Position numbers and translations under genes: made by a program
Origin: an uncultured Gammaproteobacteria bacterium
GTDB lineage: Bacteria; Patescibacteriota; Patescibacteriia; UBA2591; UBA6264
Direction of reading: 5' to 3'
Assembly (NCBI GenBank): GCA_964507075.1
Contig: CAZDOL010000001.1
Location: forward strand, 13,040-45,039
DNA: 32,000 nucleotides
Shown here: piece by piece, positions 1-32,000 of the stretch
How positions within the stretch are numbered: the stretch's first letter is position 1
Layout of the letters: the number at the start of each line of letters is the position of its first letter
Notes under the pieces: model-generated
The model's input: the letters and a program-made list of their open reading frames with translations, nothing else
Databases searched by the model: none
What the model was told of the DNA's origin: nothing

Positions 1-73
1 AAGCATCTTTCTAAATAATGCTTTACATTCCAATTAACAATAATAATTGATAAAACCATAATCGCTTCGCTTA

Positions 74-101
74 AATTTCTAATTTCTAATTTCTAATTTC
101 T
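74..101. repeat. Tandem heptamer AATTTCT x4
   Basis: Four abutting perfect AATTTCT units at 74-80, 81-87, 88-94 and 95-101, in non-coding sequence downstream of the minus-strand glycosyltransferase gene. Confidence 0.9.
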
Positions 102-110
102 AAACAAATT

Positions 111-150
111 GCCTACTCCGCCGAAGTAGCTTCAGCTACGAAGGCCGGGC
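111..150. other. GC-rich imperfect hairpin module
   Basis: Core GTAGC(126-130)-TTCA-GCTAC(135-139) is extended by GC pairs across a purine-rich internal loop. It contains the words CGAAGTAGC and CGAAGG, which recur at 2987-3000. It is strongly GC-rich relative to its flanks. Confidence 0.5.
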
Positions 151-177
151 AAATTTTTTAAACTCAAAATTCTAAAT

Positions 178-217
178 CCCGATTTTATCGAGGATCCTCG
201 ATGGCTTTGCCATCGGG
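178..217. other. Nested palindromes (possible Y-shaped structure)
   Basis: CCCGAT(178-183) pairs with ATCGGG(212-217). These enclose the perfect 16-nt palindrome ATCGAGGATCCTCGAT (187-202) and GGC-TTT-GCC (203-211). An alternative 7-bp hairpin is CGATGGC-TTT-GCCATCG (199-215). Confidence 0.5.
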
Positions 218-241
218 ACGTTTTGTATTTTGAACATTTGA

Positions 242-347
242 ATTTTGATATTGTTTAGGATTTAGAAAATTAGAGTTTAGGGTTTTTAAAATTTAGGATT
301 TTATATTTTGATATTGTTTCGGATTTCGGATTTCGTGCTTCGAATTT
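242..347. repeat. Degenerate short-period (7-8 bp) repeat tract with a 22-bp direct repeat
   Basis: ATTTTGATATTGTTT[A/C]GGATTT occurs at 242-263 and 305-326 with one mismatch. TTAG recurs at 7-8 bp spacing between them. A heptamer run CGGATTT, CGGATTT, CGTGCTT, CGAATTT covers 320-347. The tract overlaps the last codons of the 301..1521 ORF. Confidence 0.8.
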
Positions 348-1521
348 TATTTAATATTTTCTCCATCATCTCGCCCAACTTTATTTCCCATGATTCTCGT
401 TTAACTCTTTCTGTTCTTTTTTCTCTTAATAATGAATCATCTTCTCTAAGTGCTAAATTTATTTTCTGATTAAAATCTTCATAATCTCCTGCTCTATAAA
501 TGACATCTTTGAATTTCTCAGTATCTGGCGTAGGGGTTGTAACTACTGGTCTTCCACAAGATAAATATTCCAAAAGTTTAAGAGAATAGGTAGATTCTAT
601 AAATTTATCTATTTTATGCGGAATAATAGCCACATCAAAAGAATTAACATAATCTGGAGCTTGAGAATATGGAATCCTTCCCGTTAAATAAATATTTTTG
701 TATTTTTCTAATCTTTTTCTGACATCTAATTTCCAGATTGGTCCAGCTAAAACAAAAGATTTCTTTGGATTGTTCTTTGCTAAATATTCTAATAATTCTA
801 CATCAAATCTATGTTGTATTGTACCCAAATAACCAATAACTGGCCTTAAAACATCGCTTACACCGCTTACTACATGGTCTGACCCTGTAGTGGTTGGGGC
901 AAAATGATTAACATCAACTCCATTAGGAATCCAGTGAACGTCTTTGATTCTTTCTTGATCTTTGAAAAAATCTTTCAGGCCTTCAGATACTGTAAAAATT
1001 AAATCACTTTTTTCGCAAATAATTTTATAATTCTTTCTTAAAACGTTTTGATGTTTTTTAAAAGAAGGATGCTCAACCCAATTATCAATAGCGTCAAAAA
1101 TTGTTAAATCCACCTTTATATTTGAAAAATAATCAACAAACATAGGAAAACAAGAATAGATTATTCTATACGCTTGAACACTTTTTTCAAAAACTTTATT
1201 TAATTTTTTAATAACCCTTTTATGAGAAAAAATAGAATCAATAGTAGAGAATATATAAAGCTCTGTTCCCTCTCTATCTATTCTAACACATCTAGTTGTT
1301 AAGTCTCTATAAACAACCTTTCCTTTTGGTCCTTGAATAATATTTTCCCAATAATTTCTGATTACTCTTTTGAAAGTAAAAGGCAAAAAATCAACTGCTA
1401 TTACCCTCTTTACGTCTTTATCTTGTAAAAAATAATTTAAAATATGATAATTACGATTAACAACTCCATGTTGCCATTCAGAATAACTAGACATATTGAA
1501 CATAATTATTTCATAATTCAT
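301..1521 (-). CDS. Glycosyltransferase (GT-B fold, GT4/GT1-like)
   Basis: 406-aa ORF. The C-terminal half has the typical retaining-GT pattern (GRIPYSQAPDYVNSFDVAIIPH...SLKLLEYLSCGRPVVTT, an E-x7-E-like region). It overlaps the upstream flippase gene by 11 nt. The start is ambiguous (Met at residues 1, 7 and 10), and the extreme C-terminus is encoded by repeat DNA. Confidence 0.75.
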   Translation of the reverse strand: MNYEIIMFNMSSYSEWQHGVVNRNYHILNYFLQDKDVKRVIAVDFLPFTFKRVIRNYWENIIQGPKGKVVYRDLTTRCVRIDREGTELYIFSTIDSIFSHKRVIKKLNKVFEKSVQAYRIIYSCFPMFVDYFSNIKVDLTIFDAIDNWVEHPSFKKHQNVLRKNYKIICEKSDLIFTVSEGLKDFFKDQERIKDVHWIPNGVDVNHFAPTTTGSDHVVSGVSDVLRPVIGYLGTIQHRFDVELLEYLAKNNPKKSFVLAGPIWKLDVRKRLEKYKNIYLTGRIPYSQAPDYVNSFDVAIIPHKIDKFIESTYSLKLLEYLSCGRPVVTTPTPDTEKFKDVIYRAGDYEDFNQKINLALREDDSLLREKRTERVKRESWEIKLGEMMEKILNKIRSTKSEIRNNIKI

Positions 1522-2959
1522 TTTGTTTTTTGTTTTTAATAATCGTAGTTAAAAATAATAATTCTTCTTTTTTTATTAGTCCCAAGACATAGGCAAAGAT
1601 GAAATAAACCGCAGTTCCTATAATCACAGTTATAATTAAGGGCAACCTGTCTTTAGTCATCAACAAAACCGCGCTCATCAGCAAACCAACCAAACAAACT
1701 AAAACAAATTTTTGAAATAAATATCGCCAATTAATCTTGATGATTTTCCGACTCCAATAAATTTCTAAAACAAACAAAAAAGAAAAACTAATTAAAACTG
1801 CCCAACTAGAGCCCACATGAAAAAATAAAGGAACTAAAAATAAATTAAGAGCTATAAAAATTCCAGCTCCCAGACCATGAATTAAAGTGTTGATCTTTTG
1901 CTTTTCGCAGGCATTTAAAAATCCACTGATTATATAATCCAAAAACATAAAAGGTAAAGCAGCGGCTAAAATAATCAGAGCTGGAACAGCTGAGAGATAA
2001 TCAGGGCCGTAGACAAATAAAACTATTGGTCGCGCTAAGACAATCAAACCTAGCGCCAAAGGAATAGTTATTAAAATCATATAAAAAATCCCTTGAGTAA
2101 AAAGTTTTTTAAGATACTCTCTAGAATGGACAAAATAATAACTAAAAGAAGGATAAAGTGCTGTGCTTAAGGAGCCGGCGATTAATAACAAAAATGCTAA
2201 AACCAATTTTTGAGCAGCGCTATACCAACCAACGAATTTATCTCCAGATTGAAGGGAAAGAAGAATGGTATCGCTGGTAGCAAAAATTTTGGCAAAAATA
2301 GCAGTTACAAAAAATGGCCAAGCCAAGACCAACAGAGATTTCATAGTTTTCCCATTAAAACGTGGCCATGGCCAAGAATGCATTTTCTTTTTGAAAAAAA
2401 TTACTGCGTTGATTAAATAAAAAAAACTTCCGGCTACTAAAGGCAAAACCATAAAAATAACTGGAGCTCGTAAATAAATCAGTATTAAACCGACAATCAG
2501 CATAATTGTTTTATGGACTACAATCCCTAAGCTTTCAAATTTTAAATTTAAGTGGCCCCTAAAAACATGATATAAACAAAGCGCTAAAGCATCCAAAAAA
2601 ATAACCAAAATATTCAAATAAACTAATTGTTTGGTCAAAAGAGGATAATCTAAAAGGTTAATGGCCAAATAGATTATAAAAAAAACCAGCACACTGCTGA
2701 TAATATTAAATGTTAATATATTTCCGAAATAAGATTTGGTTTTTTCTTTGTTACGAGCAATTTCTCTGGTTAAAACAGCAAACAATCCAACATCTATTAA
2801 AACAGCAAACAGTGCTGTAAAAGAAATTGCAAAAGTATATTTGCCAAAATTATCCGCTCCCAAATAACGAGCCAAGAGAATAAAATAAAAAAGCGCTACC
2901 ACCTTCTGGTAACCATAAGCAACCAACAAATAGAAAGTGTTCTTAGCTGTAGAAATCAT
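1511..2959 (-). CDS. Polysaccharide/oligosaccharide flippase (MOP superfamily, Wzx-like)
   Basis: 482-aa polytopic membrane ORF. The N-terminus (KNTFYLLVAYGYQKVVALFYFILLARYLGADNFGKYTFAISF) is typical of polysaccharide biosynthesis (Wzx) proteins. It is coupled to the glycosyltransferase gene. Confidence 0.75.
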   Translation of the reverse strand: MISTAKNTFYLLVAYGYQKVVALFYFILLARYLGADNFGKYTFAISFTALFAVLIDVGLFAVLTREIARNKEKTKSYFGNILTFNIISSVLVFFIIYLAINLLDYPLLTKQLVYLNILVIFLDALALCLYHVFRGHLNLKFESLGIVVHKTIMLIVGLILIYLRAPVIFMVLPLVAGSFFYLINAVIFFKKKMHSWPWPRFNGKTMKSLLVLAWPFFVTAIFAKIFATSDTILLSLQSGDKFVGWYSAAQKLVLAFLLLIAGSLSTALYPSFSYYFVHSREYLKKLFTQGIFYMILITIPLALGLIVLARPIVLFVYGPDYLSAVPALIILAAALPFMFLDYIISGFLNACEKQKINTLIHGLGAGIFIALNLFLVPLFFHVGSSWAVLISFSFLFVLEIYWSRKIIKINWRYLFQKFVLVCLVGLLMSAVLLMTKDRLPLIITVIIGTAVYFIFAYVLGLIKKEELLFLTTIIKNKKQNEL

Positions 2960-2962
2960 ACT

Positions 2963-3018
2963 AAATTTGTCGAAATTTACAAGTTACGAAGTAGCGAAGG
3001 AAATTTCGTTACAAATTT
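2963..3018. other. Long AT-rich hairpin with a GC-richer loop
   Basis: AAATTTGTCGAAATTT (2963-2978) pairs with AAATTTCG-tt-ACAAATTT (3001-3018). This gives 16 bp with a 2-nt bulge. The loop carries CGAAGTAGCGAAGG (2987-3000). It sits between the GIY-YIG stop and the flippase start codon at 2959. Confidence 0.6.
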
Positions 3019-3278
3019 GAGTACCCTGTTAAATAAGATTTAAGGCGATTTTTTAAAAACATTTTGCCGAGATAAGTTTTGAAATACTTTTCTCTATGTC
3101 TGGCGTCCCTTTCGTTCAAAGAAGCTTCATAATAAATCAATTCTAATGGTCTTCTGTTTGTCGTAGATTTTACATTCCCTTCTTGGTGTTCCTTAAATCT
3201 TAATTTTAAATTTTTTGTATAACCTGCATAGAATTTATTATCTTTTAAAGATTGCAAAATATAAACATAATATAACAT
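3009..3278 (-). CDS. Small GIY-YIG domain nuclease-family protein (UPF0213/YhbQ-like size class)
   Basis: 89-aa ORF. It begins YYVYILQSLKDNKFYAGYTKNLKLRFKEHQ and continues ...RRPLELIYYE...AR.RE, which matches the GIY-YIG motif layout. Confidence 0.8.
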   Translation of the reverse strand: MLYYVYILQSLKDNKFYAGYTKNLKLRFKEHQEGNVKSTTNRRPLELIYYEASLNERDARHREKYFKTYLGKMFLKNRLKSYLTGYSNL

Positions 3279-3315
3279 GCTATTCTATGAAAATTTAAAA
3301 TTATTTAACAGGGTA
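3022..3315. repeat. Perfect 15-bp inverted repeat bracketing the GIY-YIG gene
   Basis: TACCCTGTTAAATAA at 3022-3036 is the exact reverse complement of TTATTTAACAGGGTA at 3301-3315. The pair encloses nearly the whole GIY-YIG ORF plus 23-37 nt upstream of it. Confidence 0.85.
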
Positions 3316-3373
3316 AAGGTTTTGTTGCTGAAAAATCTTCACCCTACGGGTTTGATTTTGTCTGACAAAATCT

Positions 3374-3961
3374 TTACCGTTTTGACCATTGTGGAGCACG
3401 GCGCGCTCTTTTCAGGCCAGGTTTCTTCCTTTCTTTCTTGCGTGGGTCTCGGCGAAGGAAACCTTCTGATTTTAGTTCTTTTCTCCATTCAGGATTAAAA
3501 ATGACTAAAGCGCGAGTAATTCCTAAACGCACAGCTTCAGCCTGACTTTTAATGCCCCCTCCCTTAACATTAGCTTTAATCGAGAAATCTTTCTCTCTTT
3601 TCAATAAAACCAAAGGTTCTAAAATAATTTTTCTTAAACCAGGAACCAAAGAACAAGATGCAAGCGGTTTTTTGTTGATAAAAACATCTCCCGAACCATC
3701 AGAATAAAACTTTACGCGAGCAATGGCCGTTTTCCTTTTGCCGGTTGCCCAAATAACTATAGATTGTTTTGCGCTTTTGGTTTGAATCTTTGGCTTATTA
3801 ACAGATTTAATTGCCTTGAAGGCAGGCGCTTTCTTCTTGGGAACAGCTTTGCGCAAAGTTTTGTGATTAACTGTTGTTTTTTTCTTAGTTATTTTTTTAA
3901 CAACTTTTTTAATCGGTTTTTTTTCTGTTTTCTCTTTTTTCAACACTTTCTTAATGGGCAT
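3374..3961 (-). CDS. rpsI: 30S ribosomal protein S9 with a Lys-rich N-terminal extension of about 65 aa
   Basis: The core reads ATGKRKTAIARVKF...GGGIKSQAEAVRLGITRAL...LRRDPRKKERKKPGLKRARRAPQWSKR, the canonical S9 C-terminus. There is no in-frame ATG, GTG or TTG between the annotated start and the S9 core. Confidence 0.92.
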   Translation of the reverse strand: MPIKKVLKKEKTEKKPIKKVVKKITKKKTTVNHKTLRKAVPKKKAPAFKAIKSVNKPKIQTKSAKQSIVIWATGKRKTAIARVKFYSDGSGDVFINKKPLASCSLVPGLRKIILEPLVLLKREKDFSIKANVKGGGIKSQAEAVRLGITRALVIFNPEWRKELKSEGFLRRDPRKKERKKPGLKRARRAPQWSKR

Positions 3962-4024
3962 AAAATAAATATAATATTAGTTAATTGCTTATATAGTTTT
4001 CTTATCTTAACAGAATAAAAAAAA

Positions 4025-4205
4025 TCAGCAACCCCCACACCAAACAGCAATAATGTTTATCCCCACACCTATGTATAGGTGTGGTGGGCTTTCTCGCATT
4101 TTTTAATTTTTTTAAAGCAAAGTAAATTTTTTGCAAAAAATAGATTAAGCCGTTGAAGGATAGTTCGCATTAAAAATGCATTGCTGTTATGGTGTGGGGG
4201 CAACC
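4025..4205. ncRNA. Candidate structured RNA, family unassigned
   Basis: The closing helix of about 20 bp pairs 4031-4050 with 4179-4199 (10 bp CCCCCACACC/GGTGTGGGGG, then 3 bp, then 7 bp CAGCAAT/ATTGCTG, with one bulged A). An inner hairpin at 4059-4087 has an 11-12 bp stem and a TGTA loop. A small hairpin GCATT-AAA-AATGC lies at 4166-4178. The interval has no ORF, and a canonical terminator follows at 4216-4248. Confidence 0.4.
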
Positions 4206-4215
4206 CCTTATAACC

Positions 4216-4248
4216 AAAAAGTTTGGTGGCTCAGCCACCAAACTTTTT
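4216..4248. terminator. Bidirectional rho-independent terminator
   Basis: AAAAA-GTTTGGTGGC-TCA-GCCACCAAAC-TTTTT: a perfect 10-bp stem with a 3-nt loop and a T-run on both strands. It lies 29 nt downstream of the last gene of the dnaK operon on the minus strand. Confidence 0.85.
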
Positions 4249-4276
4249 AAACCACCATTTATGAATTTTTTGTTTT

Positions 4277-5083
4277 CTAAAATTTTATAACCTCAGCTGA
4301 TTTCATTTGAGAGTCAATTTTAACCACTTTGCAAATAAATAAAATATAAAATATGATTCTCGCTAGAATAATTGACACTATTATTAAAATCATACCCGCA
4401 AATCTCAAAGCCAAAAACAAAGCTACTGCAATACCAATAGAAATCTCTTTAGAGTATGGCCCTATAAACTCTTTCAGGCCTTGATTAACGCTTTGAGCTA
4501 ACTTAATCTCAATTCCCCTATTCTCTAAATTAACTAATCCTGTTTGGTTTAAACCAGTGGGCAAGGAATTAGAAATAATTTCATTCGATAGATTAACCAA
4601 TGGCTTAAAAACCTGAGTAGGAATCTCAAGGGCTTGTTGGTCTATTGCTAACAAAGGATTAAAATAATATATCACAGCCAACAACAAAGATATTGCCAAA
4701 ACAACAAATGATAATCCCTTAAAACAAGATTTTCTAAGCGACAATCTAATTCTTTGTTCTCTATCACGGCGTGAATATTCATATCCTGCACTCAACAATA
4801 AAAAAACCAAGAAACCTGTTAAAAAATAAATCTCGTTAAAACCGAAAAAAAGAAAAAAAGAAAAAAATAATAACAGAAGGGTGGAATAAACGAAATAGCG
4901 ATTATCCATCAGAAAGAAGAACAAAGAAATGAAGGTGAGAAATATTAAATATAGAATTCCTAATTGCCCTAAATGGATTAAGTTGGGATAAACAAAGAAC
5001 AAAGACAAACGCCAAAACAACAAAATAACTACCGATAAAATCAAAAAAGAAAACACAAAATATTTAAGTGATATAAATTTCAT
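4277..5083 (-). CDS. Polytopic membrane protein, function unknown (last gene of the hrcA-grpE-dnaK unit)
   Basis: 268-aa ORF with several hydrophobic segments at both ends and a central soluble loop. It starts 11 nt after the dnaK stop. I recognise no family motif. Confidence 0.6.
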   Translation of the reverse strand: MKFISLKYFVFSFLILSVVILLFWRLSLFFVYPNLIHLGQLGILYLIFLTFISLFFFLMDNRYFVYSTLLLLFFSFFLFFGFNEIYFLTGFLVFLLLSAGYEYSRRDREQRIRLSLRKSCFKGLSFVVLAISLLLAVIYYFNPLLAIDQQALEIPTQVFKPLVNLSNEIISNSLPTGLNQTGLVNLENRGIEIKLAQSVNQGLKEFIGPYSKEISIGIAVALFLALRFAGMILIIVSIILARIIFYILFICKVVKIDSQMKSAEVIKF

Positions 5084-5094
5084 AATATCTATGT

Positions 5095-6987
5095 TTATTT
5101 TTGGGGCTCTTCTTCAAACTCTCCCTCAATTGGTTCTTGTTCGTCATTCTTTTTTGAATCATCTTCTTCTTTTGGGCCACCTTCCTTTGATTCTGATGGT
5201 GCTGATTGATCGGGACCAGCCTTAGCTTTAGCCTCTTCATACATAGCCGCTCCCATTTTTTGGATAGTATCTTCTAATTCTTGATTAACTTTTTTTAAGG
5301 CCTCTAAATCCTGCCCATCTTTAACTTTTTTAAGCTCTTCAATTTTTTCTTCAACTGTCTTTTTATCTTCTGGCTTTATCTTGTCACCTGCATCCTTAAT
5401 TGTCTTTTCGCAAGTGTAGATTAAATTATCGGCTTTATTCCTTATATCAATCATTTCTTTTTGTTTACGATCTTCGCTAGCAAATTTCTCGGCTTCTTTC
5501 TTCATTTTCTCAATTTCTTCTTTAGAAAGCGCAGAGGAATCTTTAATGGTAATATGTTGTTCTTTGTTGGTGGCTTTATCTTTGGCGCTAACCGTTAAAA
5601 TACCACTAGCATCAATATCAAATTTAACTTCTATCTGAGGAATGCCCCGAGGTGCTGGAGGAATACTATCTAAAATAAAACGACCTAAAGTGCGATTAGC
5701 TGAAGCCATGGGTCTTTCTCCTTGAAGAACATGTATTTCCACGGAGGTTTGACTATTAGCAGCTGTAGAAAAAGTCTGAGATTTTTCAGCCGGAATAGTA
5801 GTATTTCTTTCAATAAGCGGAGTCATTACTCCTCCTAAAGTTTCAATTCCTAAAGTTAGGGGCGTAACATCCAAAAGTAAAACATCTTTAACTTCTTCCT
5901 CTCCTCCTAAAATAGCAGCCTGAATAGCAGCTCCCATAGCTACACATTCCATTGGATCAACGCCGCGGGCTACCTTATCTCCAAAAATATTTTCAATAAA
6001 TTTTTGAACAATAGGCATTCTGGTTGGACCCCCCACTAAAACAACTTTTTCTACGCTGGCAGGATTCAATTTAGCATCTTTCATGGCTTGCTCAATGGAT
6101 TTGCGACAACGTTCTACAATAGATTTTACTAGTTCTTCTAATTTGGTTCGGGTAATTTTCTTCAACATATGCTTTGGCCCTTGCTTATCTGCAGTAATAA
6201 AAGGCAAATTAATTTCTGTTTCTAAGGTAGAAGAAAGTTCAATTTTTGCTTTCTCTGTTGCTTCTCTAATTCTTTGCATGGCCATTTTGTCATTTGAAAG
6301 ATCAATCCCCTGTTCATTTTTAAAAGAACCAACAATATCATTGACCAAAATCTCATCCATATCTGTTCCCCCCAATGCAGTATCGCCCGAGGTGGAGATA
6401 ACCTCAAATACTCCTTCGCCAAAATTCATAATAGTCACATCAAGGGTTCCAGCTCCCATATCAAAAACAAGAACCTGCTGATCTTTCCCTTCGGACTTAT
6501 CTAAACCATATGCAAAAGAAGCTGCTGTGGGCTCATTAACTAGACGAACTACTTCTAAACCGGCGATAGCTCCAGCATCCTTGGTTGCTTGACGCTGAGC
6601 ATCATTAAAATAAGCTGGAACAGTAATAACTGCTTTTTCCACCTTATCTCCAAAATATAGTTCTGAGTCCTTTTTAATTTTTTGAAGAATGAAAGCTGAA
6701 ATTTGCTGGGGAGTATATTCCTTATCAAAAATTTTATATTTATGATCAGTTCCCATTTTTCTTTTAGCAGAAAATACTGTGCCTTCTGGATTAGCAACCG
6801 CTTGACGACGAGCTGGTTCCCCTACTAATAATTGTCCATCCTTAGTAAAGGCAACACAAGAAGGAAAGGCCTTTCCCCCCACTACTGTAGTACCTTCAGC
6901 CGATGGAATCATTTTTGACTTACCTGCCTCCATATAAGCGGCGGCAGAATTAGATGTTCCTAAGTCAATACCAATAATCTTGCTCAT
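5095..6987 (-). CDS. dnaK: Molecular chaperone DnaK (Hsp70)
   Basis: 630 aa with Hsp70 signatures [20 protein letters not shown] and [17 protein letters not shown] Shine-Dalgarno sequence precedes the ATG. Confidence 0.97.
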
Positions 6988-7046
6988 AATTTATACCTCA
7001 TTTAATATTGCATTAATAATAAATGCAATATTTTATTTACTAAATT

Positions 7047-7517
7047 TTATTTAATAATTACTTTTGCTACACGAATAATGTGTTCCCCCATTTTATATCC
7101 AGCCTGCACTTCGCTGGCCACTATATTTTGAAAATTGTCAGAAGATACTCTGTCTACTGCCTCGTGGCAACTTGGGTCAAAGGGTTCTCCAGTAGTTTTT
7201 ATTTTTTCTACTTCATGGGCTTTCAAAAAATTTTCAAACTGCCCTTTAATTTGAACGACTCCCTGAACCCATTCTTTACCCTTTAACTCTTTTGGAATAT
7301 GCTTTAAGCATTGATTAAAGCTATCTAAAAAATTTAATAGATCTAAAATCAATTTAGAGTTAGAAAATTTAATCCAAGATTCTTTTTCCCTATCAATCCC
7401 TTTCTCGCGATTTATATAATCGGCCTTAGCGCGTTGCCATCCCTTTAAATGCTCTTGTGATTTAATGCGTTCTTCTTCTAATTTCTTTTTTAATTTTTTT
7501 ATTTCTTTTTCTTGCAT
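7047..7517 (-). CDS. grpE: Nucleotide exchange factor GrpE
   Basis: 156 aa with an N-terminal coiled coil and the C-terminal pattern ...TGEPFDPSCHEAV...GYKMGEHIIRVAKV, typical of GrpE. It lies between hrcA and dnaK. Confidence 0.9.
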   Translation of the reverse strand: MQEKEIKKLKKKLEEERIKSQEHLKGWQRAKADYINREKGIDREKESWIKFSNSKLILDLLNFLDSFNQCLKHIPKELKGKEWVQGVVQIKGQFENFLKAHEVEKIKTTGEPFDPSCHEAVDRVSSDNFQNIVASEVQAGYKMGEHIIRVAKVIIK

Positions 7518-7523
7518 ATATGT

Positions 7524-8243
7524 CTAATCTTCAAAAATTAATTCCTCGTTTATTATTTCTTTAACGCTTTCAATAAGAGCCAAATTCCTATTATAATTCA
7601 TTCTAATCGGCCCCAAAATTCCTATCAGTCCACAATCTACGCTTCCCAGCAAATTACAACGAGTTAAAATAGCGCTGCAAGAACCACTAAAAAGATTTTT
7701 CTCTCCCATCAAAATTTGGGTTTCTCCACCAATAGAATCAAAAAGATCTAACATAATAGCATCTAAGTGATCAACAATCTGTGAAAATTCCTGCAAAATT
7801 AAAGCATTTTGAAATTCTGGCTGACCAAAAAGACGCGCAAATCCAGTATAGTAAAAAGAATTATCATCAAATTTAAGAATGCCCAGTTCTCCGCTCAAAC
7901 AAGCAATCTCTTTGACTAATTCTTTGGCTAAAGTTAATTGATCAAAATTTTTAGGCCTAACCTTTTCTAATTTCTTTTTCTCAGACTTAGGGGCCATTCC
8001 TGCCTTAGGCAAAAGATGGGAAACAAAATAACGAAACCCTTTAAGTGTTGGAGTTCTACCAGCAGAAGTATGCTCTTGCCACAAATAGCCTTGTTGCGCC
8101 AAGTCAACCATCTCCGCTCTAATGGTAGCAGAGCTAACCTTGGGCTCTAGTTTGGCAGATAAATATTCTGAGCTAACTGCTTGAGCGGTTTTGACATATT
8201 CTCCTAGAATAATTTTAAATATTTCTTCTTGTCTTTTGGTCAT
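7524..8243 (-). CDS. hrcA: Heat-inducible transcription repressor HrcA (short form)
   Basis: The N-terminal winged-helix region (TKRQEEIFKIILGEYVKTAQAVSSEYLS...SSATIRAEMVDLAQQGYLWQEHTSAGRTPTLKGFRYFV) matches HrcA. I prefer the Met at 8243 as the start. The extension to 8279 (MFQCSNVPMIIF) is encoded by the 8-mer repeat array. Confidence 0.85.
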   Translation of the reverse strand: MTKRQEEIFKIILGEYVKTAQAVSSEYLSAKLEPKVSSATIRAEMVDLAQQGYLWQEHTSAGRTPTLKGFRYFVSHLLPKAGMAPKSEKKKLEKVRPKNFDQLTLAKELVKEIACLSGELGILKFDDNSFYYTGFARLFGQPEFQNALILQEFSQIVDHLDAIMLDLFDSIGGETQILMGEKNLFSGSCSAILTRCNLLGSVDCGLIGILGPIRMNYNRNLALIESVKEIINEELIFED

Positions 8244-8253
8244 AAAAATAATC

Positions 8254-8294
8254 ATTGGAACATTAGAACATTGGAACATTGGAACAAAAAATAT
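8254..8294 (+). repeat. Period-8 array ATTGGAAC/ATTAGAAC x4 plus AAAAAATAT flank
   Basis: Units are ATTGGAAC (8254), ATTAGAAC (8262), ATTGGAAC (8270) and ATTGGAAC (8278), followed by AAAAAATAT (8286-8294). The array lies between CIRCE and the hrcA start. Confidence 0.95.
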
Positions 8295-8318
8295 TCCTGT
8301 TTTATTATAAACAACTAA

Positions 8319-8345
8319 TTAGCAGTCGTCAAGTCTAAGTGCTAA
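8319..8345 (-). promoter_or_regulatory. CIRCE operator (HrcA binding site)
   Basis: TTAGCAGTC-N9-AAGTGCTAA compared with consensus TTAGCACTC-N9-GAGTGCTAA gives 2 mismatches and correct 9-nt spacing. It lies upstream of hrcA and overlaps the murG stop codon. Confidence 0.85.
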
Positions 8346-9411
8346 TATTTTCTAAAATAATTTTGCTAATTTTCTTGCTAGCTTCAATGTTAGCTAATTT
8401 AGAAATGTTTAAACTCAATAATGACCTTTGTTTATTATCTAAAATTAATTCTTTAACTTTAATTAATAGGTTCTGAGAATCTATCTTTTTGCGCCCAAAT
8501 AAAACAATTGCTTTTTTTTCAGCAAAATAATTAGCATTAACTTCCTGATGTGAACCAAAAATAGGAATAATAATAGCAGGTTTTTTAAGAATACTTAATT
8601 CAGTAAGGGCTCCAAGTCCAGCCCGAGAAATAACCAAATCTGCGCGTAAATAAATATTAGCCAAATCTTCTTGTTTTAAAAACTCAATTTGATGATAATT
8701 GTCGTGAATAAATTTTCCTGATTTTTTTTGAGAACCAGTCAAATGAATAACCTGACAAAATTTTATTAAATCAAAAATTATTTCTTCAATAGCTTGATTA
8801 ATTTCTAATGCTCCGGTTCCCCCGCCCATTATCAACAAACAAGGCCAATTAGATTTTAATTCAAATCTATTAATTGCTTTTTCTCTCTCCCCTGTTAAAA
8901 TCTTAGGAGAAACTGGATTACCAGTTAAAATTGTTTTATTCAAGGAAAAACTTTCTAAAGATTTTTCAAAACTAACAGTAATTTTTTTACTAACCTTAGC
9001 CATCAACTTATTGGCCAAACCAGGACGAACATCTTGTTGGTGAATAAAAACTGGCACTCTCAATATCCAAGCCACCCAAGCCAATGGCACGGAAACAAAT
9101 GCTCCTGCTGACAATACAGCTTGCGGTTTAAATTTTGAAATAATAAAAAAAGATTGAATAAATCCTTTTAAAATCAAAAATAAATCTGTCAGATTATATA
9201 GAGAAAAATATCTTCTTAGCTTGCCAGAAGAAATTGATTGGTATTTAATATATGGAAAGGGTTTAATCATGGCTCTTTCGGGAATCCCCTTTTTCGTACC
9301 CACAAATAAAAAATCTGCATCTGGTTTCATCTCTTTAATTTCTTGGGCTATAGCCAACAAAGGACTCACTGAACCACCTGTTCCCCCTCCACTTAAAATT
9401 ATTTTAGTCAT
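8335..9411 (-). CDS. murG: Undecaprenyl-PP-MurNAc-pentapeptide GlcNAc transferase MurG (GT28)
   Basis: 358 aa. The N-terminal glycine-rich loop ILSGGGTGGSVSPLLAIA, the length and the two-domain layout are typical of MurG. Confidence 0.8.
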   Translation of the reverse strand: MTKIILSGGGTGGSVSPLLAIAQEIKEMKPDADFLFVGTKKGIPERAMIKPFPYIKYQSISSGKLRRYFSLYNLTDLFLILKGFIQSFFIISKFKPQAVLSAGAFVSVPLAWVAWILRVPVFIHQQDVRPGLANKLMAKVSKKITVSFEKSLESFSLNKTILTGNPVSPKILTGEREKAINRFELKSNWPCLLIMGGGTGALEINQAIEEIIFDLIKFCQVIHLTGSQKKSGKFIHDNYHQIEFLKQEDLANIYLRADLVISRAGLGALTELSILKKPAIIIPIFGSHQEVNANYFAEKKAIVLFGRKKIDSQNLLIKVKELILDNKQRSLLSLNISKLANIEASKKISKIILENIST

Positions 9412-9435
9412 ATCTTATATTCTATCTTATTTTTC

Positions 9436-9476
9436 AAAAAAGGGAAACGCTCTGAAATTTTTCAGTTCCAGAGCGT
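9436..9476 (-). terminator. Rho-independent terminator after the 79-aa ORF
   Basis: On the minus strand, ACGCTCTG...CAGAGCGT forms an 8-bp stem (9447-9454 / 9469-9476) followed by TTCCCTTTTTT. Confidence 0.6.
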
Positions 9477-9479
9477 GAG

Positions 9480-9719
9480 TTAAAAGTTAAAAGTTGTTTG
9501 AGAATCACTCTCTTTTGCTTTGGGAGAAAAAACTCCACACACTCTTCTCCAAAGCCTGGCCCTTATAGCCTTATACCCTATATAAGAAGAAAGTATTTCG
9601 TGGATTTTGCCATCCTTGCTTTTGACAAAGACGAAATCCAGATGATGGCCAACTAGGGCCTCCACCCTAACAACTTTTCCTTCGTGATTTTTTTGAACTT
9701 TCGTTATTTCAATGTGCAT
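9480..9719 (-). CDS. Small hypothetical protein (79 aa)
   Basis: The ORF is preceded by a strong Shine-Dalgarno sequence (AAGGAGGTG, 5 nt before the ATG) and followed by a terminator. I recognise no family. Confidence 0.6.
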   Translation of the reverse strand: MHIEITKVQKNHEGKVVRVEALVGHHLDFVFVKSKDGKIHEILSSYIGYKAIRARLWRRVCGVFSPKAKESDSQTTFNF

Positions 9720-9760
9720 AGCACCTCCTTGATATTTAAATTATATCACAAAACAACAAA

Positions 9761-10423
9761 ATGTCAATCCAAATATTAACAATTAAAGACAAAAATTATC
9801 CAGAATTATTAAAAAAGATATATGACCCTCCTTCAAAACTTTATGTTTCTGGTGAATTAAAAAAAGAAGAAAAATATCCTTTAGCTATAGTGGGAACTCG
9901 TAGAATTTCTAATTATGGACAACAAACCACACGCCTTTTTGCAGAAGCATTAGCTGAGGCAGGCATAACGATTATCAGTGGCTTGGCACTTGGAGTTGAT
10001 GGATTAGCTCATCGCATTGCTTTAGAAAAAAAAGCGCGCACCATTGCCGTCCTTGGTTCGGGCCTTAATATTATTTACCCTTCTGCTCATCAAAAATTAG
10101 CTCAAGAAATTCTCGTTTCAGGCGGAGCAGTTATAAGCGAATATTCCCCAAATACTAGCCCAACAAAAAAAACTTTTCCTGCTCGCAACCGTATTGTTTC
10201 TGGTCTTAGTTTGGGCGTCTTAGTCATTGAAGCCCCCAGAAAATCAGGAGCTTTAATAACCGCGCGAACAGCCATAGAACAAGGAAGAGAGGTTTTTGTG
10301 GTTCCGGGTCGTATTAATGATCTCAATTCTGAAGGATGCAATTATCTTATTAAAATGGGCGCTCGTTTAGTAACCAACCCAGAAGAAATAATTGAAGTCA
10401 TTACTGAATTACCGAAGCCCTAA
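9761..10423 (+). CDS. dprA: DNA processing protein DprA/Smf (Rossmann-domain-only short form)
   Basis: Contains AIVGTRRISNYG, GLALGVDGLAHR, AVLGSGLNIIYP, FPARNRIVSGLS and VIEA..KSGALITA, the conserved DprA core. Confidence 0.88.
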   Translation: MSIQILTIKDKNYPELLKKIYDPPSKLYVSGELKKEEKYPLAIVGTRRISNYGQQTTRLFAEALAEAGITIISGLALGVDGLAHRIALEKKARTIAVLGSGLNIIYPSAHQKLAQEILVSGGAVISEYSPNTSPTKKTFPARNRIVSGLSLGVLVIEAPRKSGALITARTAIEQGREVFVVPGRINDLNSEGCNYLIKMGARLVTNPEEIIEVITELPKP

Positions 10424-10428
10424 ATGTT

Positions 10429-11424
10429 AAGGGTTGACGAATTTTAAGAAATCAGTAAAACTTGACGTTATTTATACGCAAACGGTGCCTGGCACCGAAG
10501 AACAACCTCTTTAAACCCTTTGTGGCTCAGTGTTTTAAGCCAAAAATTTAAATTTACCCATATATTGGGTAAATAAATAATAAAAAATAAAATAATTATG
10601 CCGAGAAAATTACGAGAATTAATTGATTATCCCAGCAGTCATATTCATATTGTTTGTCGTGGCAATAATCAAAAAAAGATTTTTAGAAAAAAACAGGATT
10701 TTCAAAAATTTTTATCCATTCTTATTGAGGCTAAAAAGCGTTTTCGTTTTTTTATTTTTACCTTATCTTTAATGCCAAATCATTATCATTTGCAAATTCA
10801 ACTAAGAGAAGACACTGTTTCCGATATTATGCATTTTATCAATTTTCGTTACGCTAAATATATTAATCACGTTTACGACTCATCTGGACACCTCTTTCAA
10901 GACAGGTTTTATGCCAGTCACATAAAAGATGAAAATTACTTTATGGAAGTTTCTAGGTATATTCATCGCAACGCAGATAGAGCTCACTTAGTAACTGCGC
11001 CAGAAGATTATTTTTGGAGCAGTTTTGTAATTTATTATCAAAAATGTTATCCTAAAAACAGAAAAAGTATTGTTCTTTCTGAGAAAAAATTATTTCAAAT
11101 TGTTGACGCAGAAGAATTTTTAAATATTTTTTGTGGCAAACAACCACAAAAAAGCGATTTTTGTGATTATGTGCAATTTGTAAAAGAAGAAATTGACGAA
11201 GAAAAAATAAAAAAAATAATTGAACCGAAAATGGAGTAGCACAAACTCGCAAATAAAATTTACCCAATATACGGGTAAATTAGTTATCATGCTCTTATTT
11301 TGTGATTATAAAGCCACATTAGAACACCTAATTTCGGTGCCAGGCACCGATATATAAGGCACCGATATATAAATCAAGGGTTAACTCATCAAGGGTTGAC
11401 GGATTTTAAGAAATCAGTAAAACT
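10429..11424 (+). mobile_element. RAYT/IS200-like unit: 34-bp direct repeats and paired hairpins flanking a Y1 transposase gene
   Basis: The direct repeat AAGGGTTGACG[A/G]ATTTTAAGAAATCAGTAAAACT occurs at 10429-10462 and 11391-11424 with one mismatch. The palindrome CGGTGCCTGGCACCG (10483-10497) matches CGGTGCCAGGCACCG (11335-11349) in inverted orientation. The hairpin TTTACCCAtatatTGGGTAAA (10553-10573) matches TTTACCCaatatacGGGTAAA (11259-11279). A tandem GGCACCGATATATAA x2 lies at 11343-11372. Confidence 0.7.
10598..11239 (+). CDS. HUH-family Y1 tyrosine transposase (IS200-like / REP-associated tyrosine transposase)
   Basis: 213 aa. The HUH motif lies in LMPNHYHLQIQ and the catalytic Tyr motif in SRYIHRNADRAHLV, followed by the YFWSSF block typical of this family. 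Confidence 0.85.
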   Translation: MPRKLRELIDYPSSHIHIVCRGNNQKKIFRKKQDFQKFLSILIEAKKRFRFFIFTLSLMPNHYHLQIQLREDTVSDIMHFINFRYAKYINHVYDSSGHLFQDRFYASHIKDENYFMEVSRYIHRNADRAHLVTAPEDYFWSSFVIYYQKCYPKNRKSIVLSEKKLFQIVDAEEFLNIFCGKQPQKSDFCDYVQFVKEEIDEEKIKKIIEPKME

Positions 11425-11574
11425 CAAGTAATAAAAATTAAATTTTTGCAATAATTAAAATACTAATATTGAAAAAATATCACTTTTTAAAAAAACTGTC
11501 TTAAAATACGCTCTAAGAGTAAGTTTGCAAGGCATAGTAAGTTGGGGTCAGACCCCAAAAATAAGAATAACTTT

Positions 11575-13659
11575 ATGGATTTAATCATTGTTGAATCTCC
11601 AACCAAAGCTAAAACAATTTCCCATTTCTTGGGGAAAAATTTTATTATTGAATCTTGTAACGGTCATGTCCGTGATTTGCCGAAAAGCAAGATAGGGGTT
11701 GATGTTGAGCACAATTTTGAACCGCAATATGTTATCCCTACCAAAAAACGTAAAATAGTTAATCAGCTCAAAAAAATTGCCAAAGACGCCGACAAGATAT
11801 ATTTTGCTAGTGATGAAGATAGAGAAGGAGAGGCCATTGCTTGGCATTTACAACAAATTTTAGAAACAGTCCAAAAAAAGGGTCAAAAAACCTATCGCAT
11901 TAGTTTTCATGAAATTACCGAAGAAGCAATAAAAGAAGCTCTCAAAAATCCCAGGGAAATTAACTTAGATTTAGTAAATGCCCAACAGGCTCGACGCGTT
12001 TTAGACCGTTTAGTTGGATACCAACTTTCGCCCTTGCTCTGGAAAAAAATTTTCAAAGGACTATCTGCCGGCAGAGTTCAATCCCCTACGGTTAAACTAA
12101 TTATGGACAGAGAGAAAGAAATAAAAAAATTTAAACCTCAAGAATATTGGACGATTAGTGCTTTTTTGGGAGACAAAAATAATCCTTTAGAAGCTAATCT
12201 CCGACAAGAAAATGACCATACTTTTACCAAATTTGAAATTAATTCTTCTCAAAAAGCCAAAGAAATATGTCAAAATTTAAAAAAAGCAAAATATAAAATT
12301 ATTAACCTTGCTACTCGCGAAATAAATAAATCTCCCCTGCCCCCTTTCTCTACCAGTAGCCTCCAACAAGAAGCTAATACTAAATTGGGGTTTTCTGTAA
12401 AACAAACTATGTTCATCGCTCAAAAACTTTATGAGGGCATAAATCTGGGAGACAAAAAGATAGTCGGTTTAATCACCTATTTGCGTACTGACTCTCTAAG
12501 CTTAAGCGAAAAATTTTTAGGAGAGAGTCAAAAACTAATAACTGAAAAATATGGACCAGAATGTCTTGAAATTCGCCATTACAAAACAAAATCCAAAACC
12601 AGTCAAGAAGCCCATGAAGCTATTCGCCCTACATCTGTTTTTAGAAAACCAGAAGAAATTAAGTCATATTTAGACGAAAAACAATATAAATTATATAATT
12701 TAATATGGAAAAGAGCTCTTGCCTCTCAAATGAGCAAGGCAATTTTAACCTCAACTTCTTTGGATATCAGTGCATTTAAATATCAACTACGAGCTCGCGG
12801 ATTAAAAATAAAATTTCCGGGATGGTTAAAAATATATCCAGAGAAACAAAAAGAAACTTCCCTTCCAAATTTCAATGTTGGACAAAAATTAGAATTGATT
12901 AAAATTGACTCCCTACAACATTTTACCGAACCTCCCGCCCAATACACTGAGGCCAGTTTAGTAAAAAAATTAGAAGAAATAGGCATTGGTCGGCCTTCCA
13001 CTTATTCTCCTACTATTTCTACTATTCAATCCAGGAATTATGTTTACAAAAAACAAAAAAAATTCCAACCCACAGAAACAGGGCGATTAGTCAATGAATT
13101 GCTGGAGGAACACTTTCCTCAAATAGTAGACTATAACTTTACTGCTCAAATGGAAAACGATTTAGACGAGATAGCTCAAAAGAAAAAAAAATATATTACC
13201 ATTCTTGATAATTTTTACAAACCTTTTAAAAAAAATCTTATGGAAAAAGAAGAACAAATTAGTAAAAAATTCACTGATGAAAAAACTGATGAAAAATGTC
13301 CTAAATGCGGAGAAGAATTGGTGATTAAAACTGGACGTTTTGGAAAATTTTTGGCTTGTTCCGGATTCCCTAAATGCCGATTCACCAAAAACTTAGGAGG
13401 AGGAAATAATAATCAGAATAATAGTGAAAAAACTGGAATCAAATGCCCCAAATGCCAAGAAGGAGAAATCGTCAAAAAAAGAACTCGTAAAGGAAAATTC
13501 TTTTATGGTTGTTCTGGTTGGCCAAAATGTGACTTTGCTCTCTGGGATGAACCAACCGGAGAAAAATGCCCTGAATGTAAAAGCTTAATGGTTAAAGCGG
13601 GAGAAAAAGTAAAATGCAGCAACAAAGAATGTCCCAAAAGTCAATTGAAAAAAGTATAA
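11575..13659 (+). CDS. topA: DNA topoisomerase I
   Basis: TOPRIM domain (LIIVESPTKAKTI, DEDREGEAIAWH), active-site region ITYLRTDS, and three C-terminal C4 zinc fingers. The ATG at 11575 is preferred over the TTG at 11542, whose extension is encoded by a palindrome. Confidence 0.95.
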   Translation: MDLIIVESPTKAKTISHFLGKNFIIESCNGHVRDLPKSKIGVDVEHNFEPQYVIPTKKRKIVNQLKKIAKDADKIYFASDEDREGEAIAWHLQQILETVQKKGQKTYRISFHEITEEAIKEALKNPREINLDLVNAQQARRVLDRLVGYQLSPLLWKKIFKGLSAGRVQSPTVKLIMDREKEIKKFKPQEYWTISAFLGDKNNPLEANLRQENDHTFTKFEINSSQKAKEICQNLKKAKYKIINLATREINKSPLPPFSTSSLQQEANTKLGFSVKQTMFIAQKLYEGINLGDKKIVGLITYLRTDSLSLSEKFLGESQKLITEKYGPECLEIRHYKTKSKTSQEAHEAIRPTSVFRKPEEIKSYLDEKQYKLYNLIWKRALASQMSKAILTSTSLDISAFKYQLRARGLKIKFPGWLKIYPEKQKETSLPNFNVGQKLELIKIDSLQHFTEPPAQYTEASLVKKLEEIGIGRPSTYSPTISTIQSRNYVYKKQKKFQPTETGRLVNELLEEHFPQIVDYNFTAQMENDLDEIAQKKKKYITILDNFYKPFKKNLMEKEEQISKKFTDEKTDEKCPKCGEELVIKTGRFGKFLACSGFPKCRFTKNLGGGNNNQNNSEKTGIKCPKCQEGEIVKKRTRKGKFFYGCSGWPKCDFALWDEPTGEKCPECKSLMVKAGEKVKCSNKECPKSQLKKV

Positions 13660-13676
13660 TAATCTGCTAATATAAT

Positions 13677-13706
13677 GGGGACAGTCCCCATTCGGGGACA
13701 GTCCCC
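13677..13706 (+). other. GC-rich hairpin between topA and tRNA-Leu (possible terminator or processing site)
   Basis: GGGGACAGTCCCC-ATTC-GGGGACAGTCCCC. The two halves pair as 6 bp, an A.A mismatch and 6 bp. No U-run follows, so it is not a canonical intrinsic terminator. Confidence 0.45.
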
Positions 13707-13709
13707 TGG

Positions 13710-13796
13710 GCCGCTGTGGTGGAACTGGTAGACACGTGGCACTCAAAATGCCATGAGCGCAAGCTTGTGTCGGTTCGAGTCCGACCAGCGGCACCA
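13710..13796 (+). tRNA. tRNA-Leu (anticodon CAA), CCA encoded
   Basis: Acceptor stem GCCGCTG/CAGCGGC. D-stem GTG/CAC. Anticodon stem TGGCA/TGCCA with loop CTCAAAA. A long variable arm (GAGC-GCAA-GCTT). T-arm GTCGG-TTCGAGT-CCGAC. Discriminator A followed by CCA. Confidence 0.92.
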
Positions 13797-13809
13797 ATGT
13801 TCATAAAAC

Positions 13810-13842
13810 ATTAGAGCATAAGAACATTGGAACAAAAAATAT
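13810..13842 (+). repeat. Period-8 array ATTAGAGC/ATAAGAAC/ATTGGAAC plus AAAAAATAT flank
   Basis: Three 8-mer units at 13810-13833, then AAAAAATAT. The last 17 nt (ATTGGAACAAAAAATAT) are identical to 8278-8294. GAACATTGG (13822-13830) is also complementary to CCAATGTTC (13794-13802), which overlaps the tRNA 3' end. Confidence 0.9.
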
Positions 13843-13918
13843 GGCAATCAGTAATCTACAATTCTAATTGCTGTAGCAACTTGAATCTACTTTATCTAAT
13901 AATATTTAAAACAAATAT

Positions 13919-14227
13919 ATGGCTAAAAAAGAAATTCACCCTAAATATTATCCTAAAGCAACAATTAATTGCTCCTGTGGGGCAAAATTTGTGGTTGGCT
14001 CTACTAAAGAAAAAATGCAAATTGAAATATGTTCTCAGTGCCATCCCCTTTATACTGGAAAACAAAAATTCATTGATACTGCTGGAAGATTAGAAAGATA
14101 TGAAAAAATAATCAAAAAATCAAAGGACCTCCAAAATTCTAAAACAAAAACCAAAAAGAAAGGAGAAAAAAAGAAAGTTAAAGAAGTCCAAAACGAAAAA
14201 AAAGAAACGAAAAAAAAGAAATCTTAA
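13919..14227 (+). CDS. rpmE: 50S ribosomal protein L31 with a Lys-rich C-terminal tail
   Basis: [11 protein letters not shown]...CSCG...[24 protein letters not shown] is canonical Zn-ribbon L31. About 35 additional K/E-rich residues follow. Confidence 0.92.
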
Positions 14228-14228
14228 T

Positions 14229-15281
14229 ATGGAAAACAATAAAGGAACAAAAAAGGAAATAGAAGAATTAGAAAAACAGCTTCAAAATCCGGATATATAC
14301 AATGATTCCGAAAAATTAAAAGAGATTTCAAAAAAATACAACGAATTGAAAAAATTCTCAAGTAAATTAAACCAATTAGAAGAAATTAACCGCAAGATAT
14401 TTGATACCCAAAAAATGCTTAACAGAGAGTCAAGCCCCGAAATGATTGTAATGATAAAACAAGAAATTGATAAATTAGAGGACCAAAAAACTCAATTCAA
14501 CGAAGAACTTGAAAAAGAGAATGACGGTTTTGGCCAGAAGGAAAAAAATGTTATCATTATGGAAATAAAAGCTGGAACTGGTGGAGACGAAGCCTGCTTA
14601 TTTGCTGCTGATTTATTTAGAATGTACTCTCGGTTTGCGGAAAAAATGAAATGGAAAGCTAAAATAATCTCTTCTCATCCCACTAGCATCAACGGTTTCA
14701 AAGAAGTAATCTTTGAAATTAAAGGAAAAAATGTATATCAATTCTTACAAAACGAAAGCGGAGTCCACAGGGTGCAACGTATTCCTGATACTGAAAAAAG
14801 CGGACGCATTCATACTTCAGCTGCTTCCGTGGTAGTTCTGCCCGAAGCAAAAGAAATAGATATAAAAATTGAAAACAAAGACATCAGAATAGACCACTTC
14901 CGCGCCTCAGGACACGGAGGACAAAATGTCCAAAAAAATGAAACTGCTGTTCGCATTACTCACTTACCAACTAATATAGTAGTTTCTTGTCAGGACGAAA
15001 GAAGCCAAGGACAAAACAAAGAAAGGGCTTTAACTATTTTGCGTTCTCGCTTATTAGCACAAAAAGAAGAGGAAGAAAATAAAAATTTAAAAGAAAAACG
15101 CCAGTCTCATGTTGGAACTGGCGATCGTTCAGAAAAAATTAGAACTTATAATTTTCCGCAAGATAGAGTAACTGACCATAGAATCCATAAATCTTGGCAC
15201 GGTTTAGAACAAATATTAAGCGGAAATATAGAATCTATCATCAAAGACATAGAGAAAGAAAATAAACAAAATAATCAATAA
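14229..15281 (+). CDS. prfA: Peptide chain release factor 1
   Basis: GGQ motif ([22 protein letters not shown]), a PxT-type tripeptide (RIPDTE) followed by [10 protein letters not shown], and no SPF motif. It starts 1 nt after the rpmE stop. Confidence 0.9.
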
Positions 15282-16408
15282 AATATTTTGTGATTGTTTC
15301 CAACAATTTCTATCCAAATAGGCCCGGGTAGAAATTTTATTTTTTCTCCCTGTTGGTCATAAAAAAATGTGCGCTTGGTTGTTTGATTCTTGGTCCATGT
15401 GCCTTTTATAACCTGACCCGCCTGAAACACCAAGGCCTCTCCTTGACCAATTGTTTTTATTTCTCTTCTGCCAACTTCATCCAAAATTTCTATTCCTGTT
15501 TTTTGAATAATCACATTAGGACTTCTGATTTGTCCTTTTTCGTCCACAAAGGACTTATTGTTTTGGTAACGAAAATAAGAATTCATGCTTTGGTCAAACT
15601 GCCAAATAACTGGCTCTTGATAACCAATCTTAATAATAGAAGAACTAATTTCATTTTCTAAAAAAACAAAATTTTCTTTAATTTCCCATTCTAAAAAATT
15701 ATCATTAACATTCGGGGACCAATTCTTTTTTTCTATAGCTTGTTCAATTGATTCGGGCAAAATATACAAATTATGTGGACCCAATCTTTGGGAATCCCGC
15801 CAGAAATAAATACCATCTCCGCTAACCTCATTTAAGTCGTAAAAATCATATAAACCATTTGCAATATTGTTTAACACTTGCGGACTACCCCCAGCATGAA
15901 TAAATAACCCATAATATTCAGTGGCCCAATCAGCAAAATAAGGACGAGCGGAACGCACTGGACCTATCTTTTTCGGCCAAAAATCTTGATTAAAAATGGC
16001 CAATAATCTAGTGATATCCGCCTCTACCGGGGCTTCGTACACAACTAAAGCATCACTAAGGCCGTCCAAAGGCCAAGCCGAAGAAAAGTTATCTATAATA
16101 ATTGCTACCGGAAGTTTTTGGTGCTTAATTATCGCTGGTTGATTATCAAAAAAATCAACTAAATCAACAATACCCTCGTCTTTGTCCTCTGTTTCAGATT
16201 CCGCATAATCCTGATTCTCTTCTAATGGAGAATGAGCGGGCAATGCCAATTTAACACAACCAGTTAAAATAAAAGTAATAATCAAAAAAAATGGGATTAA
16301 TTTAAGTTGTATTTTAGTGTTTTTCATCCCGTTAGAAATTTTCATAATTCTTTTGTAAATATCCCCGTAAAAATCTTGGCGCAATACAGAATTTCTAACG
16401 GGGTTCAT
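15275..16408 (-). CDS. DUF3048-like lipoprotein (YerB-like)
   Basis: The block PVAIIIDN...[23 protein letters not shown]...[10 protein letters not shown] matches my memory of DUF3048. A lipobox (FILTGC) follows a hydrophobic segment. The true start may be an internal Met at 16345 or 16327, because the first 27 codons are encoded by an inverted repeat. Confidence 0.7.
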
Positions 16409-16416
16409 ATCATCTA

Positions 16417-17067
16417 CTATTGTTCAGTTGAAGCTGAAGGGTCTCCTTCTTTCTTTTCTTCTTCCTCTCCTTCTCCTTCACTTACCGAAGCAGGACTTTC
16501 CTCTTCTTCTTCCTTTATGTTGTGCGCCCTAACTGTTGCTACCGAACTCTCAATATCGGAAAGAATTTTAATATTTTCTGGCACATCTAAGTCGCCGACC
16601 CGAATAATATCATTGAGTTCAGTCAACTTGCTTAAATCAACTTCAATGCTTCTTATTAAATCTTTAGGAAGACATTCTACTTCTATTTTGTCTAATTCAT
16701 GAACCAAGATGCCACTAAAATCTTTAACTGCTTTTGAGGTTCCAATAAACTCCAAACCTACCTCAACAATAATTTTTTCTCCTTCTTTAACCTGATAAAA
16801 ATCAATATGCTCAACTTTATCAGTCAAAGGATGATATTGAATAGCGTGGACCAAAACCTTTCTGTCAGCTTGGCCTTCGACTTTTAAATTCATTAAACTA
16901 CTTTCTCCGGACTGCTTAAATGCTTTTTCAAAATCAGAAAGCAAGACCTGAACTGAAAGCGATTTTAAACCATGACCATAGACAACAGCAGGAATGATAT
17001 TTTCTTTTCTTAAATTTTTTGTTTTTTTGCCCGTTGTTTCTCGGACACTTGCTTTTAATTCTAACAT
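16417..17067 (-). CDS. rplY: 50S ribosomal protein L25 / general stress protein Ctc, with an acidic C-terminal tail
   Basis: The N-terminus LKASVRETTGKKTKNLRKENIIPAVVYGHG and the two-domain length are typical of Ctc-type L25. The tail reads EEEEESPASVSEGEGEEEEKKEGD. Confidence 0.88.
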   Translation of the reverse strand: MLELKASVRETTGKKTKNLRKENIIPAVVYGHGLKSLSVQVLLSDFEKAFKQSGESSLMNLKVEGQADRKVLVHAIQYHPLTDKVEHIDFYQVKEGEKIIVEVGLEFIGTSKAVKDFSGILVHELDKIEVECLPKDLIRSIEVDLSKLTELNDIIRVGDLDVPENIKILSDIESSVATVRAHNIKEEEEESPASVSEGEGEEEEKKEGDPSASTEQ

Positions 17068-17072
17068 AAATA

Positions 17073-18215
17073 TTATTTATTATTATTAATTAAGACAAAA
17101 CTTTCGGCATCTTCAATTGTTTGGGCCCTAGCAAAGGGTTGATGCCCTAAAACACTTTCCACTAAACCTAAGCTAATCAAGGTGAGCACCAAAGAACTTC
17201 CACCATAACTAACCAAGGGCAGGGGCAAACCGATAATAGGAGCTAAACCGATATTCATCCCTACGTTTATAATCATTTGAAAAAAAAGATAAATAGTAAC
17301 CCCGCAAATTAAAACTAAACTAAAATTCCCATAAACATGGCGGGCAATACGCATTAATCTCAAAAGCAATAACGAATAAATTCCCAAGAGCAATAAGCAT
17401 CCCAAGAGGCCGAATTCTTCAGCCAAAACCGCAAAAGCAAAATCTGTTTCCGAGTCTGGCAAAAACTTCAACTGGCTTTGCGGACCTAAACCAAATCCAC
17501 GACCAAAAAATTGACCAGAGCCAACCGCAATTATTGATTGACTAATCTGATAACCCCTTTTTAGGGGATCTCTCGCCGGATTCAAATAAATTGAAATGCG
17601 ATCTTTCTGAAAATCTTTAAGTAAAAAAAACCAAGAAAAAGTACTAACTAAAATAATAATTAACAGTAATGATAATAAATGTTTTTTGTTGCTATCTACC
17701 AAAAAAACCACCCCCAACCAGATAAGGATAATTGTTAGGGCCGAACCTAAGTCAGGCTGTTTAATAATTAAAAGAAATAAAGGCAAGATTAAAAGGAAAC
17801 TAAAAAATAAATGTCTCGGCTTAATAGAAGAACGTGCTACTTGCCAAAATTTAGCCAAAATGATAATCGCTGCTAATTTTGCCAATTCTGCGGGTTGAAA
17901 ATTAAAAAAACCAAAATCCAACCATCCTCTAGTCCCTCTTAAATATTTTCCGAAAATCAAAACAGCTCCTAATAATAAAATTGACAACAAATAAATTAAA
18001 AAGGCGGTAGCCTTGATAAAACGAAAATCAATAAAAAAGATGGCCCAGAAAAATAAAAAACCGATTATGGCAAAAATGCATTGTTTAGAAAAAAAATTAA
18101 CACTCGGATTAGACAAAGACAAGCTATACTGCAAAACCAAACCAATAACTACCAACAAAAATGTTAAAACAAATAATGTTTGGTCAAAAGATTTAAGCTT
18201 AAAGAAATTAATCAT
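17073..18215 (-). CDS. SEDS-family peptidoglycan polymerase (FtsW/RodA/SpoVE)
   Basis: 380-aa polytopic protein with PDLGSAL, GSGQFFGRGFGLGPQSQLKFLPDSETDFAFAVLAEEFGLLG and PLPLVSYGGSS motifs. RodA and FtsW cannot be told apart by eye. Confidence 0.88.
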   Translation of the reverse strand: MINFFKLKSFDQTLFVLTFLLVVIGLVLQYSLSLSNPSVNFFSKQCIFAIIGFLFFWAIFFIDFRFIKATAFLIYLLSILLLGAVLIFGKYLRGTRGWLDFGFFNFQPAELAKLAAIIILAKFWQVARSSIKPRHLFFSFLLILPLFLLIIKQPDLGSALTIILIWLGVVFLVDSNKKHLLSLLLIIILVSTFSWFFLLKDFQKDRISIYLNPARDPLKRGYQISQSIIAVGSGQFFGRGFGLGPQSQLKFLPDSETDFAFAVLAEEFGLLGCLLLLGIYSLLLLRLMRIARHVYGNFSLVLICGVTIYLFFQMIINVGMNIGLAPIIGLPLPLVSYGGSSLVLTLISLGLVESVLGHQPFARAQTIEDAESFVLINNNK

Positions 18216-19054
18216 AAAGGAGAAATAAAGACCTTGGGATTAAAAACATCAATTTCTGTTTTAATCTCAATATGGGTAAATGCAGGAATCAATGGCCAAA
18301 CAAAAATCAGGTTCTTCTCCTCATTAGCTCTCCAGCTATTTGTGGAAAGAACATTCAAGCCCACTAAGTTTAAATTATTCTCTAAAGCAATCACAAAGCG
18401 AGTTTCCCAAAAATCATAAATAGAATTATTTTTAGCTTTAAAAGAAATCTGCGGTAAAATTAAAGATTCATTTTCTGCTTGCAAATACTCCAAACCGATA
18501 TCCTCTATTTTTAGTTGATTTAAAATAGATAGTAAATCCTTTTGTGGTTGACGCATTCTCCTCCAAGAAATTTTAGAAATCAAAAATTGAATATCATTCA
18601 CTTCGGAAACCACCTGCGTACCTAAAGTAAAAAAATATTTTCTTTCTTCGGGGTTTATAAAGTTTGACCCTTTAAAAATTTCTAACTCGTCGCTTAAAAA
18701 ATAATATTCTATAGTAGCCCGCCAATCAGGATTAGGATTAAAGACGGTTGTTATAAAATCATATTGAGACTTCTTGGAATCAGGACGAATAACAACTAAA
18801 GAATCCGTGACTATTGGCTGGGGAGCAAAGTGTTGACGGAAGGACAAAAAATCTATCCTGTTTTCTGTCAATCCCTGCATATTTTTCAAATGCTCCTCTT
18901 TTGACCCAAAATAAAAAATCGCTTGAGAAACAATAATGGTTATCAATATAACATCCAAAAAAATTAATACCAATACAAATCCACGATGAATCTGGTTTTT
19001 GTGCTTTAAATACCATTTAGCGTATCGCAATTGTTTGTCAGTTAAATCAGTCAT
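18212..19054 (-). CDS. Single-pass membrane protein, unknown function, coupled to the SEDS gene
   Basis: 280-aa ORF with one N-terminal TM segment (FVLVLIFLDVILITIIVSQAIFYF) and a beta-rich-looking extracytoplasmic domain. Its stop overlaps the SEDS start by 4 nt (ATGA). Confidence 0.6.
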   Translation of the reverse strand: MTDLTDKQLRYAKWYLKHKNQIHRGFVLVLIFLDVILITIIVSQAIFYFGSKEEHLKNMQGLTENRIDFLSFRQHFAPQPIVTDSLVVIRPDSKKSQYDFITTVFNPNPDWRATIEYYFLSDELEIFKGSNFINPEERKYFFTLGTQVVSEVNDIQFLISKISWRRMRQPQKDLLSILNQLKIEDIGLEYLQAENESLILPQISFKAKNNSIYDFWETRFVIALENNLNLVGLNVLSTNSWRANEEKNLIFVWPLIPAFTHIEIKTEIDVFNPKVFISPL

Positions 19055-19116
19055 TTGATATTTTTAATATATTTGTTAGAATATATTATACAATATTTAA
19101 CTAAATAAGCAAAGCT

Positions 19117-19140
19117 TCCTGCCTCGCCGGCAGGCAGGGA
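19117..19140. repeat. GC-rich hairpin, copy A (CCTGCCT-CGCCGGC-AGGCAGG)
   Basis: Stem of 8-9 bp with a 7-nt loop. It is near-identical in word content to copy B at 19484-19503. Confidence 0.8.
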
Positions 19141-19165
19141 AATTAAATATTAATAAATAAAAAAT

Positions 19166-19438
19166 ATGAATATTCAAAATTTTTTTTATGTTGTAGCCAG
19201 CATTTCTATTGTTTTAATAGGAATTTTTTCTATAATTCTTCTCGTTATCGCCATTCTTGTTGCTTGTCGTTTATTTAAATTTTCCAAAAACTTAGCCAAT
19301 ATTTCTAAAAAGAGTGAAGAAATCTTAGAAAAAATAAAAAGTAAAGCAAATCTCATTGCCCTTCTGGCTCTTGCCAAAAATGTAACGAAAGAATTCTTCA
19401 ACAAAAATAGCAAGAAAGAAAAAAAAGAAAAGAAATAG
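19166..19438 (+). CDS. Small membrane-anchored protein (DUF948-like architecture)
   Basis: 90 aa with an N-terminal TM helix, then an amphipathic or coiled segment (NLANISKKSEEILEKIKSK) and a K/E tail. The resemblance to DUF948 is from memory only. Confidence 0.5.
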   Translation: MNIQNFFYVVASISIVLIGIFSIILLVIAILVACRLFKFSKNLANISKKSEEILEKIKSKANLIALLALAKNVTKEFFNKNSKKEKKEKK

Positions 19439-19442
19439 ATAC

Positions 19443-19474
19443 TTAGGTGATTGGGTGCTTAGTTAATTGGGGTC
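19443..19474 (+). repeat. Period-8 TTRG array variant
   Basis: TTAGGTGA, TTGGGTGC, TTAGTTAA, TTGGGGTC. It shows the same TTAG/TTGG alternation and period as the ATTRGAAC arrays. It is also part of a larger imperfect palindrome at 19463-19525. Confidence 0.75.
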
Positions 19475-19483
19475 CTGATTACC

Positions 19484-19503
19484 CCTGCCTACCGGCAGGC
19501 AGG
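19484..19503. repeat. GC-rich hairpin, copy B (CCTGCCT-ACCGGC-AGGCAGG)
   Basis: 7-bp stem with a 6-nt loop. It is nested inside the outer pairing TTAATTGGG (19463-19471) / CCCAATTAA (19517-19525). Confidence 0.8.
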
Positions 19504-19596
19504 CAATCCCCAATGACCCAATTAACACTTCTGATATTTGATAGTTTGTTAGAATAATTAGAATAATTAAGTCAATTAAAATAATTTCTTTGTATT

Positions 19597-22500
19597 ATGT
19601 CTTTCGTCCATCTTCATGTTCATAGCCATTATTCTCTATTAGATGGTTTGCCAAAAATTGACGAACTTATTATGGAGGCCAAAAAACAGAATATGAAGGC
19701 TGTCGCTCTAACTGACCATGGAGTAATGTACGGGACCATTGAATTTTACCAAAAGGCTAAAGCTGCTGGAATTAAACCAATTATTGGCGTAGAAGCCTAT
19801 ATAGCTCCCCACGGTCTTTTAAACAAAAGAGCCAAAATAGACGAAAAACCTTTTCACCTGGTATTATTAGCTAAAAACGAAGAAGGATATAAAAATTTAA
19901 TAAAACTAACAAGCATCGCCCATCTACAGGGTTTTTATTATAAACCACGTCTGGATAAAGAAATTTTAAAACAACATGCTGAGGGAATAATTGCTTTGAG
20001 TGCTTGCTTACAGGGAGAAATACCAAGATTAATTATTAACAATCAAATAAAAAAAGCGGAAGAGGTCTTGCAAGAATACCAAAAAATATTTGGCGAGAAC
20101 TTTTATCTGGAAGTCCAAGACCATCCCAATCTGCGTGAACAAAAAATAGTCAATAAAACGATTTTTAAATTAGCTAAAAAATATAAAGTACCTTTAGTTG
20201 CCACCAATGATGTTCATTATTTAAAACCAGAAGACGCAGAAACTCAAGACATTTTGCTTTGCGTTCAAACCAAAAAAAAGAAAGACGACCCTAATCGTCT
20301 TTCTATGCTTATGGATGATTTCTCTCTTCGTTCTGAAAAAAAAATGCGCGAGAGTTTTCCAGATTACCCAGAGGTTATTTCCAATACTCAAAAAATCGCT
20401 GACCAATGTAATGTGGAAATAAAATTTGGCGAGAACAAACTCCCCTTTTTCCCTCTACCAGCTGGAGAAAATGCAAATCAATATTTGAGAGAATCTTGTG
20501 AAAAAAAAATCATAGAACGTTATGGCAAAAAAACGCCAGAAATATCGGAACGATTAGAAAAAGAATTATCTGTTATTAAAGGGACTGGATTCGCTGGCTA
20601 TTTCTTAATCGTTCAAGATTTTGTTAATTGGGCTAAAAAAAATGACATTGTTGTTGGTCCAGGGAGAGGATCAGCTGCTGGGTCCATTGTTTCCTATCTT
20701 TTGAACATTACTAATATTGACCCCCTGAAGTATGAATTACTTTTTGAACGCTTTTTGGGCGAAGATAGAATAAATATGCCAGATATTGATTTAGATTTCG
20801 CTGACAAAAGGCGTGACGAAGTGATTCAATATATTGAAGAAAAATATGGACATGACCACGTCTCTCAAATCATAACCTTTGGAACAATGGCCGCTCGGGC
20901 TGCTATTCGAGATGTAGGACGAGTCTTAGATTGTCCTTATATGTTTTGTGACAAACTAGCAAAAACCATCCCTCTTGGATTTACTCTTGACCAAGCCTTA
21001 AACCACAGCCAAGAATTAAAAGAAATTTATTCTCAAGAACCCCATGCTCAAGAAATCGTCAAGATAGCTCAAAAATTAGAAGGAGTAATCAGGCACGCTT
21101 CTAAACATGCTTGTGGACTTTTAGTCACTCCCTTGCCTTTAACCGAATATGTTCCTGTTCAATACGATATTTCCGGTCAAGAAAAAATTATTATATCTGA
21201 ATACGATATGTATGCCGTCGAAAGCTTAGGATTATTAAAGGTAGATCTTTTGGGCCTTAAAAACCTAACCATTATCGAGACTGCTCTTGATATCATTAAA
21301 CATATACATGACCAAGAAATCGATATAAATAATATACCTTTGGACGATAAAAAAACATTTCAAATTTTTCAAAAAGCTCAAACCCAGGGAGTTTTTCAAT
21401 TGGAATCAGCGGGGATGCAAAAAAATCTTAAAAAACTAAAACCAACTGTTTTTGAGGATATCATTGCCATGGTCTCTCTTTATCGCCCCGGACCCATGGA
21501 ATTAATCCCTGATTACATTGACCGAAAACATGGCTTAAAACAAATAAAATACTTACACCCTAAGCTAAAACCAATCTTAGAAAAAACATACGGAATCGCT
21601 ATTTATCAAGAGCAAATATTGCAAATTGTGCGAGACCTGGCTGGCTTCTCTCTTTCTGAGGCTGATGTTTTGCGCAAAGCTGTAGGTAAAAAAATTAGCA
21701 AATTATTACAAAAACAAAAAGAAAAATTCCTTAATGGTTGCCTGAAGAATAAAATTCTCAAAGAAACTGCTCAAAAAGTTTTCGCTTTTATTGAACCCTT
21801 TGCTCGTTACGGATTCAATCGTAGTCATGCTACTTGTTACGCGACCATTGCCTATCAAACCGCTTATCTAAAGGCACATTACCCCACTGAATTCGTGGCC
21901 GCTTTACTCTGTTCAGACCAAAACAATATAGACAAAATTACGATTGAAATTAGGTCTGCTGAAGAAATGGGTATTGAAATTTTGCCCCCCAACATAAATG
22001 AAAGCTTCAAGGATTTTACTGTAGTTGACAAGGGTAAGATTAGATTCGGTTTATTAGCCATCAAAAATGTAGGACGAGGAATATCAGAAACAATCATTAG
22101 AGAACGCAAAAAGAACGGTAATTTTCAAAGTTTAGAAGACTTCTTGGCCCGCATTCAATCTAAAGATTTAAACAAAAAATCATTAGAAAGCTTAATCAAA
22201 AGCGGAGCCCTTGATTATCTCCAAGAACGTAATCAAATGCTGGAAAACATAGAAACTCTTTTAGATTTTGCACGCAAGAAACAAAAAGATAAAGAAAATG
22301 GACAAGCTACTCTTTTTAGTATTATCCCAACAACCACAAGGACCAACGGATTAACTTTAAAAAAATCCGACCCAGCTAAAAGACAACAAAAACTTCTTTG
22401 GGAAAGAGAACTTTTGGGCCTTTTTGTGTCTGAACACCCCCTTAAAGAATATGAAGAAATATTAAAAAAATACGCCAAACCAATTAGCGAGATTGGCACC

Positions 22501-22794
22501 CAACACTATCAGACGCAAATAAAAGTAGTCGGTATTATCACCAAAATAAAGAAAATCCTTACCTCCAAGAAAGAAGTTATGGAATTTATTAAGATAGAAG
22601 ACCCTTCTGGAGAAATTGAAATTGTTGTCTTTCCTAAAATACTGAAAGCCAATAGTGAAATTTTGGAAGAAAATAAAACAATTTCGGTTACTGGCACAAT
22701 CTCACGTAAAGATGAATCATTAAAAATCATTGCCGAGAAAATTAGAGAAGTTCAAAAAGAAGCACTAGAAGATTTGTTGCTGAAAAAGAGGTAA
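19597..22794 (+). CDS. dnaE: DNA polymerase III alpha subunit
   Basis: 1065 aa with an N-terminal PHP domain (FVHLHVHSHYSLLDG), polymerase core motifs (PGRGSAAGS, MPDIDLDF, YRPGPM) and a C-terminal OB-fold region. Confidence 0.96.
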   Translation: MSFVHLHVHSHYSLLDGLPKIDELIMEAKKQNMKAVALTDHGVMYGTIEFYQKAKAAGIKPIIGVEAYIAPHGLLNKRAKIDEKPFHLVLLAKNEEGYKNLIKLTSIAHLQGFYYKPRLDKEILKQHAEGIIALSACLQGEIPRLIINNQIKKAEEVLQEYQKIFGENFYLEVQDHPNLREQKIVNKTIFKLAKKYKVPLVATNDVHYLKPEDAETQDILLCVQTKKKKDDPNRLSMLMDDFSLRSEKKMRESFPDYPEVISNTQKIADQCNVEIKFGENKLPFFPLPAGENANQYLRESCEKKIIERYGKKTPEISERLEKELSVIKGTGFAGYFLIVQDFVNWAKKNDIVVGPGRGSAAGSIVSYLLNITNIDPLKYELLFERFLGEDRINMPDIDLDFADKRRDEVIQYIEEKYGHDHVSQIITFGTMAARAAIRDVGRVLDCPYMFCDKLAKTIPLGFTLDQALNHSQELKEIYSQEPHAQEIVKIAQKLEGVIRHASKHACGLLVTPLPLTEYVPVQYDISGQEKIIISEYDMYAVESLGLLKVDLLGLKNLTIIETALDIIKHIHDQEIDINNIPLDDKKTFQIFQKAQTQGVFQLESAGMQKNLKKLKPTVFEDIIAMVSLYRPGPMELIPDYIDRKHGLKQIKYLHPKLKPILEKTYGIAIYQEQILQIVRDLAGFSLSEADVLRKAVGKKISKLLQKQKEKFLNGCLKNKILKETAQKVFAFIEPFARYGFNRSHATCYATIAYQTAYLKAHYPTEFVAALLCSDQNNIDKITIEIRSAEEMGIEILPPNINESFKDFTVVDKGKIRFGLLAIKNVGRGISETIIRERKKNGNFQSLEDFLARIQSKDLNKKSLESLIKSGALDYLQERNQMLENIETLLDFARKKQKDKENGQATLFSIIPTTTRTNGLTLKKSDPAKRQQKLLWERELLGLFVSEHPLKEYEEILKKYAKPISEIGTQHYQTQIKVVGIITKIKKILTSKKEVMEFIKIEDPSGEIEIVVFPKILKANSEILEENKTISVTGTISRKDESLKIIAEKIREVQKEALEDLLLKKR

Positions 22795-22810
22795 AGTGAT
22801 ACAATGAATC

Positions 22811-22826
22811 ATTGGAACATTAGAAC
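22811..22826 (+). repeat. Period-8 array ATTGGAAC ATTAGAAC (2 units)
   Basis: Two units followed by AAAATAA. They lie between the dnaE stop and the start of the 22853 ORF. Confidence 0.8.
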
Positions 22827-22852
22827 AAAATAACAATTAACAACCAATATCT

Positions 22853-24010
22853 ATGCCTAAGGTCTACATTTCTCCTCATCAAAAAATTGGCTATTTATTT
22901 TTAGTATTGACTATTCTGATTATGATTGGAATAATTTTTGGATTTTTCAGCCTTCTCTATGGAGTAGAAATTATAATCACCCCTCAAGCCCAAGAAATAG
23001 ATACTAATTTTACAATCCAAATAAAAGAAAACTCTGATAGTGAAGAATCAATCGCTAACCCTAAAATTTTGATAGGAAAATTCTCAGAAATTATAGAAGC
23101 AGGAGAATCTAATTTTTCGCCCCAAGGAAGCGTATCAACTGAAGATTATGCTGAAGGAATAATAACCCTTTTTAATAATACATGGAATACAGTTACTTTT
23201 GTTTCCAGCACTCGTTTCGCTTCTCCAGAAGGCCTAATTTTCCGAGCCACTAAAATAATAAGAATCCCCTCCAAGGGAGAAGTAGACATATTGGTGCGAG
23301 CCGATAAAATGGGACCAAAATACGACATTGAGCCTTGTTCCTTTACTATTCCTAATTTACGAGACCCTGATTTGAAAGAAAATATATCAGCAAAAAGTAA
23401 AGAATCCATGACTGGCGGTCTCAAAAAAACAGGAATTGTTATGCAAACCGACTTAGACCAAGCCAGAAAAGAAATTCAAGAAAAATTGTACACTCAAACC
23501 TTAGAAAAAATAAAACAAGAATTAAATCCGCCTGCTGATTTTAAAATATCTTTAAAGTCGGAAATCTTAGAAGAAAAAATTAACGCTCAGGCTGGGGACG
23601 AAAAGGGTGAATTTACAATATCAACTAAAATTAAAATGCAAGCAGTTAGTTTCAGTGAAGAAGAACTCTTAAATTTAGCCGTAGAATCGTTAAACGAAAA
23701 AATAATAACTGGAAAACAATTAGCTGGCTATGAACCAGATAGCTTATCTTACCGTTTAAGTGAATATAATTTAGAGGAGAAAACAGCAAACGTGGAAACA
23801 CAATTACGTGGTTATATGATTTTAACACTTAAAAACGAAATTTTAAGTAAAGAACTATTTGAGGGATTAAACAAAGAAGAAATTAATGAATACCTTAATA
23901 AATTTTCCGAAATTCAAGAAGTAAAAATTAAATTTTGGCCATCTTGGTTATTAAAGAAAGTTCCCGAAGGAAACAATAAAATAAAAATTAAAATAAAATA
24001 TGATATCTAA
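22853..24010 (+). CDS. Membrane-anchored hypothetical protein (possible baseplate-J-like fold)
   Basis: 385 aa with an N-terminal TM helix. The block AEGIITLFNN...TRFASPEGLIFRATK...PSKGEVDILVRADKMGPKYDIEP..FTIP reminds me of baseplate J/gp47-like domain proteins that are common in CPR genomes; this is unverified. Its 3' end overlaps the thrS start by 11 nt. Confidence 0.55.
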   Translation: MPKVYISPHQKIGYLFLVLTILIMIGIIFGFFSLLYGVEIIITPQAQEIDTNFTIQIKENSDSEESIANPKILIGKFSEIIEAGESNFSPQGSVSTEDYAEGIITLFNNTWNTVTFVSSTRFASPEGLIFRATKIIRIPSKGEVDILVRADKMGPKYDIEPCSFTIPNLRDPDLKENISAKSKESMTGGLKKTGIVMQTDLDQARKEIQEKLYTQTLEKIKQELNPPADFKISLKSEILEEKINAQAGDEKGEFTISTKIKMQAVSFSEEELLNLAVESLNEKIITGKQLAGYEPDSLSYRLSEYNLEEKTANVETQLRGYMILTLKNEILSKELFEGLNKEEINEYLNKFSEIQEVKIKFWPSWLLKKVPEGNNKIKIKIKYDI

Positions 24011-25817
24011 TCAAACCAAAATACCTTTAGATATGTTACGACATTCTTGTAGTCATTTGATGGCTGCGGCTGTTCTATCTTTGTTTCCCGAAACTAAATT
24101 TGGGGTTGGACCTACTATTGAAAATGGATTTTATTATGACATAGAATTAGATAAAAAATTAAACCCGAACGACCTTCTTAGAATAGAAAAAAGAATGCAA
24201 AAATTGATTTCCCAAAATTTAAAATTTGACAAAAAAGAAATTACCATAAAAGAAGCATTGAAACTTTTTCAAGGCCTAAATCAACCTTATAAAATAGAGT
24301 TATTGCAAGACATTCAAAAAACCGGCACCACGAAAGCATTGAAACATGAAAACATTAGAACATTAGAGCATAAAAAAATAGACAAAGTAAGTGTTTATCA
24401 ATTGGGAAATTTTACTGACCTTTGTCGTGGACCCCATGTTAAATCTACAAAAGATTTAGTCAATGTTTCTTTTAAATTAACAAAAATAGCTGGAGCTTAT
24501 TGGAGGGGTGACGAAAAAAATAAAATGCTAACCAGAATTTACGGCCTAGCATTTGAAAAACAAAAAAAACTTGATGAATATCTAAAAAATTTAGCTGAGG
24601 CAGAAAAAAGAGACCACCGCAAATTAGGAAAAGAATTAGATTTATTTTGCTTCTCTGATTTGGTTGGCCCAGGATTACCTATGTTTACCCCAAAAGGAGT
24701 TATAATTATTGACGAATTAAAAAAAGAAATAGAAAAAATTTGCGCTACTTATGGATTTGAAAAAGTTATGACCCCCCATCTTGCCAAAATAGACCTCTAC
24801 AAGCTGTCTGGTCATGCTCAAAAATTTAGTAAAGAATTATTCCACGTCTCTTCTGAACAAGGACATAATTTTGTAATGAAACCAGTTCAGTGCCCTCACC
24901 AAACCCAAATTTATGCTTCCCAGAAACGCTCTTATCGCGATTTACCGATAAGATATATGGAATCGGAAAAACAATACCGAGCTGAAAAATCAGGTGAAGT
25001 TGGTGGATTAAATAGAGTCTATGCAATCACCATTGAAGATGGGCATTCTTTCTGTCAAATATCTCAAGTAAAACAAGAAATAAAAAATATGGTGAAAATA
25101 ATAAAAGATTTCTATAGCTCCGTTGGACTTTGGGATAATCACTGGGTATCACTTTCCGTCAGAGATTATAATCACCAAGAAAATTATATTGGAGAGCCTA
25201 AAGACTGGGATGAATGTGAAAAGATACTTGAAGAAGTTTCTAAAGAAATGAAACTAAACGCCAAAAGAATTGAAGGAGAAGCAGCTGTCTATGGACCCAA
25301 GCTTGATTTTATGTTTAAAGACTCAATGGGAAAAGAAATCCAAATTCCAACAGTTCAACTTGATTTTGCCACGCCCAAACGTTTTAATTTAGTTTATACC
25401 AACAAAGAAGGTAAAGAAGAATTTGTGGTTATGGTCCATCGCGCTATATTAGGTTCTTACGAGCGCTTTTTAGCATTATTAATTGAGCATTACGCGGGCG
25501 CTTTTCCTATTTGGCTCTCCCCTGCTCAAATATACTTAACGCCTGTTGGAAAAACTCATCACCCAGCAGTAAAAAAAATAGCGCAAGAATTAAAAGAATC
25601 TGGATTAAGAACAGAAATTGATTTATCCAACGAAACTATTTCTTATAAAATTCGTAAAGCCGAAGTGCAAAAAATACCATACATTGTAGTTATTGGCGAC
25701 AAAGAAATAAAAGGAAAATATTTGAACATCAGAGCTAGGGGTAATAAAATGGAAAAATTGACCAAAAAACAATTTATAGAAAAAGTTTTAAAACAAATAA
25801 GAAATAAAAAGTCTTAA
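24000..25817 (+). CDS. thrS: Threonyl-tRNA synthetase (no N-terminal TGS domain)
   Basis: Editing-domain HxxxH (RHSCSHLMAAAV) lies at the very N-terminus. Also present are DLCRGPHV, class II core motifs (HRKLGKELDLF and the MVHRAILGS..ERF region) and a C-terminal anticodon-binding domain. Confidence 0.94.
   Translation: MISNQTKIPLDMLRHSCSHLMAAAVLSLFPETKFGVGPTIENGFYYDIELDKKLNPNDLLRIEKRMQKLISQNLKFDKKEITIKEALKLFQGLNQPYKIELLQDIQKTGTTKALKHENIRTLEHKKIDKVSVYQLGNFTDLCRGPHVKSTKDLVNVSFKLTKIAGAYWRGDEKNKMLTRIYGLAFEKQKKLDEYLKNLAEAEKRDHRKLGKELDLFCFSDLVGPGLPMFTPKGVIIIDELKKEIEKICATYGFEKVMTPHLAKIDLYKLSGHAQKFSKELFHVSSEQGHNFVMKPVQCPHQTQIYASQKRSYRDLPIRYMESEKQYRAEKSGEVGGLNRVYAITIEDGHSFCQISQVKQEIKNMVKIIKDFYSSVGLWDNHWVSLSVRDYNHQENYIGEPKDWDECEKILEEVSKEMKLNAKRIEGEAAVYGPKLDFMFKDSMGKEIQIPTVQLDFATPKRFNLVYTNKEGKEEFVVMVHRAILGSYERFLALLIEHYAGAFPIWLSPAQIYLTPVGKTHHPAVKKIAQELKESGLRTEIDLSNETISYKIRKAEVQKIPYIVVIGDKEIKGKYLNIRARGNKMEKLTKKQFIEKVLKQIRNKKS
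24338..24377 (+). repeat. Period-8 array embedded in frame in thrS
   Basis: ATTGAAAC, ATGAAAAC, ATTAGAAC, ATTAGAGC, ATAAAAAA. It shares the 14-mer ACATTAGAGCATAA with the intergenic array at 13808-13821. It encodes ALKHENIRTLEHKKI. Confidence 0.8.
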
Positions 25818-25829
25818 AAAAAAAGATTT

Positions 25830-26414
25830 ATGATTAAAATCAAAAACGAAGAATTAATCCAAGAACTGATTGGTGAAACAAAAAATTTTCCAAAATATGC
25901 CACTCAATTAATAAACATAGCTAACCAAAATGCCCAAGGAACAAGACCTCGAGTGGTTGGACAACTATCAGAATTAATCAATGAGTGTCCAGAAAAAACT
26001 TATCAAGGATGGAAAAAATGGTATCTTTCAAGATATCCCAATACTATCAAAAATGCGACAGAAAAAATCAACGAAATGATGAATAACCTGAAAGGCGCTA
26101 TAAAATCAATTGATAAATCAATGATTAAAAAATGGGTTGAAGATTTGGTCTTAGAGAAGACTTTTATTGGTCTAAAATTTCAAGTAGCAATTCTGAAAAA
26201 AATTGCCTTAATAAAAAATACCAATTATAAATTAGCTGACCCGAAAGAAGAATCACAAGGTATTGACGGTTTTATTGGCAATGTCCCGATTTCAATCAAG
26301 CCAATAACCTATAAAACAAAAGATGCTTTAAAAGAGGAAATCAGAACTAAAATTATTTATTATAATAAAACTAAATCTGGTTTAGAAATAGACGCAGATA
26401 CTATTTTAAAATAA
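25830..26414 (+). CDS. Putative type II restriction endonuclease (PD-(D/E)xK-like; possibly MjaI-like family)
   Basis: 194-aa ORF whose stop overlaps the methyltransferase start (TAATG). A candidate catalytic region is EESQGIDGFIGNVPISIKP (D...SxK). The MjaI-family resemblance is from memory and unverified. Confidence 0.55.
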   Translation: MIKIKNEELIQELIGETKNFPKYATQLINIANQNAQGTRPRVVGQLSELINECPEKTYQGWKKWYLSRYPNTIKNATEKINEMMNNLKGAIKSIDKSMIKKWVEDLVLEKTFIGLKFQVAILKKIALIKNTNYKLADPKEESQGIDGFIGNVPISIKPITYKTKDALKEEIRTKIIYYNKTKSGLEIDADTILK

Positions 26415-27388
26415 TGACAATGGCAACAACTCATAAAATTATAATTGGCGATTCACGCAATATGGTTGCTGTCCCAGACAAATCGGTTCATCTTGGTATT
26501 ACCTCGCCACCTTATTGGCAAATCAAAGATTACAAAAACGAGAATCAAATTGGGTTTAATGACACATATGAAGAGTATATTGATAATTTAAATAAGGTCT
26601 GGTCAGAATGCTACCGAGTTTTACATCCCGGATGCCGATTGTGCATAAATATCGGTGATCAATTTGCGAGAGCTGTGACTTACGGAAGATACAAAGTCAT
26701 ACCGATTAGAACAGAGATTATAAAATTCTGTGAGTCAATTGGCTTTGATTATATGGGAGCGATTATTTGGCAAAAAAAGACAACAATGAATACTACTGGC
26801 GGTGCTTCAGTAATGGGCTCTTTCCCTTATCCTCGTAATGGTATTATTGAGATTGACTACGAATTCATTCTCTTGTTTAAAAAACTAGGAAAATTACCAA
26901 ATAATATATCTGCAAAAAACAAAAAACAATCAGAAATGACAAAAGAAGAATGGAGAAAATATTTTACCGGTCACTGGAATTTTGCTGGCGAAAGACAAAA
27001 TAACGGACACATCGCAATGTTCCCTGAAGAATTACCAAAAAGACTGATAAAAATGTTTAGCTTCATTGGTGAAACTATTTTAGATCCCTTTTTGGGTAGT
27101 GGAACTAGCGCAAAAGTAGCCAAAGAATTAAAAAGAAACTCTATTGGCTATGAAATTAACGAAGACTACCTGCCTATAATTAAGAAAAAAGTTGGTATTT
27201 CAAAAAAATCCCTTTTTGACAGAGAGTGTAAATTTGAAATTTTGCGCCAAAAAACAAAAAAAATACTGCCCAAAATCACTACAACCAAAAAAAAATCTTC
27301 TAAAAAATCTTTAATAAATAACCGAATTAACAATCCAGATTACTGGAAATCTTTAAAAGAAAAAAATCAAGTTAAACTATCTATGTAA
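26414..27388 (+). CDS. DNA methyltransferase, beta-class N4-C/N6-A (SPPY type, likely m4C)
   Basis: Motif IV (ITSPPYW) lies near the N-terminus and motif I (DPFLGSGTS) near the C-terminus, which is the beta-class order. A basic low-complexity tail follows. Confidence 0.88.
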   Translation: MTMATTHKIIIGDSRNMVAVPDKSVHLGITSPPYWQIKDYKNENQIGFNDTYEEYIDNLNKVWSECYRVLHPGCRLCINIGDQFARAVTYGRYKVIPIRTEIIKFCESIGFDYMGAIIWQKKTTMNTTGGASVMGSFPYPRNGIIEIDYEFILLFKKLGKLPNNISAKNKKQSEMTKEEWRKYFTGHWNFAGERQNNGHIAMFPEELPKRLIKMFSFIGETILDPFLGSGTSAKVAKELKRNSIGYEINEDYLPIIKKKVGISKKSLFDRECKFEILRQKTKKILPKITTTKKKSSKKSLINNRINNPDYWKSLKEKNQVKLSM

Positions 27389-27447
27389 TTCACAAAATTC
27401 GCAAATTAGAAAATATTTTTATTTTAATTTATTAACTAAATAATTTT

Positions 27448-30051
27448 ATGAAACCAAAAAACAAAATACTTATTTTGACGCTCGTTGGAATGCTACTCTT
27501 ACCCTGCGCTATTGTAAAGGCGCAAGATGCTGATGAGATTGGACAGCCAACCATCATAAACATATCAGTTTCCAAAGAGATTGGTTTTGTTCCTCAACAA
27601 TTTGAAGTTCAGGCAGGAAAAACCATAACAATTGAATTAACTAGCGATGACAATTCAGTCCATGGATTAAAATTTTCAGACAAAAACCTAAAAGACCTAA
27701 CTATAGGCGTAAATGCAGGCCAAACAACAAGCATTACTTTTGATACCCCCACCGAACTAAAAGATTACTCCTTCTACTGCACCGCGCCCGGACATAAAAG
27801 AAAAGGTGAAACTGGAACAATGACTGTTATTAAGCCAATATTGACTGACTCAGCTCAAATGGATGAAGATATTACTGCTACGGATCTGGGGGTTGAAGAA
27901 TTCAAAACAACATCAAATAACATTTTCAGTCCTTTTAATAATTTATGGAATAACATTAAAATAGCTTTCACTGCTGATCCTATCAAAAAAATTGAAATGC
28001 GCCTTGACCTTGCTAATGAAAAATTAATAGAAGCAAAAAAACTAACAGAAGAACTTAATCAACCCGAAAAGGCTGTGCAGGCCATTAACGCCTACCAAAA
28101 AGAAATCTCTAAAAGCATTAAAATAATAGAGAATATGGATGTAACGGAGAATATAACAGATGAGGATCAAATTAAAACACAGGCATTAACCGATAAAATC
28201 ATTGATAATTCTTTTAAGCAACAAAATCTAATAGATGGTCTAGAAAAAAAGCTAATGGTAGAACATTTTGATGAATTGTATAAAGCAAAAGAAGAAAATA
28301 TAAAGTATTTAAACATTGTCTTTGATCAAATAATCCCATCTGAAAAAATAGAATCAACAATAACTGATATGATAGATAAACAAAAAGGAAGCGAGTTTCA
28401 AGACTTTAAAAATCTAGAAATCCTTAAAACTATTGAAGAAAAAGCACCCGAACAAGCCATGTTAGCAATTCAAGGGGCGCAAGAAAATACTATCCAAAGA
28501 TTAGAAAAAAATATTGAAACAATGAATGAAGAAAAGAAAGAAGAATTCAAAAATTATGTTGAAAATATCGGGGGCAATGAAGTTCTTCACTTCAAGGTTA
28601 TTGAAGATATGGCAAAAAGAGATATAACAGAAAGCGTAAATAGCGTTGTGGCGAACATCAAAGAGAAAGCGATAGATAAAATTAGCAATAAAATAGAAAT
28701 TCTTTCAGAAAAATCACAGAACAACCTTCTCAATAACCTAAAAACAGAGAAAATTGAAGATTTACGAATTATTAACGAATTAGAGAATAGTGTTTCAACT
28801 CAAACAAAGGATAGGATTACAGAAATTAAAGAAGAAGCTCTTCAAAAAATAAGTAAAAATATTATTGAGAACACTGATACATCCGAAGGACAAGAAAAAT
28901 TTTTAAAAGAGATGAGAGATAATAATGACGTCAAGCAATTAGAAATTATTAAAGAAATTGAAAGTACTATTCCAGCAATTAAAATGGACATCATTCAAGA
29001 AGCGAAAACTGAAACAATTAGAAAAATAAAAGAAGACATTGCTGGCGCAAAGAATGAAGAAGAAAAAGAAAAAATCTTGAACAAAATAGCCGGAGATCGT
29101 CCAGAGCAAATTAAAATAATTGAAGAGATGAATAGCGTAGCTCCAATAATGAATGATATTATGAAAAAACAAACAGAAAAAATACAGAATAAAATCCAAA
29201 TAACGGAAAACACGTCCACCCTAGAACAACTCCGCGAAAGAATTCAACAAGATGACAACAATGACAATACAGAAGAAAAAGGTATGAGTAGTGCCTATAT
29301 GAGAGAGATGCAAGAACAGATTAATGGTAGAATAAAAATTATTGAAGAAGAAGGCCAAGACCTCATCAAAAACAATTCCGAAAGACCAAAAGAAATAGAA
29401 ACTACTGAAAGCTCTCAATCCTTATCAAATATAAGAAGGTCTGAAAATTGTATTCAAGTGATTACTCCAGCGCTCAATCCAACTAATGGAACCTGCATAA
29501 ACTTTCCTACGCCTTGCGATGTGCCGTCTGGATGGAAAAAGGTAGAAAGCTGCACCCAAGCCAACCCCATTGAAAAAATAGATGAATTGACTTGCTCAGA
29601 ATTATGTTTATCTTGGGGTTACGAAAAAGGAATTTGCAGAAAATGGGCAGTAGTCCCGTCAGCCCAAATGGGCTGCCAAAGATATGAATTAGACTCTGGT
29701 CCAACTTCTGATTGTTTCGTGTCTGCAGGTTTAATCGGCACTAGCAAAACTTGTTGCTGTGTACGTTCACCACTCTTACCAATAACACCAACTGAACAAC
29801 CTAACGCTTATTCAGAATTTAAAATAATCCAACCAGAACAAGGAGAAAGACAAACAGAAGAACCTACCTCTTATTCAGGAAATATAATAGTCCCCAACGA
29901 ACAGGGTATAGCTCCTGACGAAAAGCCGCAAATGTTGAATGAATCTCCAGTTCAATCTGATCAACAAAACATAGCTCCCATTGAAATTGAACCAACGACA
30001 GAATCTTCTACAATGCAAAACAAGGAAGGATCTACTAAGAGCAATAGATAA
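27448..30051 (+). CDS. Secreted multidomain protein: cupredoxin domain, long helical/coiled-coil region and Cys-rich C-terminal modules
   Basis: Signal peptide (LLLPCAIVKA|QD). Type-1 copper ligand pattern (SVHGL ... FYCTAPGHKRKGETGTM). About 500 aa of E/K/I/N-rich heptad-like sequence. Cys-rich blocks CIQVITPALNPTNGTCINFPTPCDVPSGW and LTCSELC...CRKW...C...C...CCC. A Pro/Gln/Glu-rich tail. Confidence 0.75.
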   Translation: MKPKNKILILTLVGMLLLPCAIVKAQDADEIGQPTIINISVSKEIGFVPQQFEVQAGKTITIELTSDDNSVHGLKFSDKNLKDLTIGVNAGQTTSITFDTPTELKDYSFYCTAPGHKRKGETGTMTVIKPILTDSAQMDEDITATDLGVEEFKTTSNNIFSPFNNLWNNIKIAFTADPIKKIEMRLDLANEKLIEAKKLTEELNQPEKAVQAINAYQKEISKSIKIIENMDVTENITDEDQIKTQALTDKIIDNSFKQQNLIDGLEKKLMVEHFDELYKAKEENIKYLNIVFDQIIPSEKIESTITDMIDKQKGSEFQDFKNLEILKTIEEKAPEQAMLAIQGAQENTIQRLEKNIETMNEEKKEEFKNYVENIGGNEVLHFKVIEDMAKRDITESVNSVVANIKEKAIDKISNKIEILSEKSQNNLLNNLKTEKIEDLRIINELENSVSTQTKDRITEIKEEALQKISKNIIENTDTSEGQEKFLKEMRDNNDVKQLEIIKEIESTIPAIKMDIIQEAKTETIRKIKEDIAGAKNEEEKEKILNKIAGDRPEQIKIIEEMNSVAPIMNDIMKKQTEKIQNKIQITENTSTLEQLRERIQQDDNNDNTEEKGMSSAYMREMQEQINGRIKIIEEEGQDLIKNNSERPKEIETTESSQSLSNIRRSENCIQVITPALNPTNGTCINFPTPCDVPSGWKKVESCTQANPIEKIDELTCSELCLSWGYEKGICRKWAVVPSAQMGCQRYELDSGPTSDCFVSAGLIGTSKTCCCVRSPLLPITPTEQPNAYSEFKIIQPEQGERQTEEPTSYSGNIIVPNEQGIAPDEKPQMLNESPVQSDQQNIAPIEIEPTTESSTMQNKEGSTKSNR

Positions 30052-30063
30052 AAAAAACAAAAC

Positions 30064-31317
30064 ATGAAATACCACATTGTTACCTACGGCTGCCAAATGA
30101 ATGAATCAGACTCAGAAAGAATAGCTCACATATTAAAAACAGCGAATCATAAATCAGCCCCCGATATTAATGGGGCTGATTTAATTGTGGTTAATATGTG
30201 TTCGGTTAGGCAATCAGCAGTAAACAGAATTTATGGATTAAGTAAAAAATTAGCTGATATTAAAAAAAATAAACCTGAACTAAAAACGATTCTTACAGGA
30301 TGCATTTTAAAGGCAGATCGAAAAAAAATGGAAAATAAATTTGACCAAATAATCAGCATTCAAGATATTGATTGTCTTTTCAGTCCTGTTTCAACCGAGC
30401 ATTATCTTTCGGCCCTCCCCCTTTATTCCTCTTCCTTCTCGGCTTATGTCCCAATTATGACCGGCTGTAATAATTTTTGCTCTTATTGTGTTGTGCCTTA
30501 TGTGCGAGGCAGAGAATATTCCCGTCCAACTTCAGAAATCATTACTGAAATTCAAAAAATCGTTAAAAGAGGTTATCATGAAATTATATTATTGGGACAA
30601 AATGTCAATTCTTATAAAAATAAAAATGGTCAGCATTTCCCTGAACTACTAAAAACCATTCACAATATCCCTGGTAATTTTTGGCTCAGTTTTATTACCT
30701 CTCATCCTAAAGATTTTTCCGATGAATTAATTGAAGTAATGGCTAATTCTCCAAAAATTTGCCCCTATCTCCACTTAGCTGTTCAGTCCGGGGATAATCA
30801 AATTCTCAAAAAAATGAACCGAAATTATACCATAGAACAATATAAAAAAATAATATCTAAAATTCGCCGAAAAATACCACAAATCAACATTTCTACTGAT
30901 ATTATTGTAGGCTTTCCGGGAGAAACAAAAAGACAGTTTGCGCACACTAAAAAATTAATGAAAAAAATTAAGTTTGATATGGCATATATCGCTCAATACT
31001 CACCTAGGCCAAACACCAACGCAGCCAAATTGAAAGACAATATATCTACCAAAGAAAAGAAAAAAAGAGATAAAATCCTAAATCAAATCTTAACAAAAAC
31101 AGCCCTTCAGAATAACCAAAAATATATTGGTCAAAAAACTGAAGCCTTAGTTATTAATCCCTATCAGGCCAAAACAAAAAGTTTTAAAAAAATTAAATTA
31201 GACAAACCTGCTGTTCCAGGCGCATTCATTTCTTGCCAAATTACCGCTGCTCAAGCTTGGAGATTAATCGGGCATCCTCTTGATGCGACGCAAAATAACA
31301 ACATAAATTCCAATTAA
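30064..31317 (+). CDS. miaB: Radical-SAM methylthiotransferase, MiaB-like
   Basis: N-terminal UPF0004 Cys triad context (VTYGCQMNESDSE ... NMCSVR), radical-SAM CNNFCSYCVVP and a C-terminal TRAM-like region. Confidence 0.8.
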   Translation: MKYHIVTYGCQMNESDSERIAHILKTANHKSAPDINGADLIVVNMCSVRQSAVNRIYGLSKKLADIKKNKPELKTILTGCILKADRKKMENKFDQIISIQDIDCLFSPVSTEHYLSALPLYSSSFSAYVPIMTGCNNFCSYCVVPYVRGREYSRPTSEIITEIQKIVKRGYHEIILLGQNVNSYKNKNGQHFPELLKTIHNIPGNFWLSFITSHPKDFSDELIEVMANSPKICPYLHLAVQSGDNQILKKMNRNYTIEQYKKIISKIRRKIPQINISTDIIVGFPGETKRQFAHTKKLMKKIKFDMAYIAQYSPRPNTNAAKLKDNISTKEKKKRDKILNQILTKTALQNNQKYIGQKTEALVINPYQAKTKSFKKIKLDKPAVPGAFISCQITAAQAWRLIGHPLDATQNNNINSN

Positions 31318-31953
31318 CAAAATACCGAGGGGGATAATATTCCACTGCAAATTAAACCTCACAATACTATTATACAAACCGTGAAGTAAGAAAGCCCAAA
31401 AAAGACCGAGTAAGGGAAGATATCTTGAATATTTGGGATTAAATTTGACTAATCCCCAATAATACCCAATGATTCCTCCTGTTAAAAAATGAATTAATGT
31501 TGTGGTCAATCCCCTAAGCAAAATAAGGCTTGTGCCAGACCATATATTCGGAGACAAAAAACCATAAAGGATATTTTCACTAAAGGCAAACCCTAAACCT
31601 AAAGTCATGCCATAAATAAAACCATCCCTAATTTGATTAAAATGTTGAGCTCGATAAATTCCCAAACGAAAAATAACATATTTTGCCAATTCTTCAAATA
31701 GACCATCAATTAAAAAAGAACAGAATAATATCATCAAAATTGGACCTAAAATTAAATTCTTTTCACTCCAATCAGTTAAATTGCCCGTAATCAACATTAA
31801 AGGGATGGTAACTAAACATCCCAACAAAAAAACTCTAAAAATTTGCCCAGCTGGTTCTGGGGCCGAACGATCTAATCTTAAGCAAACCAAAAGCCATATT
31901 CCAATGGGCAAAGCGCTGAATAATAAATAAATTAAAAAAATTTGATAATTCAT
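31264..31953 (-). CDS. PrsW-family intramembrane metalloprotease
   Basis: 229-aa polytopic protein with FEELAKY (EExxK) and LLHGLYNS (HxxxN) motifs. It converges on miaB with a 54-nt overlap. Confidence 0.75.
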   Translation of the reverse strand: MNYQIFLIYLLFSALPIGIWLLVCLRLDRSAPEPAGQIFRVFLLGCLVTIPLMLITGNLTDWSEKNLILGPILMILFCSFLIDGLFEELAKYVIFRLGIYRAQHFNQIRDGFIYGMTLGLGFAFSENILYGFLSPNIWSGTSLILLRGLTTTLIHFLTGGIIGYYWGLVKFNPKYSRYLPLLGLFWAFLLHGLYNSIVRFNLQWNIIPLGILLIGIYVVILRRIKRMPD

Positions 31954-32000
31954 AGCATCTTTAATGCTACCTCAACTATGAAAAAAAATAAACCCCCATT

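Follow-up and report, generated by a model that had tools for sequence, protein, structure and literature searches.

Genomic setting

The DNA analysed here, a stretch of 32,000 nucleotides referred to as the window, belongs to an uncultured Parcubacteria (CPR) bacterium; the homologues of its genes come from metagenome-assembled genomes (MAGs) of Patescibacteria/Parcubacteria, one of which is Candidatus Parcubacteria bacterium 4484_255. The window has a G+C content of about 33%, and about 6.6% of it is intergenic. On the minus strand the gene order is murG, hrcA, grpE and dnaK; on the plus strand dprA, a Y1 transposase gene, topA, tRNA-Leu, rpmE and prfA are followed by dnaE, an ORF of 385 aa, thrS and an MjaI-type restriction-modification pair. 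The tRNA-Leu gene was the sole match in an Rfam search of the window. With 11 kb of the same genome lying further on, the host sequence examined amounts to about 43 kb. Loci of other assemblies and genomes are indicated by their L numbers.

Tandem arrays of an 8-nt unit

An initial annotation, made from the sequence alone, had pointed out an 8-nt unit, ATTRGAAC, recurring in short tandem runs ahead of several genes. When an array is defined as two or more units, none of them with more than 1 mismatch, the window contains 4 arrays (A to D, Table 1), against 0.055 expected from 200 Markov shuffles. Exact units number 12, a figure reached by 0 of 100 shuffles, against 3.1 +/- 1.7 expected, and this excess comes wholly from the tandem arrays. 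Outside them 4 lone units are left, while a shuffled window is expected to contain about 3.1 exact units of any kind: the single unit at 11318-11325, previously counted as a family member, is thus at chance level. Another lone unit, at 16739-16746, lies on the minus strand.

Arrays A (TRF score 61, 8253-8286) and C are made of exact units, four and two respectively, just as had been described. At array B a three-unit array is indeed found, but only one unit is exact, the other two carrying one mismatch each. Array D, inside thrS, was missing from the first list. The arrays are therefore non-random and form one sequence family, and their placement ahead of start codons was also borne out: 3 of the 4 are intergenic, though intergenic DNA is such a small part of the window. 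The 17-mer ATTGGAACAAAAAATAT is identical at the two positions reported for it.

Table 1. Arrays, related repeats and associated features, in window coordinates
Feature	Position	Strand	Description
Related heptamer array (ATTAGAA)4	74..103	-	reads AATTTCT on the plus strand
hrcA	7524..8243	-	239 aa
Array A	8254..8285	+	four exact units, ATTGGAAC ATTAGAAC ATTGGAAC ATTGGAAC; antisense to hrcA, 10 nt before its ATG (8243)
17-mer ATTGGAACAAAAAATAT, copy 1	8278..8294	+	last unit of array A and A-rich flank
Predicted hrcA promoter, TTGACG-17-TATAAT	8304..8345	-	-35 at 8332..8327, -10 at 8309..8304; 11/12 matches
Array B	13810..13833	+	ATTAGAGC ATAAGAAC ATTGGAAC; tRNA-Leu-rpmE spacer, sense to rpmE, 85 nt before ATG
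17-mer, copy 2	13826..13842	+	
Related 9-nt repeat TTAGAATAA	19549..19586	+	some 2 well-preserved copies followed by decayed ones; dnaE (ATG 19597) lies downstream
Array C	22811..22826	+	ATTGGAAC ATTAGAAC; 26 nt before ATG of the 385-aa ORF (22853 ORF)
Array D	24338..24377	+	ATTGAAAC ATGAAAAC ATTAGAAC ATTAGAGC ATAAAAAA; degenerate five-unit array inside thrS

These features are those of simple sequence repeats with units of 5-11 nt: the copies run head to tail in numbers above the expectation from composition and, as is usual for units that are not a multiple of 3, they are mainly non-coding, the one coding array sitting in a variable linker of ThrRS. Potential seeds for such arrays are plentiful, since the word TTAGAA is found 80 times in the window against 49 +/- 8 expected; its strand is that of the coding sequence, where it chiefly represents a Leu codon followed by a Glu codon.

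Position relative to promoters and start codons

The predicted hrcA promoter overlaps the CIRCE element (8319-8345); both are kept in relatives, and the promoter marks the point where a variable leader begins. Array A occupies the stretch from 19 to 50 nt downstream of the -10 box and, because this box is conserved, the array would be contained in the hrcA 5' leader, reading GTTCYAAT (GUUCYAAU in RNA) in the sense of the mRNA. No Shine-Dalgarno sequence precedes the gene. Array A misleads gene callers: public annotations make HrcA 243 or 251 aa long, starting at in-frame ATGs inside the array (8255 and 8279), while comparison with relatives indicates that the true start is at 8243.

Immediately after the dnaE stop codon comes a conserved extended -10 box (TGATAYAAT; TGATACAAT in the window, with TG at 22797-22798 and TACAAT at 22800-22805). 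Array C begins some 6 nt further on and is probably the first sequence of the transcript of the 385-aa ORF, which also lacks a Shine-Dalgarno sequence. For tRNA-Leu the predicted promoter falls within the 3' end of topA, so that array B, placed after the tRNA gene, would similarly be found in transcribed leader or spacer DNA. Array D encodes the variable ThrRS linker KHENIRTLEHKKI; this segment of thrS aligns codon by codon with those of L252 and L253, where a weaker period-8 pattern is seen. When compared with shuffled sequences the leaders are not more structured (z = -0.1, +1.7 and -0.5), and an RNA thermometer, or otherwise structured hrcA leader, was discarded as its fold is not significant.

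It had been proposed that the arrays are promoter or UP-like elements, and replication-origin iterons may be considered along with them. The region is AT-rich, a weak TTGGAA-18-TATTAT match is present on the plus strand at 8279-8308, and near 9.7 kb genes diverge (9720-9760) and the AT skew shifts. That match, however, is directed into the murG 3' end and is antisense to that gene. A UP element is an A/T-rich sequence at -40 to -60, upstream of the -35 box, whereas arrays A and C are downstream of conserved -10 boxes, array B follows tRNA-Leu, and none lies upstream of a -35 box; a role as promoter or UP element is excluded by position, to the extent that the promoters were inferred from conserved motifs. 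The window contains 7 matches to the DnaA box against 8.4 expected, scattered and not clustered. Overall, we hold promoter or origin elements to be highly improbable here.

Orientation and related repeats

All copies had been said to read in the same direction. The three intergenic arrays do lie on one strand, which is weak evidence (p = 0.25), and the claim is further weakened by the (ATTAGAA)4 array on the minus strand, by the relative at 19549-19586 and by the minus-strand lone unit at 16739. With respect to the downstream gene, two of the intergenic ATTRGAAC arrays are sense and one, that of hrcA, is antisense; taking together all arrays with a TTAGAA core, 5 of 6 are sense, a proportion which is not significant (p about 0.2).

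The 7-nt and 9-nt related arrays keep the TTAGAA core with periods differing from that of the octamer. The heptamer array ends 14 nt upstream of the start of a glycosyltransferase gene (CAT at 57-59) and is sense to it. The GT1-GT2 spacer (60-347) is a mixture of heptamers, namely AATTTCT x4.3, decayed TAAATCC/TAAACCC and TTTCGGA x2.7, and features two strong hairpins (104-225, z = -3.0). Degenerate periodicity had been described at 225-347: repeats are in fact present there (221-335), but they are heptamers, not octamers. The sequence at 19443-19474, previously taken for a TTRG variant of period 8, turned out to be the 5' arm of a long hairpin (19436-19545, z = -2.8) and does not belong to the tandem arrays of this family.

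Comparison within the population and with relatives

Array A is 100% identical in 10 of 10 assemblies of the same population obtained from different samples, array B is identical in 3 of 3, and arrays C and D are unchanged in L290. Variation in copy number between strains, which the initial annotation had suggested as a check, was thus not seen, array A being covered by 10 assemblies and the others by fewer.

This bears on the possibility that the arrays are phase-variable contingency loci, in which gain or loss of units would change the length of the leader, or the frame of an upstream AUG, and thereby switch expression. The period is not a multiple of 3, array A contains both in-frame and out-of-frame AUGs, and gene callers variously give HrcA 239, 243 or 251 aa. 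Phase-variable loci, however, are homogeneous tracts with length polymorphism within a population: here the units are heterogeneous (ATTGGAAC, ATTAGAAC, ATTAGAGC), such interruptions having a stabilising effect on arrays, no length difference was found in L120-L129 or L290, and hrcA, rpmE and thrS are housekeeping rather than surface genes. We regard phase variation as very improbable.

Eight syntenic loci among L246-L254 were available as relatives, with HrcA proteins 63-86% identical and 385-aa proteins 59-81% identical to those of the window. No ATTRGAAC array was found in about 150 kb of their syntenic DNA: copy number, identical within one population, contrasts with arrays absent or replaced in all relatives. 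In the hrcA region CIRCE and the promoter are conserved everywhere, and the leader following the -10 box differs by lineage. In L250 it measures 11 nt and includes an AAGGA Shine-Dalgarno sequence, in L248 it runs to about 80 nt rich in A and T, and in L246/L247 it contains a heptamer array, (TAAATCC)4.6, where the window has the octamer array. The tRNA-Leu-rpmE spacer of relatives is 30-80 nt long, contains no array and always ends in AAAAAATATGGCTAAA, the rpmE start context, to which the AAAAAATAT(GGC) part of the second 17-mer copy corresponds; the conserved AAAAAATAT end previously reported is therefore, at array B, ancestral rpmE start context. In the dnaE-ORF spacer all relatives compared keep the extended -10 box, and L251 features, right after it, a single ATTAGAAC where the window has two units. 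This single unit is a visible seed for array C. The GT1-GT2 spacer of L246 contains (GATTGTT)5 and (CAATTAG)3.9, and no array is found there in L248 or L250.

The presence of unrelated units at orthologous spacers indicates that spacer length and repeat content turn over quickly, and the array positions are hot spots of unconstrained sequence where short-unit repeats come and go.

Some further variation was noticed in the same regions. The thrS linker of L251 (8471-8542) is encoded by an in-frame octamer array, (GCRCCCAA)5, which specifies YPSTQAPKRPSTQ at the position of the degenerate CATNNGAA array of the window, so that one protein site hosts different 8-nt repeats in sister lineages. In the rpmE leader (window 13839-13923) a lineage-specific segment of about 78 nt is included between ATATGGC direct repeats (13839-13845 and 13917-13923), with a hairpin at about 13841-13877; in relatives AAAAAATATGGC runs directly into the rpmE coding sequence.

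Operator arrays are conserved at orthologous promoters and have a cognate gene nearby. The arrays described here, which had been thought to be possibly a protein-binding array, are absent from every close relative examined and have no gene for a cognate binding protein adjacent to them, which speaks against a conserved operator. In particular, no RHH/Par-type gene was found among 10 window proteins analysed with Pfam (including those of the array-flanking hrcA, murG, dnaE and 22853 ORF) or, for the other genes, in precomputed domain tables of the same population.

Shared junctions between loci

Loci A and C share a junction of 21/21 nt, AATC+ATTGGAACATTAGAAC+A, which includes the 4-nt flank AATC. 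Loci A and B share a 36-nt stretch, identical at 33 of 36 positions, containing the 17-mer and the 9-nt flank AAAAAATAT. Pure local slippage does not explain these junctions.

They argue for another reading, in which a very small element has been multiplied from locus to locus, through templated insertion or ectopic gene conversion, each array being one of its copies, as in the tiny mobile repeat already suggested in the initial annotation. The A/B stretch includes ATTGGAAC+AAAAAATAT, and AAAAAATAT occurs only 10 times on the plus strand of the 32-kb window; moreover, the absence of all arrays from relatives implies recent and roughly simultaneous gains, and the TAAATCC/TAAACCC family is found at non-orthologous loci in sister species, the GT1-GT2 spacer in the window and the hrcA leader in L246 (repeat at L246 9923-9954). 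On the other hand, the AAAAAATAT flank at B and the ATTAGAAC unit at C are ancestral, and so did not arrive as the ends of an element; the surroundings of the arrays show neither terminal inverted repeats nor hairpins nor target-site duplications; the arrays are not palindromic; the unit beside the Y1 transposase gene is at chance level; and the further 11 kb of the same genome contain no ATTRGAAC array. Locus A does share junctions with both C and B, but, one flank being ancestral at B and at C, local growth plus ectopic copying fits better than a discrete mobile element. The reading of the arrays as pasted copies is, in our view, improbable.

REP/REPIN sequences, which RAYT (Y1) transposases mobilise, are like the arrays in the small size and dispersal of the repeats, and a Y1_Tnp gene is present in the window. 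REP sequences are palindromic hairpins, often found as inverted pairs, whereas the ATTRGAAC arrays are direct repeats, not palindromic and without an inverted partner, in leaders whose folds are not significant.

Occurrence of the unit in other genomes

A search of genome contigs with a 16-mer gave 119 matches, mostly due to chance as the pattern is too short. ATKRGARC-type arrays are nevertheless found in other Patescibacteria MAGs (L008, L055, L083 and L116), and a scan of metagenomes with three degenerate units identified 116 loci with a GC content of 0.28-0.69. Outside long open frames fall 71 of 88 metagenome arrays, a figure which, relying on home-made and noisy ORF calls, speaks for an intergenic preference only. 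In a control on viral contigs the composition-matched reversed octamer gave 16 stretches and the real unit 18: the reversed unit being about equally frequent, matches across phyla are generic, as for any octamer microsatellite. A literature search for the literal repeat strings found nothing.

Many such arrays, in unrelated metagenome and MAG contigs, pair up: a forward (CATKRGAR)n run, a short spacer and an inverted (GYTCYMAT)n run together make a long imperfect hairpin (z = -4.5 in L083). Such hairpins, found at L083 3812-3887, L244 5328-5470 and 1071-1154 and L236 4235-4366, and also in L233, L225, L151, L141 and L210, occupy the whole interval between two genes of the same direction and stop at the downstream ATG or no more than a few nt from it; in L083 and L225 they lie upstream of an epimerase-like gene starting MNIL(V/I)TG.

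Origin and possible role of the arrays

The explanation we favour, with confidence only slightly better than even, is that the arrays are a young, lineage-specific family of simple sequence repeats of the 5-11-nt class, which arose through local duplication in leader, spacer and linker DNA that is transcribed yet free of constraint. The sites of growth would be the leaders between -10 box and start codon of hrcA and of the 385-aa ORF, the tRNA-Leu-rpmE spacer and the ThrRS linker. Slipped-strand mispairing may have duplicated local seeds bearing the common words TTAGAA and GAACAT, with subsequent decay by point mutation producing the mixture of ATTGGAAC, ATTAGAAC and ATTAGAGC units, and with occasional recombination-like ectopic copying between arrays producing the shared junctions. 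The arrays would lengthen leaders for which no structure is predicted and which have no Shine-Dalgarno sequence, and would add upstream AUGs, with an effect on the initiation of translation that is presumably modest at most.

Several observations weigh against this explanation. One unit family is found at four loci within 32 kb, together with the 7-nt and 9-nt relatives that have the TTAGAA core, where independent slippage would give different units, as in L246; the junctions that locus A shares with C and B go beyond pure local slippage; and in 10 or more assemblies no difference in copy number was seen, which does not speak for ongoing slippage. A function in translation or in protein binding is hypothetical but conceivable.

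Long simple sequence repeats with 5-11-nt units, as summarised in PMC4679880 from Mrazek et al. 2007, provide the class for comparison, together with the cyanobacterial STRR heptamers; reports of 6-9-nt SSRs are described as rare in PMC4692102. Like these repeats, the arrays consist of short units arranged head to tail, fall mostly outside coding sequence where unit length is not divisible by 3, and are lineage-specific, an origin through polymerase slippage being assumed. They differ in being very short and interrupted, with no length polymorphism seen, and in the recurrence of one unit at several loci with shared junctions.

A second term of comparison is offered by the TAACTGA direct repeats, present just upstream of start codons in marine Beggiatoaceae, cyanobacteria and Bacteroidetes (MacGregor 2015, PMC4679880), in about 170 sets genome-wide (PMC4679880). 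Both are short (2-6 copy) intergenic tandem direct repeats with units of 7-8 nt, lying just ahead of starts without a Shine-Dalgarno sequence, including those of ribosomal-protein genes, and both are phylogenetically patchy and without a known function. The unit found here, however, is ATTRGAAC with period 8, not a heptamer; orientation is mixed and the distance to the ATG goes from 10 to 85 nt instead of a few nt; and 3-4 arrays were found in the 43 kb examined, in a CPR host. TAACTGA repeats are forward and take the place of the ribosome-binding site; here two arrays are sense and one is antisense, and hrcA and the 385-aa ORF have no Shine-Dalgarno sequence.

By analogy, the arrays could act in cis, as part of mRNA leaders or as DNA, by binding a single multimeric protein with affinity for nucleic acids, such as S1, CsrA, a cold-shock protein or a ribbon-helix-helix protein. 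They could then define a post-transcriptional regulon in which hrcA, rpmE and the 385-aa ORF, and possibly also dnaE and the glycosyltransferase gene, would be linked, on the model put forward for TAACTGA repeats. The occurrence of one unit family at several leaders, the vicinity to start codons without Shine-Dalgarno sequences, the predicted single-stranded state of the leaders and the sense orientation of 5 of the 6 TTAGAA-core arrays would all agree with this possibility, for which MacGregor 2015 (PMC4679880) offers a precedent in the form of a hypothesis. The orientation bias, however, is not significant, and the hrcA array is antisense, so that its mRNA contains GUUCYAAU and not AUURGAAC; the distance from the ATG is far from constant; all close relatives lack the arrays although genes and promoters are conserved; and no candidate gene for the binding protein is adjacent, according to Pfam for 10 window proteins and to domain tables for the rest. 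On our analysis, binding by a common protein is unlikely, with a small but real chance of being correct.

Arrays bound by ribbon-helix-helix proteins include the omega heptads of pSM19035 and the ACTC boxes, with an 8-bp period, of TP228 parH; they overlap promoters or centromeres, adjoin the gene for the binding protein and are conserved. The arrays of the window resemble them in having contiguous units of 7-8 bp, in either orientation, near gene starts, and an 8-bp period is one that a DNA-coating protein can use; they differ in lying downstream of the -10 box, in having no such gene adjacent and in not being conserved.

A more speculative proposal, which we hold to be distinctly improbable, combines copying and binding: ATTRGAAC arrays and the 7-nt and 9-nt arrays with a TTAGAA core would be a sequence-defined module, actively copied between 5' leaders, on which translation could be initiated or regulated without a Shine-Dalgarno sequence, through recognition by an RNA-binding protein. 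Templated copy-and-paste between leaders would account for the presence of identical junctions of 17-21 nt at different loci. If true, the module would be a previously unrecognised leader element with rapid turnover in CPR bacteria, and might have counterparts in many other uncultured lineages, where octamer arrays abut start codons, often as forward-plus-inverted hairpins.

Under the explanation we favour, in which the arrays are nothing but simple sequence repeats, their practical value is small but real, in that they confuse the calling of gene starts and mark unconstrained leaders; they would also indicate that 7-8-nt repeats can be gained and lost rapidly between promoter and start codon even in CPR genomes of very small size. 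Should copying between loci, or a binding factor, be real, the window would offer a tractable case of the spread of a short repeat and of its co-option in leaders without Shine-Dalgarno sequences; how such families spread is a question standing since STRR and TAACTGA repeats were described.

Other elements in the region

The Y1_Tnp gene (10598-11239), of IS200-like type, has flanks (10429-10581 and 11251-11424) carrying a 34-nt direct repeat, 97% identical, and, on either side of the gene, the two hairpin-type sequences GGTGCCWGGCACCG and TTTACCC...GGGTAAA; at 11342-11371 one flank also has 15 nt duplicated in tandem. Of the relatives, L246 has an acetyltransferase gene at this position and L249 nothing. 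A link between this gene and the arrays was rejected, the direct repeat and the hairpins being unrelated to the octamer.

Between thrS and a DUF5667 gene (25830-27388) lie the genes for an MjaI-family restriction endonuclease and an N4/N6 DNA methyltransferase. The syntenic relatives L251-L254 do not have this pair at that site, where L254 has a HigB/HTH toxin-antitoxin pair instead, which suggests that the MjaI-type pair forms a small defence islet at a variable site. MjaI recognises CTAG. A connection with the arrays was also rejected here: in ATTRGAAC runs the base before every TAG is T, and CTAG can thus never occur in them.

A G+C-rich hairpin, CCTGCC-NNNN-GGCAGGCAGG, is found at two intergenic sites of the window (19125-19145 and 19484-19504). 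A 25-nt stretch of it is present in two identical copies (1387-1411 and 1658-1682) in the L055 MAG contig, which has an unrelated label and contains ATTRGAAC arrays along with a mosaic of other small repeats; the hairpin could represent a REP-like or terminator module that is dispersed and common to different genomes.

Finally, about 5 kb past the right end of the window, in the same genome (L290 16567-16941), a bacterial RNase P RNA of class A (116.5 bits) is located within a 473-nt gene-free gap.
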